A DNA stretch of 43,588 nucleotides from Eubacteriales bacterium (GTDB taxonomy: Bacteria; Bacillota; Clostridia; Oscillospirales; JAAYXM01): contig JAZSHZ010000315.1 in the NCBI GenBank assembly GCA_045533555.1, positions 1 through 43,588 of the forward strand, read 5' to 3'. Shown in pieces: positions 1 through 43,588 of this stretch. Each line of letters opens with the position of its first letter. Within the stretch, counting starts at the first letter, position 1. The translations under genes were made by a program, and so were the position numbers. A model generated the notes under the pieces. The model worked only from the letters and a program-made list of their open reading frames with translations, had not been told where the DNA came from and did not search any database.

Positions 1-137
1 TTCAAGGTGATTTGTTTAATGAAATGTTCTGCGTTCTGAAAAATATTTTTTCGGAAAGATGCGTTGTTTTCACCTGCGTTTTTTACTCATTTCTTTTCTA
101 CGCTTGTGCTCTCGTGCCTTTTTCGACAGTCTGTAAA

Positions 138-161
138 AAGCACCCGTGAGGGTGCTTTTTT
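138..161. terminator. Rho-independent terminator-like hairpin, possibly bidirectional
   Basis: AAGCACCC-gtga-GGGTGCTT stem followed by a T-run (156-161) and preceded by an A-run. It sits before the vanW-like promoter and presumably ends a gene outside the window. Confidence 0.6.
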
Positions 162-245
162 AATGCAGAATGCAGAGCGCAAAATGCAGAATTGAGGCGT
201 TCTCACCGATGCCCTGTATTTTCCGAAAAAATCCTCAAAAAACAG

Positions 246-274
246 TTGAAATTTGCGCGGTTTCAATATATACT
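246..274 (+). promoter_or_regulatory. Sigma-A type promoter for the VanW-like gene
   Basis: TTGAAA (246-251), 17-nt spacer, TATACT (269-274), about 40 nt upstream of ATG 313. Confidence 0.5.
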
Positions 275-312
275 CTATATTAGATAAGTCTTTAAAAGGC
301 AGGATGATAAAT

Positions 313-2133
313 ATGAAGCTTTTTGGAAACGGGAAACTCCCGAAAGGAATAATAATCGGCGCAATATCTCTCGGAGTCGCCGTTGCGCTTGCTGCGGCGC
401 TGACCGTGTTCACCTATGCGAACAAGGATATTTTCCCCGGTGTCACGGTTGACGGGATCTCTCTCGGCGGCAAGAATCTTGAGGAGGCGACCGCGGCGCT
501 CACGCAGGCGGGAAGCGAGAGATATGATGAGGCAACCTTCGATATAGTCCTCGAGGATGTTGCAAAATATACTGCAAAGGGAAGCGAACTCGGCGTTAAG
601 TTCTCCTCTGCGGAGACGGCTGAAAACGCGATGAAGATCGGCCACGAGGGCGGCTTCTTTGCGAGAATCGGCGATGTTGCCGGTGCATTTTTCGGAGCAC
701 GCGATATTGCGCCCGCAATCGAGTTTGATGAGCTCGCGCTTGAGGATATGCTTGCGGAGCTCACGAAATATGATATAGCTCCCGTCGATGCGGATTATAC
801 GATCGAAAACGAGAATACGCTCGTTCTCCATCCGAAGGCGGACGGAAAGAAGCTCAACACGGAGAATCTTATAGAGACGGTCAAGTCAAAGTTTGCGGAG
901 CAGAATTATGAGCCGCTCGAAATCGCGCGCGATGTTGCGCCCTCTGTTGCGCTTGATATGGATAAGGTCTATTCCGAGGTGCATAAGGAAGTTGCCGATG
1001 CGCATCTTGAGAATAAGGACGGAGGGAATATAATCGTCCCCCATGTCGTCGGCGTGGACTATGACCTCGAGGCGGCAAAGGTTGCATACCAGAAGAATCC
1101 CGATGAGGTCATCCGCATTCCGCTGACGCTCACTCAGCCGAAGGTGCTCACAAAGCATCTTGAGGTCAACCTCTTCAAATATTGCCTTTCTGAGGTAACG
1201 ACGAGGTTCAGCCCGAAAAAGGTCGCAAGAACGGCGAATGTCCGCCTTTCGGCAAAGCTTATCAACGGAACGATTCTCAACCCCGGTGAGGAATTTTCAT
1301 ATAACAAGACTGTCGGCCCGAGAACGAAGGCACGCGGCTTCCAGGAAGCGGCTATATTTGCTCAGGGCGAGGTCGTCGACGGAATCGGCGGCGGCATCTG
1401 CCAGACATCCTCGACGCTTTATATGGCGGCGGTCAAGGCAAATATGAAGACCACTCAGCGCTCGAACCACAGCTTCTATGTTGACTATGCTCCCAAGGGC
1501 GAGGATGCAACGGTAGTTTATGGCTCGCTCGACTTCAAGTTCAAGAACACAAGCAAATATCCGATAAAAATCGTTGCGACAAGCCAGAATAACTGGATCA
1601 AGGTCCGCATTATGGGAACAGAGCCCGATGAGGTGAGAACGGTTAAGCTCACCAAGACCACTCATTCAACAACGCCATACACAACAAGAGAGAAGATATC
1701 TCCCGATCTCAAGGCGGGAGAGCGCAAGGTCGAGCAGAAGGGTCAGCCGGGCCTTTCGATGACGGTCTATCGCAATGTCTATGATAAGAACGGCAAGCTC
1801 GTCGAGTCCTATGTCGAGAATAAATCAAAATATAAGCCGATGCCCGAAATAGTGCTCGTCGGCGCGGGCACTGCGGCAGAGACGACCGCTCCGGCGGAAC
1901 CCCCCGCAACGACAACACCTGCGGAGACGAAGCCTGCAGAACCCGGGGCACCGAAGCAGGAAGACGCAAAGCCTGCGGAAGCACCCGCAGAACCGGCACC
2001 TGCACCCGAAGCACCCGCAGAACCGACTCCCGCACCGTCTGAGCCGAGCACGGAAGCACCTGCAGAGCCTGCACCCGAAGCGCCCGCAGAACCGACTCCC
2101 GCGCCCGAAGCAACGGAAACCCCTGCAGCATAA
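313..2133 (+). CDS. VanW/YoaR-family cell-wall protein with N-terminal membrane anchor, G5-like segment and Pro/Ala/Glu-rich tail
   Basis: The ORF track gives 253..2133. I prefer ATG 313, which has AGGA 8 nt upstream, because 253 lies inside the predicted promoter. Motifs: TM anchor IIIGAISLGVAVALAAALTVF; VanW core FSYNKTVGPRT...GGGICQTSSTLY; G5-like KAGERKVEQKGQPGLSMTVYR. Confidence 0.85.
   Translation: MKLFGNGKLPKGIIIGAISLGVAVALAAALTVFTYANKDIFPGVTVDGISLGGKNLEEATAALTQAGSERYDEATFDIVLEDVAKYTAKGSELGVKFSSAETAENAMKIGHEGGFFARIGDVAGAFFGARDIAPAIEFDELALEDMLAELTKYDIAPVDADYTIENENTLVLHPKADGKKLNTENLIETVKSKFAEQNYEPLEIARDVAPSVALDMDKVYSEVHKEVADAHLENKDGGNIIVPHVVGVDYDLEAAKVAYQKNPDEVIRIPLTLTQPKVLTKHLEVNLFKYCLSEVTTRFSPKKVARTANVRLSAKLINGTILNPGEEFSYNKTVGPRTKARGFQEAAIFAQGEVVDGIGGGICQTSSTLYMAAVKANMKTTQRSNHSFYVDYAPKGEDATVVYGSLDFKFKNTSKYPIKIVATSQNNWIKVRIMGTEPDEVRTVKLTKTTHSTTPYTTREKISPDLKAGERKVEQKGQPGLSMTVYRNVYDKNGKLVESYVENKSKYKPMPEIVLVGAGTAAETTAPAEPPATTTPAETKPAEPGAPKQEDAKPAEAPAEPAPAPEAPAEPTPAPSEPSTEAPAEPAPEAPAEPTPAPEATETPAA
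1975..2110 (+). repeat. In-frame low-complexity PAPE-type tandem repeats within the VanW-like gene
   Basis: GAAGC(A/G)CCCGCAGAACCGACTCCCGC recurs at 2008 and 2077, with a shorter copy at 1978. It encodes APAEPTPAP-type repeats. Confidence 0.8.
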
Positions 2134-2142
2134 TAAAACCAA

Positions 2143-2170
2143 GGGATTGCAAGCTTGCAATCCCTTTTTT
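2143..2170 (+). terminator. Rho-independent terminator after the VanW-like gene
   Basis: Perfect palindrome GGGATTGCAAG/CTTGCAATCCC followed by TTTTTT (2165-2170). Confidence 0.8.
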
Positions 2171-2262
2171 AATTCCCGAAACAAAAAGTTTACTTTCATA
2201 AAGTTGAATTTGCTCGCGGTTCGGTGTATAATAGAATAAATATAATTTCGGAGAATGATAAA

Positions 2263-3135
2263 ATGAACAGTAAAGACACGCGCCGACTCATAAAGGCGAT
2301 CTCGACAAAAAATCTTCAGGGGAATTGGTTTCGGGCATTTTTGATATTCATCATAGTGTATCTCGCCTCCTCTTTCATATTGGGGCTTTTCCCCCTGAAC
2401 TATCCGACCCCGGAGCAGATGATGGCAGCGTCGGAGACGGGCGATATGCTCGCGCTCTTAAAGCTTTTCCTTCCTGCGGAGATAACGAAGAAGATGATTG
2501 CCGCAATCGGAGTCGTTTTCCTTCTCGATCTCATCGTAATATGCCCGATGAATATCGGAATGTGCCGCTTCTTCCTTCGCGTTGCGGCGGGGCAGAAGGG
2601 CGAGATGGCAGATTTCTTCTCGGTGTTCTGCAATCTGAAGCTCGTTTTCTCGTCGATTGTTCTTGATATAATCATAGCGGCGGCAACGCTTGCGGTGAAC
2701 ATAGCCTTAAACATCATCCCCGCAGTACTCGTGGCGATTGCATATTTCGTTTATTCTCCGCCGCTGTTGAATCTTGCATATCTGCTCTGGTTTGCGGCGA
2801 GCATATTCGCGTTTCTCTGGTGCAGCAGATATACCTTCGCGAGATTCATCCTTGCCGAGGGAAAACACGGCGCTTTCAAATCATTCGGCGTTTGCCTCGG
2901 TCTCTGCAAGGGCAGAGGAAAGGAGCTCATGGCTCTGCGCGCATCCTATCTCCTTTGGGATATTGCAAAAATATTCCCCATATTCGCATATATCTATCAG
3001 ACGCTCTTCGGCGCGACATATGCGAGATATCTCTATCATATAAGAGGGGATATCAAGTTTGTAAGGCGTGAGGCCGCGGAAACGGTTGAAACCGAAGCGG
3101 CGAAGGAAGAAGCCGGAAGCGAGGATGCTGAATAA
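2263..3135 (+). CDS. Multi-pass membrane protein, DUF975-like
   Basis: The ORF track start 2224 is a GTG inside a TATAAT-like box. ATG 2263 is preceded by GGAG. N-terminal KNLQGNWFRAF followed by several hydrophobic helices and an acidic C-terminal tail. The family call is from memory. Confidence 0.6.
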   Translation: MNSKDTRRLIKAISTKNLQGNWFRAFLIFIIVYLASSFILGLFPLNYPTPEQMMAASETGDMLALLKLFLPAEITKKMIAAIGVVFLLDLIVICPMNIGMCRFFLRVAAGQKGEMADFFSVFCNLKLVFSSIVLDIIIAAATLAVNIALNIIPAVLVAIAYFVYSPPLLNLAYLLWFAASIFAFLWCSRYTFARFILAEGKHGAFKSFGVCLGLCKGRGKELMALRASYLLWDIAKIFPIFAYIYQTLFGATYARYLYHIRGDIKFVRREAAETVETEAAKEEAGSEDAE

Positions 3136-3163
3136 AAATTCAATCTTTTTTGAAAAAATATTA

Positions 3164-3192
3164 TTGACAAATAAAATTCGCGGTGGTATAAT
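3164..3192 (+). promoter_or_regulatory. Near-consensus sigma-A promoter of the aromatic amino acid operon
   Basis: TTGACA (3164-3169), 17-nt spacer ending in TGg, TATAAT (3187-3192). Confidence 0.75.
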
Positions 3193-3225
3193 TTCATAAA
3201 AATACAAAGAAAGGCAGATAAAGTG

Positions 3226-3291
3226 ATGACAGCTTCTCTTAAGGCATCGGCAATATTTTATTACTTTTACTTTTTCAACAACAAAAAGTAA
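3226..3291 (+). CDS. Putative 21-aa leader peptide MTASLKASAIFYYFYFFNNKK (seven consecutive Phe/Tyr codons)
   Basis: ATG 3226 to TAA 3289-3291, read by hand. Codons 3256-3276 are TTT TAT TAC TTT TAC TTT TTC. It lies between the promoter and a terminator, upstream of aroF. There is a weak AAAGG about 12 nt upstream. Confidence 0.55.
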   Translation: MTASLKASAIFYYFYFFNNKK

Positions 3292-3298
3292 AAGTGAT
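3260..3298 (+). promoter_or_regulatory. Leader hairpin overlapping the aromatic codons and the leader stop codon
   Basis: ACTTTTACTTTTT (3263-3275) is the exact reverse complement of AAAAAGTAAAAGT (3283-3295). The stem is extendable to about 16 bp. Loop CAACAAC. Confidence 0.6.
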
Positions 3299-3340
3299 TT
3301 CTGTTGCTTAAAAGAGAGTTTTTTAATTTATCTGATTTGA

Positions 3341-3379
3341 GACTTTGCAGTGGAATTCACCGTCTGCAAGGTCTTTTTT
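3341..3379 (+). terminator. Leader terminator (attenuator) upstream of aroF
   Basis: GACTTTGCAG (3341-3350) pairs with CTGCAAGGTC (3364-3373) with one G-U pair, followed by TTTTTT (3374-3379). It lies 36 nt before the aroF ATG. Confidence 0.7.
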
Positions 3380-3414
3380 AGTTATTTGAGCTTCAATTCA
3401 AGGAGGAATTTACA

Positions 3415-4419
3415 ATGATAGCAGTATTGAAAAGTGATGTGCCTCAGGTGCAGGTTGATAATCTCATTGCATGGCTCAATGAGCAGAACATACAGGTCCA
3501 TGTTTCAAAGGGCGATTATCAGACGGTTCTCGGTTTTATCGGGGATACGCGCAATGTCGATGTCGAGCTGATCGAAGGTCTTGATATCATCCAGAGCGTC
3601 ACTCGCATAACGGAGCCTTTCAAGAGCGCAAACAGAAAATTCCATCCGGAGGATACGGTCTGTGATATCGGCGGCGTCAAAATCGGCGCTGGGAACTTCG
3701 CGCTCATCGCGGGGCCCTGCTCGGTCGAGAGTGAGGAGCAGATCATCGGAATCGCAAACTCCGTCAAGGCATCGGGAGCAACTCTTCTTCGCGGAGGCGC
3801 CTTCAAGCCGAGAACGAGCCCCTATGATTTCCAGGGCCTCAAGGCAGAGGGAATCGATCTTCTTCTTGAAGCAAAGCAGATGACGGGCATGCCGATCGTC
3901 ACCGAGATCATGAACGCAAACCACCTTGATCTTTTCGAGAATGTCGATGTGATTCAGGTCGGTGCAAGAAATATGCAGAATTTTGAATTGTTAAAGGAGC
4001 TCGGCAGAACGAACAAGACAATCCTTTTGAAGCGCGGTCTTGCAAACACGCTCAAGGAGCTTCTTATGAGTGCTGAATATATCATGGCGGGAGGAAACGA
4101 AAATATCATCCTCTGTGAGCGCGGAATAAGAACCTTTGAGACCTACACCCGCAATACGCTCGACCTCTCCGCAGTTCCGATGCTCCGCGAGCTCACGCAT
4201 CTTCCCGTCGTTGTAGACCCGAGCCACGCAAGCGGAATATCCCGCCTCGTTAAGCCGATGGCACTCGCCGCGGCGGCGTGCGGTGCGGACGGACTTATGA
4301 TCGAAGTTCATAATGACCCGAAGCATGCGCTTTGCGATGGAGCGCAGTCGCTCACTCCCGAGCAGTTTGACGATGTCGCAAAGGCGGTCTTCAAGGTCCG
4401 CGAGGCGGTGGCGTTATGA
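3415..4419 (+). CDS. aroF: 3-deoxy-7-phosphoheptulonate (DAHP) synthase, type I-beta, with an N-terminal ferredoxin-like regulatory domain
   Basis: RBS AAGGAGG. Core motifs [24 protein letters not shown]. About 70 extra N-terminal residues, as in Thermotoga-type regulated DAHPS. Confidence 0.9.
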
Positions 4420-5267
4420 AAATAGGAATAGTCGGCCTCGGTCTTATAGGAGGCTCGCTTGCCAAGGCTTTCAAGTTCAACACGGAATATGAAGTTTTCG
4501 CCTGCGATATAAATGAGGTTTCATATAAGCGGGCGGTTCTCGTCAATGCGGTTGACGGCAAACTCACGCAGGAAAATATTTCCGAATGCGATTATATCTT
4601 CCTTGCCCTCTATCCGGAAGCAACGCTCCGTTATATGGAGGAAAACGCAAAATTCATAAACCGCGGCGCAACCGTCATCGATTGCTGCGGCGTCAAGGAA
4701 TTCGTCTGCCCCGCGCTCTTTGAGCTTTCGGAGAAATTCGGATTTCATTATGTTGGCGGTCATCCGATGGCAGGCCGCCAGTTTTCGGGATTCCGCTATG
4801 CGCAGGAAAATCTTTTTGAGGGAGCGAGCATGATTCTCGTCCCGAAGGCAGGCGAGGATATAAACCTTCTCGAAAAAATAAAAAAATGTCTCGTCAGGAT
4901 AGGCTTTGCCCACGTCACGGTAACGACGGCGGAGAAGCACGATGAGATCATTGCATATACCTCACAGCTTGCCCACGTCGTCTCAAATGCGTTCGTCAAA
5001 AGCCCGCGCGCAGAGGCGCATAAAGGCTTTTCGGCAGGGAGCTACCGCGACCTCACTCGCGTTGCAAAGCTTTCGGAAACGATGTGGACGGAGCTTTTTA
5101 TGGAAAATCGCGGAAACCTCGTCGCGGAGCTTGATTTCATCATAGATTCGCTGACGGAATACCGCGATGCGCTCGTCGAAAACGATGCGGGAAGGCTCAA
5201 AAACCTTCTGCGCGAGGGAAGAGAGCGCAAGGAAAGGATTGATGAAGAGTGGAGAGAGTTAGAGTAG
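4416..5267 (+). CDS. tyrA: Prephenate dehydrogenase
   Basis: ATGA overlap with the aroF stop. Rossmann motif IGIVGLGLIGGS, plus GGHPMAG. Confidence 0.9.
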   Translation: MKIGIVGLGLIGGSLAKAFKFNTEYEVFACDINEVSYKRAVLVNAVDGKLTQENISECDYIFLALYPEATLRYMEENAKFINRGATVIDCCGVKEFVCPALFELSEKFGFHYVGGHPMAGRQFSGFRYAQENLFEGASMILVPKAGEDINLLEKIKKCLVRIGFAHVTVTTAEKHDEIIAYTSQLAHVVSNAFVKSPRAEAHKGFSAGSYRDLTRVAKLSETMWTELFMENRGNLVAELDFIIDSLTEYRDALVENDAGRLKNLLREGRERKERIDEEWRELE

Positions 5268-6310
5268 AGGCATCAAAAAGCTATGATGTCATAATAGACG
5301 GCGGAATTATCGGAAAGCTCGGCGAGCTTGCGGCTCCGCTTGTCAAAGGTAAAAGCATCGCCGTCATCTCGGATGACATAACCTCGCGCCTTTTCGGCAA
5401 GCAGGTGCGCGAATCCCTTGAGGCGGCGGATTTCAAGGTCTTCGGGTTTTCGTTCAAAAACGGTGAGGATTCAAAGAACGCGGAAACATATATTGAAATT
5501 CTCGAATTTCTCGCGAAATCGGGTCTCACCCGCGCCGATGCGGTCGTTGCGCTCGGCGGCGGTGTTGTCGGCGATATGGCGGGCTTTGCCGCCGCAAGCT
5601 TCCTTCGCGGAATCACTTTGATCCAGGTGCCGACGACGCTTCTCTCAGCGGTCGATTCCTCCGTCGGGGGAAAGACGGCTATAAACCTCTCGGCGGGCAA
5701 GAATCTCGCGGGCGCATTCTATCAGCCGTCGCTCGTCCTCTGCGACACGGATATAATAAAAAATCTGCCTGCGGAAATATTTTCGGACGGTATGGCAGAG
5801 GTGATAAAATACGGCGCGATAGGAAGTGAAAAAATCCTTGAGCTCTGCGCCGCGGGTGCGAAAGAGAATCTTTCGGAGCTTATCGCGCTCTGCGTTTCAA
5901 TGAAGCGCGATATCGTGATGCGCGATGAGTTCGACACGGCTGAGCGCCAGCTTCTCAACCTCGGCCACACTCCCGCCCACACGATCGAAAAGCTCTCGGA
6001 TTTTAAAATTTCCCACGGAAAAGCCGTCGCGATGGGTATGGTAATGATGGCGCGCGCCGCCGAAAAGACGGAGCTTTGCGAAAAGGGCGTCTCGGAAGAG
6101 CTCACCTCCCTCTGTAAAAAATATTCGCTCCCCGTAAGCTGTCCGTTTGCGGTCGGAGATATGGCGGATGTTGCGATGTCCGATAAAAAGCGCGGAGAGG
6201 GAAAGATAACGCTCGTGCTTCCCGAAAAGCGAGGCAAAAGCGCGCTTTTCAAAGTGGATGAAACGGAGATCGGAAGATGCTTCGGGCTCGGATCGGAGGA
6301 GCTGCCATGA
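5249..6310 (+). CDS. aroB: 3-dehydroquinate synthase
   Basis: GTG start overlapping the tyrA end. Motifs GGGVVGDMAGFAAA, VPTTLLS.VDSSVGGKT, HGKAVAMG. Confidence 0.9.
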   Translation: MERVRVEASKSYDVIIDGGIIGKLGELAAPLVKGKSIAVISDDITSRLFGKQVRESLEAADFKVFGFSFKNGEDSKNAETYIEILEFLAKSGLTRADAVVALGGGVVGDMAGFAAASFLRGITLIQVPTTLLSAVDSSVGGKTAINLSAGKNLAGAFYQPSLVLCDTDIIKNLPAEIFSDGMAEVIKYGAIGSEKILELCAAGAKENLSELIALCVSMKRDIVMRDEFDTAERQLLNLGHTPAHTIEKLSDFKISHGKAVAMGMVMMARAAEKTELCEKGVSEELTSLCKKYSLPVSCPFAVGDMADVAMSDKKRGEGKITLVLPEKRGKSALFKVDETEIGRCFGLGSEELP

Positions 6311-7575
6311 CGGTTTCGTTGAGCGCCGCCTCCGCCTCGGGAAAGGTTTCGATAATTCCCTCAAAATCCGTTGCACACAGGCTTCTCATCTGCGCCGCCC
6401 TTTCCGATGCGCCGACGGAAATCGTCTGCAATGCATCCTCAAAGGATATTGAGGCGACTGCATCGTGTCTTCGCAAAATGGGCGCGGAGATAAAAGAAGA
6501 GGATGGAATATTCAGAACCGAGCCGATAATAAAACCGCTCGGCGGAGAAGTCTTCTGCGGAGAAAGCGGGTCAACGCTTCGCTTTCTCATCCCCGTTGCG
6601 GCGGCACTCGGAGAGGAAACCGTGTTCACGGGTGAGGGCAGGCTTCCCGAAAGACCGTGTATGCCGCTCGTTGAATCGCTCAGAGCGCAGGGTGCGGATA
6701 TTGAATATGAAGGAAAGCTCCCGATGACTGTTCGAGGCGGGCTCAGGTCGGGAAAATTCAGCATCGCGGGCGATATAAGCTCGCAGTTTATAACAGGGCT
6801 GATTCTTGCGCTTCCGCTTCTTGAAGGCGAGAGCGAGATAGAAATCACGGGCAGGATTGAATCGCGCCCGTATATAGAAATAACGCTCGATTGCATCGGG
6901 AAATTCGGAATAGATGCAACCTTTGAAGGAAACGTAATCCGCTTCGGAGGCGGAAAATACAGGGCTCCGGAAGAACGGCTCGCAGTCGAGGGCGATTGGT
7001 CGAATGCCGCGTTCTGGCTTTGTCTCGGTGCGTTGACGGAGAAGGGGATAACCGTCTCGGGTCTCAACCGTGAGAGCCTGCAGGGAGACCGTGCCGTTGC
7101 GGAAATACTCTCGCGCTTCGGTGCAGAGGTTTCGTGGAATGATGGCGATATAACCGTCCGCGGAGGCAGACTTTCCGCAATCAATATTGATGCGGCAGAG
7201 ATTCCCGATCTCGTCCCCGTTCTTTCCGTCGTTGCCGCGGTTGCGGAGGGCAAGACGCGGATATATAACGCGCAGAGGCTTCGCATCAAGGAAAGCGACA
7301 GAATCGAGAGCACGCTCTCACTTCTCCGTGCTATCGGCGCAGACGCCGCGGAGACGGAGGATGGGCTTGAGATAATCGGCAAAAAGAATCTCACAGGCGG
7401 CGAGGTCAGATCCTTCAATGACCACAGAATCGCAATGAGCGCGGCGGTTGCATCCGCGGTGACGGGAGGAAAGGTCACCATTTCGGGCGCAGAAGCCGTC
7501 AGAAAATCATATGGCGATTTCTTTGAAATATTGCGCTCTCTCGGCGCAGAGATAAATTCGGAAGAGGTGTTTTGA
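6307..7575 (+). CDS. aroA: 3-phosphoshikimate 1-carboxyvinyltransferase (EPSP synthase)
   Basis: The ORF track gives 6277. ATG 6307 has GGAGGAG upstream and forms an ATGA overlap with the aroB stop. Motifs PSKSVAHR, GESGSTLRF, DHRIAMS. Confidence 0.9.
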   Translation: MTVSLSAASASGKVSIIPSKSVAHRLLICAALSDAPTEIVCNASSKDIEATASCLRKMGAEIKEEDGIFRTEPIIKPLGGEVFCGESGSTLRFLIPVAAALGEETVFTGEGRLPERPCMPLVESLRAQGADIEYEGKLPMTVRGGLRSGKFSIAGDISSQFITGLILALPLLEGESEIEITGRIESRPYIEITLDCIGKFGIDATFEGNVIRFGGGKYRAPEERLAVEGDWSNAAFWLCLGALTEKGITVSGLNRESLQGDRAVAEILSRFGAEVSWNDGDITVRGGRLSAINIDAAEIPDLVPVLSVVAAVAEGKTRIYNAQRLRIKESDRIESTLSLLRAIGADAAETEDGLEIIGKKNLTGGEVRSFNDHRIAMSAAVASAVTGGKVTISGAEAVRKSYGDFFEILRSLGAEINSEEVF

Positions 7576-7576
7576 A

Positions 7577-8641
7577 ATGGCATCGCAAATCGGAGAAAAG
7601 CTCAGGATAAGCATATTCGGAGAATCGCATTCCGAGGCGATCGGAGTCGTTATGGACGGATTGCCCGCGGGCATTAAAATCGATATGGAAAAGCTTTCTG
7701 CATTCCTTTCGCGCCGCGCACCGGGGAGCGGTCAACACGCAACGGCGAGATCGGAATCCGATGCGCCGAGGTTTCTTTCGGGTGTCGTCAATGGCGTTAC
7801 CTGCGGAAGCCCTGTTTGCGCGATAATCGAGAATAACAATACGCGCTCAAAGGATTATGAAGCACTGCGCGATATCCCGAGACCGGGCCACGCGGACTTT
7901 GCGGCATATATAAAATACGGCAGGGCGCACGATATCCGCGGCGGCGGGCACTTTTCGGGAAGGCTCACGGCTCCGCTTTGCATTGCGGGCGGCATCTGCC
8001 TTCAGCTTCTTGAAGAAAAGGGCATAAAGATCGGCGCTCATGCATCGGAGATCGCGGGAGTTTGCGACAGGCGCTTCGACCCCGTTTCACCCGAGCTTTC
8101 GGAAATAGATAAGTCTTCTCCCATTGCCGTCCTTGATAAGTCGGCGGGCGAGCGGATGATGGAAGAGATAATCAAAGCAAAGAGCGAGCTTGATTCCGTC
8201 GGCGGCATTGTCGAATGCGCGGCGGTCGGCATTCCCGCAGGCTTCGGCGAGCCGATGTTTGACGGGATCGAGAATGTTATTTCAAAGCTCGTCTTCGGCA
8301 TTCCCGCAGTCAAGGGAATCGAATTCGGAGCGGGATTTGATGCGGCAAGAATGCGCGGAAGCGAGAATAACGATCCCTTTGTTATGAAGGGAGAAAACGT
8401 CGCAACGAAAACGAATAACCACGGCGGAATCCTCGGCGGAATAACATCCGGCATGCCGATAATCTTCCGCGCGGCAATAAAGCCGACGCCGTCAATTGCG
8501 GCGGAGCAGGAAAGCATATCGCTTTCCCGCGGTGAAAACGCAAAACTCGAAATAGTCGGGCGGCATGACCCGTGCATAGTCCCGCGCGCCGTTCCCGTTA
8601 TGGAAGCGGCTATGGCATTGGCATTATGTAATATCTTATAA
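7577..8641 (+). CDS. aroC: Chorismate synthase
   Basis: Motifs FGESHS, RPGHAD, GGGHFSGR, GRHDPC. RBS GAGGTG. Confidence 0.9.
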   Translation: MASQIGEKLRISIFGESHSEAIGVVMDGLPAGIKIDMEKLSAFLSRRAPGSGQHATARSESDAPRFLSGVVNGVTCGSPVCAIIENNNTRSKDYEALRDIPRPGHADFAAYIKYGRAHDIRGGGHFSGRLTAPLCIAGGICLQLLEEKGIKIGAHASEIAGVCDRRFDPVSPELSEIDKSSPIAVLDKSAGERMMEEIIKAKSELDSVGGIVECAAVGIPAGFGEPMFDGIENVISKLVFGIPAVKGIEFGAGFDAARMRGSENNDPFVMKGENVATKTNNHGGILGGITSGMPIIFRAAIKPTPSIAAEQESISLSRGENAKLEIVGRHDPCIVPRAVPVMEAAMALALCNIL

Positions 8642-8654
8642 GAGGTGTTTTGAA

Positions 8655-9797
8655 ATGGATATAAAAAAGCTTCGCGAAAATATAGACGGCATCGATGAGA
8701 AGATCGTCGCACTTCTCCGCGAGAGAATGGAGACGGCGGCAAAAATCGGGCAATATAAGAGAGAGAATAATCTTCCGGTATATGATCCCGCGCGCGAGCG
8801 CGAGCTCTTTGAGCGCGTCGCAAACCTTGCGGGAGAGGATTTCGGCTCATATACGAGAGTCCTCTATTCGACGGTGACGGATATCTCCCGCTCATATCAG
8901 AGAAAGCTTTCGGGAAGAATGAGCGATCTTGCCGAGCGCATGCAGAATGCGATAGAAAAGACGGAAAAGCTCTTCCCGCAGGGCGGAGTGGTCGCCTGTC
9001 AGGGCGTTGAGGGCGCATATTCCCAGCTCGCCTGCGAAAAGCTCTTCAAGAATCCGAGCATAATGTATTTCGGAAGCTTCGAGGATGTTTTCCGCGCAGT
9101 TGATAAAAAGCTCTGCCGCTATGGCGTTCTCCCGATTGAAAACAGCACTGCGGGCTCGGTCAATAAGATCTATGACCTTATGGCGAAATATAATTTCCAT
9201 ATCGTCCGCGGCATACGCATTCAGGTCGGCCATGCGCTCCTTGCAAAGCGCGGTGCGAAGCTTGAGGGTATCCGCGAGATATATTCCCATGAGCAGGCGA
9301 TAAATCAGTGCGGCGAATTCCTCGCGGCGCACAAGGATATCAAGATCAATATCTGCGAGAATACGGCAGTTGCCGCAAGGCTCGTCGCCGAGAGCGGAAG
9401 AGACGATATCGCCGCGCTTTCCTCGCCCGGCTGTGCCGAGATATATGAGCTTGCATCGCTTTGTGACAACGTCTGCGACCACATCGGAAACTACACCCGC
9501 TTCATATGCATTTCAAGAGACCTCGAGATATATCCGGGAGCGGATAAGACGAGCATAATGCTCAAGATTCCCCATAAGCCGGGCTCGCTCTATCGCATTA
9601 TGGCTCGCTTCAATGCATTGGGGCTCAACCTTGAAAAGCTCGAAAGCCGCCCGAAGCCGGGAAGCGATTTTGAGTTTATGTTCTATTTCGATATCGGCGC
9701 ATCGATCTATAACCCCGATCTCTTCGAGCTCATCTGCGAGCTTGATGATGATATAGACGGCTTCCGCTATTTCGGAAGCTATACTGAAATAATATAG
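8655..9797 (+). CDS. pheA: Bifunctional chorismate mutase / prephenate dehydratase (P-protein) with C-terminal ACT domain
   Basis: N-terminal CM_2-like helix (LRENIDGIDEKIVALLRERM), PDT core (ACQGVEGAYS...PIENSTAGSV), ACT-like end (ESRP...EF.F). Confidence 0.9.
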   Translation: MDIKKLRENIDGIDEKIVALLRERMETAAKIGQYKRENNLPVYDPARERELFERVANLAGEDFGSYTRVLYSTVTDISRSYQRKLSGRMSDLAERMQNAIEKTEKLFPQGGVVACQGVEGAYSQLACEKLFKNPSIMYFGSFEDVFRAVDKKLCRYGVLPIENSTAGSVNKIYDLMAKYNFHIVRGIRIQVGHALLAKRGAKLEGIREIYSHEQAINQCGEFLAAHKDIKINICENTAVAARLVAESGRDDIAALSSPGCAEIYELASLCDNVCDHIGNYTRFICISRDLEIYPGADKTSIMLKIPHKPGSLYRIMARFNALGLNLEKLESRPKPGSDFEFMFYFDIGASIYNPDLFELICELDDDIDGFRYFGSYTEII

Positions 9798-9800
9798 CAA

Positions 9801-9835
9801 AAAGGAAGGGCGGATTTTCGCCCTTCCTTTAATTG
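9801..9835 (+). terminator. Operon terminator after pheA
   Basis: AAAGGAAGGGCG-gatttt-CGCCCTTCCTTT, a 12-bp stem, followed by a T-rich tail. Confidence 0.75.
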
Positions 9836-9852
9836 TTGTGCATTCACCATGC

Positions 9853-9881
9853 TTGACAAAACTTGTTTTGCGGTTTATACT
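9853..9881 (+). promoter_or_regulatory. Sigma-A promoter driving the cobalamin riboswitch transcript
   Basis: TTGACA (9853-9858), 17-nt spacer, TATACT (9876-9881). Confidence 0.65.
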
Positions 9882-9904
9882 GTTTTGTAATTAAATATAC
9901 TTCG

Positions 9905-10110
9905 GATGTGTCGGCTATGCTGCTTTGGGCATAGTCGGTGAAAAGGGAATCGGGTGAAAATCCCGAACGGTACCCGCCGCCGTGTGCGCTGCGAGCCCCG
10001 AAGCTTTTTCGGTGAAAGCCGGTCATTGGGAAACTGAGAAGGCAAAGCTTTCGGGATGCGGAAATCTTTTCGCGTAGAGCGTGAGTCGGAAGACCTGCAT
10101 TGACACCGTC
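9905..10110 (+). promoter_or_regulatory. Cobalamin (B12) riboswitch aptamer
   Basis: Conserved core AAAAGGGAATCGGGTGAAAATCCCGAACGGTACCCGCCGCCGTG, and a B12-box-like GAGTCGGAAGACCTGC at about 10083-10098. The boundaries are approximate. Confidence 0.85.
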
Positions 10111-10198
10111 TTGCATAAAAAGAGGCGGTTTTGCTTCATGTGCTATCTGTTCTCGGCATATGAGGCTTTTGAGGTATACGCACACAGAAATTAGTCGG

Positions 10199-10234
10199 CT
10201 GTGGCAAATTTTAAATTTGCCGCAGTCTTTTTTT
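10199..10234 (+). terminator. Riboswitch expression-platform terminator
   Basis: CTGTGGCAAATTT/AAATTTGCCGCAG hairpin followed by TCTTTTTTT, 25 nt upstream of the ATG at 10260. Confidence 0.75.
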
Positions 10235-10259
10235 GCGGCATTGAAAGGATGATGCAAAA

Positions 10260-12341
10260 ATGAAGAGAACAAACAGATTATTGGCGTGGCTTCTGTGCCT
10301 TGCGATGCTCCTCTCGGGGTGCAGTGTATCGGTGGGTGCGGAAGCAACTGCCACGGATGAGCGCGCTGCGCTTGCAAGTGAGATTGCGGAAGGCTTTCTC
10401 ACCTCAGAGTCGCTTTCCGAATGGGTAATATTTGACCTTGCGGCAAACGGCTCGGAAATTCCTCCGGATAAGAGGGAAGCCTATGTCGAAAGCGCGATCG
10501 CTTCCGTATCTGCCGAGGGAGCGGCGGCAACAGAACTTGCAAAGGCGGCGATAATTCTCTCAAAGCTCGGCGAAGACATAACCTCTGAAGAAATCGGCCT
10601 TCCCGAAAAAATCGGAGCAGTTTCGTCTTTTGAGACATATTCCGATGCGATATGGATACTCATTGCCGATTGTCTCGACACGATCACGTTGTCGGATGAG
10701 GCAAAGCAGGCGGCGGTTGCGAAGATTTCCAAAAGTGTCAATGATAAGGGAATAATCTTTGGCTCCTATGGCGGATATGCATATGATGACCCCGACAGCA
10801 CAGGTGCCGCGATCGGCGCGCTCACACCGCTGATTGATGAAGCGGACACATATGGGGCAGGCGAGCTTTGCGGAAAGATGATTTCCGCGCTTTCCGAGGC
10901 TCAGCTTGAGAATGGCTCGTTCGGAAGCGCCTGCACCGATGCGTTTGTCATAATCGGTCTTTCTGTTGCAGGAATAGATGCGGGCAATGATGAGAGATTT
11001 ATCAAGGGTGAAAACAGTCTGATTGACGGGCTTATGAGCTTCAAAGTTGAAGGTGGCTTCGCGGGATATGACGGAAGTCTCGACCTGGAATGGTCAACAG
11101 AGCAGGGATTCCGCGCCCTCATCGCATATAAGGGCTTCGAGGAGAGCGAAGGGGCATATAATGTTTACTACACGGCGGCATCTCCCGGGGAAGGCGGGAG
11201 CGGAGAAGACAACGGCGGCGAAAACGAAGAAGAGCCGCCAAAGGAAGAAAAGCCATCCGGAGGTCTCGTTTCGGGAGGGGATAAGACCGAACCTGAAAAA
11301 GAACCGGTAACCGAGCCCGAAGCGCCCAATGAGGATGAAAAAGAAGAAACAATAACGGTTTCGTTTGAGATGAAGACACATAAGAAAATGTGGATATCCT
11401 CCCATAGGGTCGAAATTCCGAAGAACACAACCGTCAAAAAGCTTATCGAGAAGGTTTTTGATACATACGGAGTTGAGAATAAAGGTCTTTCGACAGGATA
11501 TCTCCGCTCTGTCACATATAAAGGCGAAACCTGGGGCGAATTTGATGCAGGTGCGGGAAGCGGATGGCAATATTTTGTCAATGGAGAGCTTCCGCGCGTA
11601 GGAATCGGAAGCTTCAAGCTCTCGGACGGAGATCTCGTCTCGCTTGCTTATACTGCAGACTACACGGAAAATATGAACGACAAAGAGCAGTCCGATACTG
11701 CAGAGCATGACACTTCATATTCAACCGACAATGTAGATAAAACTCCCTCAGTCGGCGATGCCGACAGCTCCCTCGGAGAGGGAGCCGAAAACGTCCGCTT
11801 CGTCGACCTTGGTGGTCACGATTGGGCGGCTGATTCTATCAATGCTCTTGCAGATGAAGGAATCATCAAGGGAACAAGCGAGAACACATTCTCACCCGCA
11901 GCTAACATCACGCGCGCAGACTTTGCAATTCTCCTCGTCCGCGCATTTAAGTTAGCATCCGAGAGCGAAGAAAACTTTGCTGATGTTTCCGCTTCCGACT
12001 ACTTTGCAAAAGAACTTGCGGTAGCCCGCAAAACAGGTCTTGTCAACGGCATCGGTGAGAACAAATTTGCTCCGAAAAACAACATCACCCGTCAGGATAT
12101 GATGGTAATCGTCTACAGAGCACTTGCGGGAATGGAAAAAATCAATGTAGGGGACGGCGTCCTCGACGTCCCGCAGGCAAGCGATTATGACAAGGTAGCC
12201 GACTATGCAAAAGATGCGGTAGCAGCCCTTGTCAATGCAAAGCTCGTAAACGGTAAAAACGGACTCATTGCACCAACGGACTATACAACCCGTGCCGAAG
12301 TCGCGGTGCTTATCGCGAGAATACTTGATTTCATAAAATAA
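10260..12341 (+). CDS. Surface lipoprotein: alpha/alpha-toroid (prenyltransferase-like) domain + acidic linker + DUF4430-like domain + 3 SLH repeats; candidate cobalamin-binding wall protein
   Basis: Signal peptide with lipobox LLSGC. QLENGSFGS-type toroid repeats. DUF4430-like SGWQYFVNGELPRVGIGSFKLSDGDLVSLAYT. Three SLH repeats (FVDLGGHDWAADSINALADEGIIKG; FADVSASDYFAKELAVARKTGLVNG; DYAKDAVAALVNAKLVNG). Directly downstream of the B12 riboswitch. Confidence 0.8.
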   Translation: MKRTNRLLAWLLCLAMLLSGCSVSVGAEATATDERAALASEIAEGFLTSESLSEWVIFDLAANGSEIPPDKREAYVESAIASVSAEGAAATELAKAAIILSKLGEDITSEEIGLPEKIGAVSSFETYSDAIWILIADCLDTITLSDEAKQAAVAKISKSVNDKGIIFGSYGGYAYDDPDSTGAAIGALTPLIDEADTYGAGELCGKMISALSEAQLENGSFGSACTDAFVIIGLSVAGIDAGNDERFIKGENSLIDGLMSFKVEGGFAGYDGSLDLEWSTEQGFRALIAYKGFEESEGAYNVYYTAASPGEGGSGEDNGGENEEEPPKEEKPSGGLVSGGDKTEPEKEPVTEPEAPNEDEKEETITVSFEMKTHKKMWISSHRVEIPKNTTVKKLIEKVFDTYGVENKGLSTGYLRSVTYKGETWGEFDAGAGSGWQYFVNGELPRVGIGSFKLSDGDLVSLAYTADYTENMNDKEQSDTAEHDTSYSTDNVDKTPSVGDADSSLGEGAENVRFVDLGGHDWAADSINALADEGIIKGTSENTFSPAANITRADFAILLVRAFKLASESEENFADVSASDYFAKELAVARKTGLVNGIGENKFAPKNNITRQDMMVIVYRALAGMEKINVGDGVLDVPQASDYDKVADYAKDAVAALVNAKLVNGKNGLIAPTDYTTRAEVAVLIARILDFIK

Positions 12342-12361
12342 AAACTCCTGCATTGAAAAAA

Positions 12362-12388
12362 GGCTTCCGCCACGGCGGAAGCCTTTTT
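12362..12388. terminator. Bidirectional terminator between the SLH protein gene and spo0A
   Basis: GGCTTCCGCC/GGCGGAAGCC stem flanked by an A-run and a T-run. Confidence 0.8.
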
Positions 12389-12391
12389 ATG

Positions 12392-13174
12392 TCAAACCGC
12401 AACCTGCTGCTTGAGCTCGAGGTTCAGTTTATCTGCTATCATTGCGATGAATTCGGAATTTGTCGGCTTTCCTTTTGTGTTTGAGACCGTATATCCGAAA
12501 AATCTGTTGAGCGTGTCTATATCACCGCGGTTCCATGCAGTTTCAATTGCATGGCGTATTGCGCGCTCAACTCTTGAAGGCGTCGTCTGAAATTTTCTTG
12601 CGACCGTGGGGTAGAGAACTTTGGTAATGGCATTTATAATGTCAATATCATTGACGGCGAGGATGATCGCTTCGCGCAGGTAGTGATAACCCTTGATGTG
12701 CGCCGGCACGCCGATTTCGTGGATAATCGAAGTTACCATCAGCTCAATGCTTTCCTTTGAAGCGGCGGGCAGATCGTGGCGGCGGTTGACTCCGTGTTCA
12801 CCGGCAAACATTTTTATGCGCTCGATGAGAGTCTCGGGGGAGAATGGCTTGACCATAAAATATGTAACTCCGAGACTTGCCGAAACCTCGGCAAGCTGTT
12901 CGCTCGATGTGAGCGAGGTCATAAAAATATATGGGCGCTTTCTTGCCTCCTGTGAGCTGAGTGCGCTCGCCACTCCAAGACCGTCGATAATCGGGAGCAT
13001 CGTGCTTATGATGACGACATCGGGCATAAGTGCGCGCGTCTTTGCTATGGCATCCTCTCCGTCCGAAACCTTTGCGACTACCTCGAAGCCTATTTCGTTT
13101 TCGAGTGAATTTGATAAGTGCTCTCTGAATTCTTTGTTTTCTTCCGCAATGAGTATTTTTATTCTGTTTCCCAT
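12392..13174 (-). CDS. spo0A: Sporulation master regulator Spo0A
   Basis: Receiver domain (KILIAEEN...[14 protein letters not shown]) and the Spo0A-specific C-terminal domain ([16 protein letters not shown]...[12 protein letters not shown]...TNSEFIA). The track start 13192 is a TTG. ATG 13174 has GAAGGGAAGAG upstream. Confidence 0.95.
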
Positions 13175-13269
13175 TTGTTCTCTTCCCTTCAATTTTTCTC
13201 TTGCAGATATAATTTACCATAATTTTACAATTTAAGCAATAGAAAAATGGAAAAAAGTGGTAAAAATCG

Positions 13270-13276
13270 TTCGACA
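13270..13276 (-). promoter_or_regulatory. Consensus 0A box (TGTCGAA) upstream of spo0A
   Basis: TTCGACA on the + strand equals TGTCGAA on the spo0A strand, about 95 nt upstream of the start. A candidate promoter follows (TTGCTT, 17 nt, TAAATT). A single 7-mer could occur by chance. Confidence 0.4.
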
Positions 13277-13398
13277 ACCTTTGCTAAAAAACTGTATTTG
13301 CGGGCACATTTTGTGTGCTTATGAGTTTTAAAAACACATTATGCGGAAATTTAGGCACTTTTGCGCGAAAAATGCCGCTTTGCGTGTTTGGTCGCTAT

Positions 13399-13427
13399 TT
13401 GACATATTCGGGTGTCGATATTATAAT
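13399..13427 (+). promoter_or_regulatory. Consensus sigma-A promoter for the TrmH-family gene
   Basis: TTGACA (13399-13404), 17-nt spacer, TATAAT (13422-13427). Confidence 0.7.
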
Positions 13428-13463
13428 AATAAAAAAGATATCTGTTGTAATTCGGAGTATGTT

Positions 13464-14273
13464 ATGAGCAATATTATCGAAATAGTTGATTTTAAGGCGG
13501 AAGAGCTCGATGTTTATGCCCGCCTCACGGAAGCGCAGCTTTTAAACCGCGAAGAGCCGAAAAAGGGTCAGTTCATTGCGGAAAGCCCGAAGGTGATTCA
13601 CCGTGCGCTCGATGCGGGGTGCGTTCCGCTTTCGTTTCTCTGCGAGAAGAGCCATATAAACGGAGAGGCGCGGGATGTCATTGCGCGTTGCGGGGATATA
13701 CCCGTCTATACTGCGGAGTTTGATGTCCTGACACAGCTGACGGGATATAAACTGACGCGCGGAATGCTCTGCGCGATGCTCCGCCCGACTCTTCCGACGG
13801 CGGTCGAGATATGCAAAAATGCCCGCCGCATCGCCGTTCTTGAAGAGATCATGAACCCGACCAACCTCGGAGCGATCTTCAGAAGCGCCGCCGCGCTCGG
13901 GATAGATGCGGTGCTCCTCACTCCCGGCTGCTCGAATCCGCTCTACCGCCGCTCCGCAAGAGTGAGCATGGGAACGGTGTTCCAGGTACCGTGGACGTTT
14001 TTTGAAAAGGAGAGACCCTGGCAGGAAACTCTCTCGGAGCTCGGCTTCAAAACCTGCGCCATGGCGCTCTGCGATGACACGCTCGATATAGATGACGAGC
14101 GGCTTCGCAATGAAGAAAAGCTCGCCATCGTCCTCGGAACGGAAGGGGATGGGCTCAAGACGAAAACCATCGCCGATTGCGACTACACCGTGAAAATCCC
14201 GATGTCCCACGGGGTTGACTCATTGAATGTCGCCGCCGCAAGCGCCGTCGCATTCTGGGAATTATGCAAATAA
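13464..14273 (+). CDS. TrmH/SpoU-family RNA 2'-O-methyltransferase
   Basis: The track start 13341 precedes the promoter. ATG 13464 has GGAG 6 nt upstream. SpoU motifs NLGAIFRSA, IVLGTEGDGL, IPM.HGVDSLNVA. Confidence 0.85.
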   Translation: MSNIIEIVDFKAEELDVYARLTEAQLLNREEPKKGQFIAESPKVIHRALDAGCVPLSFLCEKSHINGEARDVIARCGDIPVYTAEFDVLTQLTGYKLTRGMLCAMLRPTLPTAVEICKNARRIAVLEEIMNPTNLGAIFRSAAALGIDAVLLTPGCSNPLYRRSARVSMGTVFQVPWTFFEKERPWQETLSELGFKTCAMALCDDTLDIDDERLRNEEKLAIVLGTEGDGLKTKTIADCDYTVKIPMSHGVDSLNVAAASAVAFWELCK

Positions 14274-14276
14274 AAA

Positions 14277-14299
14277 AACACCCGCGAGGGTGTTTTTTG
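14277..14299. terminator. Bidirectional terminator
   Basis: ACACCC-gcga-GGGTGT flanked by A7 and T6. Confidence 0.7.
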
Positions 14300-14300
14300 T

Positions 14301-15164
14301 TTATGCATCTTCTTCGAGGAATTTGAGGTAGCTTTCGCGGAGGTTATCGAGGGAGGTCTTCCATTCTTCGGGGTTGATGAATGGGTTTTCTTCGGGATTT
14401 GCAAGCATTTTTTCGCGCTTTTTGAGAGTTTTGTTCTGCGCAGGGTGATTTCCGAGCGTTATGTCGACCTTGCGCGAGGAAAGCTTTTCCATCGTCTTTA
14501 AAAACTCATCACGGATGCTCATATCAAATCCGAAATTCTCAAGGAAGGATTTATAGAGCGAAATGAACCCGACTCCTCCGAAAAGACCTGCCTTATATGT
14601 CGTCTCTCCGTCCGTGATGTCGAAGAAGAACGTGGTCGTTCCGGGCGTGTGACCGGGGGAATAGACGCATTCGATCTCTGTGTTGCCGAGCTTTATGATC
14701 TCTCCGTCCTCAAATTCATGATCGACTGTTGGCAATTTCGCAAGAGGATTCGGATTCATCGAGAGAAGTGCCGTGCTCGGATCGTTTCTCAGCATATCGC
14801 AGTCCGCGCGGCTCATAAATACCTTGCATCCGAAAAGCTCGCGGAATTCATCCGATGCGCCGAAGTGATCAAAATGCCCGTGAGTAAGAATAAGATATTT
14901 GATGTCCTTCGGGTTAAAGCCTGCTTCCCATATTGATTCAATGAGAAGATGTATCGCGTGCTGAAAACCCGCGTCGAAGAGAATCAGCCCGTCACCCGTG
15001 TCGATGAGATGCGCGCAGACGCGCCTGTCGCCGACGTAATGCAGGTTTCCGAAAATGCGGAAAGGTTCGATATATGCAATGCTCGGTTTTCTGTAAAACT
15101 CCGCATTCCGATTTGTATATTCTTCTTTTAAATCTTCAAATGTCTTTCTGCTCATATGATTCAC
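14301..15164 (-). CDS. MBL-fold metallo-hydrolase
   Basis: HxHxDH motif (LTHGHFDHFG) and a later SPGHTPG. Confidence 0.8.
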   Translation of the reverse strand: MNHMSRKTFEDLKEEYTNRNAEFYRKPSIAYIEPFRIFGNLHYVGDRRVCAHLIDTGDGLILFDAGFQHAIHLLIESIWEAGFNPKDIKYLILTHGHFDHFGASDEFRELFGCKVFMSRADCDMLRNDPSTALLSMNPNPLAKLPTVDHEFEDGEIIKLGNTEIECVYSPGHTPGTTTFFFDITDGETTYKAGLFGGVGFISLYKSFLENFGFDMSIRDEFLKTMEKLSSRKVDITLGNHPAQNKTLKKREKMLANPEENPFINPEEWKTSLDNLRESYLKFLEEDA

Positions 15165-15182
15165 CCCGCAATAATTCTAACA

Positions 15183-16469
15183 TTATTCGCGCGGCATTTC
15201 AACCGATTTTGCGATTTCTTCCGTTATGCGCAGAAATTCATCAATATCCTCTGTGCCGTGACAGTGGAGAGGTGAAACTCTGATTGCAGCGCGAAGATTG
15301 AGCGAGGCAAGAATGCGCTTTGAATATATGCTTTCGGGGCATCTGTCGCAGACAGTGACGCCTCGCCGCGCATATTCCGCAGTACATTCGGCAAAGTCAA
15401 TTCCATCGATTGCAATAGCTGAAATGAGATCGCGACCTGTTATATCCTCGGTATCAAGGTATACGGTGACGCCGTTTATGCGGCGAAGACCTTCGAGCAT
15501 TCTGTGGAGAAGTGCACGTTCATGAAGGTGAATGCGGCGCATTCCCTCAAGAAAAAGCTCTCTTGCGGAATCTGAAGAAACGAAATGCGCGCCGATATCA
15601 CAGACATAGTTTATGATTTCAAGGGCTGCGGCGAAGTTTGCAGGTGCGCTTGTTCCAAGTGCAAAGACGGATTGCTTTTTTGCGCAAAGCTTGTGGTGAG
15701 GAAGCTTTGCAACTCTTTCGGAGACATATGCAAAGCCACAACCGCGTATGCCGAAAAACTTATAAGGTGCAAAATTCATTCCGTCAATACCAAGCTGATC
15801 AACATCGAGTGCACAATGCGGTGCATGCTGAACTGCATCGGAGATTATATAGAGTTCGGGTTTCTTTGCTCTTGCTTTTCTCACGATTGCTCCGATATCC
15901 ATAATATTTCCTGAAATATTTGATGCGGACATAACGCTTAAGAGGCAGGTGCCGTCGTCGATATATTCCGCAACTGTATCGGAATCTATGCCGCCCGTCT
16001 TCGGGTTTGCAGGAATAACGCGCATCTCCTTGCCGGTTTTTTTGCAATAGAATTCAATTGCATCAAATGCGGAAGGATGCTCAAGCGAGGAAACGACCGC
16101 GTTTTTGCCCGGGATATTCTCCATAATGATCCCGACCATATGAAACATAGCTTGTGATGCCGTAAGCTCTGTTATGAGTGAGCCGCTCTTTGCACCGAAT
16201 ATGACCTCAAGGATCTCTTTCTCGCCGCGTTCGACAAAGGAACGGAGAAAGTTTGCCCGTTCATAGCTTCTTTCAGGGCAATCGGGAAAAGCTTCAAGCC
16301 TTGCTTTTGCCTCAACACAGCTTTTAAGGCGAAGGCTTCCGCCTGAGTTTTCGAAAAAAAGTCTCTTGCCGAGGGACGGATCGGAATCCGCATAATAAAA
16401 CTTCTCTTTCAATTCCTTTTGAAATCCGCTTTCGAAAAGGAGTCCGTTCGGATAATTCATAATAATCAC
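15183..16469 (-). CDS. Class V aminotransferase-fold PLP-dependent enzyme
   Basis: Fold-type I pattern with a candidate PLP lysine in NFAPYKFFG. Its start overlaps the upstream gene's stop by 4 nt. Confidence 0.7.
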   Translation of the reverse strand: MIIMNYPNGLLFESGFQKELKEKFYYADSDPSLGKRLFFENSGGSLRLKSCVEAKARLEAFPDCPERSYERANFLRSFVERGEKEILEVIFGAKSGSLITELTASQAMFHMVGIIMENIPGKNAVVSSLEHPSAFDAIEFYCKKTGKEMRVIPANPKTGGIDSDTVAEYIDDGTCLLSVMSASNISGNIMDIGAIVRKARAKKPELYIISDAVQHAPHCALDVDQLGIDGMNFAPYKFFGIRGCGFAYVSERVAKLPHHKLCAKKQSVFALGTSAPANFAAALEIINYVCDIGAHFVSSDSARELFLEGMRRIHLHERALLHRMLEGLRRINGVTVYLDTEDITGRDLISAIAIDGIDFAECTAEYARRGVTVCDRCPESIYSKRILASLNLRAAIRVSPLHCHGTEDIDEFLRITEEIAKSVEMPRE

Positions 16470-17596
16470 CTCTGCGGCATCAGATTTCCGAGCTTGATAT
16501 AACGTATGGCATCTTTACCGCGCACTGCAGGGTTTCCGTTTTGGTATTCGAGAGCAAGCTCGCTTGTGCTGTATGCCATATAGATATCGTTCAAGATATC
16601 GATGATGGAGATGTTGACTATGCCGTGTTTGGAATAAAGCTCCGCAACTTTGGTGAGCTCATCTCCGTTATCGGTATCAATGAGGAAGAAGGCGACACTT
16701 GTCCGCCCCTGCTGGATTTTCGGTCTGTTACCGGTGTCATCATTGAAAATATTGCAGTTCATAAGCATGTTACCGCAATAGTTGATGATTCCGGGTCTGC
16801 ACTGAATACTCTTTTCAAAATAAACGGGCTTGCTCCATGTTTTGCCCATATCGGAGGAAACGCTGCGGAAGACGCTGTCCTTATCCTTGTCCGTTCTTCC
16901 GATTGCATAGATTTTGCCGTTTGCAAACTTATAGTCAAATTCATATTGAATCGGATACGGGCATACGGCAAAAAACTCGAGCGTTTCAAGATTATCTGCC
17001 GAACGGTATAGAATCGGCTCTGCATGCAGGCTTGTAATTGCGCCGTAGTGATAGCCGTCATCTCCCGTAAAAATTGTGTGACTGCCGAATGCGATTTGCT
17101 CCGCGCAGCAATATTTGTGATTTGTCAGCCCTGCCTCGTCAAGGTATGCAAATTGCTCCGATCCTGTAAGAGGAACGGTTTCGCCGTTTTGTTTTTTGAG
17201 CATAACCGTCTTTTCCTCGCTGAGATTTTCCGAGAGAAAATCAAAATCCTTAAAGCATATAAAATGGTCACAGTCGGCGCGGCTGTCCTTCTCATAGAAA
17301 ACGCGGACGCGGCCTTCCCCAAGGCTTATCGCATTCGGGCAATATACATCCCGGCATGTGGCTATGTCGATGAATTTTATGTTTGTCGGTTGTGATGCGG
17401 GGAAATATGAAAGTGAAATTCTTCCTCTTGATTCCCCGTAGTGTCCCTGCGGTCCGGGCATATATGCGCAGAACATAATGCCATACTTCGCATCAAAGAC
17501 AAGCTTTGCGCCGTCTGCGCTCGTGTCCGTGAACCCGTTGTTTATCTGAGCTGAAAAATTAAGAATCGGAGATACCTCTCCTTTTCGCTCTGTCAT
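16466..17596 (-). CDS. Hypothetical protein with one Asp-box (BNR/sialidase-like beta-propeller?)
   Basis: The track start is 17668. ATG 17596 has AGGAGG upstream. One S-x-D-x-G-x-T-W Asp-box (SSDMGKTW). No signal peptide. The function is not assignable. Confidence 0.6.
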   Translation of the reverse strand: MTERKGEVSPILNFSAQINNGFTDTSADGAKLVFDAKYGIMFCAYMPGPQGHYGESRGRISLSYFPASQPTNIKFIDIATCRDVYCPNAISLGEGRVRVFYEKDSRADCDHFICFKDFDFLSENLSEEKTVMLKKQNGETVPLTGSEQFAYLDEAGLTNHKYCCAEQIAFGSHTIFTGDDGYHYGAITSLHAEPILYRSADNLETLEFFAVCPYPIQYEFDYKFANGKIYAIGRTDKDKDSVFRSVSSDMGKTWSKPVYFEKSIQCRPGIINYCGNMLMNCNIFNDDTGNRPKIQQGRTSVAFFLIDTDNGDELTKVAELYSKHGIVNISIIDILNDIYMAYSTSELALEYQNGNPAVRGKDAIRYIKLGNLMPQR

Positions 17597-17667
17597 AAAA
17601 TCGACCTCCTTTCTCTCATTATAATTGAGTGATTTGGAAATATAAAGCGCTATATTTGCAAAAAACA

Positions 17668-17696
17668 TTGAAAATCCTGCAAATATATATTATCAT
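17668..17696 (+). promoter_or_regulatory. Candidate promoter giving a leaderless araC-family mRNA
   Basis: TTGAAA (17668-17673), 17-nt spacer, TATCAT (17691-17696). The ATG lies at 17703, 6 nt after the -10 box, with no SD sequence. Confidence 0.4.
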
Positions 17697-17702
17697 ATAA
17701 TT

Positions 17703-18485
17703 ATGAATACATATTTTGAAACGAAAATCGAATATAACGGAATATACTTTTGCCTGACCAACAAGCCGACCGTTGATGAGCGTGAAATACATCCGTATCA
17801 CGAAATCCTCTTATATATACGCGGTGACGCGGAGCTTCTGATGAAGGAAGGAAGGCGAAAGATTTGCGATAACTCGCTCATTCTCATCCCGAGGGAGAGC
17901 TATCATTTCTTCAGGCTTTCAGAAAAAACGGAATTTCTGCGACTCAAGATAAGCTTTTCCGAGGATGCCGCGGCATTGACGCCGCTTTCCTCGATTATGA
18001 GAGGAATACGGATTATCGAAGTCGGTGACGGAAGCATTGCCCTTGCATTTGAAAGACTCTGTATGAGCCTTCGTGAGGAGAGTGAAAAAACGGGATTTTA
18101 TGCATATGCAGCATTTCTGACGCTCGTTTGCGAGCTCGATATGCGTGATGTGGGTGAAGAATCGTTTTTGTGCAAAAAAAGCAGCAGTATACTTGCGGAT
18201 GTTATGGAATATATCTGCGAAAATCCATCAAAGGATTTGAGTATAAGAGCACTTTCCGAAATATTTCATATTTCCGAATCGGGCATATCGCATCTGTTCA
18301 AAAAGGAATTTGGAATTTCGATACATAAATATATCATACAGAAGCGTCTGCTCTTTGCCCGTACTCTCATGGCGAATGGCGCATCGCCCACGGCAATTTT
18401 CGCCGAGGCAGGCTTCGGGGACTATTCCTCATTCTATAAAGCATATATAAAGTATTTCGGCTCGCTGCCGAGTAAGATGAGTTAG
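17703..18485 (+). CDS. AraC-family transcriptional regulator (cupin + HTH)
   Basis: N-terminal cupin-like HPYHEILLYIRG. C-terminal AraC HTH (LSIRALSEIFHISESGISHLFKKEFG...GFGDYSSFYKAY). Confidence 0.85.
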   Translation: MNTYFETKIEYNGIYFCLTNKPTVDEREIHPYHEILLYIRGDAELLMKEGRRKICDNSLILIPRESYHFFRLSEKTEFLRLKISFSEDAAALTPLSSIMRGIRIIEVGDGSIALAFERLCMSLREESEKTGFYAYAAFLTLVCELDMRDVGEESFLCKKSSSILADVMEYICENPSKDLSIRALSEIFHISESGISHLFKKEFGISIHKYIIQKRLLFARTLMANGASPTAIFAEAGFGDYSSFYKAYIKYFGSLPSKMS

Positions 18486-18560
18486 TTTTTATCCGAGCTG
18501 GACTTTTTTTGAGAAATATAGTATAATAAATGCATTATTTATATATCAGGAGTTACTTTA

Positions 18561-19784
18561 ATGAACGAAACAAAGAAGAATATATCACTGCGGTGGTTTT
18601 ATCTCGCCGTCGGCGTTATCGCAATGCTCTTTGCGGGCGTGCTTTATGCGTGGTCGATTCTCAAAGCGCCGCTTGCGGAGGAATTGAAGTGGGATGGGCC
18701 TCAGCTTGCGCTCAATTTCACAATTGCCATGGGATTTTTCGGCATAGGCGGTCTCGTCGGCGCGCGAATTTCAAAGCGCGCGGGTCACAGAGCAGCTCTG
18801 CTTATTTCAGGTGCGCTCTCTGCAACAGGCTTTATCTTGACGGCATTTCTTTATAATGCGCCCGTTATTCTTCTCTATATAACCTACGGAGTCCTTGCAG
18901 GTCTCGGAATAGGGATTGCATATAATGTCGTCATTGCAACTGTCAGCTCGTGGTTTCCCGATAAGAAGGGACTCTGCTCGGGATTTCTTATGATGGGCTT
19001 CGGTGCTTCCGCGCTTGTACTCGGAAATGCGGCAGACGCGCTTTTCAAAAGCAGCCTCGGCTGGAGAAATACATATATGATTCTCGGCGCGGCTATCTGC
19101 GCGGTTATAGCGCTTTCGGCGCTTCTCCTCAAAAAACCTGATAATGACACTGTTTTCCCCGAAGTCAAAAAGACAAAGTCAACAGAGACGGAGAGCTTCG
19201 AAAAACGCGATTTCACATCTGCCGAAATGCTTTCGCGTCCGTCGTTCTGGATGGCGTTTGCGTTTATATCCTTTCTCGCCGCAGTAGGAAGCTCAGCGAT
19301 CAGCTTTGCAAAGGATCTCGCGCTTTCAACAGGTGCACCCGATTCGCTTGCCGTCACGCTTGTCGGCGTGCTTTCGGTCTGCAACGGAATCGGTCGTATA
19401 CTTACAGGTGCGCTCTTTGATTCCATCGGACGCCGCAAGACGATGCTTTTTGCGAACGGCATAACGATTCTCTCCGCCGCGGTCACGCTCATTGCCGTCA
19501 GCTTCGGCTCACTTCCGCTCTGCATTGCGGGGCTTTGCCTTATCGGTATGTCCTATGGTGCGTGCCCGACGATTACAGCGGCATTTACCTCTTCGTTCTA
19601 TGGAATGAAATATTTTCCGACGAATATGGCGTTTATGACCTTCACCGTTCTCGGCGGTTCGCTTGTTGCGACCGTGTCGAACACGGTGCTCAAAATGACG
19701 GGCGGATATGTCGCGCCGTTCGGAATGCTTCTCGGGCTGACTCTCATCGCCCTTATTCTCAATCTGTTCATCAAAAAACCGTAA
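18561..19784 (+). CDS. MFS transporter, oxalate/formate antiporter (OFA)-like
   Basis: About 12 hydrophobic segments. N-terminal RWFYLAVGVIAMLFAGVLYAWS, typical of the OFA subfamily. Confidence 0.8.
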   Translation: MNETKKNISLRWFYLAVGVIAMLFAGVLYAWSILKAPLAEELKWDGPQLALNFTIAMGFFGIGGLVGARISKRAGHRAALLISGALSATGFILTAFLYNAPVILLYITYGVLAGLGIGIAYNVVIATVSSWFPDKKGLCSGFLMMGFGASALVLGNAADALFKSSLGWRNTYMILGAAICAVIALSALLLKKPDNDTVFPEVKKTKSTETESFEKRDFTSAEMLSRPSFWMAFAFISFLAAVGSSAISFAKDLALSTGAPDSLAVTLVGVLSVCNGIGRILTGALFDSIGRRKTMLFANGITILSAAVTLIAVSFGSLPLCIAGLCLIGMSYGACPTITAAFTSSFYGMKYFPTNMAFMTFTVLGGSLVATVSNTVLKMTGGYVAPFGMLLGLTLIALILNLFIKKP

Positions 19785-19796
19785 TGACAAACACAA

Positions 19797-19829
19797 AAAA
19801 GACTGTTGCGACCGCAACAGTCTTTTTTG
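19797..19829. terminator. Bidirectional terminator between the MFS and TIR genes
   Basis: GACTGTTGCG-ac-CGCAACAGTC flanked by A6 and T6. Confidence 0.8.
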
Positions 19830-19851
19830 TGATTATGCAGAAAAATCAATG

Positions 19852-21666
19852 CTATTTCAGCTTGATGTTGCCGTTTTTGTCCTTTGTATATGACACCTTC
19901 AACGGAATTGTAGTTATTTCGTTGTCGCCATAGGAGGTAAACGAATGAAGAATAAAATCATCGCCAACGAAGGTGTGCGTATAGAAAAAGTCATAAGGAG
20001 CCCAAAAATCATCACATTGATATAAAACCTGACCGTTGAGGTCGGTGATTGTTATCAGGTCTACTGTTTCTTCTCCGGAAACCAGGGTATCCCAGATACA
20101 CAAATCAAGCTTTTGGGAATAATGCATTGTGTGTGGTATCCAACCGAACAACGGATTTGAGAGGAAAAACTCAGGCCCGAGCAATTCTTCGGATTCCTGC
20201 GTGGCAAGATCGATCGATCTCAGGGTTCCGTCGTTATATAAAAGCAAACGGTTTTCTTTGTCAAAAGCAACGCAATATTTTCCGATGAGCTTCTTGCTGA
20301 ACATATTTTCTCCTGTTTGCAGATCCCATACGGTAATTTCAGTGCAGTCGGCTGCGTTTTCGTTGCGCTTATATGCTTTCTCCCTGATAATATATTTGCC
20401 GTTCGAGCTGATTGTTTGAATGTCTTTATTTATATAAGGCATATAGCTTTCATAGATCTCTTCGCAGTCGTCTTCGGTCATAGCCCCCGTCAGCAGATCG
20501 AAGATTGCGGGAGCTCCGTCAAGCGTCCATGCAAGTATGGGAGCACCCGATGCTTTGATTGCAGGGTCAAATCCGCAGACTATGTCGGTTATATTCAACT
20601 CCGAAAAATTTGTTTCCGCAATTTCGCCGTCAGCTGTCAGTCGGATAATCCTGCTGTAACAACCGCCGTTCTTTTCATAGTCAAATACCATAAAGAATAT
20701 GTCATTTTCATCGATGATATTTATCTTGAGATTTTTAATACCGATGAAATACATAGGGATCGATTCCGTCTGCCCGAGTGAAAGGTCGATCCAATTTTCG
20801 CTTTTCCATTTCTGCTCTGCGATATCATAAATTTTCACCCTGCCATTGCTCAGAAAGTATACTATCTCGGAATCTTCGGTGCTGCATGCCCAGACAGAAT
20901 CAAAATCTGTTTCACCGAGGGCTATTTCTTCATTTGGGTGAATGAGCTTTCCGGTGCTCGTATCAATGCTTGAGAGGTTTTGGGTTTTTGTGTTTTTCAT
21001 GAAAAACATATTTCTTTTTGCGGAAAAGCCATTCAGATCACGGAAGGGATACATAAGGTTTTCTGCGTTGGAGAGATTGACGAACGGGATTTTTTGACAT
21101 GTGCTGTCATTATCCGTCACGAGGCTTCCGTATAGCCCGAAAAACAAGGCAACCGTCAGCGCCACTGCCGCAATTATGATCCCGGCCTTTTTTTTGAACA
21201 AACCGGGTCTCTTGCCGCTATGGCTTTCCGATTCTTCCGTTTCGGCAGAGACTTCGTTTTTTGAATATCCGCAGGCATCGGAAACGCTTTTTAAAAGCTT
21301 TTGGGTTTCGAGTGAAGATTCATCAAGCTGCTTTATTGCGATAATCTGATCCGAACTGACATAAAGTTCGAACTCGTCATTAAGAACCATATCCTCCAGT
21401 TTAACGGGAATAATCATTTTTTTATAGTTGATTGCCCGTTCGATTTCTTTCGGCACCCATGGAGAATTCTGGGCAGCGTCGGAAAGAAGCAGAATAACGC
21501 AGTCACATTTTTTAATTGCCGAGTTGATTACTTCAGCATATTTTTTTCCGACAGGAATATCGTTAGGAGCCATCCAGGAGGCTATTTTGTTTTTCTCAAG
21601 CAACCGCTTCGTGGAATCTGCCATTGATTGGTTTGCGGTGCTGTAGCTGATAAAAGCATATCCCAT
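19852..21666 (-). CDS. TIR-domain protein with a single TM helix and a large C-terminal WD40-like/propeller-like domain
   Basis: GGGAG RBS. Residues 2-115 are TIR_2-like (YAFISYS, CVILLLS, SPWVPKEIERA, IIPVKLE). KRPGLFKKK is followed by 23 hydrophobic residues (161-183). The C-terminal 420 aa carry recurring h-[YWF]-D-h-x-x-G/Q motifs (KIYDIAEQ, AIFDLLTG, TVWDLQTGE, CIWDTLVSGE). Confidence 0.8.
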   Translation of the reverse strand: MGYAFISYSTANQSMADSTKRLLEKNKIASWMAPNDIPVGKKYAEVINSAIKKCDCVILLLSDAAQNSPWVPKEIERAINYKKMIIPVKLEDMVLNDEFELYVSSDQIIAIKQLDESSLETQKLLKSVSDACGYSKNEVSAETEESESHSGKRPGLFKKKAGIIIAAVALTVALFFGLYGSLVTDNDSTCQKIPFVNLSNAENLMYPFRDLNGFSAKRNMFFMKNTKTQNLSSIDTSTGKLIHPNEEIALGETDFDSVWACSTEDSEIVYFLSNGRVKIYDIAEQKWKSENWIDLSLGQTESIPMYFIGIKNLKINIIDENDIFFMVFDYEKNGGCYSRIIRLTADGEIAETNFSELNITDIVCGFDPAIKASGAPILAWTLDGAPAIFDLLTGAMTEDDCEEIYESYMPYINKDIQTISSNGKYIIREKAYKRNENAADCTEITVWDLQTGENMFSKKLIGKYCVAFDKENRLLLYNDGTLRSIDLATQESEELLGPEFFLSNPLFGWIPHTMHYSQKLDLCIWDTLVSGEETVDLITITDLNGQVLYQCDDFWAPYDFFYTHTFVGDDFILHSFTSYGDNEITTIPLKVSYTKDKNGNIKLK

Positions 21667-21695
21667 AACTTCATCTCCCTACAATTCTTTTCTTC

Positions 21696-21704
21696 ATTAT
21701 AGCA
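21696..21704 (-). promoter_or_regulatory. Extended -10 promoter (TGcTATAAT) of the TIR gene
   Basis: The reverse complement of 21696-21704 reads TGCTATAAT, about 30 nt upstream of ATG 21666 and directly after the upstream gene's terminator. Confidence 0.5.
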
Positions 21705-21710
21705 TAGAAA

Positions 21711-21744
21711 AGAAAAAAATAACAGAGACAAATTTGCCTCTGTT
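21711..21744 (-). terminator. Terminator of the small ORF, separating it from the TIR gene
   Basis: Minus strand AACAGAG-gcaaatttgt-CTCTGTT followed by ATTTTTTTCTTTTC. Confidence 0.6.
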
Positions 21745-21772
21745 AATGAAGTATGCTGTTGCCTGATGCAGA

Positions 21773-22033
21773 TTATCTGCCGTTTATGAGCCAGTATGCA
21801 ACCTGATTCAAAACATCCTGGTCGGATATAGCGTTGTTATTGTTGTAGAGTTCATTCATCCACTGACTTGCATTGGCATATCCCGTCTGCGACAGTGATT
21901 GTCCTTGCGATGCAAAATAATTTTGCAAAGCCTGCATAAGATTGGCTTTTCTTGGGCTCATAACAAGCGTGCCGCCCTGGCCTCCGAAATTGACTTTGTA
22001 TTCATCCCCGATAAACTGAAAATTCATTTTCAT
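21773..22033 (-). CDS. Small hypothetical protein (86 aa), no recognisable family
   Basis: The track gives 22090. ATG 22033 (MKMNFQ...) is preceded by GAGAGGGG. Gln/Asn-rich, with no TM segment and no signal peptide. Confidence 0.5.
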   Translation of the reverse strand: MKMNFQFIGDEYKVNFGGQGGTLVMSPRKANLMQALQNYFASQGQSLSQTGYANASQWMNELYNNNNAISDQDVLNQVAYWLINGR

Positions 22034-22155
22034 GATGTTGACCCCTCTCTGTATTGATATCCTGATGTGCAAACTTGGATTATGTAGCAATTATGACACC
22101 TATTTGCGAAAAAGTCAATATATTTCCGGAGTTTTTGTATAAAAAATACAAAATG

Positions 22156-23061
22156 TCAGGTTGTGCCTGATTGTTCGTCCCGTGCATGGCACTTTGGAAG
22201 TCTCTTTTTCTTCCCTTCCCATTGCGAGAGAAGGATCGCGATGAAGATTATCGCAAATCCGATGACCATGCGGAGCGTTATCTGCTCGCGGTATATGATG
22301 ACGGAAAAGATAACTCCGAAAATCGATTCGAGACTTAAGAGCATTCCGCCGATCGCAGGCTCTGCATATTTGAGACCGAAGCTCTGGAGAAAGAGGCAGA
22401 GCGCCGTCGCAATGAAGCCGAGATATGCGATTCCGCCAATCGCCTCAAGGGGAAATTGCGTTGGGAAACCGCCTCCGAGGAAGACGAAAACCCATGCAAG
22501 AATCGCAACGACCCAGAGCTCAATCGTCGTCAGGAGAAGAACGTTTCTGTTCCGGCAGACGATCGCGGAGATGACTATGTTGATTGCGGAGGGAATTCCG
22601 CTCACGACTGTCAGGATATCTCCCGTGGTCATACCCCATCCGCCCGAGAGTGAAAGAATGCCGACACCCGCAAGGCAGAGGAAAACACACGCGATATGAT
22701 GAGGTTTGGGTCTGTCCTTCGTTATCATCCAATATATAAAAGGAACAAGGACGCTATATGTCGTGCAGAGAAATGCGCTTTTCCCGGGCGAGGTATCAAG
22801 CGTCAGTCCGCCGACCTGAAGCATATATGCCGCGAAGAGGGAAATTCCCATCAGCAGTCCGTCTGCGAAATATTTCTTATCGAGCTGCTTTCTCTGCGGA
22901 TATGACGCGATGAGAAGAACAACTGCGGCAATCAGGAATCGCGATGCGACGATAAACGAAGCGGTAAATGATTCCGAAGCGATTTTTCCGATGGTGAAGG
23001 TGCTTCCCCAAAGCGCCGCGGTCATAAATAACGCGATTTTTGCAACCAATGATTTTTTCAT
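22156..23061 (-). CDS. DMT-superfamily (EamA-like) transporter
   Basis: About ten hydrophobic helices in a two-EamA-repeat layout. AAGGAG RBS. Confidence 0.8.
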   Translation of the reverse strand: MKKSLVAKIALFMTAALWGSTFTIGKIASESFTASFIVASRFLIAAVVLLIASYPQRKQLDKKYFADGLLMGISLFAAYMLQVGGLTLDTSPGKSAFLCTTYSVLVPFIYWMITKDRPKPHHIACVFLCLAGVGILSLSGGWGMTTGDILTVVSGIPSAINIVISAIVCRNRNVLLLTTIELWVVAILAWVFVFLGGGFPTQFPLEAIGGIAYLGFIATALCLFLQSFGLKYAEPAIGGMLLSLESIFGVIFSVIIYREQITLRMVIGFAIIFIAILLSQWEGKKKRLPKCHARDEQSGTT

Positions 23062-23099
23062 TTAAAGAAAACTCCTTGATAAGTAAACGGAGCTTTCCG

Positions 23100-23948
23100 T
23101 CATCGCGGAAGCTCGATATCTCCGTTTTCACGAATCCAGTTGCGGAGCCAGATATCATTCTTCATACCCGGCGCCATAACCGCGTTGGTAACGAAAATCA
23201 TGCCCTCGATCGTGCCGTCAAGGAGCCATTTCTTTCCGCGCTCGCACTGGAATTTCATCTGCTCTGTCGTGAGCGGGAAGCTTCGGAAATAGTCGAAAAG
23301 ATAAGCGCCGAGATATATCTTCTTTCCGGGGAAGGTCTTTTTTGCCTCCTCGATAACCGAATCGAGCTTTTCAAGGTCGAGTGCATTCCAGGTATAGATT
23401 GCAACTCCGTCTATATCTTCATAAATGTCGCCGTCATCCTTCAATGCCTCGTGGGGATACCAGGTGACGAGAAGGTCCATATGGCGTGAGCAGGTGTCGA
23501 GCTTTTTGCGGATTCCGGAGACGAATTCCTTCGCCATTTTCGCGCGCTCATTTTCCGGATATGTCCAGAATTGACCGAGCGGGTCGTCCATATAGCAGCC
23601 GCAGAGATTCGGGTATTCTTCGTGCTTTGAGATAACATAGTCTTCTTCTCTGCCGTCGCGATATCCCGCGCTTCCCGTTGAGGACCACATAACGCGGTCG
23701 AGCGGGAGGAAGGAATAGAGATATTTATCCGCATACTGGGAGAAAGGAGATGGGATTCCGTCACAGCAGACCATGATCACGTTTGGAATATCGAGGAAGA
23801 GCGCAGCTTCCGCAGGCGTCATCGAGGAACCTGTGGAAGGGAAGTTGTTCGGATCGTCCTCCTTGCGATGGCGCACCCATCCGCCGACGTGTGTGTCGTT
23901 TTCGTGGGCAGGAACGCCGAAAAGCCAAAGTGCATCTCTCAGTTTCAT
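23100..23948 (-). CDS. Hypothetical cytoplasmic protein (282 aa)
   Basis: The track gives 24065. ATG 23948 has AAAGGAG upstream. No family recognised; possibly a TIM-barrel hydrolase-like protein, but that is a guess. Confidence 0.6.
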   Translation of the reverse strand: MKLRDALWLFGVPAHENDTHVGGWVRHRKEDDPNNFPSTGSSMTPAEAALFLDIPNVIMVCCDGIPSPFSQYADKYLYSFLPLDRVMWSSTGSAGYRDGREEDYVISKHEEYPNLCGCYMDDPLGQFWTYPENERAKMAKEFVSGIRKKLDTCSRHMDLLVTWYPHEALKDDGDIYEDIDGVAIYTWNALDLEKLDSVIEEAKKTFPGKKIYLGAYLFDYFRSFPLTTEQMKFQCERGKKWLLDGTIEGMIFVTNAVMAPGMKNDIWLRNWIRENGDIELPR

Positions 23949-24070
23949 ATGCTTTATCTCCTTTTGATTTATTATTAAATGATTATTTAACAGTATAGCA
24001 TATTCTCCCAAAAAAGAAAAGGAATTGTTTTCTGATAATGTTCTTTCGATTTGAATTTCTGCCAACAGTC

Positions 24071-24105
24071 AATAGAAAAGCGGGCCTGAAAAAATTCAAG
24101 CCCGC
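24071..24105 (-). terminator. Terminator following the displaced spoIVB 3' remnant
   Basis: Minus strand GCGGGC-ttgaattttttcag-GCCCGC followed by TTTTCTATT. Confidence 0.6.
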
Positions 24106-24110
24106 AAATT

Positions 24111-24232
24111 TCACTCCGCCGATTTGAGCATATTTTCTATAAAAATTGCATATCCTTTTGTCGGGTCGTTGACTAAAACGTGTGTTACAGCTCCGACGAG
24201 TTTTCCGTTCTGAATTATAGGAGAACCGCTCA
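24111..24232 (-). pseudogene. Orphan 3'-terminal fragment of spoIVB (encodes SGSPIIQNGKLVGAVTHVLVNDPTKGYAIFIENMLKSAE*)
   Basis: Co-linear with 26240-26361 at a constant offset of 2129. By hand alignment 108 of 122 nt are identical, including a 62-nt perfect run (24127-24188). There is no upstream spoIVB body. Confidence 0.85.
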
Positions 24233-24279
24233 CGAGTGTTGTCAATAGGGGACAACATTTTTTCAATTTTTGAAATCTT

Positions 24280-24342
24280 GAAGGAAATAAGCCCAAAATT
24301 GAAGGTAATAATGAGGGAAATGAAGGAAATCCTGACGGAAAT
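24280..24342 (+). repeat. Five direct 9-mers GANGGNAAT
   Basis: GAAGGAAAT 24280, GAAGGTAAT 24301, GAGGGAAAT 24313, GAAGGAAAT 24322, GACGGAAAT 24334. They lie just inside the left repeat of the cassette. Confidence 0.5.
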
Positions 24343-24446
24343 CTTATTTCTTTTTCAAATTTGTGTATTCTGTGCATTATCGGACTCCTGCATTTGTATG
24401 ATTGGAGTGCCACACTTTTGTAATAAAAGTTATACAATTTTTGTTA

Positions 24447-24473
24447 CAAAAAAGACAGGACTTTCATCCTGCC
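24447..24473 (-). terminator. Terminator of the two-gene cassette
   Basis: Minus strand GGCAGGA-tgaaag-TCCTGTC followed by TTTTTTG. Confidence 0.7.
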
Positions 24474-24489
24474 TTAATTGGTTTTGTGC

Positions 24490-24675
24490 TTAGTATGACT
24501 GTACTAACTCTAAAAATTCAACTGGCGTTGTAACAACGTCAATCGTACCTCCATTCTCATCAAAGAATTCAACCTCAAAGTATTTTCCATCGTACTCCAA
24601 AACGATAGTTCCGGTCGTACCAGCCGACAAATCGCTAAATTCACTCTTCAATCTTACAACATCTAATTCTTTCAT
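24490..24675 (-). CDS. Small 61-aa protein, DUF4926-like
   Basis: The pattern ELDVVRL...GTTGTIVLEYDGKYFEVEFFDENGGTIDVVT resembles DUF4926 from memory. It lies 21 nt downstream of the 396-aa gene and has a weak SD. Confidence 0.65.
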   Translation of the reverse strand: MKELDVVRLKSEFSDLSAGTTGTIVLEYDGKYFEVEFFDENGGTIDVVTTPVEFLELVQSY

Positions 24676-24696
24676 AGTATCAATCTTTCTTGTGGT

Positions 24697-25887
24697 TCAT
24701 ATAGCGGTTTTTAGTCCATAGAAGCTGAGCGCGTTTTTATTATAAAGCATAGTGACAGGTTTGTTTGATAAGTGGTTAATCATTCCGATATGTTCAGCAA
24801 TCGGAATAAGTCCACTATCCTTACACTGGATAAAGAATGCAAGAGTTTTTTTCAACTGCTTCTTTTCGGAATCGGTGATTGAATCACCCACACTGATTAA
24901 AAACTCGTCAACGGGACCATTTTTAATAACAGGAATTTTGCCGATGAAGTTACCAACCGAGCGAGAGACATCAGCAAATTTGTTAGCGGCTTGTGTTGTT
25001 ATTGCATCTTTCTTCAAGTCTTCAATCTTGTCGAAGCACTCTGTGTAAAGATTGCGGAACTTCATAGCGTGTCCTCTGATTTCGTCCTCTATCTTTGAAA
25101 GATACGCTTCTTGAAAATTTTTTGAGAGCATTATCTCCATATACTCAGATAATGCAAAAACGTGAAGTGCCAATTTGTAATGAACGAAGCGGTCGAGAAT
25201 TTGACCAATCTTGTAAGAGGCAGATTGTATCTTCAACAGATTTTTCTTGGCGGAGAGAAGTTCTTCGATTTGCTCAATGTAAGAACGCAAGTCCTTCATA
25301 GCGTTTCGCTTTATGTTCTTTACTTGGTTGAGATTGACCACGAGGCTCGCTTCATTCTCCCAATAGAATTTATATTCATCCATATAAGATGATAGTAAAT
25401 CATAGTCAGCGAGAAGTTGCGATTTCTTGTCTCGCTCAAGTATGCCAATAATTTCTTTCTGCCCGTCCTTGATGTCTTGTACTTGCTTAACTACCGCAAG
25501 AACAGCGACGGCAACCAATGTTGCTTTGAGACAAGCGGGACCGATAGCTTTATCAACGGGAATCCATCGCGCCTGCCCGGCAATACCGTTGTTCATAATC
25601 GTTCCTAACGCACCGGATCCGTCCTTAGCCATAGCAAGTGTGCCGGTAACTCCTTTAGGGAAAACACAACGATATAGTCCCTCTGCAGCAGGTGTAGCCA
25701 TCGTTTCTACGACCCCTGCAAAAGCCCCGCCGAGAGCTGCAATCTCTGTGAACGGAATTTTTGCAAGCGGTGAGGTTAAGTAATTGTCCTTAATTTCATC
25801 AAGAGCGTGTTCTACTTGTACGCTCGATCTCAAACTTTTACCCGATTCGGAAAGATCGTTCAAGACAAACAATTCGTTGTTATCCAT
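24697..25887 (-). CDS. Hypothetical 396-aa protein: Gly/Ala-rich N-terminal region, one hydrophobic segment, long helical C-terminal part
   Basis: AGGAGG RBS and its own promoter. Hydrophobic stretch ACLKATLVAVAVLAVVKQV. The remainder is Lys/Glu/Leu-rich and helical-looking. No family recognised. Confidence 0.75.
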   Translation of the reverse strand: MDNNELFVLNDLSESGKSLRSSVQVEHALDEIKDNYLTSPLAKIPFTEIAALGGAFAGVVETMATPAAEGLYRCVFPKGVTGTLAMAKDGSGALGTIMNNGIAGQARWIPVDKAIGPACLKATLVAVAVLAVVKQVQDIKDGQKEIIGILERDKKSQLLADYDLLSSYMDEYKFYWENEASLVVNLNQVKNIKRNAMKDLRSYIEQIEELLSAKKNLLKIQSASYKIGQILDRFVHYKLALHVFALSEYMEIMLSKNFQEAYLSKIEDEIRGHAMKFRNLYTECFDKIEDLKKDAITTQAANKFADVSRSVGNFIGKIPVIKNGPVDEFLISVGDSITDSEKKQLKKTLAFFIQCKDSGLIPIAEHIGMINHLSNKPVTMLYNKNALSFYGLKTAI

Positions 25888-25980
25888 TTGTGCATCCTCC
25901 TGTCTGGACTAAATTTGTTGGCATACGGCCACAATAGCCGCTGTAAACTTTGCAAGGCTTCGGCTTTGTTTAATGAAAGC

Positions 25981-26009
25981 ATTATAGCACAAATGTTAAT
26001 CTTTTACAA
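25981..26009 (-). promoter_or_regulatory. Promoter of the cassette
   Basis: Minus strand TTGTAA (26009-26004), 17-nt spacer ending in TGc, TATAAT (25986-25981). Confidence 0.55.
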
Positions 26010-26014
26010 TATTC

Positions 26015-26041
26015 AAGAAATGCTCACCCTGAGCATTTCTT
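26015..26041. repeat. Perfect 11-bp inverted repeat immediately upstream of the cassette -35 box
   Basis: AAGAAATGCTC-accct-GAGCATTTCTT. It could be an operator or the terminator of an older element. Confidence 0.5.
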
Positions 26042-26055
26042 CTGTTATTTGCTTT

Positions 26056-26100
26056 TCCGCCTCTGAGAGCATATTTTCAATAAAAATCCCGTATCATTTT
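26056..26100 (-). pseudogene. Third, degenerate copy of the spoIVB 3' end
   Basis: TCCGCCtctGAGAGCATATTTTCaATAAAAATcccgTATC aligns to 24115-24160 at roughly 36 of 46 positions. It contains a 1-nt deletion, so it is non-coding. Confidence 0.5.
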
Positions 26101-26202
26101 TTTAATTATAGTCAACAGGATATATCAAAATTGTTTTTTCTTTAAAATCATAAAAGAACAGCTGTAATTTATGTGTTTGCCGGTTAGTCTGAAATTAATG
26201 AC

Positions 26203-26235
26203 AAAAGCCCACACCGTCACATAGTATGGGCTTTT
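26203..26235 (-). terminator. Terminator after the intact spoIVB
   Basis: AAAAGCCCA...TGGGCTTTT stem with a 15-nt loop and a short T-run. Confidence 0.5.
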
Positions 26236-26239
26236 GTTG

Positions 26240-27232
26240 CTATCCTGCCGAGTTAAGCATATTTTCTATAAAAATTGCATATCCTTTTGTCGGGTCGTTG
26301 ACTAAAACGTGTGTTACCGCACCAACCAATTTACCATTCTGAATTATAGGAGAACCGCTCATTCCGCGGACTATGCCGCCCGTCTTTGCGAGCAGGCGCG
26401 GGTCGGTCGCGCGGATAAGCATATTTTTCGTCGCCTCGCCGTCATAATATATTGCCGTTATTTCGATTTCATATTCCTCGACGTCATCACCCTCGATGTT
26501 TGAAAGTATCGTTGCTTTGCCCCTTTTTATCTCTTCCTTCTTTGCAATGGGGATGCATTCGCTCTTTTCGATTTCCGCATTTTCGCCGAGCTTGCCGAAG
26601 ATTCCGCCCTCGGTGTTTTTCTCGATTATTCCGAGCGTATCCGAGCCTTTGAATTCTCCGACGAGCTCGCCCGGTGAGCCGCATTTGCCTTTTTTGACGG
26701 ATGAGACCTCGCTTTCGATCAGCTCTCCGTTTTCAATCGGGATGAGAAGACCCGTATCGGAATCGGAGATGCCGTGACCGAGCGCACCGTAGGTGCCGCT
26801 TTCCGCGTCAAGAAAAGTCATCGTCCCGATTCCCGCAAGTCTGTCGCGTATCCATATTCCGAGTGCATATTCGCCGTCTTCGTTTTTCTGCGGAGTGACG
26901 GTTTCTGTCTTCATCTTTCCGTCACGCATGAATTCGATTATGAGAGCCTTTCCGCCCGAGTTTTCAACCGCGCTCCGAAGCTCGGAGTTTGAATGGATCG
27001 GTGCGCCATCGACGCTCATTATGACGTCACCGGGCGCGAGTCCTGCCGCCCTTGCGGGGGTTGAAGCCGATCCTTCGCTCATATCGATGATGATTGCCCC
27101 GTCCGACCGAAGCCTGATTCCCGCCGTATGGCCGAGCGGGATGAGTGAGTCCGCGGCGCTCGCCGTTATTATAAAAGAAAAAATTATGATAACAGCGAGT
27201 ATAATTTTAGTTGATTTTTTCGCTTCTTGCAT
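26240..27232 (-). CDS. spoIVB: Stage IV sporulation protein B (S55 signal peptidase with PDZ domain)
   Basis: Signal anchor, PDZ (GLAPGDVIMSVDG), S55 core (GIGTMTF...YGALGH, MSGSPIIQNGKLVGAVTHV). AAGGAGG RBS. Confidence 0.9.
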   Translation of the reverse strand: MQEAKKSTKIILAVIIIFSFIITASAADSLIPLGHTAGIRLRSDGAIIIDMSEGSASTPARAAGLAPGDVIMSVDGAPIHSNSELRSAVENSGGKALIIEFMRDGKMKTETVTPQKNEDGEYALGIWIRDRLAGIGTMTFLDAESGTYGALGHGISDSDTGLLIPIENGELIESEVSSVKKGKCGSPGELVGEFKGSDTLGIIEKNTEGGIFGKLGENAEIEKSECIPIAKKEEIKRGKATILSNIEGDDVEEYEIEITAIYYDGEATKNMLIRATDPRLLAKTGGIVRGMSGSPIIQNGKLVGAVTHVLVNDPTKGYAIFIENMLNSAG

Positions 27233-27319
27233 ATAAAACCTCCTTTCAGAGATTAATATATGCAGAATGAGTTCGGATATTTTGGGAATATCGGAAAATT
27301 AAGCGCGCCCTTCCTTTTG

Positions 27320-27352
27320 AAAAAAAGCGATGCGCGAAATCTCGCGCACCGC
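27320..27352 (-). terminator. Terminator after the SNF2 helicase gene
   Basis: Minus strand GCGGTGCGCGA-gatt-TCGCGCATCGC followed by TTTTTTT. Confidence 0.8.
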
Positions 27353-27371
27353 AAAAATGGTTTCCTGAATT

Positions 27372-29531
27372 TTACTGATTTTTTTCGTCGGAGATGCCGA
27401 GGCGATCTCTTTCCTGCGCGATGATCTGCGCGGCAACTGCGCTCTCCGCAAGCTCCTCCGCCTCTGTTGCAACGACGGATTCATCAGCGAATTTATCAAA
27501 AATTTCCTGTTTTGTTTTAAGAATTTCGAGAACTCTTTCATCCACGGAATCATCCGAGAGAAGCCTGAAGACCTCGACGTTGCGCGTCTGACCCATTCGG
27601 TAGGCGCGGGAGAGAGCCTGATTTTCGATGGACGGCTTTATCTGCGGCTCGCAGAAGATAACGACGCTTGCCGCCTGGATATTGAGACCCGTGCCGCCTG
27701 CCTGCACCTGTGAAACAAGAACACTGCCGACGGGAGCCGCCGTGAATTCATCGACAAGCTCCTGCCGTTTTGCAAGCGAGATATCGCCCGTAATCGGTCC
27801 GATGCAACGGTCACCGAGAAGCTCTGTGACGCGGCTGACCGTATTTCGGAAGAAGGAGAAGACGATGATTTTTCTTCCCTCCTCGCGCGCTTCATCGCAA
27901 AGCTCAAGAAGCCTTGCCGCTTTTTGCGATTTTCCGCTTCCTGCAATATTCCAGGATACCTGGCGCATTGCCATGAAGTTGCCTTCTCTGACAGCTTCGC
28001 GGTATATTGAAAGCTCCTCGGAATTCATTTCGCACCATTCCTCGGTCTCAATCAGCTCGGGAAGCTCCTTGAGAACCTCCTCGCGCGTTCTGCGGAGATA
28101 GACGGGAGCAAGAGTTCTTCGGAATTGCTCTGCCTTTGAGAGATATTTTATTTTCTCAAGCTCCGCGGCAACATCCGATTGCAGGCAGCTTACGAGGAAG
28201 CACATTTCCTCAACCTTGTTCTCAATCGGCGTGCCTGTCATGAAGAGGACTCTTTCGCTCTTGTTGTTGATTTCCATAAGCGCTTTCGTTCTGATGGCTT
28301 CGGGGTTTTTGACATAGTGCGCCTCGTCACAGACGAGCATATCGATCCTCTGCGCTTCGGGGAGGTCGAATTTGCTGATAGTTTCAAACGTCGTGACTGC
28401 GACACCGCCCGATGAAAGCCATGCATTGAGAGCGGTTTCGACGTCACCGTGAACCTTATGGGCGGTAAGCGGGGAGAACTTCGTGATTTCTCTGCACCAG
28501 TTGACGACGACGCTTGCGGGGCAGACAACCATAAAATGCGTCTTTCCTTCCGCCGCGAGGGAGACGAAGGCGGCGATTGCCTGCATTGTCTTTCCGAGAC
28601 CCATTTCATCGCCGAGAAGAGCTCTTTCCTGACATAGCGCATATCTGGTGCCGAATTCCTGATAGGAGCGGAGCGTTGCATTGAGCCCATCAAGCTTCAG
28701 TGGGAAGGAAGAAACCTTGAGAACAAGGTCTTCATCCATATTGCTTCCCGAAAGCGTTGCGGCATCAAGCTTTGTTCCGCCGAGCTTTTCAAGCTCCGCA
28801 TAATAGGCAGATGAGCGAAGCTCGAAATCGGAAAGCTTATCCTCGAAGGTTGCCGACGTAATTTCGCGCCATGTTTCGATAATATCTCTCGAGCCGTTTC
28901 CGAAATCGCCCGAATAGAGCTCATAGATAGCCTCGACTCCTGCCGCCGCGCGCTCCTTGGATGCGCGCGTTGCGAATAACCAGCTCAATCCGTTTTTCGA
29001 AGCCTTCGCGGAGGTGAGAGCCTCGTTGACGGATTTTCTGTATTGCATACTGAGCTTTTTTGCCTGCTCCGAAAGCGGCTTTGCTCCGATATATGTGTAT
29101 AACGCGCCGATAAGCTCCTTTGCTTCGGGTGTAAGATTATCGATGGTAAGGCGAAGACTCGTCGTTTTTTTGATTTCGCGAATCATCCTGTCCGCAATGC
29201 GCTTGATCTTCATTGCGGTCTCCTGACCTATGCCGGGAAGGGCATTTAGCCTGCTCAGAGTTACCTTCGATAAATCATAGAGCGTGTTTATGCCTGCGTT
29301 TTTGAGCGCGGAAACCCTTATGTTGCTTCCGACAGTGTTGAGCTCATCAACGCTGACGGATTTGAGAGTTTCGATCGCTTCGCGCTCTATCGCGGGGTTG
29401 ATTCTTTTTTTGACCTCCGCTTTTGCGCTTCCTTCGCTGAGCGCAATGGTCTGCAACTCGCGAAGATAGACCCTGAGCTCCTTGAATTCCGATTTTACCG
29501 ACGCAAAATCAGGTCTTGAAATTTTAGCCAT
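27372..29531 (-). CDS. SNF2-family DEAD/DEAH helicase with an N-terminal region of about 290 aa containing HhH motifs
   Basis: Motif I DEMGLGKT, motif II CDEAHYVKN, C-terminal QAGGTGLNI and QALSRAYRMGQ. N-terminal LNALPGIGQETAMKI is HhH-like. Confidence 0.85.
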   Translation of the reverse strand: MAKISRPDFASVKSEFKELRVYLRELQTIALSEGSAKAEVKKRINPAIEREAIETLKSVSVDELNTVGSNIRVSALKNAGINTLYDLSKVTLSRLNALPGIGQETAMKIKRIADRMIREIKKTTSLRLTIDNLTPEAKELIGALYTYIGAKPLSEQAKKLSMQYRKSVNEALTSAKASKNGLSWLFATRASKERAAAGVEAIYELYSGDFGNGSRDIIETWREITSATFEDKLSDFELRSSAYYAELEKLGGTKLDAATLSGSNMDEDLVLKVSSFPLKLDGLNATLRSYQEFGTRYALCQERALLGDEMGLGKTMQAIAAFVSLAAEGKTHFMVVCPASVVVNWCREITKFSPLTAHKVHGDVETALNAWLSSGGVAVTTFETISKFDLPEAQRIDMLVCDEAHYVKNPEAIRTKALMEINNKSERVLFMTGTPIENKVEEMCFLVSCLQSDVAAELEKIKYLSKAEQFRRTLAPVYLRRTREEVLKELPELIETEEWCEMNSEELSIYREAVREGNFMAMRQVSWNIAGSGKSQKAARLLELCDEAREEGRKIIVFSFFRNTVSRVTELLGDRCIGPITGDISLAKRQELVDEFTAAPVGSVLVSQVQAGGTGLNIQAASVVIFCEPQIKPSIENQALSRAYRMGQTRNVEVFRLLSDDSVDERVLEILKTKQEIFDKFADESVVATEAEELAESAVAAQIIAQERDRLGISDEKNQ

Positions 29532-29549
29532 TGACTACAGCCGCCTTTC

Positions 29550-31118
29550 TTATTTCAATTCAATATCATCAAACGGCAATTTGCCGCGCGCTTCGAGCTT
29601 GCCCGCGAGGACTTCGATTGCGTGCAGCTGTGATTCGGGGATGAGATAGCCGAAGATGACGCGCTTTATGTGAAGAAGATTCTTGAGTGCAAACGGATTT
29701 CCGAAATGCACCACCGCGGAAATCTTTCCCGAATAGATGAGAGCATTGAGGACGGATTCGCTTCTTCTTGTGAGAGAGTCCGTTCCGAGATAGCTCGTCG
29801 TGTCGCAATAGGTGACGAATATGACCTCGCGGTATTTCGTTGCCGCGTTGAGGACTCTTTCATGGTCATCCTTGCCCGAAAATTCGGGAATGAATTCAAG
29901 CCCCGAATTGGGAAATTCGCGGCGGATCTTTTCGCCGATTGCCTTGTGGCGATACCAGCTCTCAACTTCGATTTCGCCTGACCATCCGGGGCGGTTCTCC
30001 GTTGCTTCCATAACGATAAAGAGCTTATCCTCATCCTTTCCGCCGAGAGCGGGGGAGATTCCGTCATCGCAGACGGCGGTTATGCAATCGCGCGCGACGG
30101 AGCAGAGCGCCGCCTCGTCCTTTTTCGTAAACTCCGTCGGATTTTCGGGACGGCTTCCGACGAATTCCTGCGCACGGAGCACACGGCGGACGGCATTGTC
30201 AAGCTGCTCTTCGGAGAATGCGCCATCCTCGAAGTTTTTGCAGAGCATTTCGAATGCATCGCGGACGGGAGTCCTGTAGTTCGGGAGAATGATATCGTTT
30301 CCCGCATCGATCGCCATACCGTAGATATTCTCCTCGCCGAATTTCTGGAGGATGCCCATCATCGCGAAGGAGTCCGTGAAAATAACTCCGTCATAGCCGA
30401 GCTTTCTTATTATGCCGATGACTTTTTTCGAGAGTGAAGCGGGATATTGCGGGTCAATGTTGCGATAGACCGTGTGGTCGGTCATAATGCAAGGGAGAAG
30501 ATTCTTTTCCATAAGATAACGATATGGCGCAAGGTCGAAGGAAAGGAGATCCTCCTCCGTGACCTCAGAGAATCCCTCCGCCATATGCGTGTCAAACATA
30601 CTGTCGTGTCCGCCCGGATAATGCTTGCCCGTCCAGAGATAGTGGTTATCGCGGAAGACCTCGCAGATGACCTCCGCGCTTCTTGCGACCTTTTCCGGGT
30701 TATCGGAAATGCGCCTGTGGACGCGGCAGGGGCCGTCCGTGTGGAGAATATCGAGAACGGGGCCCCAGTTTCCGTTGAAGCCTGCCGCTTTTGCATCGCG
30801 CGCGATTCCCTTTGCGAATGCGCGGATATATTCCTCGTTGTTGCAGGCGGAGAGTGACATCAGCGGAATCTTCGGAAGCTCGCTTGTCGGAAAGCCCATT
30901 TCCGCGTCATTGAAGACGAGAATGGGATAATCCGCGGCGGCAAGTATCTTTTCCGTAATGTCGGGGCGGTGTGCCTGAAGCTGAACACAGCCGAGCTCAC
31001 GCCTTTTTATCATTCCGATAATATAGTCGAGGTTTTCGCCGTCAAGATTTCTTGCGCAGAAGACCATACCGAGCTTTTGGCGGAGTGTCAAATCTTCGGT
31101 TTTTAAAAGCATATTCAT
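29550..31118 (-). CDS. Glycoside hydrolase family 3 protein (NagZ-like beta-hexosaminidase/glucosidase), cytoplasmic
   Basis: GKHYPGGHD and FTDSFAM motifs. No signal peptide. The second Met (31112) has better SD spacing. Confidence 0.75.
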   Translation of the reverse strand: MNMLLKTEDLTLRQKLGMVFCARNLDGENLDYIIGMIKRRELGCVQLQAHRPDITEKILAAADYPILVFNDAEMGFPTSELPKIPLMSLSACNNEEYIRAFAKGIARDAKAAGFNGNWGPVLDILHTDGPCRVHRRISDNPEKVARSAEVICEVFRDNHYLWTGKHYPGGHDSMFDTHMAEGFSEVTEEDLLSFDLAPYRYLMEKNLLPCIMTDHTVYRNIDPQYPASLSKKVIGIIRKLGYDGVIFTDSFAMMGILQKFGEENIYGMAIDAGNDIILPNYRTPVRDAFEMLCKNFEDGAFSEEQLDNAVRRVLRAQEFVGSRPENPTEFTKKDEAALCSVARDCITAVCDDGISPALGGKDEDKLFIVMEATENRPGWSGEIEVESWYRHKAIGEKIRREFPNSGLEFIPEFSGKDDHERVLNAATKYREVIFVTYCDTTSYLGTDSLTRRSESVLNALIYSGKISAVVHFGNPFALKNLLHIKRVIFGYLIPESQLHAIEVLAGKLEARGKLPFDDIELK

Positions 31119-31124
31119 GTCTCC

Positions 31125-32489
31125 TTATATAACTTTTTTCTCAAGCCACTTGCCGTTTCGGAGTCGTACTGTTGAGAATGCGGCACAGATGAGATGGTTT
31201 GCACCCATTCCTATCCACATGCCGAGGACTCCTGTTTTGAGCAATATGGAAAAGACATATGAAAGAACAACGCGCCCCATAAACATTCCGATAAGGGATG
31301 CGCTGACGGCATATTTCGTGTCGCCGGATGCCCGGAATGATGAAAGCGGGATGAATGCGCGTGCATAGAATGTAGTCATCGTGAAGAGAGATGCATACAG
31401 AAGTTGTTTTGCACATTCTGAAAGCAGGCTCTCATCGAGACCATAGAGCGAGACCAATTGATAGCGGAAGATTATGAGAAGTGAGAAGAGCGCAATTGTT
31501 GCTATATTTGCATAGCGCATGAATTTTTTCGTATATATTTTTGCCTGCTCGGTTTCTCCTGCACCGATGCACTGCCCGACAACGGTCATAACAACGACCT
31601 GCAAGGCAGAAAGTATACTCCATGCGATTCCGCCTATCTTGCAGGTTATGGAGCATACCGTTACGGCGGCGGTGCCGATGGATGCAAGCATCATTGAGAT
31701 GAGAATCGAGCCAAACTGATTCAGGCCTCCTTCAATTCCGTTTGCGATGCCGATACCCGTGACTCTTTTCAGAATATCCTTTTCAAAGCGGATTTTCCAG
31801 AGTTTTGTGAGGTATATCGGAGATTCGCGGTTTCGAAGGACGAGAATGCCGAGTATGCAATAGACAACGCGTGAAAGAGTTGTTGAAATAGCGGCACCTG
31901 CAACACCCATGTCAAAGACATAGATGAAAATGGCGTTTCCGATCGCGTTGAGGATATTGACAGTACCTGCGATATAGAGAGCGAGCTTCATATCTGCCTG
32001 GGAGCGGAGCATCGTCGCGCAGACGTTTCCGACCGAATAGACGGGAAATCCCAGAAGGATCCAGAAGAAATATGTCTTGCAATGAGCGAAGACCAAGGGG
32101 TCAAGCTCGCCATAGACGAACTTTATGGCAGGTGACGTGAAGATGAGCAGAAGCGCCATGATGATTGCGGAATAGAGCGTTGAGATATAGAGCGTTTGCT
32201 TTGCCGCCTTTCGCGCGCTTTCAAAATCACCCCGACCGATATACTGCGCCGCCACGACTCCGCCGCCTGCAGCTATTGAATTCTGAATAAGCATGAAGAA
32301 GGAGAGAATCGTGTCCGCAAGGGAAACGGCGCTGACGGCTTCGCTTCCCGCTGTCGCAACCATGATCGAGTCGACGAGACCGACCGTCATAAAAAGAAGC
32401 GCATCGATAACGACCGGGATAGCAAGAGAGATAAGCTGGCCGTTTGAAAACATTGGATTTGAAATTTTCGGTGAAAGAGTCTTTGTCAT
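31125..32489 (-). CDS. MATE-family efflux transporter (paralog 1)
   Basis: 12-TM pattern. Shares the motifs AGSEAVSAVSL, DMGVAGAAISTTL, VGQCIGAG, ASGDTKYA with the two upstream genes. Confidence 0.85.
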   Translation of the reverse strand: MTKTLSPKISNPMFSNGQLISLAIPVVIDALLFMTVGLVDSIMVATAGSEAVSAVSLADTILSFFMLIQNSIAAGGGVVAAQYIGRGDFESARKAAKQTLYISTLYSAIIMALLLIFTSPAIKFVYGELDPLVFAHCKTYFFWILLGFPVYSVGNVCATMLRSQADMKLALYIAGTVNILNAIGNAIFIYVFDMGVAGAAISTTLSRVVYCILGILVLRNRESPIYLTKLWKIRFEKDILKRVTGIGIANGIEGGLNQFGSILISMMLASIGTAAVTVCSITCKIGGIAWSILSALQVVVMTVVGQCIGAGETEQAKIYTKKFMRYANIATIALFSLLIIFRYQLVSLYGLDESLLSECAKQLLYASLFTMTTFYARAFIPLSSFRASGDTKYAVSASLIGMFMGRVVLSYVFSILLKTGVLGMWIGMGANHLICAAFSTVRLRNGKWLEKKVI

Positions 32490-32540
32490 ATTTCCAAAAC
32501 CTCCGCAAAAGCCTTCCCCGCAAGGAGGAAGGCTTTAAGC

Positions 32541-33905
32541 TTATATAACCTTTTTGTTGAGCCATTTGCCGCTTCTGTAGCGGATGATATTGAATATAGT
32601 TCTGCAGAACCAGTCGCCCCACATACCTATCCAGATGCCGATGAGCCCCATATTGAAGAAGCGGCCGAGAAGATAGGAGAAGCCGACGCGGAAGGTGAAC
32701 ATACTTGCAACCGCGAGAATGACGGCATATTTCGTGTCGCCCGCGGCGCGGTATGCAGCAACGGGGACGAATGACCATGAATATACCGAGGCGATCGTCA
32801 GAAGCGCGCCCGCACCCGTTATATATGCCGAATACTCAAGCGCCTCCTCCGAGAAATCGAAGATGGAGACGAGCTGATGGCGTAGGATGAAGACGATTCC
32901 GAAGAGGACGACCGTGAGAATGATGCAGAAATTGCAGATTTTTTTCGTATACATCTTTGCCTGATCCTTCTCCTGCGCGCCCATACATTGACCGACGACC
33001 GTGAGAAGAACCGTTCCGAAGGCTCCGACGGTTGACCAGCCGATGTTGCAGAGCGTGTTTGCGACGGAGTGCGCCGCGATGGCAATCGTTCCGAAGGAAG
33101 CGACAAGGCTTGAAACGAGAAGCTTTCCCGCCTGGAAAAGCCCGTTCTCAAGTCCGTTTGCACCGCCGATTGTAAGAACTCTTTTGAGTATATCCCAATC
33201 GGGGCGGTATTTAAGCAGCCCTTTGAAGTGGACCGTGAGGCTTTTGTTGTGGAGAATGATGAGACCGCCGACCGCCCAGACGAATCTTGCCAAGGTCGTT
33301 GAAATGGCGGCGCCTGCAACGCCCATATCAAGACCGTAGATAAGAATGGCGTTGCCGATAACGTTGAGAATGTTTATCAAGCCCGCAAGGAAAAGCGCAA
33401 GCGTGCTCTTTGCCTGCGCGCGCAGGAGCGCTGCGGAGGATGAGCCTATCGCGAAGAAGGGATAGCCGAGAAGCGTCCAGAAGAAATAGGTCTTTGCGTT
33501 CTCGAAAACATCCGCCTCGATTTTTCCGAAGACGAGCGTTATGGACTGAGGAATAAAGCAGAGGAGAATCGCCATAAGGACTGCCGCAATCGCGGTTGAG
33601 GCGACGAGAAGCTGATTTGCGCTCTGCTTCGCCTTTTCTATATTGCCGCTTCCGATATATTGAGAGGTGACGACGACACCGCCCGTTGTGACCGCATTGA
33701 ATATGAGGATGAACATAAGGTTCAATGAGTCAACGAGCGAAATGCCCGAAACCGCGGCTTCGCCTGCGCTTGAGACCATTGCCGAGTCGACGATACCTGC
33801 AGCAATTGCGAGAAGCGCATCAAAGACTATCGGAAGGGCGAGAGCGACGAGCTGTCTGCCCGAAAACATAGGCTCGGATATTCTTGGTGTGTTTGTTTTG
33901 TTCAT
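32541..33905 (-). CDS. MATE-family efflux transporter (paralog 2)
   Basis: Same motif set as paralog 1. Ends in GKWLNKKVI. Confidence 0.85.
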   Translation of the reverse strand: MNKTNTPRISEPMFSGRQLVALALPIVFDALLAIAAGIVDSAMVSSAGEAAVSGISLVDSLNLMFILIFNAVTTGGVVVTSQYIGSGNIEKAKQSANQLLVASTAIAAVLMAILLCFIPQSITLVFGKIEADVFENAKTYFFWTLLGYPFFAIGSSSAALLRAQAKSTLALFLAGLINILNVIGNAILIYGLDMGVAGAAISTTLARFVWAVGGLIILHNKSLTVHFKGLLKYRPDWDILKRVLTIGGANGLENGLFQAGKLLVSSLVASFGTIAIAAHSVANTLCNIGWSTVGAFGTVLLTVVGQCMGAQEKDQAKMYTKKICNFCIILTVVLFGIVFILRHQLVSIFDFSEEALEYSAYITGAGALLTIASVYSWSFVPVAAYRAAGDTKYAVILAVASMFTFRVGFSYLLGRFFNMGLIGIWIGMWGDWFCRTIFNIIRYRSGKWLNKKVI

Positions 33906-33914
33906 AAAAATTAC

Positions 33915-35270
33915 CTATATAACTTTTTTCTTCATCCATTTACCGCGATGGAAATGTATTCTGTTTATTATGGAGCGCGAGAACCAGTCTGCCCACATAC
34001 CTATCCAGACGGCAAGAAGCCCCATATCGAAGAGATAGTTCAGGAGATATGAAAGCCCTACGCGGAAGGTAAACATCGTGCTTACCGCGAGAACAACGGC
34101 ATATTTCGTATCGCCTGCCGCGCGGAAGGTTGACATGGGAAGGAATGACCAGGAGTAGCCTGCTATGATTGTGAAAAGAGATGCCACTCCGGTATAGTAT
34201 GCGGCTTCGCGGAGAGCCTCCGCCTCAAAATCAAAGAGGAGGACAAGCTGATTCCGCAAGAGGAATATCGCGCCGAAAAGGAGGACCACGCCGACAGTTG
34301 CCGCCCGCATCATTTTCTTTGAATAAAGCTTTGCCTGATCGGGCTTTCCCGCACCCATACATTGACCGACAACGGGGAGAAGTGCCGTGGAGAATGCGCC
34401 GATGGTTGACCAGCCTATGTTGGTGATTGCGGAAGCAACGGAGTTTGCGGCGATGGCGATTGTTCCGAGCGAGGAAACAAGGCTTGCGACAAGGACCTTT
34501 CCCAGCTGGAAGAGACCTTGCTCGATACCGTTTCCTCCGCCGATTATGCAGACCCGCTTCATCATATCGCGGTCAATGGAGAATCTGCAAAGATTCTCAA
34601 AGCGAACCTTCATATGATGATCGTGCATTATCCATACTCCCGCAACTGAGAAAACCACGCGCGAAAGAGATGTGGATATAGCCGCGCCTGCAACTCCCAT
34701 ATCGAAGCCGTAGATAAGAATTGCATTTCCGATAACGTTCAAGATATTGTAGCCTGAGGTGAGGGAAACGGAAAGCTTGTTCTTGCCCATTGAGCGCATA
34801 AGCGCGGTGCATCCGTTTCCTACCGCGAGGAACGGATAGCCGAGCAATATATAGAAGAAATAGTCGCGCGCATTCCGAAAAACATCTTCTTCGATTCCGC
34901 CATATACGAGATTCAGTATCTGCGGAATGAAGCAGAGCAAAAGCGCAGTCATGGCAAGTGAAGTGAAAAGCAAAAGGTAAAAGACCTGATTTGCGGAGCG
35001 GTTCGCCTTCTGCATATCGCCTCTTCCGATGTATTGCGAGGTGACGACAACGCCGCCTATCGCAAGCGCGTTGAAAAGCGTGACGAAAAGGAGATTGAGA
35101 GAATCGACGAGCGATACGCCCGAAACTGCCGCCTCACCTGCACTCGATACCATGGCCGAATCGACGAGACCTGCCGCAATGACAAGAAGCGCATCGAGAA
35201 TAAGCGGTATCGTAAGGTTTACAAGATCGCGGTTTGTAAACATAGGTTTTTCGGAAAGAGTTTTATCCAT
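33915..35270 (-). CDS. MATE-family efflux transporter (paralog 3)
   Basis: Same motif set as paralog 1. There is a 9-nt gap to paralog 2. Confidence 0.85.
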   Translation of the reverse strand: MDKTLSEKPMFTNRDLVNLTIPLILDALLVIAAGLVDSAMVSSAGEAAVSGVSLVDSLNLLFVTLFNALAIGGVVVTSQYIGRGDMQKANRSANQVFYLLLFTSLAMTALLLCFIPQILNLVYGGIEEDVFRNARDYFFYILLGYPFLAVGNGCTALMRSMGKNKLSVSLTSGYNILNVIGNAILIYGFDMGVAGAAISTSLSRVVFSVAGVWIMHDHHMKVRFENLCRFSIDRDMMKRVCIIGGGNGIEQGLFQLGKVLVASLVSSLGTIAIAANSVASAITNIGWSTIGAFSTALLPVVGQCMGAGKPDQAKLYSKKMMRAATVGVVLLFGAIFLLRNQLVLLFDFEAEALREAAYYTGVASLFTIIAGYSWSFLPMSTFRAAGDTKYAVVLAVSTMFTFRVGLSYLLNYLFDMGLLAVWIGMWADWFSRSIINRIHFHRGKWMKKKVI

Positions 35271-35316
35271 TTTAAATCACCTTCAGATTTGAAAGAGAAG
35301 CATTCTGCCGGAAGAA

Positions 35317-37083
35317 TTACATTTTTTCGGGAATCTCCGTCGAGAAGATATCGAGGAGAGTTACAAGCATTCTGCGGACGAGCTCAATGATGCGGAGCCA
35401 GGATGCGCGCTCTGCGACATTTTCGTTTGCAAGAATCTTGTTTTCAAAATAGAAGCGGTTGAAGAGACCCGCGATGTCAAACATGACCTCGCAGATTGCG
35501 TTCGGTGCCTTATCGTCAAATGCGCGGATGAGAACGTCACCGACGGAGAAGAGCTTTATAAGAAGCTCGCGCTCCGTGTCGCTTGAAGGCGCGAGAATCT
35601 CGCCGGGAGCCGCGCCCGCCTCTTTCGCCTTTGCGAGAAGGGAGGTGATTCTGACGACGGTATACTGGAGATAAGGACCTGTCTTTCCCTCTGTTGCGAG
35701 AAAGCGGTCAAGGTCGAATATATAGTCGCGTGAGCGGTGGTTGATGAGATCACCGAATTTTATTGCGGCGATGCCGATTGTTTCCGCAATCTTATCGCGC
35801 TCGGTTTCCGAGAGCTCCTTTGCGATCTCGGAGGAATCGATTCTTTCCTTTGATGCCGCCTTTGCGGAATCGATGAGGACGGAAAGGCTCATAACGCCGC
35901 CCTCTCGCGTCTTATAGGGCTTGCCGTCCTTGCCGTTCATCGTTCCGAAGCCGACATGGTAAAGCTCGGTTTCGGGGCGGATGAGCTCTGCCTTCTTTGC
36001 GAGGCGGAAGACCTGCTTGAAGTGCATCGACTGGCGGCTGTCAACGACATACCACATCTCATCGGGGTTGAAGTCAGCCATACGCTGGACGATTGTTGCA
36101 AGGTCGGTCGTCGCATAGAGCGCCGAGCCGTCGGACTTGCTGATGATGACGGGAGGCATGGGCTCATCGTCCGTCTCCTCCGCGACATCCGCGATAAGCG
36201 CGCCGTCGCTCAGATAGGTGAGCTTCTTGTCCTCAAGCGTCTTGAGAAGACCGGGGACATAGGGATCGGCATCGCTTTCACCGAGCCACTTGTCAAAATC
36301 AACGCCGAGGCGCGCATAGCTGCGCTTGAGGTCGGCAATGGAGACCTCGAGGAACTTTTTCCAGAGCGCGACATAGCCTGCTCTTCCGTTCTGAAGGTCG
36401 AAGGTTGCGCGCATTGCGCGGGCGCGGAATGCCTCATCTTCCTTCGAGCGGGAGGATGCGCGCGGATAAAGCTCGGAAAGATCGTCTATCGTGACGGGCG
36501 ATTCGCTCGGATATTCGCCCTCGTAGCTTTCATCGAAATAGCAGAGCTCCGGCTTTTCTCTCTCAAGCTCGGAGATGATGAGACCCATCTGGAGACCCCA
36601 GTCACCGAGATGGACATCGCCGATGACGTTATGGCCGAGGAAGCGCGCAAGACGCTTGAGTGTCTCACCGATGATTGCCGCGCGCAGATGGCCGACGTGG
36701 AGCGGCTTTGCGACGTTCGGACCGCCGTAGTCGACGACGATCGTCTTCTCATCCATAAGCGGGAGCGCAAGGCGGTCGCTTTCGACCATTGCGGTTGCCT
36801 CGCTTGCGATGAACTCATCGGAGAGGATGATGTTTATAAATCCGGGCGGAGCAACAGTGACGCTCTTGAAGATTTCATTTTCGGAAAGGCGGGCGAGGAC
36901 ATCGTTTGCGATCATCATCGGAGCCTTTCTGTGGAGCTTTGCACCCGTCAGCGCACCGTTGCACTGAAACTGGCAAAGGTCGGGGCGGTCGGAAAAAGTG
37001 ACCGCGCCGAGAGATTTATCATAACCTGCCGCGACGAAAGCCTCTTCGACAATCGCCGTAAGCTTATTCTTTAAAGTTTTCAT
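35317..37083 (-). CDS. argS: Arginine--tRNA ligase
   Basis: The track gives 37107. ATG 37083 has GAGGTG upstream. Class I HIGH-type motif (PNVAKPLHVGHLR) and a C-terminal DALR anticodon-binding region. Confidence 0.9.
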   Translation of the reverse strand: MKTLKNKLTAIVEEAFVAAGYDKSLGAVTFSDRPDLCQFQCNGALTGAKLHRKAPMMIANDVLARLSENEIFKSVTVAPPGFINIILSDEFIASEATAMVESDRLALPLMDEKTIVVDYGGPNVAKPLHVGHLRAAIIGETLKRLARFLGHNVIGDVHLGDWGLQMGLIISELEREKPELCYFDESYEGEYPSESPVTIDDLSELYPRASSRSKEDEAFRARAMRATFDLQNGRAGYVALWKKFLEVSIADLKRSYARLGVDFDKWLGESDADPYVPGLLKTLEDKKLTYLSDGALIADVAEETDDEPMPPVIISKSDGSALYATTDLATIVQRMADFNPDEMWYVVDSRQSMHFKQVFRLAKKAELIRPETELYHVGFGTMNGKDGKPYKTREGGVMSLSVLIDSAKAASKERIDSSEIAKELSETERDKIAETIGIAAIKFGDLINHRSRDYIFDLDRFLATEGKTGPYLQYTVVRITSLLAKAKEAGAAPGEILAPSSDTERELLIKLFSVGDVLIRAFDDKAPNAICEVMFDIAGLFNRFYFENKILANENVAERASWLRIIELVRRMLVTLLDIFSTEIPEKM

Positions 37084-37164
37084 AGAACACCTCATACAAA
37101 TTCGCATCCGCAGATGCGAATGAATCTAAATTGCTTTTGCAAAGACCTGTCTTTGACGAAATGT

Positions 37165-38601
37165 TTAATATGCTACTCCCCAGTAGATCATATGCTTTGC
37201 GGGCTTGCCGCAGATGGGGCAGACGTCGGAGAGAGTCTCCTGCGCAAACGGGATGCAACGGCTGGACATTCCTGCCTGCTCCTTCATTGCGAGCTCGCAT
37301 TCGAGATCTCCGCACCACATTGTCTTGACGAAGCCGCCGTTCTTTTCCTGAATCTCTTTTGCTTCCTCAAGGGAATATGCGGCATAGATGTTATCCTCAA
37401 GGTTCTTCTTTGCTCTTGCAAAGAGGCCGTCGTGAACTGCCTGAAGCTGCTCGGCAACTGCGCTCTCAAGGTTTTCGAGCTTGACTGTGATCTTTTCTCT
37501 GTCATTGCGGCGGACGAGGACGCATTCGCCGTTTTCAAGGTCGCGCGGACCGCACTCGATGCGGAGCGGAACGCCCTTCATCTCATATTCTGCGCACTTC
37601 CAACCCATGGAGTTGTCGCTGTCGTCGAGCTTTACGCGGACGCCTGCCGCCTCGAGGCGAGCCTTGAGTTCGTTTGCCGCGTCGAGAACGCCCGGCTTAT
37701 GAGCCGCAATCGGGATGATGACTGCCTGAACGGGAGCGATTTTCGGCGGGAGAACGAGACCGTTGTTGTCGCCGTGGGTCATGATGATACCGCCGATGAG
37801 ACGTGTCGAAACGCCCCACGATGTCTGATGCGGGTTCTTGAGCTTGTTGTCGCGGTCTGCGAAGAGGATCTCAAACTGACGCGCGAAGCCATCACCGAAA
37901 TAATGGGAGGTTCCTGCCTGAAGCGCCTTCTTGTCGTGCATCATGCACTCAATCGTGTAGGTTGCTTCCGCACCCTTGAATTTTTCCTTATCCGTCTTCT
38001 GTCCGCGTGTGACGGGCATAGCAAGGACGTTTTCGCAGAAATCGGCATAGACGCCGAGCATAGTCTCCGTGAATGCCTTTGCCTCTTCAGCGGATGCGTG
38101 GATCGTATGTCCCTCCTGCCAGAGAAATTCGCGGTGGCGGAGGAAGGGGCGCGAGGTCTTCTCCCAACGGAGAACACTGCACCACTGATTATACTTCATC
38201 GGGAGATCGCGGTGGGACTGGAGAACATTTGCGAAATGCTCGCAGAAAAGAGTCTCCGAGGTCGGACGGATCGCATATCTCTCTTCGAGCGGATCGCTTC
38301 CGCCCGTTGTTACCCATGCGCACTCGGGAGCAAAGCCCTCGACGTGGTCCTTCTCCTTCTGGAGGAGTGATTCGGGAATGAGAAGCGGCATATAGACGTT
38401 CTGGACGCCCTGTTTCTTGAATTCCTTATCCATAATTGCCTGGATGTTTTCCCAGATGGCATAGCCGTAGGGACGATAGATAAAGACACCCTTTATCGAT
38501 GAATAGTCAATGAGCTCTGCCTTCTTGCAGACATCGGTAAACCATTGCGCAAAGTCTACCTCCATATCGGTAATCTGTTCAACCTTCTTATCGTTAGCCA
38601 T
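37165..38601 (-). CDS. proS: Proline--tRNA ligase, archaeal/eukaryote-like type with C-terminal zinc-binding domain
   Basis: Class II motifs. The N-terminus ([17 protein letters not shown]) and the C-terminal CPICG...YWGVAY are typical of the short-form ProRS. Confidence 0.9.
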
Positions 38602-38606
38602 GATAT

Positions 38607-39818
38607 CTATTCTCCTTTAATAAATCTTTTCATGATAGTGTAGGCAAAGGGGATGAGCTTGCCTGTCTTCTCCGCGTTTTCCTCCGTGTAGGAAAGACCG
38701 CTCTTTTCATCTATCCCCGCGCCGTAGAGAACATATGGGACGGGCGCGATGACGTGGGTTCTCTCCTCGATCGGTGTCGGGTGGTCGGGAAGGAGAAGGA
38801 TCCTGTAGTCCTCGCCGCTCTTGTCGAGATATTCCTTGACGGGAGCTAGAATTTCCGCATCGATCCTCTCAATGGATTTGACTTTGAGCTCCGTGTCTCC
38901 GTCGTGGCCGCATTCGTCGGGAGCTTCGACATGGCAGAAGACGAAATCGTTGCCGTCCTCATAGCCCTTGATGCAGGCTTCAGCCTTGCCCTTATAGTTC
39001 GTGTGGTAATCGCCCGTCGCACCTTCGACGGAATAGGGAGTGAGGCCGATTCCGAGCGCGATGCCTGCGATGAGCGGAACTGCCGTTATGACAGCGCCCG
39101 AGACCTTGTGCTCCTCGGGGAAGCTCGTGAGCTGCGGCTTCGTTCCCTCGCCCCAGAGCCAGAGGCAGTTTGCGGGCTTGAGTCCTTTTTCCATTCTCGC
39201 GATATTGACGGGATGCGCCATGAGAAGCTCATAGCTTTCCTTCATCATCGAAAGAACCTTATCTCCGTAGGGACCGCCCGGGAGATACTCGCCGATTCTC
39301 TTTCCGAGAATATCGTGGGGCGGCATCATCGTATAGTTATAGTCGATTCCGTTCCAGATCATAATATGGCGGTAGCTGACTCCGCGGTGCATTTTGATGG
39401 CATCGGTCTCAAAACGCTCGCGGAGAGCATCGAGAAGCTCATATGCCTCTTCGTTTGTGATTTTATCCGAGCTGTGGTCAAGCATTATTTTATCTTCAAA
39501 TTCGCCGTCCGTCGAGATGCTGACGAGGTTAAGACGAAAGACCGTGTCATCATCGCGGAGCGGGATCTCGAGGCCGAGCGCCTCAATCGGGCTTCTGCCC
39601 GTGTAGTATTTCTTCGGGTCATAGCCGAAAACACAGAGGTTTGCGATGTCGCTTCCCGTCGGCATTCCTTCAAAGAGCGTGTTCGCAAGGCCGAGCTCGC
39701 CGTTTTCGGAGATATAGTCCATCATCGGTTTTTTTGCCGCGCCGAGCGGGGTCTTGCCCGAAAGCTCGGGAATCGGTCTGTCTGCCATACCGTCGCCGAG
39801 CATAACAAAATCTTTCAT
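38607..39818 (-). CDS. Cofactor-independent phosphoglycerate mutase family protein (archaeal ApgM-like)
   Basis: LGDGMADRP...GKTPL...[13 protein letters not shown] at the N-terminus, and [10 protein letters not shown] metal-site motif. Confidence 0.75.
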
Positions 39819-39832
39819 ATTGCGTTTTCCTT

Positions 39833-40759
39833 TCAGTGGAAAGTTATTTTTGCAGATTCAATTTCGGGGTTCGCGGCTCTTCCCGCGGGATCATAATACG
39901 GATTTTCCGTATGCTCGCGGCCGACGCCCATATAGGTAGTGCTCTTCATTCCTTCAATCGTTACCGTCGTCCCCTCAAGCGTGATTATCGCGTGGATGGG
40001 GTCGTTGTATACTATGGTGTTCGGAAGGAGTCTTATCTCCTTGCAGCGCTCTTCGGGATATTTCGTGTAGGGCTTGCTTATCCAGTCAAACGATGCGGAG
40101 TTGAGGTCAAAGTGGATGACTCCGTCGAGAAGCCTTATGCTGTTGCGGTGGTAATGACCGTTGATGACCATGAGGACGGCGTGCGGACGTTTCTCATTCT
40201 GTTCGCGGATCATATCGAGGACGTCCTGCCTGTTCTTGATTCCGTCGGGTCGCTCAAGGCTTGCGTGGGAAATGAGGATGCATGGCTTATCCGCCTCCTC
40301 GATCGTCTTTCTCATCCATTCGATCTGCGCGGGCGGAAGCCAGTCGCGCGCTTCGGGAGTCTTGAAGTAATTCCCCATATCATAGTGGACATACTCGCCG
40401 TCGATAAGGCAGTAGTTCGGGTCATAGACGATGAAGCGATAGCCCTCGCAATCGAAGAAATAGTGAACATCGGGCATCTTATAGAGCTTCAGGACTTTTT
40501 CAAGCGGCACATTGTCGGTATCGTGGTTTCCGAAGCAATGGTAGGTCGGGATATCGAGGTTGTTATAAGTCTCTATAAAGTTCTGATAATCATCATCGGG
40601 GGAATAGATGTCTCCGCCGTGGGCAAAATCGCCCGCATGGATGATGAAGGAAGCACCCGCCTCCTTTGCGCGGTTATGAATGAATTCGAGGTCTTCATAT
40701 GTTCCGCCATCAAAAACACCCGGCGCATAGTGAAGATCTGAGAAAATTGAAAATTTCAT
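39833..40759 (-). CDS. Calcineurin-like metallophosphoesterase
   Basis: The track gives 40801. ATG 40759 has AAAGGAG upstream. Motifs SDLHY, AGDF, GNHD, NGHYH. Confidence 0.8.
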   Translation of the reverse strand: MKFSIFSDLHYAPGVFDGGTYEDLEFIHNRAKEAGASFIIHAGDFAHGGDIYSPDDDYQNFIETYNNLDIPTYHCFGNHDTDNVPLEKVLKLYKMPDVHYFFDCEGYRFIVYDPNYCLIDGEYVHYDMGNYFKTPEARDWLPPAQIEWMRKTIEEADKPCILISHASLERPDGIKNRQDVLDMIREQNEKRPHAVLMVINGHYHRNSIRLLDGVIHFDLNSASFDWISKPYTKYPEERCKEIRLLPNTIVYNDPIHAIITLEGTTVTIEGMKSTTYMGVGREHTENPYYDPAGRAANPEIESAKITFH

Positions 40760-40913
40760 GGTGAAAAACTCCTTTGGACACAGCTTCACATAATAATCCA
40801 TTTTAGTTAAAGTTAATTATACCATTATAAATATGAAAAATCAATGTTTTTGCTTGATTTTAGGCGAAAAATAATGTATGATACAAGGGATAAATTTTGT
40901 GAGAGGTGCACAT

Positions 40914-41477
40914 ATGCTTATTATCATGTCGGGAAGCGCCGGTGTCGGCAAAAATACTATTATCAACGAGCTTTTAAAGGAATATAACAACCTGACTCTT
41001 ATGACGACGGTTTCGACCCGTGCGATGCGCCCGGGTGAGGAGCAGGGAAGACCTTATTATTTTGTAAGCCTCGATGAATTCAATGCAATGGTTGAGCGCG
41101 GCGAAATGCTTGAAACTTGCCCGATCCACGGGAATATGTATGGCTCAAGCCGCAAGATCCTGGAGGAAAAGGAAAAAGAGGGAAAGGTTCTCATCAAGGA
41201 TATAGACGTTGAGGGGACGCTGAATCTCAAAAAGATTCTTCCCGATATCGTCACGATATACTTAAAGCCGAAGAGCATCGAGGTTCTCCGTGAGCGCCTC
41301 ATCGGACGCGGAGAAAAGGATATCGACCTTCGCCTGAAGAGATATGAATATGAAGAGGAAATGTCAAAGCATTATGACTATGTCCTCATAAACGATAAGA
41401 TGGAGGATACACTTGAGGTACTCCGCAAAATCCTTAAGGAAGAAACCGAAAAGCGCGGAGTCGCGCTCTCTGTCTGA
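40914..41477 (+). CDS. gmk: Guanylate kinase
   Basis: The track gives 40878. ATG 40914 has GAGAGGTG upstream. P-loop GSAGVGKNT, then TTRAMRPGE..G..Y.F. Confidence 0.85.
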   Translation: MLIIMSGSAGVGKNTIINELLKEYNNLTLMTTVSTRAMRPGEEQGRPYYFVSLDEFNAMVERGEMLETCPIHGNMYGSSRKILEEKEKEGKVLIKDIDVEGTLNLKKILPDIVTIYLKPKSIEVLRERLIGRGEKDIDLRLKRYEYEEEMSKHYDYVLINDKMEDTLEVLRKILKEETEKRGVALSV

Positions 41478-41486
41478 GAAAAGTGA

Positions 41487-41526
41487 AAAGAGCAGTGGAT
41501 TTTCAATGATTTCCACTGCTCTTTTT
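41487..41526. terminator. Bidirectional terminator
   Basis: AAAGAGCAGTGGA...TCCACTGCTCTTT, a 13-bp stem with flanking A/T runs. Confidence 0.8.
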
Positions 41527-41527
41527 A

Positions 41528-43120
41528 TCATTTCAGTATCTGAGAAATGAGGTTATATTCGTTTGTGAGGATCGTGTCTATTCCCATATCGAGATATTTT
41601 TTTGCTTCGTCCGCATCATCGGCGAAGAAGACGTTGCAGATAATACCGTTTGCCTTTGCCTTGTCTATCATTTCCCGGTTGAAATAGGGCTTGAACAGCT
41701 GAACCTTTTCCGCACCGAGCGCAATCGCGCGGTCAACTATCTCCCACGGTCTTTCGGGAAGATGACCGACGCAGACAGGGATATCGGGTGCATATTCCTT
41801 GAATTTCTTTATAACGCCGTCGTGCGATATCATAAAATAGACGTATTTTTCGCAATCGTACTTCCTGATAAGAGCGATGATTTTCTTCATAGCCTCATCG
41901 GAATATTCATCCGAAAGCGTTTTTATGTGGATATTCATAACCGTATGGCAGGAGAATTTCTTGAGAATATCCTCAAAGGTCGGGATTTTCATCCCCGCGA
42001 ATTTTTCACCGTATTTTATTCCGAAATCGAGAGCGCAAAGCTCCCCGAACGTCTTTTCGTAGACTTTTCCGCTGCCGTTTGAAACGCGCTCAAGTGTCGG
42101 GTCGTGGATAGAGACGATCTCGCCGTCAATAGTCGGCCAGAGGTCAAATTCGATCTCGTCCGCGCCCATTGCAACTGCCGCGCCGAAGGCGGGCAGGCTG
42201 TTCTCGGGAAGCACGGAGGAAAAACCGCGGTGAGCGCATATTCTCGGATAGGGCATCAGCGCATTGTGTTTCACTATTGCAGGACCTGCCGGGCGGTATT
42301 TCCAGGGGCGTCTTCCTGTTTCGATATATTCATAGTGCGGAGCATCGGGGTTTCCGAAGCCTGCGGGCTTTAAGTATTTCTTCGTCGGGTCAATCTCAAC
42401 CGTTTCGAGACCCACACGGCTCTTCATATTTGCAAGAACATCTCCGTTCGGCGCAACGACCATACTTGCACCGCAGATATCCGAGGATTCATCCATTGAG
42501 ATTGATGAGCGGATAACGTATGCGTTTGTGTTATAAGCAAGGAAGCGACACGATATTTCAAGCGAAGAATGGGTGTCGCTTCTCTGGTGTGAGCACCCGA
42601 TGATGATGTCGAGATTCTGCCTTGCCATATTTGCAAAATTTTCGTAGAAATACAAATCATAGCAAACGAGGAATCCGAAGCGGAGCCCCTCCATCTCGAT
42701 AACGGTCGGGAAGGTATGTTCAAAGCTATAGTCCGAATCGAGCTTTGAAATGTTTACCTCATTGGGGACAAGGTGCTCTTTATAGTATTTTCCTGCAATC
42801 TCGCCCTGTCTGTTTATTGCATAGGTGGTGTTGCGGAGCTTTCCGCCGCCCATATCGGATCTGGCATTCACGAAAAGCATTGAATTGCAGCGCTTTGCAG
42901 TTTCCATGCACTTATCGAGAAGAACCTTGTTATATTTTGAAACGCTTTGATTCTCCTCCTCAAGATTTCCTGCGCGGCAGGGAATATCAGCGGATTCGGG
43001 AAGCACGATAATATCCATGCTTTCATCGCAACGGTCAAGGTGGGCAAGCTGCGCCGCAAAAAATTCATCCGACCTTGAATGATCCGTCGAATAGGCGGGT
43101 TGAATGAGACATACTTTCAT
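41528..43120 (-). CDS. Fusion protein: N-terminal carbon-nitrogen hydrolase (nitrilase superfamily) + C-terminal glycerophosphodiester phosphodiesterase (GDPD)
   Basis: CN-hydrolase E-K-C pattern (IIVLPES, YYKEHLV, FLVCYDLYF). GDPD motifs (ICAHRGFS..PENSL.AF, EFDLW.T.DGE.V..HD). Confidence 0.75.
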   Translation of the reverse strand: MKVCLIQPAYSTDHSRSDEFFAAQLAHLDRCDESMDIIVLPESADIPCRAGNLEEENQSVSKYNKVLLDKCMETAKRCNSMLFVNARSDMGGGKLRNTTYAINRQGEIAGKYYKEHLVPNEVNISKLDSDYSFEHTFPTVIEMEGLRFGFLVCYDLYFYENFANMARQNLDIIIGCSHQRSDTHSSLEISCRFLAYNTNAYVIRSSISMDESSDICGASMVVAPNGDVLANMKSRVGLETVEIDPTKKYLKPAGFGNPDAPHYEYIETGRRPWKYRPAGPAIVKHNALMPYPRICAHRGFSSVLPENSLPAFGAAVAMGADEIEFDLWPTIDGEIVSIHDPTLERVSNGSGKVYEKTFGELCALDFGIKYGEKFAGMKIPTFEDILKKFSCHTVMNIHIKTLSDEYSDEAMKKIIALIRKYDCEKYVYFMISHDGVIKKFKEYAPDIPVCVGHLPERPWEIVDRAIALGAEKVQLFKPYFNREMIDKAKANGIICNVFFADDADEAKKYLDMGIDTILTNEYNLISQILK

Positions 43121-43140
43121 TTTTAAAATACCTTTCCGTA

Positions 43141-43176
43141 AAAAAACTTCCCGATTTTAAAGGCGGGAAGTTTTTT
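43141..43176. terminator. Bidirectional terminator after rubrerythrin
   Basis: A6-CTTCCCG-attttaaagg-CGGGAAG-T6. Confidence 0.7.
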
Positions 43177-43188
43177 AGCTATTGCTGA

Positions 43189-43588
43189 TTAATAATTTGT
43201 CTTGAGAAGCTCGAAATATGCCTTCGGATGAGCGCAAACGGGGCAGAGCTCGGGAGCATTTGCGCCTACATGGATGTGGCCGCAGTTTGCACACTGCCAG
43301 ACTGCATCGCCCTCGCGGGAGAAGACAGCGCCTGTCTCGATGTTGGAGAGAAGCTTGCGATATCTTGCCTCGTGCTCCTTCTCGATCTTGCCGACTGCCT
43401 CGAAGAGGAATGCGATCTTGTCAAAGCCCTCTTCCTTTGCATCCTTTGCCATATTTGCATACATATCTGTCCACTCATAGTTCTCGCCGTCTGCCGCATC
43501 CTTGAGGTTTACGGTAGTGGTCGGGATCTCACCGTCGTGAAGAAGCTTGAACCAGAGCTTTGCATGCTCTTTTTCGTTGTTTGCAGTC
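43189..43588 (-). CDS. rbr: Rubrerythrin, 5' end cut by the window edge
   Basis: The frame stays open to the window end (hand translation ...[15 protein letters not shown]...). Ferritin-like EKEHEARY and a C-terminal rubredoxin-like CANCGH...CPVC. Confidence 0.85.

Follow-up and report, generated by a model that had tools for sequence, protein, structure and literature searches.

Introduction

Anti-phage effectors with a TIR domain include Thoeris ThsB, the CBASS effectors TIR-SAVED and TIR-STING, Pycsar TIR, TIR-APAZ/SPARTA, Cat1, and TIR-STAND/Avs-like proteins. These effectors reside in the cytoplasm, where they detect nucleotides, nucleic acids, or proteins of phages, and most of them need partner genes (ThsA, cyclase, Argonaute, or CRISPR). 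TIR enzymes must self-associate to build a composite active site around a conserved glutamate, and the glycine of the BB-loop is needed for self-association. To our knowledge, all characterized bacterial TIR systems sense their trigger inside the cell. Phage defense and signaling of gut Oscillospiraceae are, as far as we know, almost unstudied. Mycobacterium tuberculosis PknD consists of a kinase, a transmembrane (TM) helix, and an NHL propeller. Multicellular bacteria and giant viruses encode soluble TIR-WD40 and TIR-NTPase-WD40 proteins (see PMC7159879).

The present analysis concerned a stretch of DNA of 43,588 nucleotides, called the window, and one protein encoded in it. The protein combined an N-terminal TIR domain, a single TM helix, and a C-terminal β-propeller.

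Results and Discussion

Gene Organization and Family

The open reading frame occupied 19852..21666 on the minus strand, where all elements described below also lie. It started with ATG and encoded 604 amino acids followed by a stop codon, with a TIR domain, a linker, a TM helix, and a β-propeller in this order. The predicted 604-aa ORF was a gene under selection, because its dN/dS was 0.21 (at dS of about 1) relative to the syntenic orthologue L001. It was monocistronic. An RBS, AGGGAG (21675..21680, 8 nt 5′ of the ATG), and an extended −10 element, TGCTATAAT (21696..21704), were read off the sequence. The original prediction had assigned the gene its own promoter and RBS. Both motifs were visible, but the promoter was absent from the consensus-scan list, and no good −35 hexamer was seen by eye upstream of it. 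A terminator-like hairpin with a T-run (21720..21745) divided the gene from an upstream 87-aa ORF (21773-22036). An 18-bp terminator-like hairpin (19792..19831) was located just 3′ of the stop codon, between the TIR gene and a convergent MFS gene.

The gene had also been described as far more AT-rich than its surroundings. The direction was correct and the size was overstated: the G+C content was 42.6%, compared with 49.2% across the window. Among windows of equal size, the gene fell within the lowest 6%, and a nearby AraC-type gene was similar (43.4%). A recount of positions 20401-20460 gave 19 G+C instead of 18. The AT-richness was real but modest.

An exhaustive HMMER search was used for the family census; a word-indexed search with the ectodomain profile recovered few members. 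About 30 cluster representatives at 50% identity had the same layout, all from Oscillospiraceae-type gut Clostridia. The clusters were rare and patchy, and most were seen on a single contig. All full-length ectodomain carriers had the TIR domain in front, and 29 of 30 also had the TM helix. The remaining HMMER family matches were short fragments, and weak matches below the E=1e-10 level were generic WD40 repeat proteins. A scan of a genome collection by full-length alignment with a TIR-motif pattern gave 79 loci, among which only L003 and L004 were family members. Most of these loci were unrelated TIR proteins because the chosen pattern was a TIR motif.

TIR Domain

The TIR domain covered residues 1-132 (21271..21666). 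Pfam TIR_2 (PF13676) matched residues 5-112 with E=1.9e-18 and 67.6 bits, against a curated gathering score of 28, in agreement with the TIR_2 assignment made earlier. The ThsB_TIR and TIR models likewise exceeded their cut-offs, and TIR_2 matched 30/30 family members. The AlphaFold model showed β strands alternating with helices, with pLDDT mostly about 82-94 and 73 at residues 31-40. A PDB profile search with the domain matched TIR-STING, Cat1, Roq1, SARM1, and AbTIR, and the TIR domains of TLR6, TLR1, and TLR2 were detectable relatives.

Glu74 (codon 21445..21447) was part of the sequence WVPKEIERA (W70-x-x-x-E74). As predicted, it occupied the place that the catalytic Glu takes in NAD-cleaving TIR domains. 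In the PDB profile search, it was aligned to the second Glu of Roq1 WCLEEL and to the Glu of Cat1 DELEQA. It was also aligned to the Glu of WVHKEIVTA in a human SARM1 TIR sequence. The Glu residues aligned to E74 in Roq1 and SARM1 are E86 and E642, which we take to be catalytic. E74 was invariant throughout the family (30/30 members) and throughout the TIR clade to which the domain belongs (120/120 proteins). Gly40 (codon 21547..21549) of the BB-loop (DIPVGKK) was invariant in both sets and was aligned to the Gly of SARM1 EAGK. By its Glu position and BB-loop Gly, the TIR domain fits the NAD-cleaving subset and is a putative NADase.

Linker, Membrane Helix, and Topology

Residues 133-160 (21187..21270) formed a linker that varied more within the family than any other region and ended in the Lys/Arg cluster KRPGLFKKK. 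Its pLDDT in the AlphaFold model was 35-38, which indicated a disordered, flexible segment. The cluster was followed by the helix AGIIIAAVALTVALFFGLYGSLV (residues 161-183; 21118..21186) and then by TDNDS. With a Kyte-Doolittle value of 2.37, this was the only segment of the protein above the threshold, and AlphaFold placed a helix at residues 162-179, consistent with the single TM helix predicted.

Across the family, the 15 residues ahead of the helix contained on average 5.4 Lys/Arg vs. 1.4 after it, and the positive-inside rule was satisfied in 27/28 members. The protein has no N-terminal signal peptide, since the TIR domain begins at residue 2. Hydropathy, the positive-inside rule, and AlphaFold thus supported well a predicted single-pass type II (N-in) protein with the TIR domain inside and the propeller outside. 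The proposed arrangement, in which a single TM helix separates a cytoplasmic TIR domain from a large extracytoplasmic repeat domain, was common to the family.

C-Terminal Domain

The extracytoplasmic domain consisted of residues 184-604 (19855..21117). It was strongly acidic, with 66 Asp and Glu vs. 35 Lys and Arg. AlphaFold modeled this domain alone with pLDDT 87 and pTM 0.85 and predicted an all-β structure of 28 strands, corresponding to 7-8 blades. Foldseek matched solely β-propellers, with E of about 1e-9 and TM-scores of 0.52 or lower. The model thus assigned a β-propeller fold to the domain with confidence. WD40-like strand endings had been noticed in the sequence, and RVKIYD, PAIFD, CTEITVWD, and LCIWD were indeed located at the ends of predicted strands.

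The propeller subfamily was also considered. No WD40-type repeat or propeller model of Pfam matched the protein at E≤0.01. WD40/Kelch-type models gave weak single matches (E of about 0.005-0.01), each in 1/30 family members, and phmmer gave weak matches to WD40 proteins (E from 1e-11 to 1e-3). Assignment to WD40, PQQ, NHL, YVTN, or RCC1 propellers had no sequence-level support in the Pfam scans of 30 members, and the TM-scores did not exceed 0.52.

The structural neighbors included the periplasmic propellers QHNDH β subunit, NirN, BamB, TolB, and PedH. The periplasmic sensor of BT4663, a Bacteroides hybrid two-component system, ranked 49th in Foldseek with a TM-score of 0.25.

Conservation and Relatives of the TIR Domain

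The TIR domain was the most conserved part of the protein (column entropy 1.57 bits), followed by the ectodomain (2.43) and the linker (2.70). Against the L001 orthologue, dN/dS was lowest in the TIR domain (0.10), intermediate in the ectodomain (0.20), and highest in the linker and TM helix (0.48). Judged from these sequence comparisons, the pattern is that of a constant effector with an apparently diversifying sensor. Positive selection on the ectodomain was not evident. Its dN/dS of 0.20, at a dS of about 1.1 that is near saturation, was only about twice the value of its neighbors and far below 1.

The TIR domain was 55-68% identical to TIR domains fused to kinase, FtsK, Sel1, LRR, and tubulin-like domains. 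The kinases were Ser/Thr (Hanks-type) kinases with FHA domains. The same group included other domains placed behind a helix, namely an RCC1 propeller (P0116) and DUF6273 (P0086), and some members of the TIR clade had bundles of 4-6 TM helices without an ectodomain. Identity to the TIR domains of most other family members was just 25-32%. The TIR domain therefore behaves like an output module that can be exchanged between different sensor parts. A broader unrecognized class of receptors in gut Clostridia may share the order TIR, helix, and ectodomain, with ectodomains that replace one another (propeller, RCC1 propeller, and DUF6273). The fusions suggest that modular TIR proteins of gut Oscillospiraceae form a large repertoire that is still unexplored.

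Proposed Function

The protein is tentatively best explained as an outside-in transmembrane receptor in which ligand-driven clustering switches on a TIR NADase. The acidic propeller would be the ligand-binding part outside the cytoplasmic membrane. The single helix would cross the membrane, and the flexible basic tether of roughly 30 residues would keep the TIR domain beneath it. A multivalent or surface-bound ligand would cluster the propellers and let the tethered TIR domains meet. A phage particle or receptor-binding protein is one candidate ligand; others are a fragment of the wall and a molecule carried by another cell. The assembled TIR domains would cleave NAD+, and the outcome may be NAD+ depletion with growth arrest or abortive infection, or the release of an ADP-ribose-derived signal.

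If this explanation holds, NAD+-based signaling or suicide could be triggered from the cell surface, and an outside-in branch would be added to bacterial TIR biology. The protein would also offer a one-gene model of TIR-enzyme activation by clustering, a step common to TLRs, SARM1, and plant TNLs.

Genomic Context and Biological Role

Nine distinct contexts, the window and eight others, were compared. The neighbors were housekeeping genes in every context and varied between contexts, and every locus was monocistronic. No defense gene, conserved partner, or defense island was seen in the nine contexts. The gene always either has a promoter and terminator of its own or lies among unrelated neighbors, so it must act alone or with unlinked partners. 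In L001, the one informative relative at this locus, the gene occupied the same place as in the window, and P0123 was found in one GroEL/EF-G/ABC context in three assemblies. A metagenome scan with EamA at the EamA-MFS locus yielded just two contigs, each about 1.5 kb long and belonging to species that are more distant. tblastn searches of phage and plasmid collections with the ectodomain gave no match, which speaks against its being carried by sequenced phages or plasmids. The window also encodes an SLH-domain protein of the S-layer type.

The upstream 87-aa ORF was rejected as a partner. A terminator separated it from the TIR gene, and besides the window it adjoined the gene only in L001. 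It was missing from all other family loci, and its homologues adjoined PolA, a group II intron, or unrelated genes.

The original prediction had proposed a single-gene, envelope-sensing abortive-infection system and had held that a conserved housekeeping context of the homologues would count against it. The contexts were housekeeping yet not conserved, because they vary. No direct evidence supported the proposal, with housekeeping neighbors, no defense genes in nine contexts, and a stable locus under purifying selection. The absence of recognizable defense genes from all nine contexts (0/9) is evidence against a conflict role. The stability of the locus at a dS of about 1 and the purifying selection also speak against it, although they fit a physiological as well as an immune gene.

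A housekeeping receptor with the same architecture and activation is a possible, if somewhat unlikely, alternative. It would answer a cue from the cell itself or its environment, such as the state of the cell wall or S-layer, the presence of a nutrient or glycan, or a signal for sporulation or germination. The response would be an ADP-ribose-derived messenger or the recruitment of a partner, without killing. The housekeeping neighbors, the stable locus with its low dN/dS, and the constant context of P0123 support this alternative. It is also supported by the sister TIR fusions (FHA Ser/Thr kinases, FtsK, and tubulin-like), which are typical of cell-cycle and signaling proteins. Extracytoplasmic propellers serve as sensors in ordinary signaling, as in BT4663, which was a weak structural match here. 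However, no messenger receiver was linked to the gene, the family is rare and patchy with only about 30 clusters at 50% identity, and the ectodomain and linker vary much more than would be expected if the receptor recognized a conserved self ligand. Furthermore, we know of no characterized bacterial TIR enzyme that acts outside conflict systems. A conflict role, with sensing of phages or competitors at the cell surface, is considered somewhat more likely than routine physiology. The more specific idea of a bacterial cell-surface innate immune receptor is unlikely as it stands. Such a receptor would sense a phage, a competitor surface, or a toxin before genome entry and respond through a TIR NADase, as a convergent counterpart of TLRs.

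Role of the Ectodomain

A reading in which the propeller does not sense a ligand is doubtful. The membrane-tethered TIR domain would then answer either a membrane or envelope perturbation, by way of the helix and linker, or an unlinked cytoplasmic trigger, and the propeller would be a wall or S-layer anchor, or an extracellular enzyme or binding module. An anchor could draw on the SLH-domain protein, since its presence in the window means that a wall-associated layer probably exists for the acidic ectodomain. An enzyme would agree with the enzyme-associated propellers among the structural neighbors (DPP8/9, QHNDH β subunit, PedH, and NirN), and the TIR-clade members with 4-6 TM bundles dispense with an ectodomain altogether. 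However, no catalytic motif or Pfam enzyme family was detectable in the ectodomain by Pfam scans, and most of its nearly invariant residues were aromatic, Gly, or Asp, a kind that points to a structural role. The propeller was strictly paired with the TIR domain and TM helix, which argues that both parts function jointly.

It is very improbable that the TIR domain is a non-enzymatic interaction scaffold, or that it mimics animal TIR adaptors, as the Tcp proteins of pathogens do, in a membrane protein that modulates host immunity in the gut: the source organisms are gut bacteria and bacterial TIR proteins that interfere with TLR signaling are known (PMC7075850), but the N-terminal TIR domain is neither exposed nor secreted, because it lies on the cytoplasmic side of the membrane anchor without a signal peptide, and the invariant Glu and BB-loop Gly would be needless for a pure mimic.

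Comparison with Known Systems

PADLOC, NCBIfam, and Pfam contained no model spanning the whole protein, and the PADLOC and NCBIfam matches were confined to the TIR part. A bacterial TIR-TM-propeller protein with this receptor-like layout was not found described in the openly available literature that was searched. The view that this is not a named defense architecture was thus borne out.

The anti-phage TIR effectors likewise have a TIR_2-type domain with the Glu and the BB-loop Gly. Like the window protein, they have an N-terminal TIR domain and a variable, sensor-like remainder, and their activity is expected to depend on self-association. The window protein differs from them in that its TM helix puts the non-TIR part outside and no partner is linked. 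No Thoeris ThsA effector (SIR2-SLOG or TM-Macro) adjoined the gene in the window or the eight other contexts, and the ThsB models matched only the TIR part. L003 alone had a Macro-domain gene downstream. The Macro and HD genes were rejected as a Thoeris-like receiver; the pair is not a family feature, because it was seen only at L003. No nucleotide-sensing domain of CBASS or Pycsar (SAVED, STING, or CAP12-type) was detected, a cyclase was absent from all contexts, and the PADLOC SAVED_TIR match covered only residues 2-81, that is, the TIR domain. Pfam scans of 30 members detected no STAND, NACHT, or NB-ARC NTPase, and the TIR domain and the propeller were separated by the 28-residue linker and the TM helix.

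The soluble TIR-WD40 proteins share with the window protein a TIR domain and a WD40-like propeller in one chain. They have no TM helix and usually carry a STAND NTPase between the two parts, whereas the window protein has no NTPase and places its TIR domain and propeller on opposite sides of the membrane. Soluble cytoplasmic proteins commonly combine a TIR domain with a WD40-type propeller, so only the TM helix sets the present case apart.

PknD and BT4663-type systems resemble the window protein in having a cytoplasmic output, a TM helix, and an outside propeller as ligand sensor. Their output is a kinase or a two-component module instead of a TIR domain, and Pfam scans of 30 members detected no sequence homology of the window propeller to NHL, PQQ, or YVTN.

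TLRs and IL-1 receptors are single-pass proteins whose ectodomain, a solenoid or repeat structure, lies outside and whose TIR domain lies inside, and in them, as in the window protein, activation presumably occurs by ligand-induced approximation of the TIR domains. The resemblance to a Toll-like receptor claimed in the original prediction is sustained for the outside sensor, the TM helix, and the inside TIR domain. The polarity is opposite: the window protein has an N-terminal TIR domain and a type II anchor, and TLRs have an N-terminal ectodomain with a signal peptide. The window ectodomain is a propeller instead of LRR or Ig, with no LRR match in Pfam or Foldseek. TLR TIR domains lack the catalytic Glu, whereas the window TIR domain keeps a Glu at that position and has no adaptor proteins. 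The likeness is an analogy that points to convergence, in architecture and not by common descent.

Predicted Catalytic Features of the TIR Domain

The protein encoded by the TIR gene (19852–21666, minus strand, 604 codons) was expected to begin with a TIR_2 domain, and the Pfam search matched this model at residues 5–112 (E = 1.9e-18, 67.6 bits, cut-off 28). The ThsB_TIR and TIR models also scored above their own cut-offs. The family TIR profile matched the solved TIR structures of TIR-STING, Cat1, TLR6/1/2, Roq1, TIR-1/SARM1, AbTIR, and TIR-APAZ. In the profile alignments, E74, placed at the catalytic position by the original prediction, indeed lined up with a Glu in both Roq1 (the second one of WCLEEL) and Cat1 (that of DELEQA). 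BLASTP against the human SARM1 TIR aligned WVPKEIERA with WVHKEIVTA and VGKK with AGKF. The residues paired with E74 are known as the catalytic Glu (Roq1 E86, SARM1 E642), and the residue paired with G40 as the BB-loop Gly. E74 and G40 were invariant in all 30 full-length family members; in the TIR clade, both were kept in 120 of 120 proteins and W70 in 118 of 120. Judged by sequence, the window TIR has what an NAD-cleaving TIR requires, because of the TIR_2 match, the invariant E74 and G40, and the alignment with catalytic TIRs. The protein is a TIR superfamily member, with every sequence feature present.

Membrane Topology and Ectodomain

Residues 161–183 formed the sole hydrophobic segment, with KRPGLFKKK before and TDNDS after it. 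AlphaFold, supplied with a 30-sequence alignment, modelled residues 136–161 as disordered and 162–179 as a helix. One TM helix was found at the equivalent position in 29 of 30 family members, and the 15 residues before it held more Lys/Arg than those after it in 27 of 28 scored members (mean 5.4 vs. 1.4). The TIR domain of the window protein starts at residue 2, without a signal peptide. The predicted topology was supported: from the single helix, the positive charge before it, and the absent signal peptide, we infer by well-established rules a type II anchor, which would leave the TIR cytoplasmic and put the last 420 residues outside.

The mean pLDDT was 85 for the whole protein; the ectodomain alone gave a pLDDT of 87 and a pTM of 0.85 and was modelled as all-beta with about 28 strands. 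The WD40-like strand endings noticed earlier (KIYD, AIFD, TVWD, and CIWD) fell at the ends of modelled strands. Foldseek retrieved only beta-propellers for the ectodomain (E about 1e-9, identity 8–14%, TM-score ≤0.52), including WD40 proteins, DPP8/9 and NirN propellers, the QHNDH beta subunit, BamB, TolB, and PedH. BT4663, a Bacteroides hybrid two-component system, was matched weakly through its periplasmic sensor (rank 49, TM-score 0.25), and the viral library also yielded generic WD40 proteins. No Pfam repeat family was detected in the window protein. The ectodomain is strongly acidic (66 D+E vs. 35 K+R), and the model indicates a divergent propeller, either 7- or 8-bladed.

Family Census

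Queried with just the ectodomain, an exhaustive HMMER search gave 45 representatives at E ≤ 1e-3, 31 of them at E ≤ 1e-10; weaker matches than the latter were ordinary WD40 repeat proteins. Besides the window protein, 27 full-length representatives of 580–681 aa carried the ectodomain C-terminally in the same position, and other family matches were short fragments (e.g., P0121 and P0135). TIR_2 matched 30 of 30 aligned members, so the full-length ectodomain carriers have a TIR, and 29 of 30 also have a helix ahead of the ectodomain. Named sources were Oscillospiraceae and Faecousia MAGs from goat rectum and other samples. The original prediction could name no such defence architecture; likewise, PADLOC 2.0 and NCBIfam 20 models matched the TIR alone. 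Full-text searches of the accessible literature, which cannot prove absence, turned up no account of a bacterial protein with a TIR-TM-propeller layout. The architecture is real, conserved, and apparently undescribed.

Gene and Genomic Context

The extended -10 element TGCTATAAT (21704–21696) and AGGGAG 8 nt before the ATG could be read off the sequence, as expected for a gene with its own promoter and RBS. Terminator-like hairpins lie upstream, 3' of a small ORF (21745–21720, minus strand), and immediately downstream (19831–19792, minus strand); therefore, the gene is a separate transcription unit. At 42.6%, its G+C content lies below the 49.2% of the window and ranks among the lowest 6% for windows of equal size. 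The gene is thus AT-rich as first noted, but "much more" was an overstatement, as the neighbouring AraC-type gene is similarly low in G+C.

The window encodes Spo0A, SpoIVB, aromatic amino-acid biosynthesis, ArgRS, and an SLH-domain protein, which marks it as chromosomal DNA from a spore-forming member of Clostridia. The orthologue at locus L001 is 67% identical and occupies the same place, between an EamA transporter gene with the small ORF and a convergent MFS gene. The neighbours of the other family members are unrelated: SbcCD (L002), coaBC with Macro and HD genes after it (L003), GroES/GroEL/EF-G plus an ABC transporter (L004, L083–85), the his operon plus a cation-efflux gene (L082), spoIIR plus a glycosyltransferase (L086), peptidoglycan-binding genes (L087/88), and an MFS gene plus a peptidase (L090/91). 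Neither a recurrent neighbour nor a recognisable defence gene was found across the window, L001, and the other family loci compared, and the ectodomain had no match in phage and plasmid collections.

The small upstream ORF (21773–22036, minus strand, 87 aa, no family match) is 95% identical in L001, with a dS of 0.13 while flanking genes show 0.75–1.1. It was rejected as a partner, since its homologues elsewhere adjoin PolA; some of those contigs then carry a group II intron reverse transcriptase. A 258-aa TIR-only protein (L094, 1278–2054) lies about 5 kb from one homologue, probably by coincidence, TIR genes being numerous in these genomes. In L003 (6803–11401, Faecousia MAG), the family member begins 5 nt after coaBC, and a 363-aa Macro-domain gene and an HD_4 gene come next. 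This Macro protein could be a local receiver for a TIR product, because Macro domains bind ADP-ribose derivatives; such a neighbour occurred in 1 of 9 contexts.

In L001, a nucleoside-transporter gene of the Gate family (542–1879) stands between the 321-aa gene and EamA; the window (~23061–23100) lacks it, so an indel lies near the TIR locus. This 321-aa protein (23100–24065, minus strand) and a 400-aa protein (16466–17668, minus strand; BNR_2 sub-threshold) had no significant family match and border the transporter/TIR region. The window is most AT-rich at 24490–25887 (minus strand, 37–42% G+C); this stretch encodes a 396-aa protein without family match and then a 61-aa DUF4926 protein, and looks like a foreign two-gene insert. 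Three MatE efflux genes of about 451–454 aa each stand in tandem at 31125–35270 (minus strand).

Evolution and Apparent Exchange of the TIR Module

Between the window and L001, dN/dS was 0.10 for the TIR, 0.48 for the linker/TM, 0.20 for the ectodomain, 0.08 for EamA, and 0.10 for MFS. The outside part changes about twice as fast as the rest. dS was about 0.6–1.4 across the TIR gene and its EamA and MFS flanks, so the gene is old at the locus and under purifying selection. By family-wide column entropy, the TIR is the most conserved region (1.57 bits), and the linker (2.70 bits) and the ectodomain (2.43 bits) are conserved least.

TIR-clade fusions were surveyed in gut Clostridia among proteins P0004–P0120, relatives of window 21271–21666. 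The window TIR was 55–68% identical to TIRs joined to other domains (50–68% across the clade) and just 25–32% identical to TIRs of most members of its own family; therefore, the TIR behaves like an exchangeable cassette. Sister TIRs were joined to Ser/Thr kinases (some with FHA), complete FtsK motors, Sel1/TPR, LRR_5, tubulin/FtsZ-like, PRPP-synthetase, S1, vWA, and MORN domains, and bundles of 4–6 TM helices. The fusions that involve housekeeping-type domains may represent integrated decoys or else regulators. Other ectodomains behind a single helix were an RCC1 propeller (P0116), DUF6273 (P0086), and a mucin-like tract (P0093). From these sequences, TIR-helix-ectodomain appears to be no isolated accident but a design that recurs in these bacteria.

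Proposed Mechanism and Comparison with Known Systems

For the TIR-TM-propeller protein, function can only be inferred, and an outside-in receptor is the reading with the most support. The propeller would bind a ligand outside the cell, receptors would cluster within the membrane plane, and the flexibly tethered TIR domains could then meet. The assembled TIRs would cleave NAD+, with NAD+ depletion or an ADPR-derived signal as output. For SARM1, plant TNLs, AbTIR, and bacterial defence TIRs, it is established that self-association activates the enzyme. An outside-in receptor with a conflict outcome is our tentative joint reading, held at somewhat below an even chance. Counting for a conflict role are a variable sensor combined with a constant effector, the rare and patchy family, the single-gene organisation, and the roles known for bacterial TIR enzymes. 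The housekeeping neighbourhoods, the stable locus, and the sister TIRs joined to kinase, FtsK, and tubulin count against it and point instead to the same receptor mechanism serving ordinary signalling, which we consider rather unlikely. Smaller weight goes to a membrane-tethered TIR with a non-sensing propeller, and to a scaffold or host-mimic role. If the protein were indeed a surface-sensing immune receptor, it would be of much greater interest.

The window protein does not belong to Thoeris, as ThsA is absent at the TIR gene, nor to CBASS/Pycsar, whose nucleotide sensor and cyclase are absent, nor to the STAND-type TIR proteins, as the NTPase is absent. Unlike Toll-like receptors, it has reversed polarity and a non-LRR ectodomain. 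It shares its layout with bacterial transmembrane sensors bearing an outside propeller (PknD, Bacteroides HTCS), and its TIR output would, by the proposed mechanism, resemble that of oligomerisation-activated TIR effectors. By analogy, the protein would work most like a hybrid of these two.

Follow-up and report, generated by a model that had tools for sequence, protein, structure and literature searches.

Two genes probably joined by recombination in a recombinase-less cassette at the 3' end of spoIVB in a Clostridia genome

A small insertion at the 3' end of spoIVB in a Eubacteriales bacterium (Clostridia; Oscillospirales) carries two adjacent genes, one encoding a 396-aa protein that we call X and the other a 61-aa DUF4926 protein. 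Analysis of the 43,588 nucleotides around it (contig JAZSHZ010000315.1 of assembly GCA_045533555.1; hereafter the window) and of related loci leads us to favour, as the probable structural and evolutionary account, that the insertion is a recombinase-less remnant at spoIVB and that its two genes were joined by recombination and have not co-evolved. A sequence-only reading of the same DNA had proposed a co-evolved toxin/immunity or abortive-infection module; this view is not upheld, as the pair is not co-conserved, a homology breakpoint lies in the spacer between the genes and DUF4926 is not a recognisable antitoxin.

Results

A cassette bounded by copies of the spoIVB gene end

All features described here lie on the minus strand and are given in window coordinates. 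The window contains an intact spoIVB gene (26240-27232; Peptidase_S55, E 2e-84), the 3' end of which (codons 291-330; 26243..26361) constitutes the attL-side copy of a direct repeat of 115 nt that is 92% identical to positions 24118-24232. The other copy, a displaced segment of spoIVB codons 291-329 (VSGSPIIQNG...ENMLKSA; 24117..24233), forms the right boundary of a 2.1-kb cassette (26240-24117) that holds only two ORFs and not a single recombinase or transfer gene; a serine recombinase is likewise absent from the window as a whole. These bounding repeats of the spoIVB end bear out the earlier suggestion that the two genes are cargo of an insertion, and the G+C content of the insert is 39%, against 45-52% in the flanks, with exactly the 24 G+C in 25201-25260 that had been quoted as a sign of AT-richness. 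Judged by its sequence, the cassette carrying X and the DUF4926 gene is thus insertion cargo and foreign by composition.

The displaced gene end is abutted by a palindrome, TGTTGTC-N7-GACAACA (24237..24257), which has the position of an attR-type element end and occurs once in the window, with none expected by chance. The same palindrome precedes every displaced spoIVB fragment in 20 loci. Across the 20 or more loci with such fragments, the fragments all begin at codon 291, which lies at the catalytic-serine motif, and whatever the cargo they follow on from one and the same stretch of about 45 nt that contains the palindrome. Terminator-like hairpins are found just past the spoIVB stop codon (26201..26237; 15-bp stem) and, in a hairpin scan, past the displaced fragment (24080..24105), where the structure is probably the original spoIVB terminator. 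Repeat comparison also revealed that the spoIVB gene end is present a third time, truncated to its last 14 codons (26058..26100); together with about 30 nt it matches the ends of the spoIVB fragments in loci L062 and L063, and it is probably the relic of an earlier, deleted cassette.

In nine IMG/VR loci, a tandem set of three large serine recombinases (Resolvase, Recombinase and Zn_ribbon_recom domains; E 1e-16 to 1e-28) immediately precedes the palindrome and the spoIVB fragment, and variants of the palindrome adjoin these triplets. The existence of such intact relatives at the spoIVB junction suggests that the cassette is a remnant resembling a cis-mobilizable element (CIME), with flanking direct repeats of the spoIVB end in the role of attL and attR and with recombinase-bearing relatives at the same site. 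Sister loci contain tandem arrays of recombinase-less cassettes, each ending in the same palindrome and a copy of the spoIVB gene end, with cargo that includes Fic, AIPR, a Schlafen/AlbA_2 ATPase and sugar-utilisation genes with AraC regulators; in one locus (L068) an autonomous element has accreted onto a DUF4926 cassette. Neither an empty site, sought through the exact sequence of the window SpoIVB, nor an excised-circle sequence was found, and the mobility of this particular cassette is therefore inferred. We found no report in the literature of spoIVB as an integrase attB site.

One predicted transcription unit

Gene X (24697..25887; 396 aa) and the DUF4926 gene (24490..24675; 61 aa) both start with ATG and are separated by 21 nt, with X upstream. 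An AGGAGG ribosome-binding site (25896..25901) lies 8 nt before the X start codon, and an intrinsic-terminator-like hairpin with a T-run (24452..24475), 15 nt past the DUF4926 gene, ends the bicistronic unit. Further upstream is a sigma-70-type promoter-like site, TTGTAA, 17 nt, TGcTATAAT (25981..26009), with 10/12 matches and a TG-extended -10. It is the top-scoring of six promoter-like sites in the region, and as shuffled sequence would be expected to give 5.4, this promoter is plausible, though unproven. All these elements had been pointed out in the sequence-only reading and were readily located, and a single promoter-to-terminator bicistronic unit comprising both genes is a plausible prediction from them.

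Between promoter and gene lies an element of about 30 nt, TTGCAAAGTTTACAGCGGCTATTGTGGCCG (25920..25953), which, in an alignment of seven loci, travels with the X gene into unrelated contexts; DNA similarity of the window to L007, L025, L027 and L033 begins at this leader. Inspected by eye, its sequence fits neither a LexA (Cheo) box nor a standard sigma-70 promoter. Searching 23800-26500 against Rfam gave only sub-threshold chance matches (Thr_leader, 34 bits versus a threshold of 55, and L20_leader).

Two genes with separate relatives

The 61-aa protein had been described as DUF4926-like, and Pfam agrees: residues 3-53 align to positions 1-53 of the 57-position model PF16277 with E 1.5e-12 and 47.2 bits, above the gathering cut-off of 29.1. 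Its structure is modelled as an SH3/KOW-like five-strand barrel. DUF4926 genes with 90-92% identity were found in 23 loci, which were collected via three protein variants only and thus form a phylogenetically narrow sample, and in 22 of these the gene closes a DUF4417-118aa-107aa-DUF4926 operon, with the 107-aa gene 4 nt upstream. In the one remaining locus, L060, an AIPR abortive-infection gene is directly upstream, and X is present in none of the 23. We rejected the idea that the window copy is decaying, because the residues in which it differs match the wider family consensus and the invariant positions are all intact; its dN/dS relative to relatives is nevertheless raised, at 0.2-0.3 compared with 0.03-0.05. 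The protein had no tblastn match in phages and plasmids and no relevant sequence match in the PDB, and in the literature DUF4926 was met with only in phage genome annotations, besides one preprint on BECR RNases that names the family.

DNA homology between the window and the DUF4926 loci runs from 24675-24687 through to 24127, which places the breakpoint within the 21-nt spacer; in the case of L060, the 12 nt before the start codon are also shared. That the homology sets in at the DUF4926 start codon indicates that the X/DUF4926 pair is a recombination junction. On the other side of this junction, homology to loci carrying X covers the X coding sequence and at most 66 nt of leader. The pairing expected of a dedicated module was not seen in any homologue: DUF4926 lies downstream of X in 0/36 loci with close homologues of X and in 0/5 more distant contexts.

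The neighbours of X in the 36 close loci are a YolD-like gene downstream in 28 and a Y-family polymerase upstream in 21, and in the remaining loci a 409-aa gene, a 220-aa gene or none. Distant homologues (31-54% identity) are solo genes in unrelated contexts, one within a Dnd-associated/GmrSD island and one inside an ICE with an LHH toxin and SUKH_5 immunity protein. A type I restriction-modification (RM) system adjoins X in one context, another is plainly chromosomal, behind FtsW and a PBP, and in the window a TIR-domain protein is encoded three genes downstream. Altogether RM, Dnd/GmrSD, toxin-immunity, TIR or AIPR genes are nearby in about four of seven distinct contexts, a small sample with no background for comparison. 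From these neighbourhoods, X would normally stand by itself behind a conserved leader of its own, and its usual location would be the accessory part of an ICE, a prophage-like element or an island.

A large protein family with a predicted helical bundle

The X family comprises 881 clusters at 50% identity and is conserved over its full length. Its gene is under strong purifying selection (pN 0.08-0.10; pS 0.77-0.88, the latter saturated), and from this ratio and the size of the family we conclude that X is functional and ancient, as far as sequence comparison can tell. Members of the family recur in the accessory regions of mobile elements from Clostridia of the gut and rumen.

The inability of the sequence-only reading to place the large protein in any family proved well founded, as Pfam, NCBIfam, PADLOC, PHROGs and the PDB all failed to supply one. 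The profile collections among these gave noise or nothing with X, with 124 family members and with the family consensus; the best results in PADLOC-DB 2.0 were of coiled-coil type, namely AriA (E 3e-5, consensus) and BnzB (E 2e-4, 2/124 members). Sequence and profile searches of the PDB with X returned nothing at E up to 10, and neither X (Pfam, NCBIfam, PADLOC, PDB) nor the DUF4926 protein could be linked to a known family or fold of toxins, antitoxins or immunity proteins. Among viral sequences, tblastn with X identified two weak, fragmentary matches in 'Bacteriophage sp.' contigs that carry no annotation; the plasmid collection gave no match and a scan of IMG/VR no relative.

The predicted structure of X consists of a small beta domain (42-110), a long helical bundle (118-375) and a C-terminal hairpin. 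A Foldseek comparison of this model, as had been suggested at the outset, yielded no housekeeping or other significant match, with nothing in the PDB under E 0.17 and TM at most 0.19, and against BFVD the single match was an uncharacterised gut Siphoviridae homologue. Similarity of the model to alpha pore-forming toxins of the ClyA/Hbl/AhlC type is likewise non-significant (best E 0.17-0.2).

The three peptides quoted from X earlier, the hydrophobic helix among them, were located in its translation. Membrane association stays unproven: the run is purely hydrophobic over only 12-15 residues, and the run conserved in the family (consensus at the aligned position PIDPATLFMAVALASIEKK) is about 12 residues long, while a bilayer-spanning helix would call for about 18-20 conserved hydrophobic residues. 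The Kyte-Doolittle mean over 19 residues is at least 1.6 in 50/124 family members and reaches a maximum of 2.2 in the window protein, where the segment holds a lysine. In the predicted model, the helix has a pLDDT of 62-71.

Discussion

We propose that the region 26240-24117 is what is left of an integrative element that has lost its recombinases, similar to a CIME. Elements of this family would enter spoIVB at codon 291, supply a 39-codon end of their own and displace the original end behind the palindrome, an insertion that the intact relatives may perform with their three tandem large serine recombinases. A single sigma-70-type promoter would then drive both genes, joined by recombination, as one bicistronic transcript. 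One of these, X, would be a stand-alone gene under strong constraint, from a large Clostridia family that is uncharacterised; the other would be an orphan, left over from the end of a phage-like operon of four genes that appears to be the usual cargo at this site. X presumably acts alone, without the small protein, and one possible mechanism is that its helical bundle exposes the conserved short hydrophobic helix on triggering.

As to the role of X, an accessory conflict function of mobile elements would be the most likely, for instance defence against phages, abortive infection or exclusion. Hints in this direction come from the type I RM, Dnd/GmrSD and LHH/SUKH_5 neighbourhoods, from the AIPR gene that occupies the same slot, from Fic and SLFN/AlbA_2 among the sister cargo and from the TIR protein, and on these contextual grounds we put forward a role in defence or exclusion as a tentative suggestion. 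More speculatively, X might represent a new single-gene conflict family with a novel fold that spreads among Clostridia by way of ICEs and of cassette slots like the one at spoIVB, the hotspot being a system of exchangeable cassettes serviced in trans by the elements with recombinase triplets.

The two genes could instead be a dedicated toxin/immunity or Abi system in which a membrane-active X is neutralised or regulated by its small partner. The spacing of 21 nt, the single promoter and single terminator and the hydrophobic helix would all suit such a system, as would a foreign cassette in a hotspot with defence-like cargo. We nevertheless regard it as highly improbable, given that the arrangement is unique to the window among 36 + 5 contexts of X and 23 of DUF4926, that the homology breakpoint falls inside the spacer, that X is solo across its 881-cluster family, and that the DUF4926 barrel is of a generic SH3/KOW-like type and neither protein matches a PADLOC model. 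A looser partnership, with DUF4926 as a generic adaptor or regulator that is kept at the recombinase-proximal end and serves whichever gene is upstream, could account for the fact that three different genes (107-aa, AIPR and X) abut the same conserved DUF4926 gene and that the window copy has kept every invariant residue; the 12 nt that the window shares with L060 could likewise mean that DUF4926 is a deliberately retained partner. Against this, the 107-aa partner at a 4-nt gap in 22/23 other loci speaks for a specific operon, and the gene starts the homology arm, extending as far as the spoIVB fragment, along which recombination would replace one cassette by another, so that its retention is explained without any function. 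This adaptor role, too, thus appears very unlikely.

A different association of X deserves more weight, namely that it is a component of a mobile SOS/translesion operon (Y-family polymerase, X, YolD-like) of which the window holds a stray copy. In the clade of 81-87% identity, an IMS polymerase is directly upstream in 21 loci and a YolD-like gene follows after about 20 nt in 28, and the trio is kept across element lineages with polymerases only 58% identical. However, neither partner is found near X homologues of 31-54% identity, and both are missing in L006, L008 and the window despite their belonging to the close clade. In L023 a nuclease gene is present in this gap as well, which makes the position of X resemble a cargo slot; moreover, X is conserved at 84%, compared with 58% and 46-49% for its neighbours, and has its own leader, while the YolD match is under the Pfam threshold. 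On balance we consider an origin from such an operon unlikely, and the joining of a solo X gene to an orphaned DUF4926 gene within a spoIVB remnant continues to be our preferred explanation.

If so, the proposed two-gene system dissolves, and a toxin/antitoxin experiment on the pair would probably have been uninformative. X itself becomes a defined experimental candidate, being repeatedly carried by mobile elements, under strong purifying selection and represented by 881 clusters with no library model and no fold match. Defence cargo that varies within mobile-element hotspots is a known concept, and the spoIVB 3' end emerges here as a recombination hotspot that collects small recombinase-less cassettes in tandem. 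For poorly culturable organisms, we believe that it could be a natural search ground when new genes of accessory or defence function are sought.

Compared with known proteins, X has in common with alpha-helical pore-formers and remodellers (AhlC, Hbl-B, ClyA, Vipp1/PspA) a long helical bundle and one conserved hydrophobic segment, and proteins of this type are its top Foldseek rows, all of them non-significant (E >= 0.17, TM <= 0.19); at the level of predicted models, this is a general resemblance among helical proteins and not kinship. AIPR (PF10592) fills in L060 the slot that X fills in the window, directly upstream of DUF4926, and neither it nor any PADLOC model has sequence or profile similarity to X. 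The small protein matches the full model of its family (PF16277), which has no known function.

With regard to the element, work on ICESt1-related islands and on IMEs has described both CIMEs and tandem accretion onto the target gene's 3' end (PMC5704250). The window cassette is likewise devoid of recombination genes, its sister loci are tandem and one intact element has accreted; it differs in its target, codon 291 of spoIVB, in its repeat, which is a 117-nt coding segment, and in its autonomous relatives, which use three large serine recombinases and not a tyrosine integrase. In this last respect the relatives resemble streptococcal elements with serine-recombinase triplets, with which they share a tandem triplet of large serine recombinases, all oriented alike, at the extremity beside the target gene. 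The streptococcal elements disrupt their target genes and leave repeats of 2-8 bp, whereas here a replacement 39-codon gene end would be brought in, which leaves spoIVB intact and produces a repeat of 117 nt.

X and DUF4926: one unit, two histories

On the minus strand, the 396-aa gene X (24697-25887) and, 21 nt downstream, the 61-aa DUF4926 gene (24490-24675) constitute a unit, with two cistrons between one promoter and one terminator. Of the promoter-like sites in the region, the best (TTGTAA, 17 nt, TGcTATAAT) lies at 26009-25981, an AGGAGG stands 8 nt before the ATG of X, and a hairpin with a T-run follows the 61-aa ORF at 24475-24452, all on the minus strand. The G+C content is 39% in the insert versus 45-52% in the flanks, with exactly 24 G+C in 25201-25260. 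Every signal claimed by the sequence-only reading, that is the two ORFs, promoter, ribosome-binding site, terminator and low G+C, was found, and the small protein is indeed a DUF4926 member, matching the Pfam family above threshold (E 1.5e-12). The sequence observation is confirmed and its architecture is ordinary. We conclude that the unit is a chance bicistron in a decayed integrative-element cassette rather than a novel system of two genes.

On the X side, we sampled 36 loci with close X homologues. A gene of 141-149 aa follows X by ~20 nt in 28 of them, with a sub-threshold match to YolD (E 1e-4), and a Y-family (IMS) polymerase lies directly upstream of X in 21 of the 36. The YolD-like gene occurs at L001-L005, L007, L010-L026 and L028-L032, all 21 polymerase loci being among these. 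The polymerase-X-YolD-like order characterizes a clade of 81-87% identity, and a type I restriction-modification system is often next. At individual comparison loci, X lies beside a 409-aa gene adjoining a serine recombinase (L006), shares the gap between polymerase and YolD-like gene with an extra Exo_endo_phos gene (L023), or has no neighbour gene of these kinds (L008). At 31-54% identity, the more remote homologues are single genes in unrelated settings: one after FtsW and a PBP, one adjoining Dnd-associated and GmrSD genes, one surrounded by unknown genes, and one within an ICE, where topoisomerase III, ArdC and a relaxase come after it and an LHH toxin with its SUKH_5 immunity gene directly before it.

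At the DNA level, the similarity of the window to every close X locus is limited to the X coding sequence and at most 66 nt of leader. A leader element of ~30 nt in length (consensus CGCGAAAaTTACAAnGGCTATTaTGGyC; 25920-25953, minus strand) is kept in all seven aligned contexts (the window, L001, L006, L007, L012, L025 and L027), where it sits 35-65 nt upstream of the start codon and is preceded by unrelated sequence. Since its position in the window is downstream of the predicted promoter, candidates for its role are an operator, a leader or the native -10 region of X. This confined homology, the conserved leader and the better conservation of X (84%) than of the polymerase (58%) or the YolD-like gene (46-49%) led us to regard X as a self-contained single-gene unit.

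Relatives of the 61-aa protein at 90-92% identity are numerous, and 23 loci encoding three of these variants were sampled. The same 107-aa gene lies 4 nt upstream of DUF4926 in 22 of them, usually with a 118-aa gene and DUF4417 before it, giving the operon DUF4417-118aa-107aa-DUF4926; the literature mentions DUF4417 and DUF4926 only as domains associated with phages whose function is unknown. At the 23rd locus, L060, an AIPR abortive-infection gene (PF10592, E 2e-31) stands where the others have the 107-aa gene. It occupies L060:1-1266 and is separated by 10 nt from a downstream DUF4926 gene of 92% identity, which puts it in the slot of X in the window, and the 12 nt preceding the DUF4926 start codon resemble those of the window. 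Homology between the window and the DUF4926 loci extends from the DUF4926 start codon at 24675 (in L060 from 12 nt before it) via terminator and spacer to 24127, so that the X/DUF4926 junction is a breakpoint of recombination within the 21-nt spacer. X and DUF4926 therefore have different evolutionary histories.

That the two genes are a true toxin/immunity pair, as the sequence-only reading proposed, is very improbable: DUF4926 follows X at none of the 36 X loci and X is present at none of the 23 DUF4926 loci, so that co-conservation fails from both sides. A function of X in a polymerase-X-YolD translesion operon would fit the one clade in which the trio is real; we consider it unlikely, as neither the window nor any distant X homologue has the trio, and the polymerase-YolD gap holds other cargo too. 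DUF4926 might instead be a generic adaptor for any gene upstream, a reading that we rate as quite improbable. Its model is very confident (pLDDT 97) and is a five-strand SH3/KOW-like barrel, a generic binding fold. Most probably, X acts alone.

The X family and its possible role

X was said to fit no family, and this held: it has no matches in Pfam, NCBIfam, PADLOC, PHROGs or PDB sequences, a 124-relative profile has none in PDB, and the 124 relatives and the family consensus returned only noise from Pfam, PADLOC, PHROGs and NCBIfam. Human-gut and rumen metagenomes contain hundreds of relatives of near-identical length (80-87% identity), and an exhaustive search (E up to 1e-3) yielded 881 clusters at 50% identity, nearly all members having 380-410 aa and aligning end to end. 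Where a source is named, it is a Faecousia, Ruminococcus or Lachnospiraceae MAG and the annotation is always 'hypothetical protein', and X is essentially missing from sequenced phages and plasmids and from IMG/VR. Against four relatives, nonsynonymous difference is 0.08-0.10 while synonymous difference is saturated (0.77-0.88), and hence the high protein identity reflects constraint, not recent spread; by these figures X is under strong selection.

An AlphaFold2 model on the 124-sequence alignment (pLDDT 77, pTM 0.72) has a small beta domain (42-110), a bundle made up of long helices (118-375; one has 55 residues), and a C-terminal hairpin. Foldseek found no PDB structure under E 0.17, the top rows being helical proteins of a generic kind, among them AhlC, Vipp1 and SH3BP5 (TM ≤0.19), and BFVD gave one homologue, uncharacterised, from a gut siphovirus. 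Of the earlier description of X as membrane-associated, the hydrophobic run stands (12-15 residues; family consensus PIDPATLFMAVALASIEKK) and the membrane association says more than the data do, a 19-residue Kyte-Doolittle mean of 1.6 being reached in only 50 of 124 family members; insertion of this helix into the membrane is speculation.

No tool result gave any indication of the activity of X. It is possible, if well short of probable, that X serves an accessory conflict function, e.g. defence, abortive infection or exclusion, because homologues reside in ICE accessory regions beside restriction-modification, Dnd/GmrSD and toxin-immunity genes, because X and AIPR share a slot, because sister cassettes hold Fic and a Schlafen-like ATPase, and because a TIR-domain protein is encoded three genes downstream in the window. 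As a large, constrained and unmodelled family whose predicted fold matches no solved structure, X deserves follow-up.

The spoIVB 3'-end cassettes

The module is bounded on one side by the intact spoIVB 3' end (26243-26361, minus strand) and on the other by a displaced copy of codons 291-329, 92% identical to it (24117-24233, minus); repeat comparison gave a third, truncated copy at 26058-26100 (minus). A sub-threshold Rfam Thr_leader match (26131-26240, plus strand; 34 bits, the gathering score being 55) overlaps, on the other strand, the terminator hairpin of spoIVB and is most likely a chance match. In the window and the DUF4926 loci, all displaced fragments start at a common codon, just before the catalytic-serine motif SGSP, and are immediately preceded by the same ~45 nt with the perfect inverted repeat TGTTGTC-N7-GACAACA (24237-24257, minus; a single occurrence in the window, 0 expected by chance). 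This stretch and the fragment are present irrespective of cargo, which includes the DUF4926 operon, a Schlafen/AlbA_2 ATPase, or AraC regulators with GH95, Imp-YgjV or pyruvate-formate-lyase genes; further cargo includes Fic, AIPR and an AraC regulator with an AraA gene. The recombinase-less cassettes stand in tandem, each terminating in this stretch and the fragment; the observations on this site cover the window (24117-24257, 26243-26361) and loci L053-L075 and L079-L099.

A fragment-based scan recovered intact relatives, nine IMG/VR loci with three tandem large serine recombinases (~550, 568 and 530 aa; Resolvase, Recombinase and Zn-ribbon domains; orthologous between loci at 44-53%) directly before palindrome variants and the fragment; at L068 such an element has accreted onto a DUF4926 cassette. 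The cassette in the window is foreign and lies in a hotspot of site-specific recombination; this hotspot, the spoIVB 3' end, is the second thing deserving follow-up. We propose an ancestral cassette with the DUF4417-118aa-107aa-DUF4926 operon, the upstream part of which would have been swapped for X. Homology for such an exchange could come from spoIVB itself together with the conserved arm that reaches from DUF4926 to the displaced fragment; the AIPR gene of L060 would be a parallel replacement.

Other genes in the window (all minus strand) include a 604-aa protein in the variable region (19852-21666), three genes downstream of the cassette. It has a TIR domain at its N-terminus (TIR_2, E 2e-18; ThsB_TIR, E 2e-8) and may be another defence-type gene. 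Just past the displaced fragment, a 321-aa ORF (23100-24065) has no match in Pfam, NCBIfam, PADLOC or PHROGs, and a 105-aa ORF (21773-22090) none in Pfam or NCBIfam. Immediately upstream of spoIVB lies a 719-aa SNF2-family helicase (27372-29531; PADLOC DpdE, E 1e-138, and DrmD, E 2e-128), then a GH3-family glycosyl hydrolase (29550-31118), the sole adjacent gene scanned, with no PADLOC matches, and, at 31125-35270, three MatE-family efflux paralogues in tandem (451-454 aa each).

Comparison with known integrative elements

The window has no serine recombinase, and the repeat-bounded 2.1-kb segment is accordingly a recombinase-less, att-flanked remnant. In this it corresponds to the cis-mobilizable elements (CIMEs) of the literature on streptococcal ICEs, described as products of decay and tandem accretion (PMC5704250). 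Serine integrase triplets are known from streptococcal ICEs, where insertion disrupts the target and produces repeats of 2-8 bp (PMC4701971); the spoIVB elements, unlike these, bring in a replacement gene end, so that spoIVB stays intact. The cassette is a CIME-type remnant, unusual in its target and recombinase set, with an uncharacterised family as cargo.
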